Below are positions 1 to 64,000 of a stretch of DNA of 64,000 nucleotides, piece by piece; the first letter of the stretch is position 1; every line of letters begins with the position of its first letter. This DNA comes from an uncultured Alphaproteobacteria bacterium. Its GTDB lineage: Bacteria; Pseudomonadota; Alphaproteobacteria; HIMB59. The stretch covers positions 7,381-71,380 of the forward strand of contig CACNLH010000007.1 in the NCBI GenBank assembly GCA_902621205.1, in the 5' to 3' direction. The position numbers and the translations under genes are program-made. Below the pieces are notes generated by a model, which searched no databases, was not told the DNA's origin, and was given only the letters and a program-made list of their open reading frames with translations.

Positions 1-182
1 AAACCTAAAACATAAGTAATTTTTGTCATTCCTGAAAAAGAGGATTTATTTGTTGTCATTCCACCTGTAAGAGATGTTTGAGTGCCTAGCCCTAGACTTC
101 CACCTTCAGTTTTTTGAAAAAGTATAATTAAAATGAGTACCACTCCAATAATCGCGCTAATAATTAAAAAAAGGTTTATCAT
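1..182 (-). CDS. secG: Preprotein translocase subunit SecG (5' part; runs off window)
   Basis: Hand translation from ATG at 182: MINLFLIISAIIGVVLILIILFQKTEGGSLGLG...MTKITYVLG. TM1 plus Q-x-x-x-GG-x-LG loop; lies directly downstream of tpiA. Confidence 0.85.
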   Translation of the reverse strand, partial: MINLFLIISAIIGVVLILIILFQKTEGGSLGLGTQTSLTGGMTTNKSSFSGMTKITYVLG

Positions 183-186
183 AATG

Positions 187-897
187 TTATTTAAAGTAAT
201 TTATAAATGAAGGTTTTGTTGAAGCAGAGCCTACCAAAACCCCATCTAATTTTTGTAAACTTAAAATTTCTTTTATATTTGATAAATTTACGGAACCACC
301 ATATAAAATTTTTATTTTTTTAAAAGAATAATTTTTTAATATTTTGGTCAAAAATTGCAAAATATCATTAATTTCAGACATTTTTGGTGTTAATCCCGTA
401 CCAATTGACCATAAAGGCTCATAAGCTAGTATCACTTCATTATAGATGTTAGATTTTTTAAATATTTTATTTATTTGTTTTTTTAAAAAATTTTTAGTTT
501 TTTTTGATTTATAAATATCTACAGGCTCTCCAATACAAACAATTGGTGTAATTTTGTTATGCAGACAAAGATCAGTTTTTTTTTGTATAATCAAATCTGT
601 TTCACCAAAGTTAGACCTAACTTCTGAGTGACCAAGAATACAAAATTTAATATTATTACTAACTAAATCTTGAATATCTATAGACCCTGTAGAAGCACCT
701 TTTCCATGTAAATCTACATTTTGTGCTGCATAGATATTTTTTGGATATCTAGATTTGAGAGTGAGGTTATAAAAGTTATTAGGACTAGAAATAAGTTTGT
801 ATTTCTTTGTACTTGGTAGTTTAGACACTACCTTTGATAAGTTCATACTTTCAGATATATTTAAATATGATTTCCAATTAAATATTATATATTTCAT
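187..897 (-). CDS. tpiA: Triosephosphate isomerase
   Basis: NWK, GHSE, AYEPLWSIGTG, LYGGSV and DGVLVG motifs; start moved to ATG 897 (MKYIIFNWK). Confidence 0.95.
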   Translation of the reverse strand: MKYIIFNWKSYLNISESMNLSKVVSKLPSTKKYKLISSPNNFYNLTLKSRYPKNIYAAQNVDLHGKGASTGSIDIQDLVSNNIKFCILGHSEVRSNFGETDLIIQKKTDLCLHNKITPIVCIGEPVDIYKSKKTKNFLKKQINKIFKKSNIYNEVILAYEPLWSIGTGLTPKMSEINDILQFLTKILKNYSFKKIKILYGGSVNLSNIKEILSLQKLDGVLVGSASTKPSFINYFK

Positions 898-928
898 TAG
901 GTTAACTGATATCAAAATACTTATAAAA

Positions 929-2470
929 ATGAAAACTAAAAAGCTAATAGTTATAATATTTAGTGCTGCACTAGGCATAAGTTTCTTATTTATCGGATTT
1001 GGATCCTATGTGGGTAAAAATTATGTTTTAAAAGTAGGAGATCAAAAAATATCAACATCTGAATTTTCTAGAGCATATGAAAACTATAAATCTGAAAATG
1101 GGCTTTCTAATTTATCAGAACAAGAAGAGTTATTTTCAAAAATTCAATTTACAAATGAATATGTAAATGAGCTAGTTTTTCTTAATTATTTAGATGGAAA
1201 AATTAGTATAAGTGATAACTCCAAAAAAGTAGTTTTAAAAAAATCTTTAAATAATGACGAAATGTTTAGAAATCTAGATGAAGCATCACTTCAAAATTAC
1301 TTAAAAGAAATTGAGGGAAATATATATATTGATTTATTCAATGATAGCCTTGATGCGCAGACATTAGTTAGTCACGAAATTAATCCAGATCTTCTGATTG
1401 AGAAAGAATTAAATATATATGAGATTAAAAATGACGATAATCTTCTCAATTATCAATTAGAGGAGGATTTTTACTCCAATAACGAATTATATGAAATTTC
1501 AATTAATGAAATAAGTATCAAAAATTATATTCAAGAAGAACTACTAACTGATGACATTATAAATGAATATTATGAGGCAAATATAAATAAATTTATTGAG
1601 CCTAAAAATTATACCTATGAACAGATTATTTTAGATAGTATTTCAAATAAAAATTTTAATGAGCTGAAAGAGGGTGAAGACTCTCAATTCAAATTATTCG
1701 AAAACGTAGATGAAAAATTAATATTACCTCAAATTCTTGAAGTATTAAAAAAACTTAGTTTAGGAGATGAAGGTAATAATATTAAAATTGGAGAGAAATA
1801 CTTTTTTGTAAAACTTTTGTCTCTTGAAGAAGAATATCAAAGTACATTAGAGAATGTTTATGAAGATGTAGTAGCGACTTTAACTAAATTAGAAATAGAA
1901 AATTTTACACTAACTAATAATGTTAAAAATTTAGATAGCTATATTACAAATCAGATCTTTTTTAGTAATTCATTTAATTTTTTAGAAAATATTCCTGATC
2001 AATACAATTTTATCAACTTTAATCAATCATCCGGGGAAATAAAAAAAGATAATTTCTTATTTCAATTTAATGTTCAAAAAATATATAAAGAAGATCTACC
2101 ATTAGAGTTCAAAGAAAAATTCCTAAATTCTTTTAGCAATTATAAGAAAAATATAGACATTTCACATAATGATGAATTATTAAAAAAAGCAGGAACAGTA
2201 AAGGTCAACTATTTTACTGACTCTCTTACTATTAAAAATAATTTTATTGAGCCAGAGATTTTAGAAGAAATAATTATTATTAAAAAAGACCAAAAATTAA
2301 AAGTAGTGTTACCAAATGAAGTTATTTATTTAGATATAAATTCAATTGGATCTATTGACTCTTTAAATATAAAACAAAATATAGTGAATTTAATATATTC
2401 AAAGATTATTAAAGAAATAAAAGAAACTCTAGATATAGAAGTTGATAACGAACAACTTTTACAACTTTAG
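929..2470 (+). CDS. SurA N-terminal-domain / PpiD-like periplasmic folding chaperone
   Basis: N-terminal TM, KVGDQKISTSEF, YYEAN..KF.EP; conserved alphaproteobacterial position between tpiA and trpE; start at ATG 929. Confidence 0.75.
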   Translation: MKTKKLIVIIFSAALGISFLFIGFGSYVGKNYVLKVGDQKISTSEFSRAYENYKSENGLSNLSEQEELFSKIQFTNEYVNELVFLNYLDGKISISDNSKKVVLKKSLNNDEMFRNLDEASLQNYLKEIEGNIYIDLFNDSLDAQTLVSHEINPDLLIEKELNIYEIKNDDNLLNYQLEEDFYSNNELYEISINEISIKNYIQEELLTDDIINEYYEANINKFIEPKNYTYEQIILDSISNKNFNELKEGEDSQFKLFENVDEKLILPQILEVLKKLSLGDEGNNIKIGEKYFFVKLLSLEEEYQSTLENVYEDVVATLTKLEIENFTLTNNVKNLDSYITNQIFFSNSFNFLENIPDQYNFINFNQSSGEIKKDNFLFQFNVQKIYKEDLPLEFKEKFLNSFSNYKKNIDISHNDELLKKAGTVKVNYFTDSLTIKNNFIEPEILEEIIIIKKDQKLKVVLPNEVIYLDINSIGSIDSLNIKQNIVNLIYSKIIKEIKETLDIEVDNEQLLQL

Positions 2471-2471
2471 T

Positions 2472-3860
2472 ATGTATGTTCACGGTAAAAAAGTTTTTCT
2501 AGATACTGAAAATACAATTACAATATATAATAAACTTGCAAATAGATTTAAAGATGTCTCCATTTTAGAGTCAGTCATTGGGGGTGATAATAAAGGAAGA
2601 TACTCTATTATTCTTTTTAATATATTACAAAATATTGAAATTTTTCATAATTATGTGCTTGTAGATAATCAAAAGAAAAAAATTAAATCACCAGACTCTT
2701 TTATAAGGCAAATTTATAAAAATTTAAAAATTAAAACTATATATGATCAGAACATACCTCTACCCGTATTTATAGGTAACGTATCATTTGATTTATGTAA
2801 GTTTACCCTTCCAAAATTAAGTTATATGCCTGATAAGAATGAAATTGGAATACCTCTGGCACATTTTGTAAAACCAAGAAATCTAATAATCATAGATAAT
2901 GTTCTTAATGAGACACATTTAATTGAAGTTTCAAATATCAAGAAAAAACCAGTAAAATCCCTTAAAACATTAGAAAATATACTTAAAGAGTCTTTTTCTA
3001 AAAATAAAAAATTAAATTTTAGTAAACTTAAAAAATTTAAAAACTATGTTAAGAAAGAGGAATTTATTCAAAGAGTTAAGGAAATAAAAAGTGAAATTAA
3101 AGTTGGTGAAATATTTCAAGCTGTTCTTTCTCAAAGATTTTCTAATGACTATTTAATTGATCCATTTAATTTTTATAGAGCATTAAGATCAATTAATCCC
3201 TCACCTTATCTTGTTTTTTTAAACCTAAAAAACTATCAAATTATCTGCTCAAGTCCTGAGACTATGATTAAAGTAAAAAATAAAGAAATTACACTCAGAC
3301 CTATTGCCGGAACTAGAAGAAGGGGTAAAAATGAGATTGAAGATAATAATTTAAAAAATGAATTACTTAAGGATAAAAAAGAACTAGCTGAACATTTAAT
3401 GCTAGTTGATTTAGGTAGAAATGATGTTGGTCAAATTTCAAAAAATAATACTGTAAAGGTAACTGAGCAAAATATAATAGAATATTATTCTCATGTAATG
3501 CATATAGTCAGTAATGTTACGGGAGAATTAAAAAATAACTTAACACCTATAGATGTTCTCTTTGCTGGCTTGCCAGCAGGGACTGTTTCTGGAGCGCCTA
3601 AAATTAGAGCACTAGAAATATTAGAAAAACATGAAAAAATAAATAGGGAATTTTATTCAGGTTCAGTTTTTTATATAGATGCAAATGGGGATATGGATAG
3701 TTGTATTAATCTCAGAACTGCAATGATTAAAAATAAAAAAATATATGCACAAAGTGGAGCAGGTATTGTTTTTGACAGCATACCTGAAAATGAACATAGT
3801 GAGTGTATCAATAAGGCTAGTGCTTTATTTGAAGCTTACAATTTAGCTCACAACATATAA
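2472..3860 (+). CDS. trpE: Anthranilate synthase component I
   Basis: GEIFQAVLSQR, NPSPY, PIAGTRRRG, EHLMLVDLGRND, GTVSGAPK. Confidence 0.96.
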   Translation: MYVHGKKVFLDTENTITIYNKLANRFKDVSILESVIGGDNKGRYSIILFNILQNIEIFHNYVLVDNQKKKIKSPDSFIRQIYKNLKIKTIYDQNIPLPVFIGNVSFDLCKFTLPKLSYMPDKNEIGIPLAHFVKPRNLIIIDNVLNETHLIEVSNIKKKPVKSLKTLENILKESFSKNKKLNFSKLKKFKNYVKKEEFIQRVKEIKSEIKVGEIFQAVLSQRFSNDYLIDPFNFYRALRSINPSPYLVFLNLKNYQIICSSPETMIKVKNKEITLRPIAGTRRRGKNEIEDNNLKNELLKDKKELAEHLMLVDLGRNDVGQISKNNTVKVTEQNIIEYYSHVMHIVSNVTGELKNNLTPIDVLFAGLPAGTVSGAPKIRALEILEKHEKINREFYSGSVFYIDANGDMDSCINLRTAMIKNKKIYAQSGAGIVFDSIPENEHSECINKASALFEAYNLAHNI

Positions 3861-4429
3861 TGATTACTCTCATAGATAATTACGATAGCTTCACATATAA
3901 TTTGTATCATTGTTTAAGTAAAAGAGATCAAGTATTAGTTATTAAAAATGACTGTATCTTAAAAAATATTGATAAAATTATTAATAGTAAAGGTGTTGTA
4001 ATATCACCTGGGCCGAGTAATCCATTTAATGCAGGAGAATGTCTTGATTTAGTCCATCAAATATACTCATTTATACCAATATTAGGTGTTTGTTTAGGTC
4101 ATCAAATTTTAGGTGTCTATTTTGGAGCTAAAATAGACACATTAAGTACACCAATGCATGGAAAAGTATCGAATTTAAAAAAAATAAATGAATGTAAAAT
4201 ATATAAAAATATTGATAAAAAGTTCCGTGCAACTAGATATCACTCTTTATACCTAAATAAAAATAATTTTCCTCAAAATTTAAAAATAACAAGCATTTCA
4301 GAAGATGATAAAATTATAATGAGTTTTAAACATGAATTATTTTCGATTTATGGTGTGCAATATCATCCAGAAAGTATCGAAACTCTTGTGGGTTCAAAGA
4401 TTTTAGAAAATTTTATGGATTGTATATGA
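3860..4429 (+). CDS. trpG: Anthranilate synthase component II (glutamine amidotransferase)
   Basis: IDNYDSFTYN, SPGP, GVCLGHQ, RYHSL, QYHPES. Confidence 0.95.
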   Translation: MITLIDNYDSFTYNLYHCLSKRDQVLVIKNDCILKNIDKIINSKGVVISPGPSNPFNAGECLDLVHQIYSFIPILGVCLGHQILGVYFGAKIDTLSTPMHGKVSNLKKINECKIYKNIDKKFRATRYHSLYLNKNNFPQNLKITSISEDDKIIMSFKHELFSIYGVQYHPESIETLVGSKILENFMDCI

Positions 4430-5409
4430 AATTTAAAATAGATGATTTAATAACTAAAAGAAATGTTGAGTATGCTATTAAATATTTATTTGACTCAGAT
4501 AATATTTCTCATCAAGCAATTATAATTCATCAACTAAATAAATTAATAAATAATAGCGATATACTATTATCTCTAAGGAAATTTATTTTTAAAAATTCTA
4601 ATAAAATAAAGCAATATCCTAATTCTTTGGATACATGCGGGACTGGAGGTGATGGGTTAAAGACACTAAATATATCAACAACAGTAGCTATATTATTATC
4701 ATCTGTTGAAATTCCAGTTGCAAAACATGGTAATCGTGCTGCTAGCTCATTGAGTGGCTCCTCTGATATTATTTCTGAATTGAATATATCCAGTGAAAAA
4801 GACTCAAATAAAATAATTAATAAAATAAAAAATGATAAATTTGTCTATTTAAATGCACCTTTTTTTTATTCAAATCTTAGTAAAGTTGGAGAAGTAAGAA
4901 AAAAATTAGGAATAAAAACAATATTTAATTATATGGGCCCTACATTAAATCCATTAGGTGCAAAATATCAAATATTAGGCACAGTGAATAAAAACTCAGC
5001 AGAAATTATGTTAAAAATACTATCTAAAATTGATAATAAAAATTCTACAATTTTTTTCTCAGATGATGGATTAGACGAAATAAGTATATTTGCACCAACA
5101 AATTTTTATTTTAAAAGAGGAAAAAATATCACTAAAAAGAAGATATCTCATACAAAATATAAAAAATACCTTTCAGCTAAATTAAATTTTAAGGATATTA
5201 AAGGAGGTATTCCCTCTTATAATGCAAGCAGGCTGATTGAATTATTTCAGGGAAAAAAAGATAGTTACAGAGATATAACTCTTATTAATTCAATTTACGC
5301 AATGCAAACCATAAAACCGACCTATAAATTTGATGAATGCTTTGATATATTAAGAAATTCTCTTGATACGTCTAAGGCTCTAAATCATTTAAACAAAATT
5401 AAAAAGTAA
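4426..5409 (+). CDS. trpD: Anthranilate phosphoribosyltransferase
   Basis: DTCGTGGDG, NIST, KHGNRAASS, GLDEIS. Confidence 0.93.
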   Translation: MKFKIDDLITKRNVEYAIKYLFDSDNISHQAIIIHQLNKLINNSDILLSLRKFIFKNSNKIKQYPNSLDTCGTGGDGLKTLNISTTVAILLSSVEIPVAKHGNRAASSLSGSSDIISELNISSEKDSNKIINKIKNDKFVYLNAPFFYSNLSKVGEVRKKLGIKTIFNYMGPTLNPLGAKYQILGTVNKNSAEIMLKILSKIDNKNSTIFFSDDGLDEISIFAPTNFYFKRGKNITKKKISHTKYKKYLSAKLNFKDIKGGIPSYNASRLIELFQGKKDSYRDITLINSIYAMQTIKPTYKFDECFDILRNSLDTSKALNHLNKIKK

Positions 5410-6179
5410 TGAATATTTTAGATAAAATAGTTTTAGAAAAAACTAATCATATTAAATATTTAAAACAAAAAACTAATAAAAAAAAGAATTCTAGATATAG
5501 TAAGTCAAAATACTTTCTTAGTACAATAGAAAATAATCTACATATTAATAAAAATGCTCTTATCGCTGAATTTAAAAGATATAGCCCTTCGGTTAAAAAT
5601 TTTAATAAAATAAAGTATATTCAAGATATTCTAGAACAATATCATAAATCAAATTGTTGTTGTATATCCATCTTAACTGATAAAAATTTTGGTGGAAGTT
5701 TAAATGATATAACAATTGCAAAAAAAATTACTGATAAGCCAATTATTAGAAAAGATTTTATAATAAATGAAACACAAGTATTTGAAACTAAAGAATTTGG
5801 TGCAGATGCTTTATTATTAATTGCAAAAATTTTATCTAAATCAAATATAAAAAAATTACATAATTTGGCAATTGATATTGGTCTAGATGTATTAATAGAA
5901 ATTGAAAATATTTCTGAAGCAAGGAAAATTGAGGGTATAGATGCAAAACTGATTGGTATCAATAATAGAAACCTAAAAGAACAAAAAATTGATATAAATA
6001 AATCAATAAAACTATCTAAAATATTAAAAAATAAAATAATAATTAGTGAAAGTGGAGTTACAGTTTCAAATATAAAAAAAATTAAAAAAGAGAGTGGAAT
6101 ATCTTCTTTTTTAATAGGTGGTAGTATTTTAAAAAATGATAATAAAATTAAATATATTAATAGATTGTATGAGGCTTAA
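5409..6179 (+). CDS. trpC: Indole-3-glycerol phosphate synthase
   Basis: IAEFKRYSPS, RKDFI, GADALLLI, GINNRNL, SESG. Confidence 0.95.
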   Translation: MNILDKIVLEKTNHIKYLKQKTNKKKNSRYSKSKYFLSTIENNLHINKNALIAEFKRYSPSVKNFNKIKYIQDILEQYHKSNCCCISILTDKNFGGSLNDITIAKKITDKPIIRKDFIINETQVFETKEFGADALLLIAKILSKSNIKKLHNLAIDIGLDVLIEIENISEARKIEGIDAKLIGINNRNLKEQKIDINKSIKLSKILKNKIIISESGVTVSNIKKIKKESGISSFLIGGSILKNDNKIKYINRLYEA

Positions 6180-6643
6180 TGAGTCTATCACACTTCAATA
6201 AAAAAAATAAAAATATTGAAATGGTTGATATATCAAAAAAAAATAAAACAAAAAGATTTGCTGAGGCAAGATCTTTACTTGAAATTGATAAAAAACTCTA
6301 TTCAGTAATCAAAGGTGATAAAGAACTAAAAAATAATTTATTTAACACAGCCAAAATTGCAGGTATATATGCTGCCAAAAATACCTCACAACAGATACCT
6401 TTAACACACAATATACCAATAGATTATGTTTCTTTGTCCCTTAATTTAAGAGATGAGGAATATATAGAAATAAAAAGTGTTGTGAAATCAAACTACTCAA
6501 CAGGATTAGAGATAGAAGCCTTAAATTCTGTTTCGTGTGCCTCTATTACAACTTTTGATATGCTTAAGTCTTTTAAAAAAAAGATAATTATTAAGAAAAT
6601 TGAAATAATAAAAAAAAGAGGAGGTAAAAACAATATTGGATGA
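6179..6643 (+). CDS. moaC: Cyclic pyranopterin monophosphate synthase
   Basis: LSHF...MVDISKK, IAGIYAAKNTS..IPLTH, TGLEIEAL, DMLKS; trpC-moaC-moeA-lexA synteny. Confidence 0.9.
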   Translation: MSLSHFNKKNKNIEMVDISKKNKTKRFAEARSLLEIDKKLYSVIKGDKELKNNLFNTAKIAGIYAAKNTSQQIPLTHNIPIDYVSLSLNLRDEEYIEIKSVVKSNYSTGLEIEALNSVSCASITTFDMLKSFKKKIIIKKIEIIKKRGGKNNIG

Positions 6644-7754
6644 TATTTTTAAGACAATTAAATTAATTTCAAGTTATCTTCCAAAAAATAAATTTTCATC
6701 AATTTTAAGTCAAAATCTAAATTATAATCATCTAATCAAATCTAATATAGTGATTAAGAAAAATATACCTCCTCAAAATCAATCATCAATGGATGGTATA
6801 GCAATTACAAATGTTGGAAAGAAATTTAAAATTATTGGAAGATCGAAATTAAATATTTTTAATAAAATAAAGGTAAATTTAAATGAGTGTTTAATTGTAA
6901 AAACTGGGTCACTAATACCTGATAATATAAAATATATAGTTCCCCAAGAACAAATATTTATAAATAAAGGAAATGCATATGTAATTAATTTTAATAAAAA
7001 TAATAAATTCATAAGAAAAAAAGGACATATCTTCAAAAAAGGTAGTAAAATAGATTTTCAAAATAAATATCTATCTTTTTATGAGTTAAGCAGTATAAAA
7101 AGCCTCAAAGATATAAAAGTCAAAATACTACAACCATTAAAGTTTAAAATTATTTCGACAGGTAGCGAATTTACAAAAAGTCATTTTATTCTCCCTACAA
7201 ATGGTTATTATTTAAATAATTTTATAAAAAAGAATAATCATATTGTTGAAAAGAGTATTCATATAAAAGATGATCAAAAATTATTACTAAAAGAAATAAA
7301 CAATTCAAAATCAGATATTACAGTTATTATTGGAGGCACAGGTAAAAGTAAAGATGATATTAATTTTGAATATTTTAATTTAATTATTGATGGTCTTGAT
7401 TTAAAACCAGGTAGACCTTTTAAATTATTTATAAAAAAAAATAAAATTTATATGTTTTTTCCTGGAAACCCATGCTCTTCCTTTGTATTGACCAATATAA
7501 TTATTAAATCATTAATCGAGATTTATAATAATAGAAAATCGCAGATTAAATATGATTTAATTGATATCAATAAAGTAAAATTTAATTTTAAAATTTTGAA
7601 AAGAAAATCTTTTTTATTTGGTTTAAGAGATCAGAAAAGTATTAAAGTATTTGATAATCAAGAAAGTTCTAATTTAAAAAATATATTATATGCAAACTGT
7701 CTGATTTATTATGATAGAACTAATAAACTAAGGTTATATCAAATAAATGACTAA
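6636..7754 (+). CDS. moeA: Molybdopterin molybdotransferase (divergent)
   Basis: SSMDGIA, TGSLIP, STGSE, KPGRP, PGNP motifs; synteny. Confidence 0.85.
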   Translation: MDDIFKTIKLISSYLPKNKFSSILSQNLNYNHLIKSNIVIKKNIPPQNQSSMDGIAITNVGKKFKIIGRSKLNIFNKIKVNLNECLIVKTGSLIPDNIKYIVPQEQIFINKGNAYVINFNKNNKFIRKKGHIFKKGSKIDFQNKYLSFYELSSIKSLKDIKVKILQPLKFKIISTGSEFTKSHFILPTNGYYLNNFIKKNNHIVEKSIHIKDDQKLLLKEINNSKSDITVIIGGTGKSKDDINFEYFNLIIDGLDLKPGRPFKLFIKKNKIYMFFPGNPCSSFVLTNIIIKSLIEIYNNRKSQIKYDLIDINKVKFNFKILKRKSFLFGLRDQKSIKVFDNQESSNLKNILYANCLIYYDRTNKLRLYQIND

Positions 7755-8325
7755 AAACGCCAAAAAGCTTTTAGATTTTTTGAGAAAATATATTGAGAAA
7801 AATAAAATATCTCCTAATTATGAGGAAATGAAAGAACACATGGGTTTAAAATCTAAATCCTCCATATTTCAATATTTAGAATATTTAGAAGAACAAGGTC
7901 ACATTAAAAAAAACAAATTAAAATCTAGGTCTATTGAATTAAATAATTTAATTCCTTTTTATAATACGATATCTGCGGGCAAACCTATAGATAGTTTGAG
8001 TCAACAAATAGAATATATTGATGTAAATAGTTTTATAAAATCAAATAAAAAGAACTGTGTCGCTTGTAAAGTAAGTGGTAATTCAATGGAATCATATGGT
8101 ATTTTTGAAGATGATATAATTATATTAGAAAAAGTTACAAATTATAATTCAAATGATATTCATGCTATTCAGATAGATGATAGTGAGATAACTCTAAAAA
8201 AAATTAAATTAATCAAAGATGAAATTGAAATATTTGGTGATCGCAAAAATTTTTCATCAATCAAGTATAAAAAAGATAGGATCAAAATATTGGGTAAGAT
8301 GATTAATTTAGTAAGAAAATATTAA
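7747..8325 (+). CDS. lexA: SOS repressor LexA
   Basis: N-terminal wHTH (P.YEEM...GLKSKS), A-G cleavage site (ISAG), catalytic Ser (GNSM) and Lys (TLKK). Confidence 0.88.
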   Translation: MTKNAKKLLDFLRKYIEKNKISPNYEEMKEHMGLKSKSSIFQYLEYLEEQGHIKKNKLKSRSIELNNLIPFYNTISAGKPIDSLSQQIEYIDVNSFIKSNKKNCVACKVSGNSMESYGIFEDDIIILEKVTNYNSNDIHAIQIDDSEITLKKIKLIKDEIEIFGDRKNFSSIKYKKDRIKILGKMINLVRKY

Positions 8326-9560
8326 TGATAATCACTAGATTCGCCCCCTCTCCTACCGGAAATTTTCATATGGGAAGTTTAAGGACTGCTATTTACAATT
8401 TTTTATTTGCAAGAAAAAATAAAGGAAAATTTCTTTTAAGAATAGAAGACACAGATAAGGAAAGATCAAAAAAAAAATATGAAGAAGAAATATTAAAAAT
8501 ATTTAATATATTTAAACTTCAATATGACAATCTTAGTTATCAATCTAAAAATTTAAGTATTCATCAAGAATATTTAGAAAAACTGATATCAAATGATATA
8601 GCGTATCGTTCAAAGGATGGTCCTTATAAGTTCAGAGTGAACAGAGATAATGAATTTTTTGAGTATAATGATTTAATTTTAGGAAAAATTAAAGTACCGT
8701 CTAATACTATAGAAAATTTTTCAATTGCAAGATCAGACAAAAGCCCTACTTTTATATTATCAAACTTAGTTGATGATAATTTAGAGAATGTAACAAATGT
8801 AATTCGAGGAAATGATCATACTACTAATTCAATTAAACAAATTATGTTATCCAATGCGTTAAATTTTAAAGATATAAAGTATGCACACATACCACTAATA
8901 CATGACATCAATGGAAAAAAATTGTCAAAAAGAAATAATATAACTAATGTAAATGATTATTTGAGTGAAGGTTACCTATCTGACTCAATATTTAATTTTA
9001 TTATTAAATTAGGTAATAATTTCAATGATATTGAATATTTAAATATTGAAGATGCAATTGAAAATTTCAATTTATCAAAAATAGTTTTATCTCCAGCTAA
9101 ATTTGATATTGAAAAGTTGGATTTCATTAATCGTTATTATTTAAATAAATTATCTTTTAAAGAATTTAAAAATTTTTTAGAGAAGGACATTGAGAAACAA
9201 GTATCTAATTTTAAGTTAGAACTTGTATACACAGATATATTGGAAAGATGTGATAAATATACAGATATCAATATAGAGGTATCAAAACTTTTAAACTTTT
9301 TTGAAAAAAATATTGTCCTTGAAATTGATGAAGATGAAAAAGATCTAATTAAAAAAATTTATTTAATTATTAAAAGTTTGCATGATACTGATAATGCTGC
9401 ACTAATACTTGAAGAAAATGACTTACCTTTAAGGAAAATAGGTAAGATAATCAGAAAAATTATAGTAAATTTTGAGTCCAAAATACCAATTGAGAAGATT
9501 ATTTTATTCTTTGGTATTGAAAAAGTGAAAGAAAAGTTATTATTATATTTAGATGATTGA
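8325..9560 (+). CDS. gltX: Glutamate--tRNA ligase (short form)
   Basis: [30 protein letters not shown]; upstream of gltA. Confidence 0.9.
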
Positions 9561-10908
9561 TGAAAAACGATTTAAATTAGTCGATACTAAAACTGGTAAA
9601 GAGTATGAATTCGATGGGATCAAAGGATCTATTGGGCCAGATGTAATTAACATATCATCACTTTATAAGAAGACAGGTTTATTTACTTATGACCCTGGGT
9701 TCACATCAACTGCAGCTTGTAACTCTAAAATTACATACATCGATGGTGAAAAAGGTATACTTCAATATAGAGGTTATCCTATTGAGGAACTTGCAAATAA
9801 TAGTTCTCATCTAGAAGTTTGTTATCTACTTATGCATGGTGAGTTGCCATCAGAGAGTGATAAATATGAGTTTGAAGAAATAATTAAAAACCACACATTA
9901 CTTAATGAGCAAATAATTCAGTTTTATAGAGGTTTTAGAAGAGATGCACACCCTATGGCCATGATGATTGGAATTGTTGGAGCATTATCATCATTTTATC
10001 ATGACTCATTAAATATTGAAGATCCTGAGCATAGAATGATTGCCTCACATAGAATTTTAGCAAAGATGCCAACCATTGCTGCAATGGCTTATAAATACTC
10101 TGTAGGTCAACCTTTTGTTTATCCTGTTAATAAACTTAATTATGCAGATAATTTTTTACATATGTGCTTTGCAACACCAACGAAGGAATATGAAATAAAT
10201 CCGCTCTTTTCAAAAATAATGGATCAAATCTTTATTCTTCATGCTGATCATGAACAAAATGCTTCAACATCAACTGTAAGGACTGCTGGCTCATCTTTAG
10301 CAAATCCATATGCTTGCTTATCAGCTGGCATCTCATCACTTTGGGGGAAATCTCACGGTGGTGCAAATGAAGCAGTGATAGATATGATTGATGAAATAGT
10401 TTCAAATGATTTAGAACCAAAAGACTTTATAGAAGAAGTTAAAAATAAAAAAAATAAAATAAGATTGATGGGTTTTGGACATAGAGTGTATAAAAGCTAT
10501 GATCCAAGAGCTAAAGTTTTAAAGAAAAGTACAGAGGATTTATTCAAGGATTTAAAAATAAAATCAAAAGAACTCGAAATAGCCAAAGAAATTGAAGAAT
10601 TAGCTTTAAATGACTCATATTTTAAAGAAAAAAATCTATACCCAAATGTTGATTTTTATTCTGGAATTCTTTTAAAAGCACTAAACATACCTACCACAAT
10701 GTTTACACCAATTTTTGCAGTTGGAAGAACAGTTGGCTGGCTATCACAGTGGAAAGAAATGATAGAAGATAAAGAGTTTAAAATAACAAGACCTAGACAA
10801 TTATTTACTGGAGATAAAGATAAATCCTATAAAAAAGTCCCTGATAGAGAGAAAAAATCAATATTTAATTTATTGTGGCTTAAGAAAACTTTTCTAAATA
10901 ATCAATAA
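9553..10908 (+). CDS. gltA: Citrate synthase (type II)
   Basis: [40 protein letters not shown]. Confidence 0.97.
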
Positions 10909-11965
10909 TAATACTTGAACGAAAATTTTCAAAATTGCTACTTTTTATCCCATCAAACATATTTTTTCTATAATTATGAAGTTTATCTTTATTTAATTTT
11001 AAAATTGTAAAAAAATTAAACATTTTAGTAGCGGTGAAATCGTTTTGAATAAACTCTTTTACAATTTCTTTATTATTAAAGATATTAACTAATGATAAGT
11101 ATTTAGATCTTACGAAAACTTTAAAAATAGAATAATTTATAATATTAGCTTTATAAAATATTAAGTGTGGTATATTTGAAAAACTTAGTTCTAAATGAAC
11201 AGTCCCTGAACAAGCAAAAGCAAAATCTAGTTTAGATATTTTTTTATAGTAATAATTATCATTTAAATGTATTTGTATATTCGAATTATCTTTGAAGTAG
11301 TTTTTTATATAATCATGGTATTCATTTGTAACAAAAAAATTAAAAACAAGATCATTATATTTTTTGAGATTCGAAAGTAATTTTTTGATAATAAGAATAT
11401 TTTTATTTATTTCTTGTTGTCTACTACCCAAAAAAATACCGATATTTTTGATTTCATTATAATCATTAGAATAGTAGATTTTGTTCTTTAAAGGATGACC
11501 AATATATTCATATATATCTGAGTTATAATAACTTTTTTCGATACTAAATATTGAAAAAATCTTATCAAAATTTCTATTAATAAATTTTGCTTTACTTGAC
11601 TTCCAGATAAATACTGATGGGCCTACAATTTGACAATATTTTATATTATTTGATTTAAATTTTTGAATATAAAATTTTGAAAAATCAAATGAATCTACAA
11701 AAAAAATATGAGTAAAAAAATGTGTATCAGCAATTTCTTTGATTTTAAGTCTGAGATTGAAAAGATATTTTAAATTACGAACTATATCTACTAATCCCAT
11801 AATTGGTGTAATCTTTATATTTGTTAAATCATTAAATTCTAAGTAGCTATTATTCATACCAAAAGTGAATATTTGATTTTTATTAATTTTAAAAAAATTA
11901 TCATCAAGTATTGATTTAAGAATTTGTCTTCCAGATTGTTCAAGCGTTATAAATAAAATCTTCAT
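10880..11965 (-). CDS. lpxB: Lipid-A-disaccharide synthase
   Basis: EQSG, MGLVDIV, DSFDF, GPSVFIW, GHP, GSR..EI, SGTVHLE; end of the lpx cluster. Confidence 0.88.
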
Positions 11966-11966
11966 T

Positions 11967-12791
11967 TTATAATACAATAAGTGAAATATTATTAGCTCGT
12001 ATTTTTTTTAAAAAATTATCTTTATCCGAAATTAAAATATTATTATTAAACAAACAAATTAAACGAAATTTATATTTTATAAGTAACTTAACTGTTTCCA
12101 TACCTATTATGGGAAAATCAATTTCATCAATTTGATCTGATTTTTTAGATTTTACAAAAATTAAGTTATTAAATTTAGATTTAATCTTACCAATTTTATT
12201 GATCATATAGTTTGTACCAAATATATCTTCCATAGCTATAACTCTATCACCATTCAAAATAAATGATTGTGCTATATTCATTGAGAATATTTTTTTTAAA
12301 AAGGTTTTTTTAATTTTTAATTTACTAATTATTTTTTTATTTTCATTGTGAAGGTACCCATCTTGATAAGAAACTAGCATTTTTTTTAATATTTTTTTTT
12401 GAGAGAGAAGTGTTAGTTTATTATTAGATAAATAACTTTTTAAAATTTTAGACTGATCATTAATGTTATTAAGGAATATGTCCTTTGATATTAAAAGCTT
12501 TGATTTTATTGATAAATTTATCTTATCGATAGATGGAAGTTCAACATAACCTATAATCATAATTTTTTTTAATTTTTTAGACTTAATGAATGTTGTAATT
12601 TTTTCTATATCTTTGATTTTGAAAGACTTGCACTTATCCTTAAATTTTTTTTTTATAAGATTATTTTCATTAATTAAAATAACTTGATTTAATAAGTTTT
12701 TATTATTTAAAAAATTTGCAACTTCATAAACAAATAAACCTGAACCAGCTATAAGGCAGATATCATTTTTGGATGTGGCCAAGTTTTTCAT
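11967..12791 (-). CDS. lpxI: UDP-2,3-diacylglucosamine diphosphatase LpxI family
   Basis: LIAGSG, IAME..GT, K..K..Q....DFPIIG; lies between lpxA and lpxB. Confidence 0.8.
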   Translation of the reverse strand: MKNLATSKNDICLIAGSGLFVYEVANFLNNKNLLNQVILINENNLIKKKFKDKCKSFKIKDIEKITTFIKSKKLKKIMIIGYVELPSIDKINLSIKSKLLISKDIFLNNINDQSKILKSYLSNNKLTLLSQKKILKKMLVSYQDGYLHNENKKIISKLKIKKTFLKKIFSMNIAQSFILNGDRVIAMEDIFGTNYMINKIGKIKSKFNNLIFVKSKKSDQIDEIDFPIIGMETVKLLIKYKFRLICLFNNNILISDKDNFLKKIRANNISLIVL

Positions 12792-13521
12792 TCAAAATTG
12801 ATTTATATTCATAAAATATAGTCTCTACTTTATCATTAGTTGAAAGGTTTATTTTGTTGTTAATAAAACTATCGTGAATTGAGTAAATTTTCTTTATCTC
12901 ATCTTTATTGAAATTATTTCTTCTTATTCCAACTAAATTTAAACCTCTTAATTTTGCTCTATTACCTATAGCTAAGCTAAATGGTAATACATTTTTATCT
13001 ATCCCACTCATACCACCAATCATAGAGTATGAACCAATTGTTACAAATTGTATGACTGCAGATAATCCGCCTACAACAACATTATCTAATATATTCACAT
13101 GTCCACCAAGTGTGACTTGGTTTACAAAAATATTATTATTATTTATTTTACAATCATGTGCGATGTGTACCCCTGTCATAAAAAGATTATTATCTTTTAT
13201 GCTAGTTAACATTCCTCCATCTGTAGTGCCTTTGCTAATAGTAACATTTTCTCTAAATATATTAGAGTTTCCAATTTCTAAAAAACTATCTTCACCAGAA
13301 AATTTAAGATCTTGAGGATCACAACCAATATTTGAAAATGGATAAAAAGTATTATTTTTACCAATTGTAGTATTGCCTGATATTGATATGTGTGATTTTA
13401 ATTCAGTGTTATCTCCAATAGTAATATTACCGTCTAAGTTACAATAAGGACCAATTTTAACATTTTTACCTAGTTTAACTGATTTGCTTATTGAACTATT
13501 TGGGTGTATCAGGGACGTCAT
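12763..13521 (-). CDS. lpxA: UDP-N-acetylglucosamine O-acyltransferase
   Basis: Hexapeptide repeats, PQDLKF, HIAHDC, GLNLVGIRR. Confidence 0.95.
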   Translation of the reverse strand: MTSLIHPNSSISKSVKLGKNVKIGPYCNLDGNITIGDNTELKSHISISGNTTIGKNNTFYPFSNIGCDPQDLKFSGEDSFLEIGNSNIFRENVTISKGTTDGGMLTSIKDNNLFMTGVHIAHDCKINNNNIFVNQVTLGGHVNILDNVVVGGLSAVIQFVTIGSYSMIGGMSGIDKNVLPFSLAIGNRAKLRGLNLVGIRRNNFNKDEIKKIYSIHDSFINNKINLSTNDKVETIFYEYKSILNEKLGHIQK

Positions 13522-13942
13522 GAATCATCGCTGAGAATATACATTCAGCATGTATAACATCATTCACAAGGCATTTGCCTTCAAATTTGTAAACATTTTT
13601 AACTTTATTAAGACGATTTACTTTTAAATTTAACACATCACCAGGTATTATTGGTTTTCTAAATTTACATTTATCGATAGTCATAAAAGAAACACCTGGA
13701 TTTTTCATGGTATCTTTTAATTTCATAGCAACAGTAAAACAAGCTGCTTGTACTATTGCTTCAACAACAAGTACACCCGGCATTAAAGGCCTTCCAGGAA
13801 AATGACCCTGAAAAAAAGGTTCGTTTATAGTAACACATTTTATGGCATGAGCTGAAATATCAGGTTCAAAATCAATAATCCTATCAATAAGTAAAAAAGG
13901 ATATCTATGAGGTAAGATTTTTTGTATTTCGTTAATATCCAT
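13496..13942 (-). CDS. fabZ: 3-hydroxyacyl-ACP dehydratase
   Basis: LPHRYPFLLID, FFQGHFP, MPGVLVVEA. Confidence 0.97.
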   Translation of the reverse strand: MDINEIQKILPHRYPFLLIDRIIDFEPDISAHAIKCVTINEPFFQGHFPGRPLMPGVLVVEAIVQAACFTVAMKLKDTMKNPGVSFMTIDKCKFRKPIIPGDVLNLKVNRLNKVKNVYKFEGKCLVNDVIHAECIFSAMIHDVPDTPK

Positions 13943-14915
13943 TTTTTCTCTCTTTAATTATTTTTTTTTTCCATTCTTTTATATCAATGGCTGGGAAACC
14001 AGCAACAACTGAATTATCGTTAATGCTTTTAGTCACTCCGCTTTTTGCTGCAATAACAACATTGCTTCCAATATTGATGTGTCCAGCAAAACCAACTTGA
14101 CCTCCAATAGTTACATTTTCTCCAATCGTCACACTACCAGAAATACCAGTTTGTGCAGCAATACAAGCATTATTGCCAATAAAAACATTGTGAGCTATAT
14201 GTACCATATTATCAATCATTGAATTTTTACCAATATATGTTGGCTCAATTTTTCCTCTATCAATTGTACAAGAGGAGCCTATATGAACGTTTTCATCTAC
14301 TATTACAATACCGATTTGAGGATAAAGATTTGTCGAACCTCTATTGTTCATATTAAAACCAAATCCAGTAGTACCTATAGAGGTGTTGTCACAAATAACA
14401 ACATTGTCTTTAATTATTGAATTTTTAATAACTACATTATTTTTAATGACACAATTCTTTCCAATTTCTACGCCTTTGCCTATAACACAATTATTAAATA
14501 TGTTTGAAGAACTATCAATAGTAGCACTTTTTGAAATAAATGAATTATTTATATATTCAAATTCATCACTATAATTCAAGCTGTCTTCATGAGAAAAAAG
14601 ATAATTAATTATTTCGATAAAAGCATCATTTAATTTTTTGACAAGAATTATATTTTGAAATTCAATCATATTAAATAATTTTTGATCATTAGTAATTATA
14701 ATTAAATTATCTAATTGAGAATTAGTAAACTGTAAATCTTTATCTAAAAATAAAATTGAGTTTTCTCTGAAGGTTTTCAAAGATGATATTTCATTTATTT
14801 CAAAATTTGCTTTAATTCTTTGATTGATAAAATTATTCTTTATGATTTTTTTTAAATCATTTGATTTAACTGAATTTTGCTTTAAAAAAAAATTACTTCT
14901 ACTAAATTGTAGCAT
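13932..14915 (-). CDS. lpxD: UDP-3-O-acylglucosamine N-acyltransferase
   Basis: Hexapeptide repeats, GFGF, PQIG, IDRG, DNMVHIAHNV, GFPA. Confidence 0.94.
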   Translation of the reverse strand: MLQFSRSNFFLKQNSVKSNDLKKIIKNNFINQRIKANFEINEISSLKTFRENSILFLDKDLQFTNSQLDNLIIITNDQKLFNMIEFQNIILVKKLNDAFIEIINYLFSHEDSLNYSDEFEYINNSFISKSATIDSSSNIFNNCVIGKGVEIGKNCVIKNNVVIKNSIIKDNVVICDNTSIGTTGFGFNMNNRGSTNLYPQIGIVIVDENVHIGSSCTIDRGKIEPTYIGKNSMIDNMVHIAHNVFIGNNACIAAQTGISGSVTIGENVTIGGQVGFAGHINIGSNVVIAAKSGVTKSINDNSVVAGFPAIDIKEWKKKIIKERKNGY

Positions 14916-14920
14916 TTAAT

Positions 14921-17170
14921 TTAGAAAGATGTTCCTATTGTAAAATTAAATTCTCTAGTTTTGTCATCATTATTTTTTTCAATTGGTATAGCATATGAAA
15001 AGGAAACAGGGCCAATAGCTGTTAAAATATCAAATGAGATACCTACCGAAGATCTTAAATCAAGATCATTTTGATTGGTATAATCGCTATCCCATATAGA
15101 ACCCATTGTATAAAATAATTTAGTACTAATATTATCTTTGTCATCAAAAAGGAATGATCCACCAATACCTATAGTAGAGGTAAAAAATTTATTTCCACCA
15201 AGATAAATATTATCTACACTTGGTCCTATTCCTCGATAATCAAACCCTTTAAAATTAAGACCACCTAAGCTAAAAGCATTCAATGTTTTAAGTTTGTTAT
15301 CTAAAGACTCGGACACACCAATATCATTAGATAAAAAAACAAATCGGTTAGAATTTTTAAATTTTTGATATAAGTCACTTCTTACTAAAATTTTATAATA
15401 ATTATCATCAGATATTAAATTAGGTGAATATTCCAAATATAAGCTATTCAAGATACCGTTAGTTGGATAAAGAAAATCATCAGTTGTGTCATATCTAATT
15501 GAAAAATCGATGGTGTAGACGTCAAAATTACCAATATTATCAGTTACTGCTGATATGGTTTTTGTGGCAGAGTTTCTATCAGATCTTTTAAAACTAATAC
15601 CTGAGGAAATATCAATTTTTTCATCGTATTCAAAATTAAGAGAGTATGAAATACCCCTTTCCTCAGATTTAAAACCAAAAGAATTTTTTAAATCTTTTTC
15701 AGTATTAAAAATTGAATATTTATTATTAATTTTTGATGTAGCTAATGGATAGTGGGTTAAGGCTATGTCAAAAAAAGTATTCTCTTCATTGATCAAAAAA
15801 TTTGTATCCAAATTATTTCCAGATCCAAAAATATTGTTGTCTTTGATACCCAATTGTAATCCAGCACCTAAATCACCTGAAAAAGTACCTGCAGCCAATA
15901 TTTGTCCAGTTTTTTCATTTTCATCAATTTCAATATTAATATCAGATTTTGAATTATTGGTATCTTTAGAGATAGTTATACTGTTAATATATTTATACTT
16001 TAAAAGTTCTTTCTTAGAAATTTCTATATTATTTTCATTATAATAATCACCAGGTTGGAAATTAAGCTTAGACCTTATAGTTTCATCCTTTGTAATATTA
16101 TTTCCATAAATATTTATTGAATTTATTAATTCAATATCTACATCTGCATCGTAAATTTTTAGTGAATACTTATTATTCAAATTCTCTAATTTGGACCTAT
16201 AAATAAAATTAAAATTATTAGTCTTTATTAAAGAACTATTTAAATTAGAAATAAATTTATCAATTAATTCTTGATCATAAAATTCATTATTTTTAGACAA
16301 TTGCTTTTCAAAATCACTCTTATTATCAAAAATTAAATCTTCAAAATTCTTATATTTTAAATCAAAGAAAAGATCATTTATTTTAATTCTATCACCTTCA
16401 TCTATATAAAAAGTTAATAAATAAGAATTAGTGGATATATTAGAAATATTATAATTAACTTTTACATCAATGAATCCTTTGTTTCTGTAAAATGATTTGA
16501 TTTTATTCTTATCGAATACAAAAAAATCAGAGTTCATATTAGATCCAGAAGAAAAAATATTATAGAAACTAAGTGATTTAGTACCAATTAATGAAGATAA
16601 ATATTTGTCAGAATAAGATTTGTTACCAAAAAATTTAACTCTTTTAATCTTAATTTGATCACCTTCATTAATTGTATAAATTAAATTAACTCTCTCTTCT
16701 GAAAACTTTTCTGTTGAGGCAACAACACTAACATTATTATAACCCTTGGATTTATAAATATTTTTAATAAGATTTATATTTCTATTGATAGAGTCTTTAA
16801 CAATAAAAGAATTTTCTTTTATGCTAAGATTTTGAATAATAAAATCATCTTTAACTCTAATATTTCCGTTAATATATATATTTTCTATAAATTTATTTTC
16901 TTGTATGTCTAAATAGAAAAATTTGTCATCACTACTCAATTTTAAATCATAAATAAGATCTGATTTATAAAGATCTGTAATAACTTCGTTTATTTCTATT
17001 TCTGATAAGCTACTTTTTTTTAAGTTTATACTTGTAAGAGATTGAAGATCATTAATATTAAGTTTTGATAAACCTGTAATTTTTAGATTTTTTGCAAAAG
17101 AAAAATTAAATATTAAAGATACAAAAGTACAAAATAAAATTATTTGTAAAATATTATATCTCTTTATCAT
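14921..17170 (-). CDS. bamA: Outer-membrane protein assembly factor BamA
   Basis: POTRA-like repeats (I..GN), FKGFDYRGIGP, TAIGPVSFSYA, C-terminal F. Confidence 0.93.
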   Translation of the reverse strand: MIKRYNILQIILFCTFVSLIFNFSFAKNLKITGLSKLNINDLQSLTSINLKKSSLSEIEINEVITDLYKSDLIYDLKLSSDDKFFYLDIQENKFIENIYINGNIRVKDDFIIQNLSIKENSFIVKDSINRNINLIKNIYKSKGYNNVSVVASTEKFSEERVNLIYTINEGDQIKIKRVKFFGNKSYSDKYLSSLIGTKSLSFYNIFSSGSNMNSDFFVFDKNKIKSFYRNKGFIDVKVNYNISNISTNSYLLTFYIDEGDRIKINDLFFDLKYKNFEDLIFDNKSDFEKQLSKNNEFYDQELIDKFISNLNSSLIKTNNFNFIYRSKLENLNNKYSLKIYDADVDIELINSINIYGNNITKDETIRSKLNFQPGDYYNENNIEISKKELLKYKYINSITISKDTNNSKSDINIEIDENEKTGQILAAGTFSGDLGAGLQLGIKDNNIFGSGNNLDTNFLINEENTFFDIALTHYPLATSKINNKYSIFNTEKDLKNSFGFKSEERGISYSLNFEYDEKIDISSGISFKRSDRNSATKTISAVTDNIGNFDVYTIDFSIRYDTTDDFLYPTNGILNSLYLEYSPNLISDDNYYKILVRSDLYQKFKNSNRFVFLSNDIGVSESLDNKLKTLNAFSLGGLNFKGFDYRGIGPSVDNIYLGGNKFFTSTIGIGGSFLFDDKDNISTKLFYTMGSIWDSDYTNQNDLDLRSSVGISFDILTAIGPVSFSYAIPIEKNNDDKTREFNFTIGTSF

Positions 17171-18254
17171 ATTTATGTTTAATTGAATTAATAAAATTTA
17201 TAATATCATTAAAAGATTTAAAATTTGATTTAAATTTAGTTTTTTTTAAATTTATCATAATGTAATCAATAATATTGTTATACTTAATTTCAGATAACAA
17301 ATACTTTTTTTGAGCAATATTGTTAAGTATCATAAAAGATATTTGCTCTGAATGTGACAGATTCTTTAAAGTACTTATATACTTGTATATTTTAAATCTC
17401 TTATCGTTAAATTTCTCTAAATTTAATTTATAAGGATTTAAATAATTTTTTTTTAATGGTAATGATAAGTTGGGATAATAATCGTACAAAGGCTTAATTA
17501 AAGTTATAAGCATATTATTATCAAAACAGTTTATATTTATAACATTATCATTATTAATAATAACACTATGAATATAGGCTTCTGAAGAAATAAAAAAATC
17601 TATTTTATCTAAACCAATTTTATAAATAATTGAAAGTTCATATATTTCTAAAATTTTGTTAACAAAATTTGACGAGTCAATAGAGTTATTTACACCCATC
17701 TTCCACTTTGGGTGTGATAAAACATTTTTTAAATTAACTTTATTTAAATTTATTTCTTTATTATAGTAAAAAGGGCCACCTGATGCTGTAATATATATTT
17801 TTTTTATATTTTTATTTTCTACATTTGAATTAAGTATCGAAAAATGCTCAGAGTCTAAAGGTATTAATTTATTATTTGAACTCACTATCTTATCTATTAA
17901 TAAATTTCCACCAGCAATAATCATTTCTTTATTGGCAATTGCTATAATTGAATTATTATTTTTTTTTAAAAATATATCTGCATATATTATAGAATAACAT
18001 CCGAAATCTAAAAAATATATAATATCTATTAGATTTAGTTTTAAAAATTTTCTAAAATTATTTTCCTGAATATTATCACTTAACAAGAATGATTTTTTTA
18101 TATTGTATAAGTTTTTTTGTGAATTAAGTTTTTTTTTATTCTTATAACCTGTTATTGCAAATATTTTAAACTTCTTTTTAATACAAAAATTTAAAAAAGT
18201 AGATCCTAGTTTACCTGTTGATCCAATAATTAAAATTTTTGGTTGTGATTTCAT
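17154..18254 (-). CDS. dxr: 1-deoxy-D-xylulose-5-phosphate reductoisomerase (divergent)
   Basis: GSTG, ANKE, DSEH, TASGGPF, HPKWKMG..SIDS...NKILE. Confidence 0.9.
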   Translation of the reverse strand: MKSQPKILIIGSTGKLGSTFLNFCIKKKFKIFAITGYKNKKKLNSQKNLYNIKKSFLLSDNIQENNFRKFLKLNLIDIIYFLDFGCYSIIYADIFLKKNNNSIIAIANKEMIIAGGNLLIDKIVSSNNKLIPLDSEHFSILNSNVENKNIKKIYITASGGPFYYNKEINLNKVNLKNVLSHPKWKMGVNNSIDSSNFVNKILEIYELSIIYKIGLDKIDFFISSEAYIHSVIINNDNVININCFDNNMLITLIKPLYDYYPNLSLPLKKNYLNPYKLNLEKFNDKRFKIYKYISTLKNLSHSEQISFMILNNIAQKKYLLSEIKYNNIIDYIMINLKKTKFKSNFKSFNDIINFINSIKHKYDKEI

Positions 18255-18976
18255 AAGTAATTTAAAATAACTATAAAGAAAAACATACTATCTAGTCTAT
18301 CTAATACCCCACCATGTCCACCTAGAATACTAGAAAAATCTTTTAAATTATTTTTTCTTTTTACTAAAGAGAAAAAAATATCACCAAAAAATAAAGATAG
18401 AGACAATATAATAGATATATATAAGTCATATTCTAAAATAAATATTAATGCACAAGTCAAAAGAAATGAAATTAATGTGCCTGACCAAGTTTTATTTGGA
18501 CTTACTGAAGGAATAATTAGTGGTCCCTTTATTATCTTTCCAAATATATAGGCTACTGTATCATTAAAAAAAGATATAAAGAAAATAAAGAAAAATAATT
18601 CTCTAGATTTGAATAAAATAACAAAAAAATTATAACATAAGATTAAAATCGTAGTTAAAAAAAGATATTTTATATAAAAGGTAGGTTTAAAAATAATAAT
18701 TGCTACAAGAAATATTAAAAATAGATTAAAAAAATAAATTAAATCTTTATTAAAAAAAATAAAAGGAGAAATAATCAAAAATATTAATAAAATTACAAAA
18801 CTGTGCTTATTTTCAATAAAGTTAGATTTATATAAATCATAAATGGTTAAAATTATTACTAAAGATAAGACTAGGTAATCAAGCTTCAAAAAATAAGAAG
18901 CTATAAAAAATAATAATATTATTGCTCCAACAAGAGTTCTATTAACATCAAGTGCCAAATTTTCTATCAATTTCAT
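18251..18976 (-). CDS. cdsA: Phosphatidate cytidylyltransferase
   Basis: DTVAYIFG, SPNKTWSG, KDFS.ILGGHGGVLDRLDS; start uncertain. Confidence 0.93.
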   Translation of the reverse strand: MKLIENLALDVNRTLVGAIILLFFIASYFLKLDYLVLSLVIILTIYDLYKSNFIENKHSFVILLIFLIISPFIFFNKDLIYFFNLFLIFLVAIIIFKPTFYIKYLFLTTILILCYNFFVILFKSRELFFFIFFISFFNDTVAYIFGKIIKGPLIIPSVSPNKTWSGTLISFLLTCALIFILEYDLYISIILSLSLFFGDIFFSLVKRKNNLKDFSSILGGHGGVLDRLDSMFFFIVILNYL

Positions 18977-19619
18977 TAAACTGTTTTATGAATTTTTTAA
19001 TATCTGATTTTTTTAAGTCAGGCCAAAGAATTTTTGTAAAAAAAAATTCTGTAAATGAAACTTGATATAAAAAAAAATCACTTAATCGTCTAAAACCTCC
19101 TGTTCTAATAAGCATATCAGGATCAGGAATATTTGATGACTTTAAATGATATTTTAATTCTCCATGACTAATATTTGATTTCTTATAAAGCATTTTTGCA
19201 GCAGAAATAATGTCATCCTTACCACTATAATTTAAATAAATAATCAGTTTTTTCTTAAATTTTCTTTTAGATCTTTCAAGGTCTTTTAAATTCTGGACTA
19301 TTTTTTTTGGCAATATGTTTAGATTACCTCTAAAAATAATATTAAAATTATAAATATCTTTTTTCTTATTAAGCTCAAGAAAATCTACCAAAATATTTTG
19401 TATTATATTAATGATTGAAGTTCCTCTTTTTAAATTATGCTTAGATAGAGCAAAAGCAGATATGTAACTAATATTATAATTATCAAATATATATTTTGAT
19501 AAATCTAATAACTTTTTTGCACCACGTTTATAAGAGTCATACTTAGGATTATTATTTTTTTTTGACCATCTATTATTGCCATCCATAATAAAAGAAATAT
19601 GTTTAATTTTATTATTCAA
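18948..19619 (-). CDS. uppS: Undecaprenyl diphosphate synthase
   Basis: IMDGNNRW, NYSG, PDMLIRTGG.RRLSDF, RKFG. Confidence 0.94.
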   Translation of the reverse strand: MNNKIKHISFIMDGNNRWSKKNNNPKYDSYKRGAKKLLDLSKYIFDNYNISYISAFALSKHNLKRGTSIINIIQNILVDFLELNKKKDIYNFNIIFRGNLNILPKKIVQNLKDLERSKRKFKKKLIIYLNYSGKDDIISAAKMLYKKSNISHGELKYHLKSSNIPDPDMLIRTGGFRRLSDFFLYQVSFTEFFFTKILWPDLKKSDIKKFIKQFNEIDRKFGT

Positions 19620-19620
19620 T

Positions 19621-20173
19621 TTATACTTTTAATATTTCAGACTCTTTTGAGCTAGTTAGATTTTCAATTTCTTTGATTGAATTATCAGTAATTTTTTGAA
19701 CATCTTCCTGAAATTTTTTACTTTCATCTATTGATAATAGTTTTTTCTTTTTCAAAATTTTTTATTTCATCAAGATATTTTCTTCTTATATTTCTGATCG
19801 AAACTTTAAACTTTTCTGAAAATTCTGATACTATTTTTACTAATTCTTTTCTTCTTTCAGCTGTTAATTCTGGAAATTTTAGTAAAATATTACTACCATC
19901 TGTTTGTGGTGTTACACCCAAGTTTGAGTCTAATATTGATTTTTCAATTATTTTTAAAAGTGATATATCCCAAATATTAACACTTAGCGTCATATTATCT
20001 AGGTTATTAATATTCGAGAGTTGAGTTAGTGGCGTTTTTGAACCGTAACAATCAACAACTATAGTTTTGAGTATATCAGGAGAGACTCTTCCAGTCCTAA
20101 TATTTTTTAATTCATTAGAAAATGCATTTATACTTGAATTCATTTCTTCGGTACAATTTTCTTTGTTAAACAT
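19621..20173 (-). CDS. frr: Ribosome recycling factor (one +1 frameshift near 19741-19752, probably a sequencing error)
   Basis: IRTGR, PELTAERRKELVK. The C-terminus LLSIDESKKFQEDVQKITD...KESEILKV* continues in the +1 frame to a stop at 19621; span 553 nt = 184 codons + 1. Confidence 0.93.
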
Positions 20174-20883
20174 TATTTAGACTCTTTGATGATAGAATAC
20201 GATCCTTTACCTTCTACAATATCAATTATATTTGAGCTTTTCAAAATAGAGAAAATAATTATAGGTAGTGATCTATCTTTTGCTAAGCTAATTGCAGTTG
20301 CATCCATAACTTTTATTTCTTTATTTAAATAATCAGAATAAGAAATTTCAGAAATTTTTTTAGCATTAGTATTGTTCATGGGATCTTTATTATAAATACC
20401 ATCTACTTTTGTACCTTTAAAAATAACATCTGATTTCATCTCAGAGGCTCTTAGCACAGCAGCTGTGTCTGTAGAAAAAAAAGGGTTGCCTGTTCCAGAG
20501 GCAAATATTACAACACGATTTTTGTGTAAATGACTAGAGGCTTTATTTTTAATATAGGGTTCAGCAACCTTATTAATACTTATAGCTGTCATCACTCTTG
20601 AGTCTACTCCTATCTTTTGAAGATTAGATTGTAAGGCTAAAGAATTTATAACGGTGCCTAACATACCCATATAATCAGATGTGACTCTATCAACTACTCC
20701 ATTTGAAAAAGATGAACCTCTGATAAAATTTCCACCACCCAGAACAATGGAAATTTTTAAATTTTTAGATTGAAGTTTTTTTATACTATTTGAGAGGTCA
20801 TTTAGTATATCGAAATCAAAGCCTTGTTCATTCGATCCTGCCAAAGACTCTCCTGATATCTTTAGCATGATATTTTTATACAT
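20173..20883 (-). CDS. pyrH: UMP kinase
   Basis: LKISGESL, GGGNFIRG, DYMGMLGT, GNPFFSTD, VMDATA. Confidence 0.97.
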   Translation of the reverse strand: MYKNIMLKISGESLAGSNEQGFDFDILNDLSNSIKKLQSKNLKISIVLGGGNFIRGSSFSNGVVDRVTSDYMGMLGTVINSLALQSNLQKIGVDSRVMTAISINKVAEPYIKNKASSHLHKNRVVIFASGTGNPFFSTDTAAVLRASEMKSDVIFKGTKVDGIYNKDPMNNTNAKKISEISYSDYLNKEIKVMDATAISLAKDRSLPIIIFSILKSSNIIDIVEGKGSYSIIKESK

Positions 20884-20887
20884 ATTA

Positions 20888-21760
20888 TTAAATAGTATAT
20901 AAATCCATAGATGTAATGTTAAGGTTAATATTATTATTTTTTGAAATTTCACTTAAAAAAGTACTCACGCTTTTCTTTGGGTCTGTAATTAGAGCTTGTC
21001 CTAAGAGAGTATTTTCTTTAATGAATTTATTTAATTTTCCCTGAATGATCTGATCTTTCTTATCTTCTGGAACATTATTTAATTGTTTTATAATAATATC
21101 TTTTTCATCATCAATAATTTTTGGATTTATTGAATTTTTATCAATAGCTATTGGCTTCATTGCAGATATTTGCATTGCAATCACTTTAAGTTCATCAGCT
21201 AATTTTAAAGCAGAGTTTTGATTATCTGTTTTTATTTGAACTACGGATCCTATCTTAGAGCAATTTGAATTATATTTATTGTGAAGGTAACTTATGAAAA
21301 TAGAGTCTTTTGAATAATACTTTTTGTAATTAACAATTTGGATATTTTCTCCAATCTTAGAAATTAAATCTGTTAGATTGTCGTTTATGGATTTATCATT
21401 TATTGTTAATTCACTTAAATCTTCATAAGTTCCATTTTGATTTACACTTTTATTTTCATGAATAGATTTTGATAAATTTTCAGCAAATTTTAAAAAATCC
21501 TTATTTTTTGCAACAAAATCAGTTTCGCATTTAATTTTACACACAGTAAGATCAGTATTTGATGAAGTATTATAAAAAGAGACGACACCCTCGTTTGTCT
21601 CTCTGTCCTGTTTTTTTTGAGCTTTAAGAATACCTTTTTCTCTTAACCATTTCACTGAAGCATCAATATCATTATTGTTTTCAGATAAAGCTTTTTTACA
21701 ATCAACAATTCCACTACCTGTAATATCTCTAAGTTTTTTTATTAATTCCATACTACTCAT
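20888..21760 (-). CDS. tsf: Elongation factor Ts
   Basis: LRDITGSGIVDCKKAL, CETDFVAKN, KIGENI. Confidence 0.96.
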   Translation of the reverse strand: MSSMELIKKLRDITGSGIVDCKKALSENNNDIDASVKWLREKGILKAQKKQDRETNEGVVSFYNTSSNTDLTVCKIKCETDFVAKNKDFLKFAENLSKSIHENKSVNQNGTYEDLSELTINDKSINDNLTDLISKIGENIQIVNYKKYYSKDSIFISYLHNKYNSNCSKIGSVVQIKTDNQNSALKLADELKVIAMQISAMKPIAIDKNSINPKIIDDEKDIIIKQLNNVPEDKKDQIIQGKLNKFIKENTLLGQALITDPKKSVSTFLSEISKNNNINLNITSMDLYTI

Positions 21761-22466
21761 TTTTAGGATTAGTTTCTTCTGGTGTATTGTCCTCATTTGA
21801 AATTAAAACTTTTTGAAAATTATCAAGTATAAATTGAACTGATTTGACCCCGTCATCATTTGCAGGAATAGGATAGTCAATTATATCTGGGTCACAATTT
21901 GTGTCGACTATGCCAATAATTGGGATACCTAATTTTCTAGCCTCTAAAACTGCAATATGCTCTCTATTTGTATCAATAATGAAAATTACATCAGGTGTGG
22001 ATTTCATTTCAACAATACCACCGAGTGTTTTTTCTAATCTAATTTTCTTTTTTTCTATATCTGATAATTCTTTTTTTGTAAAAACTGTGTCGTCAGAATT
22101 TAATATATTTTCGTAGTTGTTAAGTGTATTAATTGATTTTTTAACAGTGTTCCAATTCGTTATCATTCCACCTAACCATCTAAAATTTACAAAATAATTA
22201 TTAGTTTCTTTTGCTATAGATTCAATAATTTCACTGTGTTGTTTTTTAGTAGAAACAAATAGAAATTTTTTTTTATTCTTTGAGGATTCATGCGCAAATT
22301 TCAAAGCATTTTCAATTAAAGGCAGTGACTTTCTCAAATCTAAAATATGTGTACCATTTTTTTCACCATAAATGTATTTTTCCATTTTTGGATTCCACCT
22401 TTTTTTATTGTGGCCAAAGTGGGATCCGTTCTTTAAAAGATCTTCAAGTGATATTTCTATATTCAT
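21753..22466 (-). CDS. rpsB: 30S ribosomal protein S2
   Basis: HFGH...WNPKM, RWLGGMITN, VDTNCDP, PANDD. Confidence 0.98.
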   Translation of the reverse strand: MNIEISLEDLLKNGSHFGHNKKRWNPKMEKYIYGEKNGTHILDLRKSLPLIENALKFAHESSKNKKKFLFVSTKKQHSEIIESIAKETNNYFVNFRWLGGMITNWNTVKKSINTLNNYENILNSDDTVFTKKELSDIEKKKIRLEKTLGGIVEMKSTPDVIFIIDTNREHIAVLEARKLGIPIIGIVDTNCDPDIIDYPIPANDDGVKSVQFILDNFQKVLISNEDNTPEETNPKNE

Positions 22467-22470
22467 TTTT

Positions 22471-22532
22471 CCCCCGGTTAAGCTTTAGTTAATAGAAAGG
22501 AAACCTAATGGCACCGGATGTCTATTAACCTG
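22471..22532 (-). promoter_or_regulatory. rpsB leader (t44-like S2 autoregulatory RNA element)
   Basis: mRNA GTTAATAGA...TCTATTAAC 9-bp stem enclosing CCGGTGCC, followed by TAACCGG complementary to CCGGT; matches the GGU/ARC-type architecture of rpsB leaders; GGGGG SD before the ATG. Confidence 0.7.
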
Positions 22533-22574
22533 TTTTTTTTGTTGTTTTAAAGGATAAATATTAATAATCAAGAG

Positions 22575-25500
22575 TTAATTCAGTGAAATATTAAGTATTT
22601 TGTTGTTATTATGTACTCTTATGTTATTAGAAATATTAACCTTATCTAAATCTAATAGCTCATCATAGGAAATATGGTTTATCTGATTTATCAAATCATC
22701 ATCCTTTATAATGAGTAAATTATCTATATTAACGTTGTAGAAGTCATTTTTAAAAGCTGATTTAATTTTGACTTTTATATATTGTGCGTGAAGTGAACTT
22801 ATGTCAAATTTATCATCAAATAGTCTTAAATCAAAAAAACCACTTTCATTTATTACATTTAAAAGAATATATCTTTTACCATATCTAGTAGTTTTATATT
22901 GTGCTTTTACAACATAAAAATAAAAATCTTCTAAGAATTCATGTTTACTATTAATTTTTACTTTAAAAGATGATTGATTGAGTTTAGTTAATATTTTTGT
23001 TTGTTTTTTTTGAGAGTAAAGAAATCCATAGCTATCAAATTCAGCTTTTATTGGATCAACTTTGGTATAACTTTTATTTAGAAAAAAATGTTCATCAGAT
23101 ATATCATTAAATAATGTTGCTCCAGATTTTTTTTGTATAATATTTTCTACATTTGCAAATAGTTTTGATATACTCGTATTAAATGAATTTAAAGAATTTG
23201 ATAAGATAAGTTTTTCTATTTGTCTCTTATTTAGTACAGATTTGGATAATCTATCATTAAAATCTGATAGAGATTTAAATTTACCATTTTTGTTTCTTTC
23301 GAGAACTAATTCTTTCATAGACTCCTCACCTACTCCCTTTAATGCAGCTAAACCATAAATAATCTTATCTTCATGTACTATAAACTTATAATCTGAATTA
23401 TTTATATCAGGTGGTAATATTTTTAAATCTCGTTCGTAAATTTCATTTAGTATAACAAAAATTTTATCAGTGTTATTCAACGAATTATTTAGAAGCTCAC
23501 AATAGAATTCTAATGGAAAATGTGCTTTAAGATATGCTGTATAGTAAGTAATAAAAGCATATGCTGCAGCATGACTTTTGTTAAATCCATACTCTGCAAA
23601 TTTTTCAATTAAGGAAAATAGTTTCTCAGCATCTTTAGATCTAACCTTTTTATTAACAGCACCTTTAATAAAATTATCCTTTTGATTCATTAATTCAGCT
23701 TTAATTTTTTTACCAATAGCTCTTCTCAATAAGTCTGCTTGACCTAAAGTATATCCTGATATTACTTGCGCAATTTTCATAATTTGTTCTTGATAAACAA
23801 TTATTCCATAGGTTTCTCTCAAAATTGGTTCAAGTAAAGGATGGTCATATATTATTTTTTCCTCACCTTTTTTTCTTTTAATAAAGCTATCAATAAATTG
23901 CATTGGCCCAGGCCTATTCAAAGCTAAAACTGCTATAACTTCCTCTAAGCTTGTTGGTTTGAGTTTGATCAAAGTGTCAACCATAGCAGCACTTTCAACT
24001 TGAAAAACTCCACACGTATAGCCATCACTTAACAATTTAAAGGTTTTTTCATCGCTGAAAGGAATTTCATTTAAATCAATAGAAATTTGATTTTTAGCTT
24101 TTATTAATTTAAGAGTCTCATCAATTATGGTGAGATTAGCTAGGCCAAGAAAATCAAATTTTAATAAACCTGCTTTTTCACAATCTTTCATATTGTATTG
24201 CGTAGCCATTATTTCTGAGTCATCATCTTTAAATAAAGGGATATTCCCGTAAAGCTTATCTGAAGAAATAATTATTCCTGCAGCATGTGTAGATACATTT
24301 CTTAATGCGCCTTCCATTGACTCTGCTTTATCCATCATTGGAGAGTCGGCTAAATCACCTAATTGATCAGAATGATTAGCTTTCAACTCACTTATACTTA
24401 ATGGATGAACTGGATTATATGGTATTTTGTTTACCATTCTTTCTACTTCAGAGTATGGAACGCCTTCTACTCTGCCAATATCTTTTAATATTCCCCTTGA
24501 GATCATTGATCCAAAGGTAATTATTTGAGCAACATTTTGATAACCGTACTTTTTTTGTACATACTCAATAACTTCATCTCTTCTTGACTTGCAAAAATCA
24601 ATATCGAAGTCAGGCATTGACACCCTCTCAGGGTTTAAAAATCTTTCAAAAAGCAAACCATATTGAATTGGATCTACATCAGTAATTAATAAAGACCATG
24701 CAACAATAGATCCAGCACCTGATCCTCTTCCTGGTCCGACTGGAATAGAATTTGATTTAGCCCATCTAATAAAATCACTAACTATAAGAAAATACCCAGA
24801 GAATTTCATTTTTATAATAACATTTAATTCATACTCTAGGCGATCCCTATAAATTTTAGATTGACTGTTGAAATCCTCAATAGTTCTGTTAGCAAGTATT
24901 TTTTTTAATCTTAAATCTAAGCCACTTCTTGATTGTTGAACAATTTCTTTATCTTCATCGGAGTCAAAATCTGATTTGAAATTTGGCAATGTAATAGGTT
25001 TTTCTTCAATTAGAAAATTAATTTTATTTGCAATTAAATTTGAATTTTGTATTAGTGGTTTTAGATTATTACTTTGTTGATAATTTTTTGTTAAAAAATA
25101 ATTATTTTCAAGATTAAATGAAGTATTTTGTAAATATTCACCATTCTTCAAACAATGAAGTATTTTAATTGCATCATAATCTTTATCTTGTTTGTAAAAA
25201 CTAAATGAAGATAAAAAGGAATTAATTTTTGATTTTTTAGATATTTCATTTAATGGTTTATTATTCAAATTTTGATCAAATTCAAAATAAACATCATTTT
25301 TAAAGAAGTTTTTTAAAGCAGTAATTTCATCTAAAATAATTTTTAAATTATTTGTATTTACATTCAAATCCTGGAAATAACTAAATAACCCACCTAAAAT
25401 TAAAATGTTACCTTCGGAATAATTATTAATATTATTTATTGATAAATGAAATTCATTTTCAGTATTTATTTTTGTAGATAATATATTAAGATTTTTAAAA

Positions 25501-25760
25501 CCGATCTCATTTTTGCATAGAAAAGTAAGTCGCGACTTATGGTTTAATTTTGAAATATAATCAACATCTAATCCTATAATCGGTTGAATACCCTTGTTTT
25601 TACATTTTGTTGAAAATTCAAGAGCACCTGATAATAGCTTATAATCTGTTAATGCCATTGCAGGTAATTTTTCCTTCTCAGCAAAATTTACAAGATCTTG
25701 AATTTTTATATTGGACTCACAAATAGAATAATTTGAATAATTTCTTAGAGGTATTAGCAT
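22575..25760 (-). CDS. dnaE: DNA polymerase III alpha subunit
   Basis: GPGRGSGAGS, FERFLNPERVSMPDFDIDF, KFDFLGL, YGFNKSHAAAY. Confidence 0.97.
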   Translation of the reverse strand: MLIPLRNYSNYSICESNIKIQDLVNFAEKEKLPAMALTDYKLLSGALEFSTKCKNKGIQPIIGLDVDYISKLNHKSRLTFLCKNEIGFKNLNILSTKINTENEFHLSINNINNYSEGNILILGGLFSYFQDLNVNTNNLKIILDEITALKNFFKNDVYFEFDQNLNNKPLNEISKKSKINSFLSSFSFYKQDKDYDAIKILHCLKNGEYLQNTSFNLENNYFLTKNYQQSNNLKPLIQNSNLIANKINFLIEEKPITLPNFKSDFDSDEDKEIVQQSRSGLDLRLKKILANRTIEDFNSQSKIYRDRLEYELNVIIKMKFSGYFLIVSDFIRWAKSNSIPVGPGRGSGAGSIVAWSLLITDVDPIQYGLLFERFLNPERVSMPDFDIDFCKSRRDEVIEYVQKKYGYQNVAQIITFGSMISRGILKDIGRVEGVPYSEVERMVNKIPYNPVHPLSISELKANHSDQLGDLADSPMMDKAESMEGALRNVSTHAAGIIISSDKLYGNIPLFKDDDSEIMATQYNMKDCEKAGLLKFDFLGLANLTIIDETLKLIKAKNQISIDLNEIPFSDEKTFKLLSDGYTCGVFQVESAAMVDTLIKLKPTSLEEVIAVLALNRPGPMQFIDSFIKRKKGEEKIIYDHPLLEPILRETYGIIVYQEQIMKIAQVISGYTLGQADLLRRAIGKKIKAELMNQKDNFIKGAVNKKVRSKDAEKLFSLIEKFAEYGFNKSHAAAYAFITYYTAYLKAHFPLEFYCELLNNSLNNTDKIFVILNEIYERDLKILPPDINNSDYKFIVHEDKIIYGLAALKGVGEESMKELVLERNKNGKFKSLSDFNDRLSKSVLNKRQIEKLILSNSLNSFNTSISKLFANVENIIQKKSGATLFNDISDEHFFLNKSYTKVDPIKAEFDSYGFLYSQKKQTKILTKLNQSSFKVKINSKHEFLEDFYFYVVKAQYKTTRYGKRYILLNVINESGFFDLRLFDDKFDISSLHAQYIKVKIKSAFKNDFYNVNIDNLLIIKDDDLINQINHISYDELLDLDKVNISNNIRVHNNNKILNISLN

Positions 25761-26389
25761 TCTTTTATTGATTTATCTTCAATTGTATAAGACTTATCAA
25801 AAAGTGGACGAAATGAAATATCATGACTAGCTATTATTGTTGATAAATTGAATTTTTTAGAACTATTTAATATCAGATCAATTACCAAATTTGCATTTTC
25901 TTTATCTAAATAACTCGTAGGTTCATCAGCTATTAAAAGTTTAGGGCTATTCACTAGGGATCTTGCAACACAAACTCTTTGCTTTTGTCCATTTGATAAC
26001 TGATTGGGGTATTTAAATTTAAATTGACTCAAATTAAAATAGGATAATATTTTTTCAATTTTTCTTATATCGTTACTTTTTAATTTAATGTTATCGAAAA
26101 TGTTCAACTCAGATATCAGGTAGTGATCCTGAAATATAATACCTATATCATCTTTCAAAAGATCAAAGTGGTTTTTTACTAATTTACCGTCAAAGTAAAT
26201 TTCTCCAGTGTCTGAATTATCTAATCCTGATATTAAGTTCAATAAAGTTGACTTACCACATCCTGATGGACCAAATAAAAAAATATTTTGATTATGATCT
26301 ACTGATAAATTTAATTTTTTTATAACTTGAAAATTTCCTACCTTAGATAGATATGATTTAGAAATATTTTTTAATTCTAATAAACTCAT
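25754..26389 (-). CDS. lolD: Lipoprotein-releasing ABC transporter ATP-binding protein
   Basis: GPSGCGKST, LSNGQKQR, ADEPT; follows lolC/E. Confidence 0.82.
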   Translation of the reverse strand: MSLLELKNISKSYLSKVGNFQVIKKLNLSVDHNQNIFLFGPSGCGKSTLLNLISGLDNSDTGEIYFDGKLVKNHFDLLKDDIGIIFQDHYLISELNIFDNIKLKSNDIRKIEKILSYFNLSQFKFKYPNQLSNGQKQRVCVARSLVNSPKLLIADEPTSYLDKENANLVIDLILNSSKKFNLSTIIASHDISFRPLFDKSYTIEDKSIKEC

Positions 26390-27573
26390 CTTAATATTAA
26401 ATTTGGTTTAATTCTAAATATTCTCAATATTGGAATATAAGAGGCAACTAAACTTGAAAACAGAGAAATACTTACAATAAACACTATGTCGTTTAATTTA
26501 ATACTATAGGGCATTGATGTTAAATATCTTATTTCATTATTCCAAAGTTCAAAATTTAATAAATATGATAAAAAGTTTTCGACAGAGTCTATATTTGTAG
26601 ATAAAAGCAATCCTAAACAAGTACCAATAACAATAGAGAAAAATGATATGCAGAAAGAATTCAAAAAAAATATAAAACAAATTTTTGATTGCTTTATACC
26701 CAATGCTTTTAGCAAAATAATATCTTTATACTTTTCTTTAATAAAAAAAATTTGATTTGAAATTATTGTAAAGGAAGAAATTACAATAATAAAAAATAGA
26801 ATAACAAACATAACATTTTTTTCAGTAGTTAATGCTTGAGCTAAAGTTTGGTTTTGATCCTCCCATGTTGAGTAGTTTAGGCCATCTAAATCCCTATAAT
26901 CAAAGTTTTTATTATTCAAATAAACATCTATAACTTTATTGCCTATGTTATTTTTAAACTGATCGATATTGCTAAAAATAAAATATTTATCAAAGTCATA
27001 TACTCCTGTATTAAATATTCCTTTAATGGTTAATTGTCTTGAATTTAAAACAGGACCTAAAATTGTCATAGAATTTCCAGGAATATTAATTTGAATAGGC
27101 ATCCCAACTTTTAAATTTAAAGACCTCGCTAATTCAACTCCAATGAAAACCCAATTGTCGATATTTTTTTCTATTTCAAATATATTTTGATTAATTTTAG
27201 GTATTTTATAGATGTCTTCTTTATTAAGAGATTTCATTAATAGACCCTCTATACCATTTTCATTGCTTGTGATTACTCTACTTTGAAGATTTTCAACAAA
27301 AGATATTGAAGGATTTTTTTCTTGTATTTTTTCGATTTTATCTTTGTTTGCATCATAAATAGTAATATCTCCATTCACACCACTTAATGACTCAACTAAT
27401 TGCTCTCTAAAACCATTCATCACGGACATTACTGTTATTAAAATTGAAATACCTAGTATTAATGCTAGTGATGATAAAATTGTCGATACTGAGAATGCTT
27501 TATCTTTTTTAAAATTAAATATGTAGGAGAAAGATAGTTTATGGAGTGTATTGTTCAAATTCAAAATTCTCAA
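26386..27573 (-). CDS. lolC: Lipoprotein-releasing ABC transporter permease LolC/E
   Basis: LITVMSVMNGF, EKNVMFVIL, FtsX-like C-terminal TMs; start uncertain. Confidence 0.87.
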   Translation of the reverse strand: MRILNLNNTLHKLSFSYIFNFKKDKAFSVSTILSSLALILGISILITVMSVMNGFREQLVESLSGVNGDITIYDANKDKIEKIQEKNPSISFVENLQSRVITSNENGIEGLLMKSLNKEDIYKIPKINQNIFEIEKNIDNWVFIGVELARSLNLKVGMPIQINIPGNSMTILGPVLNSRQLTIKGIFNTGVYDFDKYFIFSNIDQFKNNIGNKVIDVYLNNKNFDYRDLDGLNYSTWEDQNQTLAQALTTEKNVMFVILFFIIVISSFTIISNQIFFIKEKYKDIILLKALGIKQSKICFIFFLNSFCISFFSIVIGTCLGLLLSTNIDSVENFLSYLLNFELWNNEIRYLTSMPYSIKLNDIVFIVSISLFSSLVASYIPILRIFRIKPNLILR

Positions 27574-28813
27574 TTTCTTGTTTACTTAAGAATATCTTAT
27601 CACTGTTAGACCTACTAATCAGTTCAATTTGACCTTTTTCTTTAAAATTATTCCCAATAATCAATGTCCAAGGTATTCCAATCAATTCAGAGTCTTTAAT
27701 TTTTCTTCCTATACTTAAATCTCTATCATCTAAACTAACGTTATCATATTTAGTGATAAGCAGATTATAAATACTCTCCACATCAGATATATAATCAGGG
27801 TTTGGTTTCATTATGATGTTTATTTTAAATGGTGAAATATTAATAGGCCATTTGATACCTTTATCATCATGAAATGCCTCTATTATTGCTGCTGTTAATC
27901 TGGAAACTCCTATTCCATAGGATCCCATATATGGTGTTATTCTTATTCCATTTTGATTTAGCACGAAGCATTCTAATGGCTTAGTATATTTTGTACCAAA
28001 ATTAAATATGTGGCCTACTTCAATACCTCTTCCAATTATCACATCAGATTTTGATTTATCAATCATTTCGTCAGATGCAGAATACATTGTTGTAATTTCT
28101 TCATAACTTTTTTCGTATAAATTGGAATCAACTAATTTAGAGTCATAAGCAAGTTCGCTTTCACCAGTATTAGCTAATATTTGAAACTCATGAGATAAAT
28201 CTCCACCAATGGCACCCGTCGCAGCTTTTACAGGAATCGGTTGTAATCCTAGATCTAGAAAGGTTTTTAAATAACTTCTAAAAAATTTTTTATAAGTTTC
28301 AAAAGCAGCTTCTTCGGTTAAGTCAAAACTATAGGCATCTTTCATTAAGAATTCTCTACCTCGCATTACGCCAAAACGAGGTCTAATTTCATCTCTAAAT
28401 TTCCATTGAATATGGTAGAGATATTTTGGAAGGCCTTTATAAGAATTTACATAATCAGAAAATAAATCTGTAATTACCTCTTCATTAGTTGGTCCATATA
28501 ATAAATCGTTATCATGTCTGTCAGTAATTCTTAACATCTCTTTTCCATAGTCTGCATATCTACCACTTTTTTTCCATAATTCTGAAGATTGAATAGTAGA
28601 CATTAACATTTCATTACAACCTATTTCGTCTTGATTATATCGAATAATATTCTCAATATTTTTTAGGACTTTAAAACCTAATGGTAACCATGTGTATATA
28701 CCAGAGGTGTGCTGCCTAATCATCGATGAACGCAACATTAATTGATGGGAAATAATTTTAGCTTCTTTTGGTGACTCTTTTAATGAGTTAAATAAAAGAT
28801 TTGAGAGTTTCAT
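27539..28813 (-). CDS. proS: Proline--tRNA ligase (short alphaproteobacterial type)
   Basis: GPTNEE, KFRDEIRPRFGVMRGREF, GIEVGHIF, MGSYGIG. Confidence 0.97.
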   Translation of the reverse strand: MKLSNLLFNSLKESPKEAKIISHQLMLRSSMIRQHTSGIYTWLPLGFKVLKNIENIIRYNQDEIGCNEMLMSTIQSSELWKKSGRYADYGKEMLRITDRHDNDLLYGPTNEEVITDLFSDYVNSYKGLPKYLYHIQWKFRDEIRPRFGVMRGREFLMKDAYSFDLTEEAAFETYKKFFRSYLKTFLDLGLQPIPVKAATGAIGGDLSHEFQILANTGESELAYDSKLVDSNLYEKSYEEITTMYSASDEMIDKSKSDVIIGRGIEVGHIFNFGTKYTKPLECFVLNQNGIRITPYMGSYGIGVSRLTAAIIEAFHDDKGIKWPINISPFKINIIMKPNPDYISDVESIYNLLITKYDNVSLDDRDLSIGRKIKDSELIGIPWTLIIGNNFKEKGQIELISRSNSDKIFLSKQEIENFEFEQYTP

Positions 28814-29010
28814 TTAAAGTATTCGAATATGTTATTTTCATATTTTATTATAAAAAAAGATACGATCATTGATAGAGCAAATGAAACTAAAAATTTTATT
28901 CCTAAATATGACTTTTTTGGCATACCCTCTTCGAAATCAGATCTTTTAATAGGTAATATTGTCATAAAAATAACCCACCAGATAATAAAAAGTAAAAATA
29001 AAAACTTCAT
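28810..29010 (-). CDS. Small membrane protein, DUF1467-like
   Basis: IIWWVIFMTILP...G.P; conserved position between rnj and proS. Confidence 0.7.
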   Translation of the reverse strand: MKFLFLLFIIWWVIFMTILPIKRSDFEEGMPKKSYLGIKFLVSFALSMIVSFFIIKYENNIFEYFK

Positions 29011-30665
29011 ATCAAAGATATGTGTATTAACAATTCAGGCTTTAATGAAAAATTTCTATTATAAGTTTTTCTTGAAACTTCCTCTACTAACCCGCTTAGC
29101 GAATTTTCATCTATCTCCTCCTTGATAAACAATATTTTATTTAGCAAGATATCTTTAATTTCATCTTGAATTGCTTCTTTATTGTAGGGAAAAGGGAAGC
29201 CTTTATCAGATATTTGAAATTTAATAATATCAAATTGTTTGTTTAGAATTAAATTAATACTAACTACACCATTATGAAGGATCTTTCCCCTTTCATTTAT
29301 AAAATTATCTTCTTCAATAATTAGATTTTGAACAACAGGTAGTTTTTTTATAACAAATTGTTCAATTAACTTATGATTTTTATTTACTAAATCTAATTGG
29401 CACAAATCTCCACTTAAAAGAAGATTAGTTTTTTCAATTTTTAAGCTTTTAGCTATTTCCAAATGTTTTTTTAAATGAAGATATTCTCCGTGCATAGGAA
29501 TTAAAGATTTAGGCTGAATGAAAGAGTAAAATTCTTTTATTTCATTTTTTCCTGGATGTCCTGAAACATGAACAAATTCCTCTTCATCAGAGATAATATT
29601 TAAGCCTAAGTAACTAAAAGAATTTTTTAAATACGAAATTGATTTTTCGTTGCCAGGAATTTCTTTTGATGAAAAAATTATATTATCTTTTGCACTTAAC
29701 TTAATTTGATTATGTGTATTATTCGCAATCTTCCAAAGAGCAGAGTTTTTTTCACCTTGGCTACCTGTGCAAATTAAAAGAACTTTATCTTTATTATAAT
29801 CCTGAAATTTTTTTTCGTTAAGTATTTCAAAATTTTCAATTAACTTTTCTTCTATAGCAGTATTTATAGCTCTTTTTATACTTCTACCTACGACAAATAT
29901 TTTTTTATCATGTTTAATTGCATTTGAAATAATGGTTTTAAGTCTTGCAATATTTGAGGAAAAACAAGTAACTATAATTCTACCTTTAAGTTTATTAAAT
30001 AAATTATTAAATGATGGATCTAACTCTGACTCTGAGCGTGATATCTCGTTTACACCAGCGTTGGTTGAGTCACCTATAAGTAAGTCAATATTTTCATCTT
30101 TCAATAACTGATAATTTTTGTAATCGAAGGGTGAGCCAGTAACTGGATTTTTATCTATTTTCCAATCACCTGTATGATAAATATTTCCTTCAAATGTTTT
30201 AAAAAATATACCAGTGGGATCGGGTATAGAGTGAGTTGTTGGAATTAATTGAAATGAAAAATTCTCAAATTCTACTTCTTGAAAGTCCTCAACTATTACA
30301 AATTTTTTCTCAAAATCATTAATTTTATTGAACTTATGTTTTATATAGGAAAAAGTAAATTGATTGCAATAGATTGGAAAGTTAATCTTATCAAAGTAAT
30401 ACTCTAGTCCTCCAACATGATCTTCATGCGCGTGAGTTAGTATCATTGCTTTAGGTTTAATGGATGTATTCAAAAAAATATATGGATCAGGAATAGTTAT
30501 ATCAACACCTGGGAGACTATCATCTGCAAATGATATACCACCATCAACTATTATTTGTTCTCCTTTAAAGGAGTATAAATAGTTATTACCCCCTATTTCA
30601 CCTATTCCTCCAATAGGCAAAAAATAATTGTTTTTTTTATTATTTAATAATTCTAAGTTTTTCAT
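29007..30665 (-). CDS. rnj: Ribonuclease J
   Basis: GGIGEIGGN, THAHEDH, HTGDWK, TGSQGE, HVSGH, PMHGE. Confidence 0.96.
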   Translation of the reverse strand: MKNLELLNNKKNNYFLPIGGIGEIGGNNYLYSFKGEQIIVDGGISFADDSLPGVDITIPDPYIFLNTSIKPKAMILTHAHEDHVGGLEYYFDKINFPIYCNQFTFSYIKHKFNKINDFEKKFVIVEDFQEVEFENFSFQLIPTTHSIPDPTGIFFKTFEGNIYHTGDWKIDKNPVTGSPFDYKNYQLLKDENIDLLIGDSTNAGVNEISRSESELDPSFNNLFNKLKGRIIVTCFSSNIARLKTIISNAIKHDKKIFVVGRSIKRAINTAIEEKLIENFEILNEKKFQDYNKDKVLLICTGSQGEKNSALWKIANNTHNQIKLSAKDNIIFSSKEIPGNEKSISYLKNSFSYLGLNIISDEEEFVHVSGHPGKNEIKEFYSFIQPKSLIPMHGEYLHLKKHLEIAKSLKIEKTNLLLSGDLCQLDLVNKNHKLIEQFVIKKLPVVQNLIIEEDNFINERGKILHNGVVSINLILNKQFDIIKFQISDKGFPFPYNKEAIQDEIKDILLNKILFIKEEIDENSLSGLVEEVSRKTYNRNFSLKPELLIHISLI

Positions 30666-31398
30666 TTAAAAAAATATGATAAAAAAAAATACCTAAAAGA
30701 GTTAAATCTTCTCTATAAATAAAATTAGTTTTTTTATAGTCGATACAGGTAGCATATCCACCAGTAAAAATCACTTTAAAATTTCTTTTGTAGGTAGTTT
30801 TAATTAATTTTATGTAAGACTCTATCATTATTTTGTAACCCACATTAAATCCAGACATTAGAGCTTGATTAGTATTTTTACCTATGATGCTAGATTTATT
30901 AGAAAATTTCATATTCTTTATACCAGAAGCTAAAGAAATTAGATTTTCATAAGAGGTGGTAAGGCCGGGTAATATCACACCTCCGTAATATTTCTTATTT
31001 ATGATAATATCTAATGTAGTGGCAGTGCCTAAATCAACTATGATAAAGAATTTAGATTTTGGATAAATATTTATAGCAGATAAAACATTAATAATTCTAT
31101 CTTTACCTAGCTGGCGTACATTAACTGTTTTATGAACTAAACGAGATAATTTTTTTTTATTAATGAAAAAAAAACGATTTCGATAGGGTTTTAAATTTTT
31201 AATTATAACTTTGTCTACTTCTGAGACAACAGAGCAAATATAAATTTTAGTATGAGTTTTGAGTTTATTCTTAAAAAAAAGAATGACTGATTTCAAATCT
31301 TCCTTTGAGTATCTAATTTGAGAGATTTTTTTTAAATTCTTATCAACAATTGATGAAAATTTTATAGATGTATTTCCAATATCAACTAATAAATTCAA
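30640..31398 (-). CDS. coaX: Type III pantothenate kinase
   Basis: DIGNT, LG.DR, DLGTATT, GGVILPG, TGG. Confidence 0.92.
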   Translation of the reverse strand: MNLLVDIGNTSIKFSSIVDKNLKKISQIRYSKEDLKSVILFFKNKLKTHTKIYICSVVSEVDKVIIKNLKPYRNRFFFINKKKLSRLVHKTVNVRQLGKDRIINVLSAINIYPKSKFFIIVDLGTATTLDIIINKKYYGGVILPGLTTSYENLISLASGIKNMKFSNKSSIIGKNTNQALMSGFNVGYKIMIESYIKLIKTTYKRNFKVIFTGGYATCIDYKKTNFIYREDLTLLGIFFYHIFLNEKLRIIK

Positions 31399-32081
31399 AA
31401 TAGTTCTCCAAAGAAAATATTTTTAGTTGCGTCATCTATTTTGATCTTTAAAGATAAATCTTCATTTACTGATAATATTTCAATAATATTTTTTCCAAAA
31501 ATTGGATGATTTAATTTAAAGTCCCTTAGCATATATTGATTAAGATATCTCACTAATTTCTTATTAGATATTTTTTTTGTTAAATTATGTTCAATAATAC
31601 CAATTATTATATTTGATAAATCGAGAATATTTGATTTTTCATTGATAATGCTAAATAGAGAAACTGAATCGATTATTGGAGAATTGTTTATATTTATTCC
31701 TATACCTGTTTTTAGATATGATTTTTTACCTAAGATGGTCGATTTGACAACAACACCAACTATTTTTTTATTTTTATAAAATAAATCATTTGGCCATTTG
31801 TAGTCTAGGTTAATATTAAAATTAATTTTAAAAAATTTGTGAATTATGTAACAAATATAAAAGTTATTTCTTAAAGCATGTGAAGCTTTTAATTTTTGAT
31901 TAATTGTTAAATAAATATTACCTATAGGGCTTAACCATTTTTTTTTACCCCTTCCAGTACCTTTAATTTGCTTAAAAGATTGAATATATAAATTATTATC
32001 TTTTAAAATTTTTTTATAATTATTAAAGCTAATAATTTCATCTTGTGTAGAATTAATTGAGTCAAAGATAACTTTATACAA
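31395..32081 (-). CDS. birA: Biotin--[acetyl-CoA carboxylase] ligase (no HTH)
   Basis: STQ, Q..G.GR...W.SP.GN, KWPNDL, GIGINI. Confidence 0.88.
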   Translation of the reverse strand: MYKVIFDSINSTQDEIISFNNYKKILKDNNLYIQSFKQIKGTGRGKKKWLSPIGNIYLTINQKLKASHALRNNFYICYIIHKFFKINFNINLDYKWPNDLFYKNKKIVGVVVKSTILGKKSYLKTGIGININNSPIIDSVSLFSIINEKSNILDLSNIIIGIIEHNLTKKISNKKLVRYLNQYMLRDFKLNHPIFGKNIIEILSVNEDLSLKIKIDDATKNIFFGELF

Positions 32082-32084
32082 TTT

Positions 32085-33473
32085 TTATTTGAAAAGAGTA
32101 TCTACTAAATTAATTAAAGGGTCTGGATAGATGAAAAATAAAGTTATAATTAATCCAGATGATATAAATATAACTTTGCCTGTTTTGTTATTATCATCTA
32201 GTAACTCTATTTCTGATTTATTGAAAAACATATTCTTAATAATTGTTAAGTAATAGAATGCAGCAATTACTGAACTTAAAACAGCAATAATTGATAATAA
32301 AATAAATCCATCGTTTATAGAAGCTGAAAGAATGAAGAACTTTGCAAAGAACCCCGCAAAAGGTGGTATTCCTGAGAGAGAAAAGAAAAACACTAACATG
32401 CTTATAGATTTAGAATTTGAGGTAAATCTTAAACCATTGAGTTGGGATATTTTTGTAAACTCCCCATCTACAGTTCTCAAGTTCAGTAAAACAGCAAAAA
32501 TACCAAACGTAGTAATCAGATAAATAATCAAGTAAAAAAATAATGTACCCTCAGACATAAATTGGTAACTCATTATTCCGAGAAGCATAAAACCAATGTG
32601 GTTGATGGAGCTGAAGGCCAGAAGTCTTTTTATAACTTTTTGTGTAATGGCTCCATACACTCCTACTAATAATGAAATAGCACATACCATTTGAAAAATA
32701 TAATTAAGAGATTTGATTTCAGAAATGTTTAGTTCTTGATAAACCCTGAATAAAAATATTAATGATGCAAATTTAGGTAAAGTTGCAAAAAAGAGTGTAG
32801 ATATAGTTGGAGATCCTTCGTACACATCAGGTGTCCAAATATGAAATGGAGCAGCGGAAACTTTAAAAAATAAAGAAATAAGAACTAATGATAACCCTAT
32901 TTCGCTTATTGCAGTGAGATTATCTAGGTATTGTATATTAAAAGACCCAGTATCGTAATAAATCATTGAAATACCAAATAGAAGAAATCCTGATGATAAA
33001 GCACCAAGAGAAAAATATTTTATACCTGCTTCATTTGAAGATAAATTTTTAGTATTGAAAGCAGCCATCAAGTACAAGGATAAAGATTGTAACTCTAAAC
33101 CAATAAAAGCTGTTAAAAAATTATTACTAGAAATTAGAACAAATGAGCCAAGAATAGCAAACAGTAAAAATAACACGTATTCGTATCTATATAAATTTTC
33201 ATTCTTCAAGGGTCTTTTTAACAGTAATATGAATACGATTGAGCCAATAGATAAAATAATCTTAGATAAAACAAATAAGTTAATCGTATTAAGTGATATT
33301 TGTGTGGAGCTATAAAATTCTTTTCCATAATTTAAAAGCAAAATACTCAACAAGATGAAACCTAAAGTATTTAAAGATACAGCCCTGTCCTTATTAAATA
33401 ATCCAAAACATAAGGTTATCAAAATCAAAGATAAGATAAAAATTTCTGGTATGAATTGATATAAATTAACCAT
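32085..33473 (-). CDS. nuoN: NADH-quinone oxidoreductase subunit N
   Basis: EAGIKYF, PFHIWTPDVYEG, GIPPFAGF. Confidence 0.96.
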   Translation of the reverse strand: MVNLYQFIPEIFILSLILITLCFGLFNKDRAVSLNTLGFILLSILLLNYGKEFYSSTQISLNTINLFVLSKIILSIGSIVFILLLKRPLKNENLYRYEYVLFLLFAILGSFVLISSNNFLTAFIGLELQSLSLYLMAAFNTKNLSSNEAGIKYFSLGALSSGFLLFGISMIYYDTGSFNIQYLDNLTAISEIGLSLVLISLFFKVSAAPFHIWTPDVYEGSPTISTLFFATLPKFASLIFLFRVYQELNISEIKSLNYIFQMVCAISLLVGVYGAITQKVIKRLLAFSSINHIGFMLLGIMSYQFMSEGTLFFYLIIYLITTFGIFAVLLNLRTVDGEFTKISQLNGLRFTSNSKSISMLVFFFSLSGIPPFAGFFAKFFILSASINDGFILLSIIAVLSSVIAAFYYLTIIKNMFFNKSEIELLDDNNKTGKVIFISSGLIITLFFIYPDPLINLVDTLFK

Positions 33474-34927
33474 TATATAATGCTTAAGGAAATACTCTTA
33501 TTTATCATTTCAAATAAAAGTTTTGGATAAATTCCTAAAAGCATTGTGAGAAATGCTAAACAGGAGAAGTAGAAAATTTCAATATTTGTTAAGTCAGCTA
33601 ATTGCTTTATATCTGATTTTAAATCTCCGAAATTAATATTTTTATACAATAAGAGCATGTATGAAGCTCCTAAAATTACTCCAATAGCGGTAAAAAAAGT
33701 GAGATAAACACTAACACTTATAGTTGACATTATAACTAAGAACTCCCCAACAAAACCACTAGTTCCAGGAAGGCCCACAGATGAGAGCATAAAAATCATA
33801 AAAAAGAATGAATATTTAGGCATTACATTTGTTACACCACTATAATCAGATATCATTCTGGTGTGATGTCTTTCGTATAACACACCAACTATTAAAAATA
33901 ATGCTGCAGAAACAATTCCATGACTTATCATCTGAAAATATGCACCATTAATTCCATCTTGAGTTAAAGTGAAAATGCCAATTGTAACAAATCCCATATG
34001 AGCAACAGAGGAATAAGCAATCATTTTTTTCATATCTAGTTGTCTTAAAGCTACGATTGAAGTGTAAACAATAGCTACACAACTTAGTGCGAAAATCATT
34101 GGTTGAAAATAAATTGAGGCATACTCAAAAAAAGGTAAAGATAGTCTTATAAAACCGTATGCACCTAATTTAAGAAGTACACCGGCCAAAATTACTGATC
34201 CGCTCGTGGGCGCTTGAACGTGTGCATCAGGTAGCCATGTATGAAAAGGAAACATAGGTACCTTTACTGCAAAAGATGCAAAAAAACATAAAAAGAGAAC
34301 CAACTGAATTTGCTGATCAAATGTAAAGTCCGAAATTAACTCAATATTGCCTGATTTCACTTTAGAAATAATATAAATAATCGCAAGTAACATTAAAACA
34401 GATCCTGCTAGTGTGTAGAGAAAAAATTTGAAGGTAGCATAAAGTCTGTTCTCTCCTCCCCAAATTCCAATTATCAAAAACATCGGGATTAAAACAGCTT
34501 CAAAGAAAACGTAAAAAATTACAAGATCGATACTAACAAATACTCCTATAATAAAACTCTCAAGCAATAAAAAATAAATAACAAATTCTTTGGCTCTATT
34601 TTGAATAGAATTAATAGAACATAATAAACAAATAGGGACTAAGAATGTTGTCAGTAATATAAGTGGTATTGAAACACCATCAACTCCGACATAGTAATTT
34701 ATATCGAATTTATCAAACCAAGTATGAAACTCTATAAATTGATAACCATTTTTTGATTTATCATAAAAAATTGGTAATAGTAAACTAAGAAGAAATTCAC
34801 CTGTTGTTATCCATAAACCTGATAGAAAAATAGTTTTATTTTTTAATTGCGTGCTACTTGAAAGTGAGAGTGTTAATGCTCCTATAATAGGCGTAAGAAT
34901 TAATAGTGATAATATTGGGAAACTCAT
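33473..34927 (-). CDS. nuoM: NADH-quinone oxidoreductase subunit M
   Basis: HTWLPDAHVQAPT, IAYSSVAHMG, GLPGTSGFVGEF. Confidence 0.97.
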   Translation of the reverse strand: MSFPILSLLILTPIIGALTLSLSSSTQLKNKTIFLSGLWITTGEFLLSLLLPIFYDKSKNGYQFIEFHTWFDKFDINYYVGVDGVSIPLILLTTFLVPICLLCSINSIQNRAKEFVIYFLLLESFIIGVFVSIDLVIFYVFFEAVLIPMFLIIGIWGGENRLYATFKFFLYTLAGSVLMLLAIIYIISKVKSGNIELISDFTFDQQIQLVLFLCFFASFAVKVPMFPFHTWLPDAHVQAPTSGSVILAGVLLKLGAYGFIRLSLPFFEYASIYFQPMIFALSCVAIVYTSIVALRQLDMKKMIAYSSVAHMGFVTIGIFTLTQDGINGAYFQMISHGIVSAALFLIVGVLYERHHTRMISDYSGVTNVMPKYSFFFMIFMLSSVGLPGTSGFVGEFLVIMSTISVSVYLTFFTAIGVILGASYMLLLYKNINFGDLKSDIKQLADLTNIEIFYFSCLAFLTMLLGIYPKLLFEMINKSISLSII

Positions 34928-34928
34928 C

Positions 34929-36845
34929 TTAGGTTATGGATATATAAAAAATGATAGTTATAAAGAGTGTGAAACCAGAAATTATTATAAAAGTGTAATC
35001 GAAAATATACCCTGTTTGTATCCTTTTAAATGCTTTTGAAATTGTAGAAACTATCGAGGCACTTCCATTTGGTAAATACTTATCGATTATACCTTGGTCT
35101 ATTTTAATCCATAAAAACTTACCTAAATTGTAAAGTGGTAAAACAAAAATTTTGTTATAAAATTCATCAAAATACCATTTGTTCAAAATAAAATTATAGA
35201 TTGAGTAAAAACGTTTTTTTAAGTCAGCAAGTTTGTTTAAATTATAACCATAATAATAAACTGCTAGCCCTACACCAAAAGCTACCAAAGATTTTGATAA
35301 AATTGGATAAAAAGAGGAGTAGTATTGCTTATCTTGACTCAAAAATATTATTCCATTCCAGAAATTTTTTGAATTATATCCCGCTAATAAATCGTTTAGG
35401 AAGAAGCCTGCTAGAATTGCTCCTACGGAAAGTAATAACAATGGAACCAACATAAAAGGACCAGATTCATGAATTTTTTCATAATCATAAGATCCATTAT
35501 AATTCCCATGAAACACCTTAAATATGAGCCTAAAAGAGTAAAATGCGGTCATGGCAGAGACTATAGCCAAAATTACATAAACCAATGGGCCTAAACTAAT
35601 TAAGTTAAATGATGAACTTAAAATTAGATCCTTTGAAAAGTAACCTGATGAATATGGAAAACCTATAATAGCTAATGTACCTATCCACATCATTACTGCG
35701 GTGATTTTCATCTTTGAAAAAAGATTTCCCATTTTATCCATATCTTGCTCATCATGAACACCATGAATCACAGATCCTGAAGATAAAAAGAGTAATGCCT
35801 TAAAATAACCATGTGTTATTAAATGAAAAATTGCAATATTAAATGCGCCTAAACCACAAGCCACAAACATGAAACCCAACTGACTACAAGTTGAATAAGC
35901 TATCACCTTTTTTATATCTTTTTGAAAAAAGCCCACTGATGCAGCAAAGAATGCTGTTAATAGACCTATTATTAAAACAAAAGTCATAATGAAGTCAGAC
36001 ATGACCATTAATTCTGAAAATCTTACAGTCAAGAAAACACCAGCTGTTACCATTGTTGCTGCATGAATTAATGCTGAGACAGGTGTAGGTCCCTCCATAG
36101 CGTCAGGTAACCATGTATGAAAGCCAAACTGGGCAGATTTTCCCATGGCACCTATGAAAAGGAAAAAACAAGAAAAAATTAAAGCATTAATTTCAAATCC
36201 TAAAAAATTAATTTGATAGCTTAATAATTTCTCTTTCCCCGAAATTATTTCATTAATTGATAATGTGTCTAAAAATATATAGAGAGTTGCAATACCGATG
36301 AGAAATCCAAAATCTGCAACTCTATTTACTAAAAAAGCTTTCATTGCAGCTAAATTTGCAGACTTCTTATGATGCCAGAAACCTATCAATAAATAAGAGG
36401 CTAGACCAACACCCTCCCATCCAAAAAATAACTGAATTAAATTATCACTTACAACTAAGGCAACCATACAAAAGGTAAATAGACTCAAATAAGTCATGAA
36501 CCTTACTTTTGAGTTATCATGAGACATGTACTCAATTGAATAAATATGAACCAATGCAGAAACTGTGAGAACAAGTGTTAACATCAAAAGGGTAAGAGAA
36601 TTTACAGAAATTCCCCAATTAAAGAACTGACCAGAAACAAAAAACCACTCTAGAACAGGAATTATAATTTCAGATGATGAAGAACTAGAAAAACTAATAA
36701 ATAAGAACCAACTTAAAATAGCTGCTATAGATATTAGAGTAGAAGAGAAATATTGGGCAGTTTTTTCACCTAATAACACTCCAAAAGGATATGTAAAAAT
36801 GGTTGAAATTAGAGGAAGAAAAAAAAGTAATTTATAACTTAACAT
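34929..36845 (-). CDS. nuoL: NADH-quinone oxidoreductase subunit L
   Basis: GKSAQ...WLPDAMEGPTPVSALIHAATMV. Confidence 0.97.
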   Translation of the reverse strand: MLSYKLLFFLPLISTIFTYPFGVLLGEKTAQYFSSTLISIAAILSWFLFISFSSSSSSEIIIPVLEWFFVSGQFFNWGISVNSLTLLMLTLVLTVSALVHIYSIEYMSHDNSKVRFMTYLSLFTFCMVALVVSDNLIQLFFGWEGVGLASYLLIGFWHHKKSANLAAMKAFLVNRVADFGFLIGIATLYIFLDTLSINEIISGKEKLLSYQINFLGFEINALIFSCFFLFIGAMGKSAQFGFHTWLPDAMEGPTPVSALIHAATMVTAGVFLTVRFSELMVMSDFIMTFVLIIGLLTAFFAASVGFFQKDIKKVIAYSTCSQLGFMFVACGLGAFNIAIFHLITHGYFKALLFLSSGSVIHGVHDEQDMDKMGNLFSKMKITAVMMWIGTLAIIGFPYSSGYFSKDLILSSSFNLISLGPLVYVILAIVSAMTAFYSFRLIFKVFHGNYNGSYDYEKIHESGPFMLVPLLLLSVGAILAGFFLNDLLAGYNSKNFWNGIIFLSQDKQYYSSFYPILSKSLVAFGVGLAVYYYGYNLNKLADLKKRFYSIYNFILNKWYFDEFYNKIFVLPLYNLGKFLWIKIDQGIIDKYLPNGSASIVSTISKAFKRIQTGYIFDYTFIIISGFTLFITIIFYISIT

Positions 36846-37156
36846 TAATCTTTTAGTTGATTGATTTGAGTAATATCAATCTCTCCCTTATTTCTGAAAT
36901 AAATAACCAATATAGCTAGGCCAATGGCTGCTTCTGCAGCGGCAATAGTTAAAATAAAAATGGAGAATACCTGACCATTAATATCATTTAGGAAAACCGA
37001 AGCTGATACAAAATTAATATTTGCAGCCAATAATATAATTTCAATACACATTAAAATTAGAATCATATTTCTTCTATTTAAAAATAATCCGAAGCACCCA
37101 ATAATAAAAACAATTAAAGAAAGTATGAAGAAATGATTATAAGTAAGGCTAGTCAT
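36845..37156 (-). CDS. nuoK: NADH-quinone oxidoreductase subunit K
   Basis: LMCIEIILLA, AAAEAAIGLAI. Confidence 0.96.
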   Translation of the reverse strand: MTSLTYNHFFILSLIVFIIGCFGLFLNRRNMILILMCIEIILLAANINFVSASVFLNDINGQVFSIFILTIAAAEAAIGLAILVIYFRNKGEIDITQINQLKD

Positions 37157-37748
37157 CTTTAATACCTTCACCAGACTTAATTTTTACTAGTTTTACTCTA
37201 TCTTCGGCTGTAGTAGAGTTTTGACTTTCTATGTTTTGTCTTTTGATAGTTGGTCTATACACATGTGTTAAAACAATTGCACCAATCATAGCAAGCAACA
37301 AAACGATACCGCTTAACTGGAAATCAATAAAATACTCTGTGTAAAGCACATCTCCAATTTGCTCAGTATTATTTTTAGATCTAATGAAAGTGTCTAAATT
37401 ATCTTTTGAAGTTTTAAATACAGTTAAATAGATTATTTCAGCTAAAATTATACCAGCAAAAAGTAACGCAAGGGGTATATATCTTTTTATGTTGAACATT
37501 AAAGTTGTGATTTGAATATCGAGCATCATCACAACAAAAAGAAATAATATAGCTACTGCTCCTATATAAACGATCGCAAGAATAATACCAACGAACTCTG
37601 CACCAATAAGAATAAAAAGAAATGTAGAATTTAGAAAAGCTAATACAAGAAAGAGTACAGAGTTAACTGGATTTTTTGAAAATATAACAAATATACATGT
37701 GGTGATCAAAAATGCTGCGAACAAAAAAAAAGAGCCAACAAGAAACAT
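37149..37748 (-). CDS. nuoJ: NADH-quinone oxidoreductase subunit J
   Basis: NPVNSVLFL, VYIGAVAILFLFVVMML, AMIGAIVL. Confidence 0.96.
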   Translation of the reverse strand: MFLVGSFFLFAAFLITTCIFVIFSKNPVNSVLFLVLAFLNSTFLFILIGAEFVGIILAIVYIGAVAILFLFVVMMLDIQITTLMFNIKRYIPLALLFAGIILAEIIYLTVFKTSKDNLDTFIRSKNNTEQIGDVLYTEYFIDFQLSGIVLLLAMIGAIVLTHVYRPTIKRQNIESQNSTTAEDRVKLVKIKSGEGIKDD

Positions 37749-38236
37749 TATCTATATTTACTGTCCCTTTTTAAATTTTCGCTAATTTGTTTTTCCCAAA
37801 TATCACCGTTTCGTAAAAGCTTTTCCTTGTCATAAAGCAATTCTTCTCTTGTTTCAGTAGCGTATTCAAAATTGGGTCCTTCAACAATTGCATCTACTGG
37901 ACATGCCTCTTCGCATAAACCACAATAAATACACTTAGTCATATCAATATCATATCGGGTAGTTCTTCTACTCCCATCAGGTTTTGGTTCTGCTTCAATA
38001 GTTATAGCTTGCGCAGGGCAAACTGCTTCACATAACTTACACGCAATACATCTTTCCTCACCATTCGGATACCTTCTCAAAGCATGTTCCCCCCTAAAGC
38101 GAGGACTAATAGGACCCTTTTGATTAGGGTAATTAAGAGTGACTTTTGGCTTAAAAAAATAAGTTATCGTTAATTTCAAACCTTTCATTAATTCGAAAAG
38201 AGTAAAGGATTTTATGTATTTAATTAGTGTTGTCAT
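37748..38236 (-). CDS. nuoI: NADH-quinone oxidoreductase subunit I
   Basis: Two CxxCxxCxxxCP motifs; [11 protein letters not shown]. Confidence 0.98.
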
Positions 38237-38238
38237 TG

Positions 38239-39237
38239 TTAGTTAGGTAATAGTCCAAAGTAAAATAAAAATGCTGATGTAATAACTACCCAAATCAAGG
38301 TAAAAGGTAGAAAGATTTTCCAGCCAAGTCGCATAAGTTGGTCATATCTATATCTTGGAAAAGTTGCTCTGACCCATAAAAACACAAAAAGAATTAAAAA
38401 TACTTTAATTACAAACCAAAATATTCCAGGTATTGCGTTTAAAGGGAATATATCTATTGGAGGGTACCAACCTCCTAAAAATAGAATTACAGTTAGAGAG
38501 CTCATTAAAATCATATTGGCGTATTCTGCTAAAAAAAATAAGCCAAATGATATTGATGAGTATTCGGTAAAAAAACCTGCAACTAATGTGGCTTCATCTT
38601 CAGGCAAATCAAATGGGAGTCTATTTGTTTCAGCTAATGCTGAAATAATAAATATAACAAACATAGGTAACAGTGGTATAGCAAACCACATATTCTTTTG
38701 ACTCTCCACAATATCAATTAAATTTAATGAGCCGACACAAATCAAAACTGTTATTATTACAAAACCTATTGATACTTCATAAGAAATCATCTGAGCTGCT
38801 GATCTCAATGCACCTAAAAAAGGATACTTAGAATTACTAGCCCAACCAGCAATAATGACTCCATAAACACCAAACGATGACACAGCGAACAAATATAGAA
38901 TACCTATATTTATATTTGCTATAACATAAGTTGAGCTAATTGGGATAACAGCCCAAGCTATTAAACTTAATATTAAAGTAAGCATAGGCGCAAAGATAAA
39001 AAGGAATTTGTTTGAGCTAGAGGGAAGTAAATTCTCCTTAGTGAGTAATTTTAATACATCAGCAAAACTCTGTAGTATTCCGAATGGTCCAACTACGTTA
39101 GGGCCTTTTCTTAATTGAACAGCACCAAGCACTTTTCTTTCTAAGTAAACTAATAATGCAACAGAAACTAGTACAGGGACAACAAAACTAAATATTTTTA
39201 ATATACCAATTGTTAACTCAAAGGATAAACTTGTCAT
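38239..39237 (-). CDS. nuoH: NADH-quinone oxidoreductase subunit H
   Basis: [28 protein letters not shown]. Confidence 0.98.
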
Positions 39238-41270
39238 TATGCTGATTTCTCCAAAAGAGATGGAGTTGAAATTATTTCATCAACACATTTGGCCATAGTG
39301 ACAGAATTTTTTGAAATCACATCTGACATATAAAAATTACTTACAGGATATTCTGCCTTACAATCTTCAAATTCAATATATGGTGTAATTGAAATTGAAT
39401 TTTCAACAGCTATGATTTCATGATAATCAGAAAGAATTGGGTGTTTGTCAAATAACTCAGATCTTAATTGATCAAATGTATTTGGGATAAAATCAAAAGA
39501 TAATTCATCAGATAGTTTTTTTAGTATCGACCACTCTTCTTTGGCGGATCCAATTGGATTATGGCATTTTTTTGCTTCTTGAGGTCTGCCTTCAATATTT
39601 ACAAAAGTACCATTTTTCTCTGTATAAAGAGGTGTTGGCAAAACAATATCAGACCCCATCGCTCCATCATCACCATGATGGCCAAAATAAACTTTAAAAC
39701 AGTTATTGAACTGCTCGTCGGCAATATGTTCTGAGCCAAAAGAAAGAACCAATTCAAAATTATCTTTTTTTAAATTAGAAAACGGCTCACAAAGGTTATT
39801 AGTAGTATTACCTATAATCAATTGGCCCACACGTGAGGCATATGGATTTAAAAAATTTAGATTATTTTTTTCTTTTGTAATAACTTTGTATTTATCAGCA
39901 TATGAAAAAATAGATTTTAAAGTTTTAATATTTTTAATTTTATTTAAAAACGCAGAGCCAATAATTATAAGAGGGTTAGTAGATTTTTTTAATGCTTTGA
40001 TTATATTTTCATTATTTAAATTTGATAAACTTTCTCCTAGATACTCTGTTTTATAGTTCAAAGATATATTTTCACCAATGTTAAATACTTTTGCGTCATT
40101 ATTATAAGCTTTGAATATCTTATGATTTATGATTGGTGTTTCTATTTTTGGGTTTGTACCTACAAGAATAATTAAATCTGCATTTTCTATATCCTTCAAA
40201 GGTGTGTTAAAACGATAACTATCTAAGCTTTCTAGGATAGCATGATTATCAGTTCGACACTCCACATTGTCTTTACCATAATTTGACATAAATTTTTTGA
40301 TTGCATATCCGGTTTCTAAATCTACGTGCTCACCAATCAAAGCTAATGGTTTTAAAGTTTTTAATTTATCTTTTAAAACTTTTAAAGACTCTTCCCAATT
40401 TGATATTGATAATTTTTGGTTTTCTTTAATATAGGGTGTGTCTATTCTTTGTTGGTAATAGCCATCATAGTTAAATCGAACTTTATCTGATATCCACTCT
40501 TCATTTATGTATTCATTTGTTCTTGGTGTAACTCTTAAAATCTCCTCTGCTCTACTATCGACTCTGATATTAGAACCAACACTATCGAAGATATCGATTG
40601 AGTCTGTGCGTTTTAGCTCCCAAGGACGTGCTTTAAATTGATATGGCTTACTCGTAAGTGCTCCTACAGGGCATAAATCAATTACGTTACCTGAAAGCTC
40701 TGAAGTGATTGATTGTTCAAGATAAGTGGTAATTTCTGCATTCTCTCCCCTACCTAACATGCCTAATTCTGGAACTCCAGCTACTTCAGTGGCAAATCTT
40801 ACACACCTAGTGCAATGGATGCATCTAGTCATTATAGTGTTTACCAAAGGTCCCATATTTTTATTATCTACAGCCCTTTTATTCTCTTTATATCTAGATT
40901 TGTCGAAACCGTAGTACATGGCCTGATCCTGTAAATCGCATTCTCCACCTTGATCACATATTGGGCAATCTAATGGGTGATTAATTAATAAAAACTCCAT
41001 TACACCTTTTCTACCTGCATTTACTTTTTCAGAATTGGTGATTATCGACATGCCCTCCATTAGAGGCATAGTGCAGGAAGATACTAATTTTGGAGCTTTT
41101 TCAATTTCCACTAAACACATTCTACAGTTACCAGCTATAGAGAGTTTGTCGTGATAGCAAAATCTTGGAATTTCTTCACCAGCGATTTCACAGGCTTGCA
41201 TCACAGTAAGATTTTTATCTACCTGAATTTCTTTTTGATTAACTTTAATTTTTATTAAATCGTCACTCAT
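39237..41270 (-). CDS. nuoG: NADH-quinone oxidoreductase subunit G
   Basis: [38 protein letters not shown]. Confidence 0.98.
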
Positions 41271-42538
41271 GAAGCTTTTAACTTTTTATTATACTTACTT
41301 ATTAACTCTGATTTAAAATTTTTAATGAGTCCTTGTATAGGCCAAGCAGCTGCATCTCCTAAAGCGCAGATAGTATGACCCTCTACTTGCTTTGTAACAT
41401 TTTCTAAAAGCTCTATTTGTTCAGGAGATATCTCTCCTCTAACTAATCTCTGCATCATTCTATGCATCCAGCCTGTTCCTTCTCTACAAGGTGTACATTG
41501 ACCACAACTTTCATGTTTGTAAAAGTGAGCAAACCTCTCAATTACCTCAGCAATATCATTATTCTTGTTAACAACAATCACTCCAGCTGTACCTAAACCT
41601 GAGCCATTAGCTTTTAGGTCATCAAAATTCATTAGAACTGACTCACAAATATTTTTTGGAAGCATTGGGGTACTAGAACCTCCTGGTACTATCGCCTTTA
41701 AATTATCCCATCCTCCCTCAACTCCATCACAATGCTTTTCAACTAATTCTTTAAGTGGTATTCCCATTTCCTCTTCTATTGTGCATGGCTTATTAACATT
41801 ACCAGATATGCAAAAAATTTTTGTGCCTGTATTATTTTCAGCACCAATTGACTTAAACCAATCTGGGCCTCTTCTTAAAATAGTTGGAACTACTGCAATT
41901 GACTCCACATTGTTAATAGTTGTCGGCATACCATATAAACCTACACCAGCAGGAAAAGGAGGTTTTAATCTTGGTTGTCCTTTTTTTCCTTCTAAACTTT
42001 CTAAAAGAGCTGTCTCTTCTCCACATATATAAGCTCCAGCACCCCTATGAACATAAAGATCAAAATCAAATCCGATACCACAAGCATTTTTTCCGATAAA
42101 GCCTCGTTCATATGCCTCTTCTATTGCCTTTTCTAATTGGACATATTCGTAGTGGTATTCGCCCCTGATGTATATGTAACATTTAGAGGCTTGAATTGCG
42201 TATGAAGCTATCAAGCACCCTTCTACAAGAGTATGTGGGTCATTTCTAATAATTTCTCTATCTTTGCAAGTACCAGGTTCTGACTCATCAGCATTGACAA
42301 CCAAATAATGCTGTTTACCAGTGTTCTTTGGCATGAATGACCATTTAAGACCTGTAGAAAATCCAGCTCCACCTCTTCCTCTTAACTGACTGGATTTAAC
42401 TAATTCAATAATATCATTTTGATCTTTAGACAAAATTTCTTTTGTGTTTGACCAGGAGCCTCTTTTTAAAGCTCCTTCTATGAAGGGTTCTTGAAAACCA
42501 TGAAGGTTTTGAAAAACTTTATCTTTTTCATTAAGCAT
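41267..42538 (-). CDS. nuoF: NADH-quinone oxidoreductase subunit F
   Basis: [41 protein letters not shown]; start at ATG 42538. Confidence 0.98.
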
Positions 42539-43118
42539 TTTCTGAACTTCTCCTGCCTTTTTGAGAACCAATAACATTTGGTTTTCCCTCTTTAATATTG
42601 TCTATAATTTTTTTTGTAGACTCTTCATCTAAATCCTCATAGAAATCATTATTGATTTGTATCATAGGTCCATTTGAGCAAGCACCTAGACACTCTACTT
42701 CAACAACTGTAAATTTATTATCGTCACTGGTATCATTAATTTCACATTTTGTTTCTTTACAAATAGTTTTCGTAATCTTATTTGAACCTCTAAGCCAACA
42801 AGGAGAGGTTCTACAAATCTGAACAAGATTTTCTCCAACAGGTCTTGTATTATACATTGAATAAAATGAGGCCACTTCTGTGACTCTTATTTTAGGCATA
42901 TTTAAAGTTTCAGCGATTGTTTCTATACATTCGATACTTATCCAATTATTGTTTTGCTCTTGCGCCAAATATAGAAGAGGCATAACTGCGCTTTGTTCTC
43001 TGCCTTTAGGATATTTAGAAATTATATTTTTAATTGATCTTAGATTATCTTTAGACCAAGAAAACTTTTCGCCCGATCTAGAAAAATTATTTGATAAACC
43101 TGGATGATTACCGCTCAT
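42531..43118 (-). CDS. nuoE: NADH-quinone oxidoreductase subunit E
   Basis: CRTSPC, ECLGAC; 2Fe-2S thioredoxin-like domain. Confidence 0.96.
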
Positions 43119-44290
43119 CTATCTACCTCTCCAAATACTATATCTAAACTTCCTAAAATTGATGGTACGTCAGCTAGTTGGTGGCCCTTTGATAAAAAAT
43201 GTAATGCCTGTAAATGGACAAAGCCCGGCGCTCTCAACTTACATCGATATGGTTTGGAACTTCCATCTGAAACTAATACAACACCAAATTCTCCTTTTGG
43301 TGCCTCTACGCTTTTGTAAGTAATACCCTCAGGAACCCTATAACCCTCGGTAAATAATTTAAAATGATGAATAATAGCTTCCATTGAGTTTTTCATTTCT
43401 GATCTTTTAGGTGGAGTAATTTTATTATTCTCAACCATTACGGGTCCTTCTGGAATATTTTCAATACATTGTAAGATTATCTTAACTGACTCTCTCATCT
43501 CCTCCATTCTCACCAAATATCTATCATAGGTGTCACCAGTTTTTCCAACTGGTATGTCGAAATCTAAATCCTCATAAACATCATAAGGTTGAGATTTTCT
43601 TAAATCCCAAGCTACACCACTAGCACGAAGAACAGGGCCACTGCAACTTAGTCTTATTGCATCATCTTTCTTTAAAATACCTATATCAACAGATCGTTGT
43701 TTAAATATTCTATTTTCAGTAAGTAGTTCTTCAAGCGTATCTATAAATTTAGGAAAGTTAGTAAAGTACTTTTTCATTTTTTCTAACAAATTTTCAGGCA
43801 AGTCTTGGTGAACTCCACCAGGTCGAAAATAAGCTGCATGAAATCTGGCACCAGATACAGCTTCATGGAACTCCAACATTTTTTCTCTTTCTTCAAAAGC
43901 CCACAGCATTGGAGTAGCAGCACCTATATCCATAGCAAACGCTGGAATATTTAATAAATGATTTAGTATCCTAGTAACTTCTGCAAACATAACTCTGATG
44001 TATTGAGCTCGTTTAGGAGCTTCAATATTTAATAAATTCTCAACAGCTAAAGCGAAAGCATGTTCTTGACACATTGGTGAGACATAATCTAGACGATCAA
44101 AATATGGAATAGCTTGAGTATAAGTTTTCTGTTCAATTAATTTTTCAGTTCCTCTATGCAAAAGTCCAATGTGGGGTTCAGCTTTATTAACTACCTCCCC
44201 TTCTAATTGTACAAGAAGTCTTAAAACACCATGAGCGGCAGGATGTTGGGGTCCAAAGTTTAGAGTTACAGGTTTAAAGTTCTCTGACAT
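43115..44290 (-). CDS. nuoD: NADH-quinone oxidoreductase subunit D
   Basis: [32 protein letters not shown]. Confidence 0.98.
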
Positions 44291-44886
44291 TACTTCTTTT
44301 CAAGCTCCTCTTTAATTGTTTCTTTCATTCCCTCCCAGGGACTTTCATTGTCAAAATCTCTAAATTCCTGTTTTAATGTTACAGGTTCATAAACAACTTT
44401 TTTTAAGTTTTCATCATAACGAACCTCTTCATAACCCGTCAGAGGAAAGTCTTTTCTGAGCGGATGACCTTGAAAATTATAATCATTCATTATTCTTTGA
44501 AGATTTGGGTGATTAACAAAGTTTATGCCAAAAAGATCGTAACATTCTCTTTCAAACCAATCGGCAGACTCAAAAATTTGTGTTATTGAATTGATATCTA
44601 AATTATCTTCGGAAATGTTAGTAAAAATAAATAATCTTTTATTAAATTTTAAACTTAGAAAAGAGTAGATAAGAGTAAATCGTTCATTTGAATAACTTGA
44701 TTTGGATAGCATATTATCAGTTACAGTAATATCAATTAACTGGTCATAGAGTAGATCTTCGTCCTCTTTAATTTTTTGTGTTACTTCTAGTATGGAGTCT
44801 TTGTTAACTAATATATTGTCTATTCCAGACTTTATTGGAAAATGGAAGTTACCAGTTGAATATTTTTGTAAAATATTTGGAGACAA
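44290..44886 (-). CDS. nuoC: NADH-quinone oxidoreductase subunit C
   Basis: [23 protein letters not shown]. Confidence 0.96.
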
Positions 44887-44891
44887 GAAAT

Positions 44892-45401
44892 TTACCTATA
44901 AATCTTCTTTTTCTTTTTGATTTTATCTTGAAGTTGCATAATGCCGTACAAAAGAGCTTCTGCTGTAGGTGGACATCCAGGGACATAAATATCAACAGGC
45001 ACTATCCTATCGCATCCTCGAACAACAGAGTAAGAGTAGTGATAATATCCTCCTCCATTAGCACAAGAACCCATAGAGATTACCCATCTTGGTTCAGGCA
45101 TTTGATCATAAACTTTTCTCAAAGCAGAAGCCATTTTGTTTGTAAGAGTTCCCGCAACAATCATTACATCAGATTGTCTTGGAGAACCTCTTGGAATTAC
45201 ACCTAAACGATCTAGATCGTATCTACTCATATAGGAGTGCATCATCTCAACACCACAACATGCTAAACCGAAAGTCATAGGCCATAAAGATCCTGACCTC
45301 GCCCAATTTATTAAATTTTCAAATGATGCTGTTACAAAACCTTTTTTTTCAAATAGCTCATCAATATTTAATGATTTGTCTTTTTCTAATACTACTCCCA
45401 A
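44892..45401 (-). CDS. nuoB: NADH-quinone oxidoreductase subunit B
   Basis: [23 protein letters not shown]; probable TTG start at 45401 overlapping the end of nuoA. Confidence 0.97.
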
Positions 45402-45751
45402 TCTAGTGCTCCATTTTTCCATTCATATATAAAACCTACTGTGAGAATAAATAAAAAAAACATCATTGAATAAAAACCAAGAGCTCCAATATTGCTAAGA
45501 CTCACGGCCCAAGGAAATAAAAACGCAATTTCTAAATCAAATATAATAAATAGTATTGATACTAAATAAAACTTAACATCAAATTTTGACCGAGCGTCGT
45601 CAAATGCCTCAAAACCACATTCATATGCAGATAGTTTTTCAGTATCAGGTGAGCTAGGTGATAATATTTTTGAGAGCAAATACATAGCGATTGCCATTCC
45701 TGCCCCAATAATAATGAATATCAATATGAAAATATAATCTAGGTTGTACAT
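45392..45751 (-). CDS. nuoA: NADH-quinone oxidoreductase subunit A
   Basis: [29 protein letters not shown]. Confidence 0.97.
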
Positions 45752-45781
45752 TAAAAGTTTTGATTTTCCGTAACGCAATAC

Positions 45782-45825
45782 ATTATAAGAAACAATATGT
45801 ATTTAGTGACGATAAAAATGACGCA
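45782..45825 (-). promoter_or_regulatory. Putative nuoA promoter (TATAAT -10) with an upstream GCGNC-type inverted motif
   Basis: Minus strand TGCGTC-ATTTTTATC-GTCACT-17 nt-TATAAT, ~30 nt before the nuoA ATG. Confidence 0.4.
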
Positions 45826-45880
45826 TTAGTCTTACACTTGATTTTTAAATATTTGAGTGTAAAAAAGTTAAAAAAATATT

Positions 45881-46909
45881 TTATCCTTTAGAGTAATAAG
45901 CAACTCTATCTTCTGTAAAGATAGGAAATGATTCATTTATTGTTTGTTTTTTTAGATTACTACAATAATAGCCAATATTTTCTATTAAAAGGTCCTTACA
46001 TTCAGTTCCAAAGTGAATTTCATCAGCATAAATAGATTGATAAGAGCCATCTAATCTTGAACCATAAATACCAAATTTAAAATTTGCCAAATTATCTGAG
46101 TTTTTTACACCTTTTTGATCTTTCCAGAGTGTTTGGTTTTTTCTGTAATGCAATAACTTTCCATTTAACCAAATTTTATGAAAAGCTTTGGAAATATCCT
46201 TTTTATTAAAATTAATATTGAAGACTAAATCATACCATTTATTCCTTTGTAAATTTTTTGCAGATATTATTTGGTACCAATCATGCCTAGCTTCACAAAA
46301 AATTCTTTTATCAGTATCCTCTGGACCTCCAGCACCAGGTGAGCAATCATCATTCCCTCCTTCAATAATAATAACTCCCTCACTAGATTCGTGTCTCCAA
46401 AGTAAACCTTTCTTCTTGTCTATCTGAAGCATAAACATAGGACCAAAAAAACTCTCTGTGCTATGAAATTGCAATATTGATTTATTCATAGCGCTATCAT
46501 TATTTAGTTCGTAATTTTCTGTGATTAAAAAAGAATAAGATAACCATATTTCTCCTTGAAAACCATAATTGGTTCCTACCTCTACTCTTTTTTGTTTTTC
46601 ACCATTTGGTCGTGAGCAATCTTTTAATTTGTTATAACACTCATCGCCTGGTGCTTGGATAAAAAAAGCAGTGTCTCCGTATCTTGTTTTTTCTTTCTGA
46701 AGTTGAAAAAGCACCAATTTTTTTTTTCTTTGATATTTTTTTATTTCTTCTTTTGAACTAGCATTCCAACCTGGGTCAATTTTAAAACCTTTAATTGTTG
46801 TATCGCCAAAGCTCATACCAAGTTTCTTTAATCCATGAACATCTTTTGATTTATAAGAAGAACATGAAAATAAAGAAAAAATTAAAAAAAACGAAATGAA
46901 TATTTTGAA
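45881..46909 (-). CDS. Polysaccharide lyase / heparin lyase I-like (Polysacc_lyase, beta-jelly-roll) predicted lipoprotein; start unresolved
   Basis: Lipobox LFS-C after hydrophobic IFISFFLIF; motifs R.EV, WLSYSF, LQFH, KWYDL.F.INF, IWLNGK, FKFGIY, ADEI recalled from this family. The frame stays open to a TTG at 46972 inside tRNA-Asp. Confidence 0.7.
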   Translation of the reverse strand, partial: FKIFISFFLIFSLFSCSSYKSKDVHGLKKLGMSFGDTTIKGFKIDPGWNASSKEEIKKYQRKKKLVLFQLQKEKTRYGDTAFFIQAPGDECYNKLKDCSRPNGEKQKRVEVGTNYGFQGEIWLSYSFLITENYELNNDSAMNKSILQFHSTESFFGPMFMLQIDKKKGLLWRHESSEGVIIIEGGNDDCSPGAGGPEDTDKRIFCEARHDWYQIISAKNLQRNKWYDLVFNINFNKKDISKAFHKIWLNGKLLHYRKNQTLWKDQKGVKNSDNLANFKFGIYGSRLDGSYQSIYADEIHFGTECKDLLIENIGYYCSNLKKQTINESFPIFTEDRVAYYSKG

Positions 46910-46910
46910 G

Positions 46911-46988
46911 TGGCGGGAGCGACGGGACTCGAACCCGCGACCTCCTGCGTGACAGGCAGGCGTTCTAACCAAACTGAACTACACCCCC
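46911..46988 (-). tRNA. tRNA-Asp(GTC)
   Basis: GGGGGTGTAGTTCAGTTTGGTTAGAACGCCTGCCTGTCACGCAGGAGGTCGCGGGTTCGAGTCCCGTCGCTCCCGCCA; cloverleaf with encoded CCA. Confidence 0.97.
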
Positions 46989-47001
46989 GACAATTGTCGA
47001 A

Positions 47002-47077
47002 TGGTGGGCGATGACGGACTCGAACCGCCGACCCTCTCGGTGTAAACGAGATGCTCTACCAACTGAGCTAATCGCCC
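47002..47077 (-). tRNA. tRNA-Val(TAC)
   Basis: GGGCGATTAGCTCAG...TTTACAC...GGTTCGAGTCC...CGCCCACCA. Confidence 0.97.
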
Positions 47078-47095
47078 TATCTAATTTGCAAAAAA

Positions 47096-47377
47096 TTAGA
47101 CTGTGGACTTTATTAGTTCTTTTAGCTGTTTTCCAGCAAGAAATTTTGGCTTTTTTGATGCAGGAATTTGGATAGACTCTCCAGTTCTTGGGTTTCTTCC
47201 AGTCTTAGCTTTTGTGTTAGCTACCTTAAAAGTACCAAAACCGGCAATCTTAACATCCCCTCCTGCTTTCAAAGTAGATGTGATAATATCAAATAAACTT
47301 TCTACAGCCTTAGTTGCATCTGATTTTCCAACACCATTTTTCGTACTATATTCAGCAATGAGTTCATTTTTGTTCAT
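47096..47377 (-). CDS. hupB: DNA-binding protein HU
   Basis: MNKNELI, GFGTF, GRNPRTGE; AGGAGG SD; follows lon. Confidence 0.95.
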   Translation of the reverse strand: MNKNELIAEYSTKNGVGKSDATKAVESLFDIITSTLKAGGDVKIAGFGTFKVANTKAKTGRNPRTGESIQIPASKKPKFLAGKQLKELIKSTV

Positions 47378-47407
47378 ACCGAACCTCCTTAGTGATTCTA
47401 TTAGTTA

Positions 47408-47437
47408 ATTGTAGTAAGAAAAAGGTAAGAAAATCAA
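47408..47437 (-). promoter_or_regulatory. Putative sigma70 promoter for hupB-tRNA-Val-tRNA-Asp
   Basis: Minus strand TTGATT-18 nt-TACAAT in the lon-hupB spacer. Confidence 0.45.
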
Positions 47438-47447
47438 CAACAATATA

Positions 47448-49865
47448 CTAGTTGACGAATGTTTTTTCTTGATTTTGCTGGTTTTTTGGCTTCATAGACT
47501 CAGTAACTAAGTGTCTCCAGTCCAATTTTTTGTTGATTTTACTAATTTTTCCATCGAGAGCCAAGTCCAATACCTCTTTTGCAAACTCGACTTTCTTAAT
47601 TATCAACTTGTTTTGGATGTCTTTTTGTATTTCAACTAAGTCCTTTTCATTCTCTTTTGGGATGATAACAGTTTTAATACCGTATCTTATAGCAGCCAAT
47701 AATTTCTCTTTTAATCCGCCAATTGGAAGAACTCTTCCTTTTAAAGTAATTTCTCCTGTCATTGCAATGTCTCTTTTTATTTTGATATCAGTAAGAGATG
47801 AAATTAATGAGGTAAATATTGTTATTCCAGCACTTGGACCATCTTTAGGTATGGCTCCTTCAGGAACATGTAAATGGATATCTATTTTATCAAAAACCTT
47901 AGGGTTCACTCCAAACTCAACAGAATTAGATTTAATGTAACCTAAAGCAGCAGTAATAGACTCTTTCATCACATCACCAAGTTTACCTGTTGCATTAATC
48001 ATTCCCTTGCCTGATGATAAGTTAACTTCAATATTTAAGATATCTCCACCAACCTGAGTCCATGCTAGACCATTAGTAATGCCAACTAAATTTTTCTTTT
48101 CTAAAACACTATCTTTGAATTTCTCTGGGCCTAAAAAATTTTTTATAGCCTTATCATCAAAAACAAATGGCTTTTTTGATCTTGATTTATTTTTTTCTAA
48201 TTGAAAAACAAGTTTTCTAAAAAGCTTATCAAAAACTTTTTCAAGCCCTCTGACACCAGACTCTCTAGTATAATGTCTCACAATTTTAGTAATTGAACTT
48301 TTATCAAGTTTAAATTCATTATTTTTTAAAATATTTTTATTCATTTTTCTTGGAATTAAATATTTTTTTGCAATTTCAACTTTTTCTTTTTCAGTATAAC
48401 CAGATACTTCAATGACCTCTAATCTGTCAAGAAGAGGACCAGGTATGTTGTAAGTATTACCTGTGCATATAAACATCACATTTGATAAGTCATAATCAAC
48501 CTCAAGGTAATGATCATTAAACTGGTTATTTTGCTCTGGATCTAACACTTCTAACAATGCAGAGGATGGATCACCTCTCCAGTCACTACCTACTTTGTCA
48601 ATTTCATCAAGTAAAATAATTGGATTAGATGTTTTTGTTTTCTTCATAGCCTGAATAAATCGACCAGGCATTGAGCCAATATATGTTCTTCTATGTCCTC
48701 TGATTTCAGCCTCATCTCTAATTCCACCAAGAGAAATTTTAGCAAATTCTCTACCTGTAGCTCTCGCAATGGATTTACCTAATGAAGTCTTACCTACGCC
48801 TGGAGGTCCTACAAAACAAAGTATTGTGCCAGATGCTTTCTTTGATCTTTTTTTGACTGCTAAAAATTCAAGTATTCTCTCTTTGACTTTTTCAAGACCG
48901 TAATGATCATCATTTAGAATTTCTTCAGAACCTTTTATGTCTATAACTTCTTTTGAGAAATTTTCCCATGGGATATCTAATATCCACTCTAGGTAATTGC
49001 GAATAACTGATGCTTCTGCAGACATTGGGCTCATAGATTTTAATTTTTTAAATTCATTTAAAGCTTTTTCCTTTGCCTCTTTTGATAATTTTACCTCATT
49101 AATTTTTTTCTCTATTTCAGAATATTCGTTTGAACCATCTTCACCATCACCAAGTTCTTTCTGTATGGCTTTCATTTGTTCATTTAAGTAGTACTCTCTT
49201 TGAGTTTTTTCCATTTGTCTTTTTACTCTATTTTTTATTTTTTTCTCAAGAGCAGAAAAGTTAAGTTCTTTTGAAAAGAAATTCAGTAAGTTTTGAATTT
49301 TTTTATTAATATCAATAATTTCTAAATTTTTTTGTTTATCTTCAATTCCGATGTTTAAGTTGTAATAAATATTATCAATGAACTGATAAGGATCTTCAAT
49401 GTTTAAAAGTCCTTCAAGGATGTCATTATTATTTCCTATATTTTGTATATAATTTTGAAATTCGTTTTTTAAAACTCTTAATGAAGCTTTTAATTCAACT
49501 GAATTTTTTTTGTTAATTACTACTGTTTCAATTTTAGCTGTGAGGAAGTTATTATTTGCCTTAACAGCAGACTTTATCTTTACTATTTCTAAGCCTTCAG
49601 TAAGGACTTTATATGTATTGTCAGGTAACTTGAGAAACTGAATAATTTTTGATTTTACTCCGTAGGAATAAACATCGTTAACTTGGGGATCATCAGTCGT
49701 TGGTTCTTTTTGCGTAAATAAATAAATTATCTTATTGTTATGATTCATGGCAAAATTAATTGCATCAATAGATTTAGCTCTGCCAACAAACAAAGGTGAG
49801 GTTATAGAGGGATAAACAACTAAGTCCCTTAAAGGTAAAATAGGTCCAATGATTTGATTTTCCAT
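47448..49865 (-). CDS. lon: Lon protease
   Basis: LPLRD, GPPGVGKTS, PKDGPSAG, GGLKEK. Confidence 0.98.
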   Translation of the reverse strand: MENQIIGPILPLRDLVVYPSITSPLFVGRAKSIDAINFAMNHNNKIIYLFTQKEPTTDDPQVNDVYSYGVKSKIIQFLKLPDNTYKVLTEGLEIVKIKSAVKANNNFLTAKIETVVINKKNSVELKASLRVLKNEFQNYIQNIGNNNDILEGLLNIEDPYQFIDNIYYNLNIGIEDKQKNLEIIDINKKIQNLLNFFSKELNFSALEKKIKNRVKRQMEKTQREYYLNEQMKAIQKELGDGEDGSNEYSEIEKKINEVKLSKEAKEKALNEFKKLKSMSPMSAEASVIRNYLEWILDIPWENFSKEVIDIKGSEEILNDDHYGLEKVKERILEFLAVKKRSKKASGTILCFVGPPGVGKTSLGKSIARATGREFAKISLGGIRDEAEIRGHRRTYIGSMPGRFIQAMKKTKTSNPIILLDEIDKVGSDWRGDPSSALLEVLDPEQNNQFNDHYLEVDYDLSNVMFICTGNTYNIPGPLLDRLEVIEVSGYTEKEKVEIAKKYLIPRKMNKNILKNNEFKLDKSSITKIVRHYTRESGVRGLEKVFDKLFRKLVFQLEKNKSRSKKPFVFDDKAIKNFLGPEKFKDSVLEKKNLVGITNGLAWTQVGGDILNIEVNLSSGKGMINATGKLGDVMKESITAALGYIKSNSVEFGVNPKVFDKIDIHLHVPEGAIPKDGPSAGITIFTSLISSLTDIKIKRDIAMTGEITLKGRVLPIGGLKEKLLAAIRYGIKTVIIPKENEKDLVEIQKDIQNKLIIKKVEFAKEVLDLALDGKISKINKKLDWRHLVTESMKPKNQQNQEKTFVN

Positions 49866-49888
49866 ACTATTAAGATAGTGAGGAATTT

Positions 49889-51143
49889 TTAATTTTCACC
49901 CACTTTTTTTTTAATTTTTGCTTTTTCTTTGTATACGATTATTGGTCTATTTGAGATTACTGACTCTTTACTTAAAACTACCTTATCCACAGAATCCTTA
50001 TCAGGAATATCATACATACAATCTAAAAGAAGCTTTTCCATAATTGACCTTAGGCCTCGTGCACCAATTTTTTTTTCAACAGCTAATTGAGCAATTTGCT
50101 CTCTACCATCTTCAGTTATCTCGAATTCAACCCCTTCAAAAGAAAAAAGAGCTTTGTATTGTTTTGATATTGCATTTTTTGGTCTTGTAATAATCTCTTT
50201 TAAATCATCTAAAGATAATTCATTCAAACTAGCGCTTACAGGAAGTCTTCCTACTAATTCAGGTATTAATCCAAATTTAATCAAATCGTCATTTTCAAGT
50301 TGTGAAGTCATTGGTTGGTCCTGATTAATTGATTTATTAAAACCTATCGACTTTTTATTTACTCGATTTTTTATAATTTTATCAATGCCTTCAAACGCGC
50401 CCCCACAAACAAACAATATATTTTTTGTATCAACTTGAAGAAACTCTTGTTGAGGATGCTTTCTTCCACCTTGAGGTGGCACGCTAGCTGTTGTTCCCTC
50501 AATTATTTTTAGCAAAGCTTGTTGAACTCCCTCACCAGATACATCTCTTGTTATAGATGGATTTTCACTTTTTCTACCCACTTTATCAATTTCATCAATA
50601 TATACGATACCCTTTTGAGCCAAAGCTACATCATAATCACATTGCTGAAGTAATCTTAAAATAATATTTTCAACGTCTTCACCTACATATCCAGCCTCCG
50701 TCAACGTGGTAGCATCAGCAATTGTAAAAGGTACATTTAAAAATTTTGCTAGGGTTTGAGCTAAAAGTGTTTTACCACAACCTGTTGGTCCGATAAGTAA
50801 TATGTTTGATTTAGAAATTTCTATATCTTTTGAGGGGTTTTGAACTCTCTTATAATGATTGTAAACAGATACAGATAATATTTTTTTTGCATGATCTTGA
50901 CCAATTATATGATCATCAAGATAATTATAGATCTCACTTGGTTTTGGTATCTCAAATTTTTTCTTTGTGTCAATTTTATCATCCTCAACAAGTATATCCT
51001 TACATAAAACCACACACTCATTACAAATATAAACATTTGGTCCAGCAATTAATTTTTTAACCTCTTCTTGGCTTTTACCACAAAAAGAGCATGATATTTT
51101 TTTTATCAGAGCTATTAGCAGAGGTGATTTTTTCATCAGACAT
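49889..51143 (-). CDS. clpX: ATP-dependent Clp protease ATP-binding subunit (probable hidden +1 frameshift at 51097-51104)
   Basis: CSFCGK zinc finger, [28 protein letters not shown] 51143 gives [15 protein letters not shown], which joins ISCSFC if one A is removed from the A8 run. Confidence 0.96.
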
Positions 51144-51145
51144 TT

Positions 51146-51736
51146 TTATTTTTCAATTCTAGTAGTAATTACTTTATCTATCAAACCAAATTTTTGCGCC
51201 TCTTCAGGGTCAAAGAATCTATCTCTTTCCATTGCCTTTTCTATTTCACCAATGCTTATCTTGGTATGCTTTTGATATATTTCATTGAGTCTTTTTTTTG
51301 TCTTTAATATCTCTTCAGCATGAATTTTAATATCACTCGCTTGTCCTGAAAAACCACCAGATGGTTGATGAATCATTATTTTAGAGTGTGGTAAAGCATA
51401 CCTGTTGCCCTCTTTTCCTGCAGCGAGTATTAATGAGCCTGCAGAGGCAGCTTGACCTATACAAACTGTATGAACAGGACATTTTATATATTGCATAGTG
51501 TCATACATTGCCAATCCAGCTGTAACTAGACCACCAGGTGAATTGATATAAAGATTAATGGGCTCTTCTGGATTCTCAGACTCTAAAAATAAAAGTTGAG
51601 CGCATATTAAAGAGGCAGTCTCATCATTGATGGCACCTGTCAAAAAAATAATTCTTTCTCTGAGCAGTCTGGAGAAAATATCAAAAGATCTCTCCCCTTT
51701 TCCTGATTGTTCAATGACTATGGGTACTAGATTCAT
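51146..51736 (-). CDS. clpP: ATP-dependent Clp protease proteolytic subunit
   Basis: [31 protein letters not shown]. Confidence 0.98.
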
Positions 51737-52937
51737 TATTTTGAGATCCTTTTTTCATTAGCTCTTCTAAGCTTAACTTAGTTTCTTTGATTTTAAAAGT
51801 TTTCATAGACTCATCTGCTATTTTATTTCTAAGAAGAGTACCATAAGCAGCTTCTGCCGTTCTTTGATCAATTTTTTCACCATAATATTTTTGAATATAC
51901 TCTTGGAGTTCTTTCTGCTCAACTTTTACATTTAAAAATTTTACTAATTCTGAAAAAAGAACGTCTTTTTGAATATTCTCACTTGTGAGTTTTTTTAAAC
52001 TATCAATTCTTTCTTTGTGCTCATCCTTCATTTTAGATAAATCAATTTGATATTTTCTTTTAAGCTCAAGATTTACAACCTCCTCGTTGATATCAATCTT
52101 TTTCTTTTGTGATAGGACTTTAAGTAGATCTTCAATAAAAAACTCTTTTTGAAGATAATTCATATCCTCATTGAGTTTATTATCAATTTTGTCATTTAAT
52201 TCTTTAGTAGATTTTAATTTTAAAATCTTAATCAACTCGTCATCATTTTTAGGATAAATCTTTTTATTTATATCTTTGATTTGAGCGTTTATCTTTATTC
52301 CTTTTGTGGAAAAATTAATATCAGATTTATTTTTAATTTTTAAAAGAGATTTTTTTAAGTCTAAAAATACTTCTTCTTTCGTTTGGGTGTTTAAGTCTAC
52401 TCTTACCTCTTTTTGAGAAAATAATTTTTTTTGTTCATCTTCATAGTTTAATATTTCAAAATCTATAACAGAATTTTCATCTGATATATCTATACTCTCT
52501 AATGAATAGTACTCTTTTCTTACTTTTTCTCTAAAATCATCAATATCTTTTTTTGTTACCTCTGAAGTAACTTTCTCTATTTCACTTGTTTTTAACTCAT
52601 CCATTTTAATTTCGGGTTTCAAATAAAAAGCCAAGGTAAAATTATAATTATCTTTAAAATTAACATCAGGTTGTATCAGGGATTGTATTTTTTCATCCTC
52701 ACTGATTTTATTTATATTTTTTGATACCTCTTCATTTAATACCTCGTTTTCAATTTGAAGACCAATTTTAGACTTTATGATGCTTACCGGTACTTTGCCC
52801 TTTCTAAAACCTGCAATTTCAAAAGTAGGTTGCTTTTCTGATATTTTTTCGTCAATAATTTTAGCAATAGCGCTTTGATCTAAAGATACCTCAAAAGATG
52901 ATTTGTAACTTTTTTTTTCTATGTTTTTATAATCCAT
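51711..52937 (-). CDS. tig: Trigger factor (divergent)
   Basis: GFRKGKVP ribosome-binding motif; tRNA-Leu-tig-clpP synteny; start at ATG 52937. Confidence 0.88.
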
Positions 52938-52950
52938 ATTACTTGTATTC

Positions 52951-53032
52951 TGGTGCGCCAGGAGGGACTCGAACCCCCACGGTTGCCCACTGGTTCCTAA
53001 GACCAGCGCGTCTACCATTCCGCCACTGGCGC
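52951..53032 (-). tRNA. tRNA-Leu(TAG)
   Basis: GCGCCAGTGGCGGAATGGTAGACGCGCTGGTCTTAGGAACCAG-variable arm-GGGTTCGAGTCCC...GGCGCACCA. Confidence 0.97.
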
Positions 53033-53038
53033 ACAAAT

Positions 53039-53116
53039 TGGGGCGAGTAAGGGGACTTGAACCCCCGACCTCCGGTACCACAAACCGGCGCTCTAACCAA
53101 CTGAGCTACACCCGCC
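53039..53116 (-). tRNA. tRNA-His(GTG) with G-1 and C73
   Basis: GGCGGGTGTAGCTCAG...TTGTGGT...GGTTCAAGTCCCCTTACTCGCCCCA. Confidence 0.96.
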
Positions 53117-53142
53117 AAAAATTGAATTAATTTATAGTATAG

Positions 53143-53520
<378 letters not shown>

Positions 53521-53560
53521 TTTTTACACAAACCAAGTTAACAACTCAGGAGGTTATTAG

Positions 53561-54976
53561 ATGGACAAAAAATCATTACAAAAAATGATCGATGAAAATG
53601 GTATTAAGTATATTGATTTTAGATTTACAGATCCTTTAGGAACATGGCAGCACTTTTCAAACCATATTAATACATTTGAAATGGACGTATTTGAGGAGGG
53701 TATTGGTTTCGACGGTTCTTCAATTAGATGTTTTCAGTCAATTGAAGCTAGTGACATGATATTAATTCCAGATATTGAGACTGCATTTGTAGATCCCTTT
53801 TTTACTGATCCTACTCTAGTTCTGATATGTGATATTCAAGATCCAATTACTGGACAAAAGTACGATAAAGATCCAAGATATGTTGCAAAAAAAGCAGAAG
53901 AATACGTTAATACCTCAGGAGTTGGTGATAGTATTTTCTTTGGACCAGAAGCTGAATTTTTTCTTTTCAATAATGTTCAAATTAACACGCACCCTCATCA
54001 CTCCTCTTTTTCTGTTGACTCCGGTGAAGCCGTTTGGAATACAGGCACAGCCGAAGGTCCAAATCTAGGTTATAAAGTTAGAAATAAAGGTGGATACTTC
54101 CCATGCCCTCCTCATGACACTATGCAGGATGTTAGATCAGAAATGGTTAATCACATGGTTGCAATTGGTATGAGTGTTGAAGCGCAACACCACGAAGTTG
54201 CTACTGCTGGTCAATGTGAAATTGATTTAAAATTCGACACATTGGTTAAGATGGCCGATGATCTTCAAAAATATAAATACGTTGTAAGAAACACAGCAAA
54301 AAGTAATGGTTTAAGTGCTACTTTTATGCCAAAACCTCTTTCAAACGACAATGGTTCTGGAATGCATTGTCATCAAAGTATTTGGTCAAACGGTAAACCA
54401 GTATTTTATGGTGAAGGTGGATACGCTAATCTTAGTGATGAAGCAAAATTTTATATTGGTGGTTTGCTTAAGCACGCACCATCTTTATTAGCTTTTACAA
54501 ATCCAACTATTAACTCATACAAGAGATTAGTTCCAGGTTATGAGGCTCCAGTTAAGCTTGCATACTCTAATAGAAATAGAAGTGCTATATGTAGAATACC
54601 TGCATACTCACCATCTCCTAAAGCAAAAAGAGTTGAGTTTAGATGTCCAGATGCAACTGCCAACGGTTATTTAGCATTTTCAGCTATGCTTATGGCAGGT
54701 TTAGATGGAATTAAGAATAGAATTGATCCTGGTGAACCAATGGATAAAAATCTTTATGATTTACCTCCAGAAGAGCAATCTAAAGTAAAGGAAGTACCTG
54801 GTACTCTTGAGGAAGCGATTAATAATCTTGAGTCAAATCATGATTATCTTTTAGAGGGTAATGTGTTTACCAAAGATTTAATCGAGTCATATATCGAATA
54901 CAAAAGAGAAGAAGAAATCGAACCAAATAAACTGCTAGTTACACCTGCAGAGTTCGACATGTATTACGATTACTAA
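53561..54976 (+). CDS. glnA: Glutamine synthetase type I (GSI-beta, adenylylatable)
   Basis: FDGSSI, HHEVA, DNGSGMH, NSYKRLVPGYEAP, NLYDLPPEE; AGGAGG SD. Confidence 0.98.
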   Translation: MDKKSLQKMIDENGIKYIDFRFTDPLGTWQHFSNHINTFEMDVFEEGIGFDGSSIRCFQSIEASDMILIPDIETAFVDPFFTDPTLVLICDIQDPITGQKYDKDPRYVAKKAEEYVNTSGVGDSIFFGPEAEFFLFNNVQINTHPHHSSFSVDSGEAVWNTGTAEGPNLGYKVRNKGGYFPCPPHDTMQDVRSEMVNHMVAIGMSVEAQHHEVATAGQCEIDLKFDTLVKMADDLQKYKYVVRNTAKSNGLSATFMPKPLSNDNGSGMHCHQSIWSNGKPVFYGEGGYANLSDEAKFYIGGLLKHAPSLLAFTNPTINSYKRLVPGYEAPVKLAYSNRNRSAICRIPAYSPSPKAKRVEFRCPDATANGYLAFSAMLMAGLDGIKNRIDPGEPMDKNLYDLPPEEQSKVKEVPGTLEEAINNLESNHDYLLEGNVFTKDLIESYIEYKREEEIEPNKLLVTPAEFDMYYDY

Positions 54977-54977
54977 A

Positions 54978-57302
54978 CTAAATTAAAAGCAACCTGTCTA
55001 AATATTTTTTATTATCTACTTTGGACGGGTTGCTAGTTAGATTTTCAAACATAAGCAACTCTCTTAAATAATCAATATCATCACTATATGAAAACTCTTT
55101 ATTATTTATGTGGTTGATGTCTTCTTTAATTTTAAAGAGTTGAAAAAGATCCTTGTTATTTTTTAAAGGATTTTTTATATCTACTATTTTTAAAAAGTAT
55201 TCATTATCAATTTTAGAAAAGTTTGAAATAATTTGATTTTTCATTTTTGTAAAATACTTAACTAATTTTAGATTATTTGTTAAAAGACATACCTTCATAA
55301 AAGACAATTTATGAAATGGTTCACTAGTCTTTGAATAAAATGAAAAGAAATTTTCAATATTAATAACTTGATCAGAGTCTCTATCAAAAGGTTTATTTCT
55401 ATCGTCAATTATTAGGATATTTGGATCAATATATTGTTTCATTATCGAGTAAAATCTCCTTACAATTTTAATATTATCTATGTGATTATTTTTGTTTGAT
55501 TGATATATAAAAAAAATATCTAAATCGGAAAAATTCGTAGCCATTTTGACACCGTAACTTCCAAATAAAATCGGTGTTAAGTCAGAGAAAATATTGCTTC
55601 TATTGACAATGTATTCATTTTTAACTAGTTCAAAAATATAAAAAATAAACTTTCTTACAGCAGTATTTCGTTTTTTGAGGAAGTCAGTATTTGTTATTTT
55701 TTTTGAAAGTAACAAATAATCTAAAAGGAATAAAATTTCATAAATATCCTGGATTGATTTTTTTAAATCTAAATCAAAATTATCAGAAAATTCTCTCAGC
55801 TTAAAAGTAGGTATGCCATAATTAAAAAAATAGACTAGTGACTCTATTAAAAAATGATTTTTGTAAATAAGATTTGTTAATTTTGAAGAATTCTCAAATA
55901 TGAAAGCTAACTCTAAAAAAATTTTATTATTGTATTTGTATAAAGCAGTTAAATGGATACCAGACTTATAATAGTTAATTAAATAGTCAAATTTTATAAT
56001 TAGATCATCTCGTTTATTATGTGTTGATAAAATATTTATGAGACTTGAAATAGACTCTAAATAATCATTTTTTACTGTTTCTGAACTATTGATGTTCTCA
56101 GCTCGTTTTAGAAGACTATCAATAATTTTTTGGCTAGACTCATTAAATTTTTCACGTCGTAAACTTTCTCTATTTATTTTAGGGAAAAATAAACGCTGAT
56201 ATATTGTTTGAATTTCAGATTTATGCTTCTCTAATTTGTTTGAAAAGTTATCTAATACTGCATTTAAATAGGTTTCATTAGAGTCAATTATATTCTGAAA
56301 AGTATTCTTTTTTATATGTAAATAATTCTCAATTTTACGGAAGTAATAATATGCCTCTGTTATATTTTTTAAGTCATTTTTTGGAATTATATTTTCATGT
56401 ATTTTTAAATTTATAAGTAATTTATGAATATTACTCTCTTTAAGAGAATTTATTTTTCCAGACCAAAGAAGTTGGTTAAAATGTATTATATTTTCACAAG
56501 ATCGAATAAAGCCATAAGAATTTTTTATATCTAGCTTTTGTTCAGTATTACTGGAGGCAAAAAGCTTTTTAATTTCATCTATAGCGTAATAGTCAAATGT
56601 TCTTCTAAATAAAAAACTTTTTATTGCTTCCTTAAATAAGAAATATTTTTGAATATCGCCACACAAAAAACTTGATCTATGAAATGCTAATCTCTCCCAA
56701 TTTCTGCCAACTGAAGTATAATAATTAATTGCTTGATCCATATCAGATATAATTAATGAATCACCAAAATCTGGTCGTAACCTTAAATCTATTTTATGAA
56801 AAAAAGACTCAGAAATATTCGATATATCACTAATGGTTTTCTTTATAGATTTATTAAAATCTTGCAGGGAAATAGGACTATTTTTGGAGTCATAGAATAT
56901 GATTATATCGATGTCAGAGGCAAAATTTAAATCTTTTACGCCAATTTTACCCATACCTAGAATAAAATAATATTTTTTTAAACTATTATTAAATGATCTG
57001 TATAGATTGATATTAATGATTTTACTTAAAATATTTTTGCATAAAACTGACCACAATCTTGATCCATTAGACTGAGAAATTAAATTTTGATGAATTGATA
57101 TAAAAATTAAATAAATAAGCTCATTTTTAAGTGTATTTATATTGAGAAAGTTAGTTGTAGAGGAATTAGAATATTTTTTTATATTACTTTTGTAGTGGTT
57201 AAGTATTAATTGAGCATCAACCTTTGAAACATCATAAGAATTATTAAGATATTCATATTTTGATAAGAAAGTTGAAGATTTATATAATCTCTCTAACTCC
57301 AA
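54978..57302 (-). CDS. glnE: Glutamine synthetase adenylyltransferase / adenylyl-removing enzyme (short, divergent)
   Basis: GMGKIG..DLNFASDIDI, IDLRLRPD, YY...GRNWER; second NTase motif FGSYG...SDLDIFFIY. Confidence 0.82.
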   Translation of the reverse strand: MELERLYKSSTFLSKYEYLNNSYDVSKVDAQLILNHYKSNIKKYSNSSTTNFLNINTLKNELIYLIFISIHQNLISQSNGSRLWSVLCKNILSKIININLYRSFNNSLKKYYFILGMGKIGVKDLNFASDIDIIIFYDSKNSPISLQDFNKSIKKTISDISNISESFFHKIDLRLRPDFGDSLIISDMDQAINYYTSVGRNWERLAFHRSSFLCGDIQKYFLFKEAIKSFLFRRTFDYYAIDEIKKLFASSNTEQKLDIKNSYGFIRSCENIIHFNQLLWSGKINSLKESNIHKLLINLKIHENIIPKNDLKNITEAYYYFRKIENYLHIKKNTFQNIIDSNETYLNAVLDNFSNKLEKHKSEIQTIYQRLFFPKINRESLRREKFNESSQKIIDSLLKRAENINSSETVKNDYLESISSLINILSTHNKRDDLIIKFDYLINYYKSGIHLTALYKYNNKIFLELAFIFENSSKLTNLIYKNHFLIESLVYFFNYGIPTFKLREFSDNFDLDLKKSIQDIYEILFLLDYLLLSKKITNTDFLKKRNTAVRKFIFYIFELVKNEYIVNRSNIFSDLTPILFGSYGVKMATNFSDLDIFFIYQSNKNNHIDNIKIVRRFYSIMKQYIDPNILIIDDRNKPFDRDSDQVINIENFFSFYSKTSEPFHKLSFMKVCLLTNNLKLVKYFTKMKNQIISNFSKIDNEYFLKIVDIKNPLKNNKDLFQLFKIKEDINHINNKEFSYSDDIDYLRELLMFENLTSNPSKVDNKKYLDRLLLI

Positions 57303-57324
57303 ATGGCATTCCTCTCAAAATAAT

Positions 57325-58222
57325 TTAGTAAGCCACTATAGTTATTAATAACTGAGATTTCTTTTTTACTTTTTTGGAATTTGATATGTTACTAAGCGCA
57401 GTGAATATACTTTTTTTTAATAAATTAATATTTAAATATTTGTAATGCTCTAATTCATTTATTGTATTAATTATTGAAGCTGTTTTCTTTTTTTTGACAT
57501 TCTCAAGATCAAATTTTTCTAAAAAAAAGGCGTCTTTCGTAAATTGCCTACCGATCATAAATTGAGTAATATTTTTTTGACTGAAAAAATTTAAAGGTTT
57601 CTAAATCATTAACCTCACCATTAGGAATAAGTTCCATTTCAGAAAATTGATCACAACACTCTAAAAATAAATTGTAATTAATTTTTGGAATTGTTCTATT
57701 TTTTTTGGTATCTAAGTTCAAAACACCATTTCTACAATGTATAAATACTTTTTTAATTCCTATTTCATTAAACAATTTAAGATAATCAAAAATATAACTC
57801 TTATCCTCATTCATACCTAAACCAAGTCTGCATTTTACCGATACATCTTTATTATATTTGATCAATTCACATAAACATTTTTTTACTAAGTCATACTTTT
57901 GGGTTAAAGCTAAACCAAGCATATTTTCTTGGACTCTAGAACTTGGGCACCCTAAATTAAAATTTACATGTTTAATAATATCTACTTTATTTAAAATATT
58001 TATTGCTCTTTTAATTTCTTCAGGATCTGAGCCTGCAATTTGAATGGCGCTTTTATTATTTTTTAAAAAATGCTTGGTTATTGTTTTAGTCTCATTATGG
58101 ATGATTGCTTTATCAACTATCATTTCAGAAAAGGTAGTTACACTATTTCCATAAATGTTTTCCACTAAACTTCTAAAATAGCAGTCTGTGTAACCCATCA
58201 TTGGTGCTAAATAATAATTCAT
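57325..58222 (-). CDS. dusA: tRNA-dihydrouridine synthase, DusA-like (+1 frameshift at 57572-57578)
   Basis: APMMGYTD, QIAGSDP, NLGCPS, VKCRLG, NRTIP, NGE; MIGR continues in the +1 frame to a stop at 57325. Confidence 0.85.
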
Positions 58223-58288
58223 CGAAAAAATTCTTTTAATAATTGAAAAATACTTTAATAAAAGTAAAAATCATTAAAAATCAAGACA

Positions 58289-58621
58289 TTGGAAAATTTC
58301 AACATAAATCAACTAGTTTTTAATTCTGATGGGCTAATACCTACAATTGCTCAAGAGAAGTCAACTAATGAAATTCTTATGATGGCCTATTCAAATAAAA
58401 ATTCTATTGAAATGACAGTAAAAACAAAAAAAGCTCACTTTTGGAGTAGAAGTAAAAAAAAATTATGGTTAAAAGGTGAAACTTCTGGCAATAAACTTAA
58501 TATTATTAATATTTATACTGATTGTGATAGTGACGCTTTAATTTATGAAGTTGAGCTTGAAGGAATTGGCGCTTGTCATACGGGTAAAAAAAGTTGTTTT
58601 TATAAAAAATTAGAATTATGA
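58289..58621 (+). CDS. hisI: Phosphoribosyl-AMP cyclohydrolase
   Basis: WSRSK..LWLKGETSG, DCDSD, ACHTG..SCF. Confidence 0.96.
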   Translation: MENFNINQLVFNSDGLIPTIAQEKSTNEILMMAYSNKNSIEMTVKTKKAHFWSRSKKKLWLKGETSGNKLNIINIYTDCDSDALIYEVELEGIGACHTGKKSCFYKKLEL

Positions 58622-60402
58622 GCGATATAATAGCATTTAAAGACTCGAATAATAATTATTGGGATACTGAAGTTGAAAATAGCACTCCCATTAAACCTAA
58701 ATCTGATGATGCATTAAACATAATGCGCCACGATATGGCTCATATTTTGGCTGAAGCTGTAATTACTCTTTTCCCAAATGCTAAACCAACTATTGGTCCT
58801 TTTATAAAGAATGGTTTTTATTATGACTTTGATATGGAAAGCACTCTCTCAGATGATGACTTAGCTAATATAGAAAAAAAAATGAAAGAAATTCTCTCAG
58901 AGGGAAGAAACTTTTTAAAGAGAGCTGTAACTAAAAAAGAGGCATCAGAAATATTTAAAGATAATAAATATAAATTGGAGCTTATTAATAATTTAGATAA
59001 TTCTGATGAAATAACACTCTATGAGCAAAAAAATTTTACTGATCTTTGTAAAGGTCCTCATCATAAAAGTACAAAAGATTATAATGCTAGCTTTAAAATA
59101 ACAAATGTATCAGGGGCTTATTGGAGAGGTATTAGCACTAACAAAATGCTTCAAAGAATTTATGCAACCGCTTGGTATTCTGAAAAAGAACTTCGTATTT
59201 ATTTAAAAAATTTAGAAGAGGCTAAAGAAAGAAATCATAGAAGATTAGGCACTGATATGGGTTTGTTCCTTCTAACTGATTTATCAGCAGGGAATGTATT
59301 TTGGAAAGATAAAGGCTTAACCTTGTATCAAAATATTGAAAAATATATTCGCTCTGAGCAACAAAAACTTAATTATTTTGAAGTAAAAACACCTGAGCTA
59401 GTATCAAATGAGCTTTGGATAAAGTCTGGTCATTGGGACAATTTTAAAGAAAATATGTTTACTTCAGAAACTGACAACAAGACATTCGCACTAAAACCTA
59501 TGAATTGTCCATGTCATATTGTTTTATTTAACTCTCAACTAATAACTTACAAAGATTTACCACTTAGATACTCGGAGTTTGGTAAGTGCCATAGATACGA
59601 ACCCTCTGGAGCTCTAAATGGATTATTTAGGGTCAGAGGTTTTACTCAAGATGATGCCCACATATTTTGTTCTGCTGAACAAATATATGATGTTTGTAAT
59701 GAGACAACGCTATTAATTGAGAGAGTGTATAAAAAGTTCGGATTTGAAAAAATAAAATATAATATTTCTACTCGCCCAGAAAAAAGTATTGGCACGCAAG
59801 AAAACTGGGATAATGCGGAAAATCAGTTAAAAAAAGTTTTAAAAGACAACAATAAAGAATTTAATATTTTAGAGGGTGAAGGAGCATTCTATGGTCCAAA
59901 GATAGAATTTACATTAGAGGACTCACTGGGTCGTGAGTGGCAATGTGGAACGATACAAATTGACTTCAATCTCCCTGATAGATTGGGTGCAAAATACAAA
60001 GACAAAGATGACAAAAATCAAATTCCAATAATGATACACCGAGCAGTCGTCGGATCTCTAGAAAGGTTTATAGCAATTATTCTTGAAAACACTAATGGCT
60101 GGCTTCCTTTATTTGTTACGCCTATACAACTTGCAATTCTCCCTGTGTCCGAAAAATTTGTTGATCATAGTAACCGAATTAAAGGGGAGCTTCAAAAACT
60201 GGGTGTAAGAGTAATTGTTGATGGATCTGATAACAAATTGGGTTATAAAATAAGAAATTCTGTTTCTAAAAAGATACCTTATTCTCTTGTAATGGGTGAG
60301 AAAGAGATTGAGTCAGACTCATTTACTCTAAGAAGTAATGAGGGTAAGAATACTTCTTTTGATGATATTAAAACTCTCTCAGATTTCTTTATCAGTAATT
60401 AA
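58618..60402 (+). CDS. thrS: Threonine--tRNA ligase (short N-terminus)
   Basis: RHDMAH, DLCKGPH, KPMNCP, RVRGFTQDDAH, MIHRA. Confidence 0.97.
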   Translation: MSDIIAFKDSNNNYWDTEVENSTPIKPKSDDALNIMRHDMAHILAEAVITLFPNAKPTIGPFIKNGFYYDFDMESTLSDDDLANIEKKMKEILSEGRNFLKRAVTKKEASEIFKDNKYKLELINNLDNSDEITLYEQKNFTDLCKGPHHKSTKDYNASFKITNVSGAYWRGISTNKMLQRIYATAWYSEKELRIYLKNLEEAKERNHRRLGTDMGLFLLTDLSAGNVFWKDKGLTLYQNIEKYIRSEQQKLNYFEVKTPELVSNELWIKSGHWDNFKENMFTSETDNKTFALKPMNCPCHIVLFNSQLITYKDLPLRYSEFGKCHRYEPSGALNGLFRVRGFTQDDAHIFCSAEQIYDVCNETTLLIERVYKKFGFEKIKYNISTRPEKSIGTQENWDNAENQLKKVLKDNNKEFNILEGEGAFYGPKIEFTLEDSLGREWQCGTIQIDFNLPDRLGAKYKDKDDKNQIPIMIHRAVVGSLERFIAIILENTNGWLPLFVTPIQLAILPVSEKFVDHSNRIKGELQKLGVRVIVDGSDNKLGYKIRNSVSKKIPYSLVMGEKEIESDSFTLRSNEGKNTSFDDIKTLSDFFISN

Positions 60403-60443
60403 CTATTAAAAAGTTAATTTATAAAATAAGTTAATTTCTTAAA

Positions 60444-61340
60444 ATGAGCGACCACTTCAAGGCAGTAATTATAGTAGTTTTAAGTGGATTAATATGGAGT
60501 TTTGGACCGCTTGTTGTCAAAAATATGATAGACCCTCAAATCTATCAACTCCCCTACCTTGTTATTAGAGGACTTACAGTTGCAATTATTATCGCTATAT
60601 ATCTTATTCTTAATGAACAAAAAGACTTTTTTATGAATTTAATCAAAATAGATAAAGTTTCTTTGATTGGTGGTCTTAGTTTAACAACAGCCATGGTTGG
60701 TTTTATTTATTCAATAAGTAATACAACTGCTGCAGTTACTCTATTTATGTTGGCGTTAATGCCTTTTCTAGCATCGTTAATTGCCCTAGTGTTTATTAAT
60801 GAGAAAATCTCAAAACAAAATTTTATAACTATGATAATTGCGTTTATTGGTGCTTTAATAATGATATATGCAAGTGCCTTTAGTGGATCGTTGTATGGGT
60901 TAATTATGGGCTTTATATCAAGTCTTGGCTTTGCATCATTCACTGTTGCTTTGAGAAGCAAAAGTAACTTTAAAAAATTTTATATTTTAATTTATGCAGG
61001 AATTTTTTGCGCAGCTATTTCTGTCTTTTTAATGATTTTTAATGATCAAGAAATCTATTTACCCTTCAGAAATATTCTTTTGAGTATGACTCATGGTTTG
61101 ATAGTAGCAACTGGGCTTATCCTTTTTAGCATAGGTTCAAAACAATTACTTTCGGGAGAACTAACAATGCTATCTTTATTAGAAGTAGTTGGAGGAATTT
61201 TTTGGGCGTGGCTACCTATTCTGGGTATCAATGAAACACCAGATATAAATACAATTATAGGAGGAATTATTATTTGCTTAGCTATCGCGATGAATTCATA
61301 TCGTTTTGATAAAAACAGGCTTCAAAATTTAATTAGATAG
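60444..61340 (+). CDS. DMT/EamA family transporter
   Basis: About 10 TM segments in two EamA-like repeats (LIWSF; INEK; ETP...IIGG). Confidence 0.8.
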   Translation: MSDHFKAVIIVVLSGLIWSFGPLVVKNMIDPQIYQLPYLVIRGLTVAIIIAIYLILNEQKDFFMNLIKIDKVSLIGGLSLTTAMVGFIYSISNTTAAVTLFMLALMPFLASLIALVFINEKISKQNFITMIIAFIGALIMIYASAFSGSLYGLIMGFISSLGFASFTVALRSKSNFKKFYILIYAGIFCAAISVFLMIFNDQEIYLPFRNILLSMTHGLIVATGLILFSIGSKQLLSGELTMLSLLEVVGGIFWAWLPILGINETPDINTIIGGIIICLAIAMNSYRFDKNRLQNLIR

Positions 61341-62187
61341 TAAGACCAACAACACCAATGAAAGTTAAAGAGATGCCTAAAGTTTGAATTTTAGATATTT
61401 TTTCTTTTAAAACTAGTCTAGCCAATAAAACTGTTACAAGACCAAAACCTGAAGAAATGACTACTGCAATACTCACTTTGTCAAAAGCATATGCAGAGAC
61501 CAAACAAAAATAACCTGTAGTTTCTAATATTCCTTGAAAAAATAAAATAGGAACTGCTTTTTTTGTCAGTGTTATGTTAGACTTCATAAAAAATAATAAG
61601 GAAGCAATACCCAATAAGCTAAAAAATCTTACATATATAACAGCCTCAATTGGATCTAAAGAATTAGAGGCCTCTTGAGAAAAAATAAGACCCAAAGCCA
61701 GCATACCACTTGCCATAAATGACACAATTAGAGACTCTTTTATCTGTTTTTTTGACAAACCTAGGCTTTCTTTAAAACTGTCAGCGCTTATGGATACAAA
61801 TATTGCGCCGGATATTACAACAAGAGTGGCAATCCACTGAGTCAGTGTGGGTTCACTTCCTAAAAAAAATCTTATGACAAAAACAAAAAAGGGGTTGGTC
61901 GCTGTTATCGAGGCTACAATTGATACTGGTCCCATTTGAAGACCTCTGTATAAACAAAGAAGTCCAAACATTATTAAAATTCCTGATAGGAAACTATTAC
62001 TCAAACCAATCGCGTTTGGAGAAAGACCACTTCCAAAAAAATAGAATAAAATTAAATAAAATATTGAGCCAACAACCAGCATCCAAAAAAGTGAATTTTT
62101 AAATCCAACTTCCTTTGATGAAAATCTAGCTAAAAAATCTCCAACACCAAAACTAAAAGCTGAGAGAATACCCAATAAGATTGCCAT
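61333..62187 (-). CDS. DMT/EamA family transporter
   Basis: About 10 TMs; G..DFLAR, GPVSIVA, LKEKISK.Q.LG. Confidence 0.8.
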   Translation of the reverse strand: MAILLGILSAFSFGVGDFLARFSSKEVGFKNSLFWMLVVGSIFYLILFYFFGSGLSPNAIGLSNSFLSGILIMFGLLCLYRGLQMGPVSIVASITATNPFFVFVIRFFLGSEPTLTQWIATLVVISGAIFVSISADSFKESLGLSKKQIKESLIVSFMASGMLALGLIFSQEASNSLDPIEAVIYVRFFSLLGIASLLFFMKSNITLTKKAVPILFFQGILETTGYFCLVSAYAFDKVSIAVVISSGFGLVTVLLARLVLKEKISKIQTLGISLTFIGVVGLTI

Positions 62188-62202
62188 CAATATAACTAAA
62201 AT

Positions 62203-62538
62203 CTAAACGTGAAAACTCTCACCACAACCGCATTCACTAGTCTGATTAGGATTTTTAAAAATAAACCTTTCTCCAAATTCTTCTTTAATAAAGTCCATTT
62301 CTGTGCCTATTACATACATAACTGCTTTGTCCTCAATATAAAGAGGAAACTTGTAATCATTGACTAGCTCACAACCTTGTATGTTATCATTACTCACATA
62401 CTCCATTGTATAACTCAATCCCGCACAACCTTTAGTGCTTAAGCCAATCTTTAAACCAATAGCGTTACTATTATTTACTAATAATTTAGAAATTTGTTCT
62501 TCAGCAGTTTTGGATAATGAAAATAAAGGACTGGTCAT
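62203..62538 (-). CDS. sufA: A-type Fe-S carrier (HesB/IscA/SufA family)
   Basis: GCAGLSY, NPN....CGCGESF. Confidence 0.9.
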   Translation of the reverse strand: MTSPLFSLSKTAEEQISKLLVNNSNAIGLKIGLSTKGCAGLSYTMEYVSNDNIQGCELVNDYKFPLYIEDKAVMYVIGTEMDFIKEEFGERFIFKNPNQTSECGCGESFHV

Positions 62539-62539
62539 A

Positions 62540-62929
62540 CTAAAAACCTAAAGCTAACTTTGCATTTTCACTCATCATATCTTTATTCCATGGTGGTTGA
62601 AAGGTTAGTTTTATACTGACTTGTCCTACATCATTTAGTTCATGAACTTTTTTAGCAACCTCTAATGGAAAACTGTCAGCAACTGGACAGTTAACTGTTG
62701 TCAGTGTCATGATAATTTTAATATTGTTAAAATTATCTATTGATATGTCGTAAATTAAACCAAGATCATAAATATTCATATCCATTTCAGGATCTTTTAT
62801 ATCTGTGAGAACTTTGATTATATGGTCATTTGTTAATGTCACTGACTGTGATGACGATTTTTCTCCGTAAGTAATCTCACCTTCAGAACTTACTTTTGGC
62901 ATAAAGTCAGAGAGTGTTTTATTATCCAT
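62540..62929 (-). CDS. sufT: SUF Fe-S assembly protein, DUF59/SufT family
   Basis: DPE...NIYDLGLIY, MTLTTVNCP, PPW. Confidence 0.88.
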   Translation of the reverse strand: MDNKTLSDFMPKVSSEGEITYGEKSSSQSVTLTNDHIIKVLTDIKDPEMDMNIYDLGLIYDISIDNFNNIKIIMTLTTVNCPVADSFPLEVAKKVHELNDVGQVSIKLTFQPPWNKDMMSENAKLALGF

Positions 62930-62932
62930 AGC

Positions 62933-64000
62933 TTATTGAAGAAGTTTTAGAGTTTTTTTCAAAGAGTCTATGAAATGATCAATATCATTAAGATCGTTAT
63001 AAATACCAAAAGAGACTCTGCAAGAACCAGGGATACCTAACTTTTTCATAAATGGTTGGCAACAATGGTGACCTCCTCTAATCATAATTCCATACTGGTC
63101 AAGAAAAGTGGCAATATCATTAAAATTTTGGTTTTTAATATTAAAAGAAACAATGGATGTAGCATTTCCATCTTCATTAGAGCCATATATATCTACTTCT
63201 TTGAATTCACGTAAAGCTTCAATTAATGTAGATCTAAGTTTTTTTTTCATTCAGAAAATAGTCTTGGTAATTATTATTATTCAAATATTCCATAGCTGTT
63301 TTGAAGCCAATTGCTGCCTCAATTGAAGGCGTACCCGGTTCAAATTTATTAGGTAACATAGCATAGGAAAAATGATTTGATGAAACTTCATTGATCATCC
63401 CTCCTCCAAGTGTTGGAGGATTTAATTTATTTAATATATCTTCTTTACCATACATAATTCCAATACCAGATGGACCATAAAGTTTATGAGATGAAAAAGA
63501 GTAAAAATCACAATCCAAATCTTTTACGTCAATTTTTTAAGTGTGCAATTGATTGACAACCATCAACGGCAACATAAGTATCTTTATTAATTGATTTTTT
63601 AATCTTTTTAATATCAAGTATTTGGCCAGTTACATTTGACATGTGTGTTAAAGAGAGAACCTTTGTGGAGTCATCACAATTATTAATGATATCATCTTCA
63701 GATAAAATGCCATCTTTCGAAATAGGAATTATTTTTAATTCTAAACCTAATTTTTTACATAAGTTCATCCAAGGCAAATAATTTGAGTGATGTTCTAATT
63801 CAGTTACAACAATCTTATCGCCCTCTTTAAGATGTTCAGCTAATGAATTAGCTATAATATTTATAGAGTCAGTAGCCCCTCTTGTAAAAATTATCTCATT
63901 TGTAGAATTAGAATTAATAAAATTTTTTGCTACATCTCTAGATTTTTCATATAAATCTGTAGCATCTATACTAAGTGAATTCATTCCTCTATGAACATTT
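62933..64000 (-). CDS. sufS: Cysteine desulfurase SufS (3' part; two +1 frameshifts at 63533-63538 and 63239-63247)
   Basis: NVHRG, EHHSN, VDGCQ, SSHKLYGP, FEPGTP and RGGHHCCQP are spread over three frames that join on removing one A in each run. Confidence 0.92.

Follow-up and report, generated by a model that had tools for sequence, protein, structure and literature searches.

Introduction

A protein gene can be transcribed behind tRNA genes and keep its own ATG downstream, as in thrU-tyrU-glyT-thrT-tufB. Actual overlap of a tRNA and an ORF was described in a computational study of Alphaproteobacteria: tRNA-Sec (selC) is nested in selB, at its 3′ end, and is presented as the first bacterial case of a tRNA lying within an ORF (Mukai 2021, PMC8124441). 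At integration sites, the integrase genes of Mx8 and SSV extend across attP (PMC4383910). On unusual start codons, a preprint (bioRxiv 10.1101/063800) gives infC and pcnB as AUU-initiated genes with low expression from the near-cognate codon, and states that in E. coli UUG initiates at 10–100% of the AUG rate and AUU at ~0.02–3%. Our literature search, which covered largely sources other than subscription journals, found no paper on a tRNA that supplies the start of a downstream gene, and overlap between a tRNA and an ORF was found reported in the reverse geometry only (tRNA-Sec at the end of selB).

Here we analyze a 64,000-nt stretch of bacterial DNA (the window) in which a lyase ORF lacking a start of its own stands in frame behind tRNA-Asp. 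The arrangement is real and conserved and is not a sequencing error. The product is predicted to be a polysaccharide-lyase-like lipoprotein. The host genome measures 1.30 Mb (86% complete, ~28% G+C), and the stretch carrying the locus is present in marine runs. A first-pass annotation had proposed that the unprocessed tRNA precursor could serve as Shine–Dalgarno (SD) site, start and N-terminus of this protein, an interpretation that our results partly support.

Results

Layout of the locus

All genes of the locus lie on the minus strand in the order hup, tRNA-Val, tRNA-Asp, ORF and nuoA. The first is presumed to be hup (HU) and the last nuoA, judging by their sequences. The tRNA-Asp gene is the only one found in the 86%-complete genome. 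The features, in window coordinates, are as follows:

47408..47437, minus strand: sigma-70-like promoter match upstream of hup (consensus match; 7 sites against 7.9 expected in shuffles, i.e., chance level)
47096..47377, minus strand: presumed hup (HU), with a strong SD (-12.3 kcal/mol)
47002..47077, minus strand: tRNA-Val(TAC)
46989..47001, minus strand: inter-tRNA spacer hairpin; in the nascent transcript it is predicted to cover the SD-like 5′ end of tRNA-Asp as well
46911..46988, minus strand: tRNA-Asp(GTC) with encoded CCA, which ends at 46911
46982..46988, minus strand: SD-like GGGGGTG, which forms the 5′ side of the acceptor stem (-12.5 kcal/mol when paired with the 16S tail of this genome)
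46970..46972, minus strand: D-loop TTG, the proposed start, 9-nt gap after GGGGGTG; no other canonical start precedes the signal peptide
46911..46955, minus strand: att core, i.e., the 3′ 45 nt of tRNA-Asp, copied by integrative elements in relatives
46910..46972, minus strand: 21 tRNA-derived codons, the would-be n-region
46865..46909, minus strand: 15 codons after CCA (Lys/Arg, hydrophobic h-region, lipobox), of equal length in 25/26 loci
46909-46907, minus strand: codon 2 after CCA, TTC here, with one C between CCA and TTC
46895..46897, minus strand: ATT, the rival near-cognate start, 13 nt after CCA (ATT 23, ATC 1, GTT 1 of 25 alleles)
46862..46864, minus strand: lipobox Cys, TGT here (TGT 13, TGC 12 of 25)
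46817..46861, minus strand: tether and the part of the mature N-terminus conserved in the family, before the internal Met
46814..46816, minus strand: internal ATG (ATG 23, GTG 2 of 25), the start in most database gene calls (311 aa)
46016..46705, minus strand: PF14099 polysaccharide lyase domain, beta-jelly-roll (Pfam E 4.5e-17)
45881..46972, minus strand: whole ORF, 363 aa counted from TTG, with the stop at 45883-45881
45392..45751, minus strand: presumed nuoA, the fixed gene downstream of the variable site

The earlier coordinates of tRNA, SD-like site, TTG, CCA, Cys, ATG and stop were all confirmed, and so was the absence of any ATG, GTG or TTG between CCA and the lipobox Cys. The comparison that had been drawn with rpsB also holds: an rpsB-like gene at window position ~22466 (minus strand) has GGGGG 5 nt before its ATG. 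An in-frame TAG in the 5′ end of tRNA-Asp bounds the lyase frame, which is open from there on and reads ...RRSRH-FKIFISFFLIFSLFS-C. This TAG occupies tRNA positions 8-10 and precedes the TTG, so the ORF takes in 62 of the 78 tRNA nucleotides and not the entire tRNA. Between the D-loop TTG and the internal Met, the frame holds no ATG, GTG or TTG.

A rule-based scan of the genome returned 11 lipoprotein-like frames, 10 of which have a canonical start and a Cys at residue 14-22; the lyase ORF, with only the D-loop TTG and Cys37, is the sole exception. The idea that non-canonical starts are a habit of the lipoproteins of this genome was rejected on these counts (10/11 canonical). Lipoproteins carry a basic n-region and a Cys ~15-35 residues from the start. 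A start at the TTG gives a basic n-region and Cys37, a start at the ATT gives no Lys/Arg and Cys12, and the sister lineage has Cys30. Elsewhere in the host genome (G000), on the plus strand of contig C17 from 4267, a 327-codon open frame has 84 protein-like codons before its first canonical start, possibly another non-canonical start.

The predicted lyase

The Pfam PF14099 match scores 63.1 bits against a curated cut-off of 29.9, and the structure model, built from 37 sequences (mean pLDDT 87.5), is a beta-jelly-roll; in both respects the product resembles PF14099 polysaccharide lyases. Its best structure match is glucuronan lyase 2ZZJ (E 1.4e-12), followed by alginate lyases and heparinase I, at no more than 18% identity to these folds and a TM-score of 0.45 by query. 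We take the three to be families PL20, PL7 and PL13, respectively. Most PF14099 relatives have Sec-type signals, and a lipobox occurs only in the clade of the lyase ORF. There, the Cys is kept in 25/25 alleles with both codons in use, and the h-region is uncharged in 24/25; in one allele, position -1 of the lipobox is a Lys. The host genome encodes LspA and RNase P RNA. Lgt was not found in this 86%-complete assembly and was found in 4/5 relatives. The N-terminus was also checked for a twin-arginine signal, in which the arginines are followed by x-F-L-K; the Arg pair here lacks that continuation, and this candidate was rejected.

Two family-conserved residues lie upstream of the internal Met, Asp8 (at least 90% of 37 homologs) and Leu15 (all 37), and 38 homologs mostly begin with ATG and a signal-like stretch, as judged by eye. 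The 311-aa form, which lacks both the lipoprotein signal and the conserved residues, was seen on 329 contigs. Whichever upstream start is used, databases thus mis-call the protein, and a predicted surface glycan-degrading enzyme is filed as cytoplasmic. Distant lyase-family paralogs with ordinary ATG signals exist (G000 C1:143876-144502, or L030, and L012-L029), several of which adjoin other tRNA genes (Thr, Ala, Arg).

The junction in close relatives

A lyase copy with at least 94% identity is present in 23 of 71 genomes (26 matches minus 3 at 48-50%). The junction could be compared in 26 loci, from 21 genomes and 5 metagenome contigs: two of the 23 carriers were left out, G090 for a contig edge and G007 for the loss of the 5′ half, and L009 was dropped as a second copy of G013; close hits from a further search did not enter the count again. 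No ATG, GTG or TTG occurs in the lyase frame between CCA and Cys in any of the 26 loci. The stretch has the same 64-nt length and frame in 25/26, despite a run of 8-9 T. The alignment of homologs that had been suggested as a check therefore gave no normal start after CCA (0/26) and a junction frame that is not random (25/26). The exception, G075, is a pseudogene with an extra T (frameshift) and a nonsense codon in the gene body; together with G007, it makes up the 2 broken copies among 23. Two control stretches behave differently. The A/T run after the stop codon has 4 lengths in 23 loci (14, 6, 2, 1), and the CCA-to-nuoA spacer has 4 lengths (78-83 nt) in 8 empty sites.

Codons were counted in 25 alleles, leaving out the frameshifted one; these alleles are kin with one shared origin, so the counts overstate independence. 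Codon 2 is TTC in 14, TTA in 9, ATT in 1 and TCA in 1; codon 3 is Lys/Arg in 25/25, as in both lineages at 75% identity described below; codon 4 is ATA in 14 and otherwise Thr/Ala. Since codon 2 is TTC, TTA, ATT or TCA, and Asn in the second lineage, any start upstream of the codon-3 Lys must lie in the tRNA. Reads were likewise consulted at 46909-46907: four DNA runs from four studies list TTA but no variant making TTG or ATG, in a check that rests on contigs, which drop rare variants. In L032, near 1080-1104, the 5′ part of tRNA-Val runs directly into the final bases of tRNA-Asp, and the frame agrees with that of the lyase. This junction is probably a mis-assembly because it would remove both tRNAs.

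Selection on the coding stretch

Purifying selection still acts on the lyase gene, with a pN/pS of 0.17-0.24 in the gene body. From the Cys to the internal Met, the ratio is 0.27-0.38 (P 0.003-0.043 depending on the model), and 11/16 positions are identical across to the 75% lineage. Over codons 2-32, 24.5 of 58 changes are synonymous against 22% expected (P ~0.001), and no stop occurs (P ~0.016). The codons before the internal Met are thus under coding selection, and translation begins upstream of the annotated Met. For the signal part alone, pN/pS is 0.47-0.68 (P 0.02-0.16 depending on the model), and no body window has a pS as high as the pN of this part (0.76). Signal peptides usually change fast. 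The constant length, the Cys and the Lys/Arg are better evidence than this rate, since relaxed selection would look alike.

Deeper lineages

In a cluster at 75% identity, 7 of the 15 members listed begin with the tRNA-Asp peptide, with the frame kept and the Cys one codon later, and the others listed are called from an internal Val or are fragments; this fused lineage rests on database gene calls, and its DNA was not found in 187 genomes of the order nor in 47 loci. A sister cluster has a free ATG, a Cys at residue 30 and the same TTA AAA pair in internal position, and no tRNA was found in the 380 nt upstream of the gene in L034. A Cys at residue 30 in this free-ATG lineage indicates that a long n-region works in the clade. 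In the tree, the three lipoprotein lineages form one group (99/99), within which the fused 75% cluster and the free-ATG cluster are sisters (88/89), so that the tRNA fusion would either be old and lost once, or have arisen twice in the same frame. In either history, the ancestral start is not at codon 2. The TTA or TTC found there was also tried as a start and rejected, given that it varies to TCA and that TTA AAA is internal in the free-ATG lineage.

In L034, at ~340-380, the free-ATG N-terminus shares 8 bases (Ile-Pro-Tyr), in frame, with an island arm beside the att core. The free-ATG lineage might descend from an island-side allele minus its tRNA part, and the sharing may also be chance. 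Neither a lyase relative nor the junction pattern was found in viral contigs.

An integration hotspot

The interval between tRNA-Asp and nuoA is hypervariable in the genus. Where the lyase is absent, the site is empty, or is occupied by integrative elements or by different secreted genes that bring an ATG of their own. Displaced 45-nt copies of the tRNA-Asp 3′ end occur in 7/71 genomes, and L050 has an integrase-like ORF; tRNA-Asp is an integration target in the lineage. No displaced tRNA fragment was found in G000, and island-bearing relatives have the lyase outside the island, behind the fragment. The locus thus departs from the Islander definition of a tRNA-targeted island, in which the gene lies between the intact tRNA and the fragment, together with an integrase. 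That the lyase was captured at this hotspot is what we infer, as no tRNA fragment stands behind it. A functional link between tRNA and lyase did not emerge either: the gene is variable cargo, and elsewhere other genes or nothing follow tRNA-Asp. Among 38 regions taken from genomes that lack an intact lyase junction, none showed other cargo using the tRNA-Asp frame.

Several elements at this site deserve mention. L050 (5346-11200) carries a 5.8-kb tRNA-Asp element whose ORFs resemble, by eye, integrase, primase and helicase genes. A 2.7-kb remnant with a secreted 475-aa hydrolase-like gene (L040 7158-9875 and L041 7380-10097) recurs ahead of different downstream alleles. In L062 (G007), at 467-3112, an island remnant is followed by the 3′ half of the lyase, the tRNA fragment and the 5′ half of the gene being deleted. 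In L073 and L078, a 393-aa secreted-protein gene has its own ATG 11 nt behind the CCA of tRNA-Asp, in a different frame.

In three of 21 genomes (G013, G071, G087), an island separates the D-loop from an intact lyase by 2.7-5.8 kb. Its arm supplies an in-frame TTG or GTG behind a purine-rich site, and the database protein P0048 is similar. We rejected these starts as a sign of selection: arms are equally open in genomes without the lyase, so a start in the arm is luck or reflects a recent insertion. The lyase is broken in 1/4 island-bearing carriers and in 1/18 others with a visible junction, numbers too few to judge.

Start-like features of tRNA genes

The SD-like site, the TTG and the basic n-region noted in the first-pass annotation are all present, but carry no weight as arguments because tRNA function fixes them and they are generic in tRNAs. 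The first 40 residues of the ORF match 426 database proteins, mostly singleton read-through calls from many unrelated bacteria, and 118/119 further listed proteins were located by the tRNA peptide motif, again mostly read-through calls. In this genome, 29/32 tRNA genes contain a start codon with a frame running past CCA, and in 21/32 such a start comes with an SD-like site at least as strong as -5 kcal/mol. Of all tRNA-internal starts, the TTG of tRNA-Asp is preceded by the strongest SD (-12.5 kcal/mol), and it is the one canonical start open past CCA that the three frames of this tRNA offer. The start features of tRNA-Asp are latent and were present before the lyase gene arrived. A trigger-factor-like ORF (window 51711-53081, minus strand) runs in frame through tRNA-Leu and tRNA-His and has its own ATG 13 nt after CCA; its read-through is a chance control.

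The anti-SD of the genome is normal and little used: AGGA precedes 58/563 unambiguous starts vs. 22 in a control window. About a tenth of the genes show an SD motif above background, and translation is mostly SD-less. In six genes, the ATG follows a tRNA CCA at a distance of 5-16 nt. In predicted foldings, whose energies omit tertiary folding and modification, the SD-like site of tRNA-Asp first pairs with the spacer and the tRNA-Val tail and later within the cloverleaf, and opening it costs 7-14 kcal/mol at every transcript length tried (10.9-13.9 with tRNA-Val attached, ~7 during elongation after the RNase P cut). At the ATT, the cost is 3.3 kcal/mol. A perfect AGGAGGT in the variable region of the tRNA was rejected as an SD, having no near-cognate codon at usable spacing.

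Transcription

The match at 47408..47437 is the likely start of a hup-tRNA-Val-tRNA-Asp-lyase transcript. No terminator-like site was found in 45600-47600. Contigs from RNA libraries of all four studies cover parts of the lyase gene. One contig, 1015 nt long, bridges the junction: it begins within the tRNA, of which it includes 62 nt, and spans most of the gene. A second bridges it with 28 nt on the tRNA side; such contigs can neither exclude DNA carry-over nor tell strand or 5′ ends. An RNA contig ending at 46972 was rejected as a 5′ end, given that loose ends of other organisms' tRNAs pile up there. In run X15, the lyase is covered and the nuoA side is not, a gap that proves nothing. An internal promoter in the signal region was also rejected: none was found at the scan threshold, and a TATAAA-like hexamer is broken in intact alleles.

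Discussion

We hypothesize that the lyase is likely translated, at a low level, from the D-loop TTG on unprocessed precursor, each transcript ending as tRNA or as protein, and we give this reading a probability of about 0.5. The gene would have been captured at the hotspot and lost its own 5′ end, with the tRNA replacing its first codons, and would be co-transcribed from the hup-tRNA promoter. A few precursors would be caught by 30S at GGGGGUG/UUG before the cloverleaf closes, more easily after RNase P removes the spacer. The 36-residue signal would then lead to lipidation at Cys37 and be cut by LspA; as this cut removes every tRNA-derived residue, the odd N-terminus would cost nothing. High flux through the tRNA promoter would compensate for poor initiation. 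The plainer reading is that the tRNA start is a tolerated accident kept by selection on the enzyme, and not an evolved switch.

Initiation at the TTG faces several difficulties. The structured site must be caught before it folds, although the higher initiation rate of UUG relative to AUU offsets part of this cost. The three island-bearing alleles must use another start. Cys37 lies beyond the 14-22 range of the other 10 lipoproteins, and the signal part evolves fast, with weak codon-level selection. Moreover, SD sites are little used in this genome, and the ATT lies at the same distance from CCA (5-16 nt) as the ATG of six genes.

The strongest alternative, which we nevertheless regard as unlikely, is a start at a near-cognate codon behind CCA, most likely the ATT at 46897, used without SD in an open, A/U-rich trailer. 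The signal would have 11 residues without Lys/Arg, and the agreement in frame between ORF and tRNA would be a coincidence with a probability of one in three. The first-pass annotation had named ATA or ATT as such a start. A fixed ATA at 46903 is ruled out, being present in 14/25 alleles, and the ATT still stands as a rival. This codon is ATT or ATC in 24/25 alleles, has the lowest opening energy, would be unaffected by island insertion, and suits a mostly SD-less genome with six genes starting 5-16 nt behind CCA. Initiation at AUU, AUA and AUC does occur in E. coli, at ~0.02-3% of AUG (bioRxiv 10.1101/063800). Yet one intact allele has GTT at this codon, and the 75% lineage has Ile or Thr at the matching position. 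Cys12 is shorter than in the other 10 lipoproteins and leaves no basic residue. The ATT also leaves unexplained both the invariant Lys/Arg at codon 3 and the lack of net CCA-to-ATT indels in 26 loci and the second lineage.

It is improbable, in our judgment, that the working start is the internal ATG/GTG at 46816, giving 311 aa and no signal, with the upstream part a recent relic or a minor product. A start-capable codon is found there in 25/25 alleles (ATG 23, GTG 2) and TTG in one read contig; gene calls in the 75% lineage begin at the matching Val, though GTG makes up 8.6% of Val codons; and codon-level constraint on the signal part is weak. Such a start would, however, delete family-invariant residues, and it leaves aside the constraint between Cys and Met (pN/pS 0.27-0.38, 11/16 identical to the 75% lineage). 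The fused allele P0051 has Ile at this position, and GTG, TTG and ATA are each one change from an ancestral ATG, while the full-length homologs listed begin with hydrophobic, signal-like N-termini (by eye).

More improbable still are other routes, namely a -1 slip on the T run, an ACG start in the D-stem or allele-specific starts. The T run is of a slippery type, and another frame crosses the tRNA without a stop until a TAA at the tRNA's end, but that frame has no canonical start in the tRNA and the run is broken in the intact L047. Finally, a base-call error or private TTG-to-TTC change at 46909-46907, as the first-pass annotation had allowed for, or a dead gene can practically be dismissed: TTA, one step from TTG, is seen in 9/25 alleles and 2/23 copies are broken, but TTC stands in 14/25 independent assemblies and TTG or ATG in none, the four DNA runs contain neither, and the gene body is under purifying selection.

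If translation from the D-loop TTG is true, a canonical tRNA precursor would be a working mRNA leader in abundant marine bacteria. It would point to a general way for genes that arrive at tRNA hotspots to be expressed without a promoter or start of their own. A wider reading joins these observations, and we offer it tentatively, as somewhat less probable than its alternatives taken together. In it, a single-copy, essential tRNA would provide the ribosome-binding site, start and n-region of a secreted enzyme in two long-diverged lineages. As most tRNAs hide an SD-like 5′ stem and a D-loop UUG, hotspot tRNAs would be latent starts that rescue start-less cargo, chiefly exported proteins, which lose their foreign N-terminus by cleavage. 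Enzyme output would then be set by how fast the tRNA folds and is processed, and integrating elements would swap in a start from their own arm.

Known systems share parts of this arrangement. As in the tRNA-tufB co-transcripts, a protein gene stands behind tRNAs; the lyase differs in lacking an ATG of its own. Under initiation at the ATT, the gene would resemble infC and pcnB (bioRxiv 10.1101/063800), except that the ATT is not invariant and the signal is left without a basic n-region. With the Mx8 and SSV integrases (PMC4383910), the lyase shares a reading frame that takes in tRNA-derived att sequence where elements integrate. In those integrases, the int gene belongs to the element and starts in element DNA, whereas the lyase is start-less cargo for which the intact chromosomal tRNA would supply the start; the three island-bearing alleles resemble the Mx8/SSV case. 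The closest parallel is tRNA-Sec/selB (PMC8124441), where a tRNA is likewise read as protein on the same strand, with the frame kept across relatives, and where tRNA and protein are likewise proposed as alternative fates of a transcript, both cases being computational. In that system, the ORF has its own start and carries the complete tRNA at its 3′ end, and the two products are functionally linked. The lyase gene, by contrast, is cargo with no relation to the tRNA. Its 5′ end would consist of 62 of 78 tRNA bases, the tRNA would also contribute the SD along with the start, and cleavage of the signal would remove all residues of tRNA origin.
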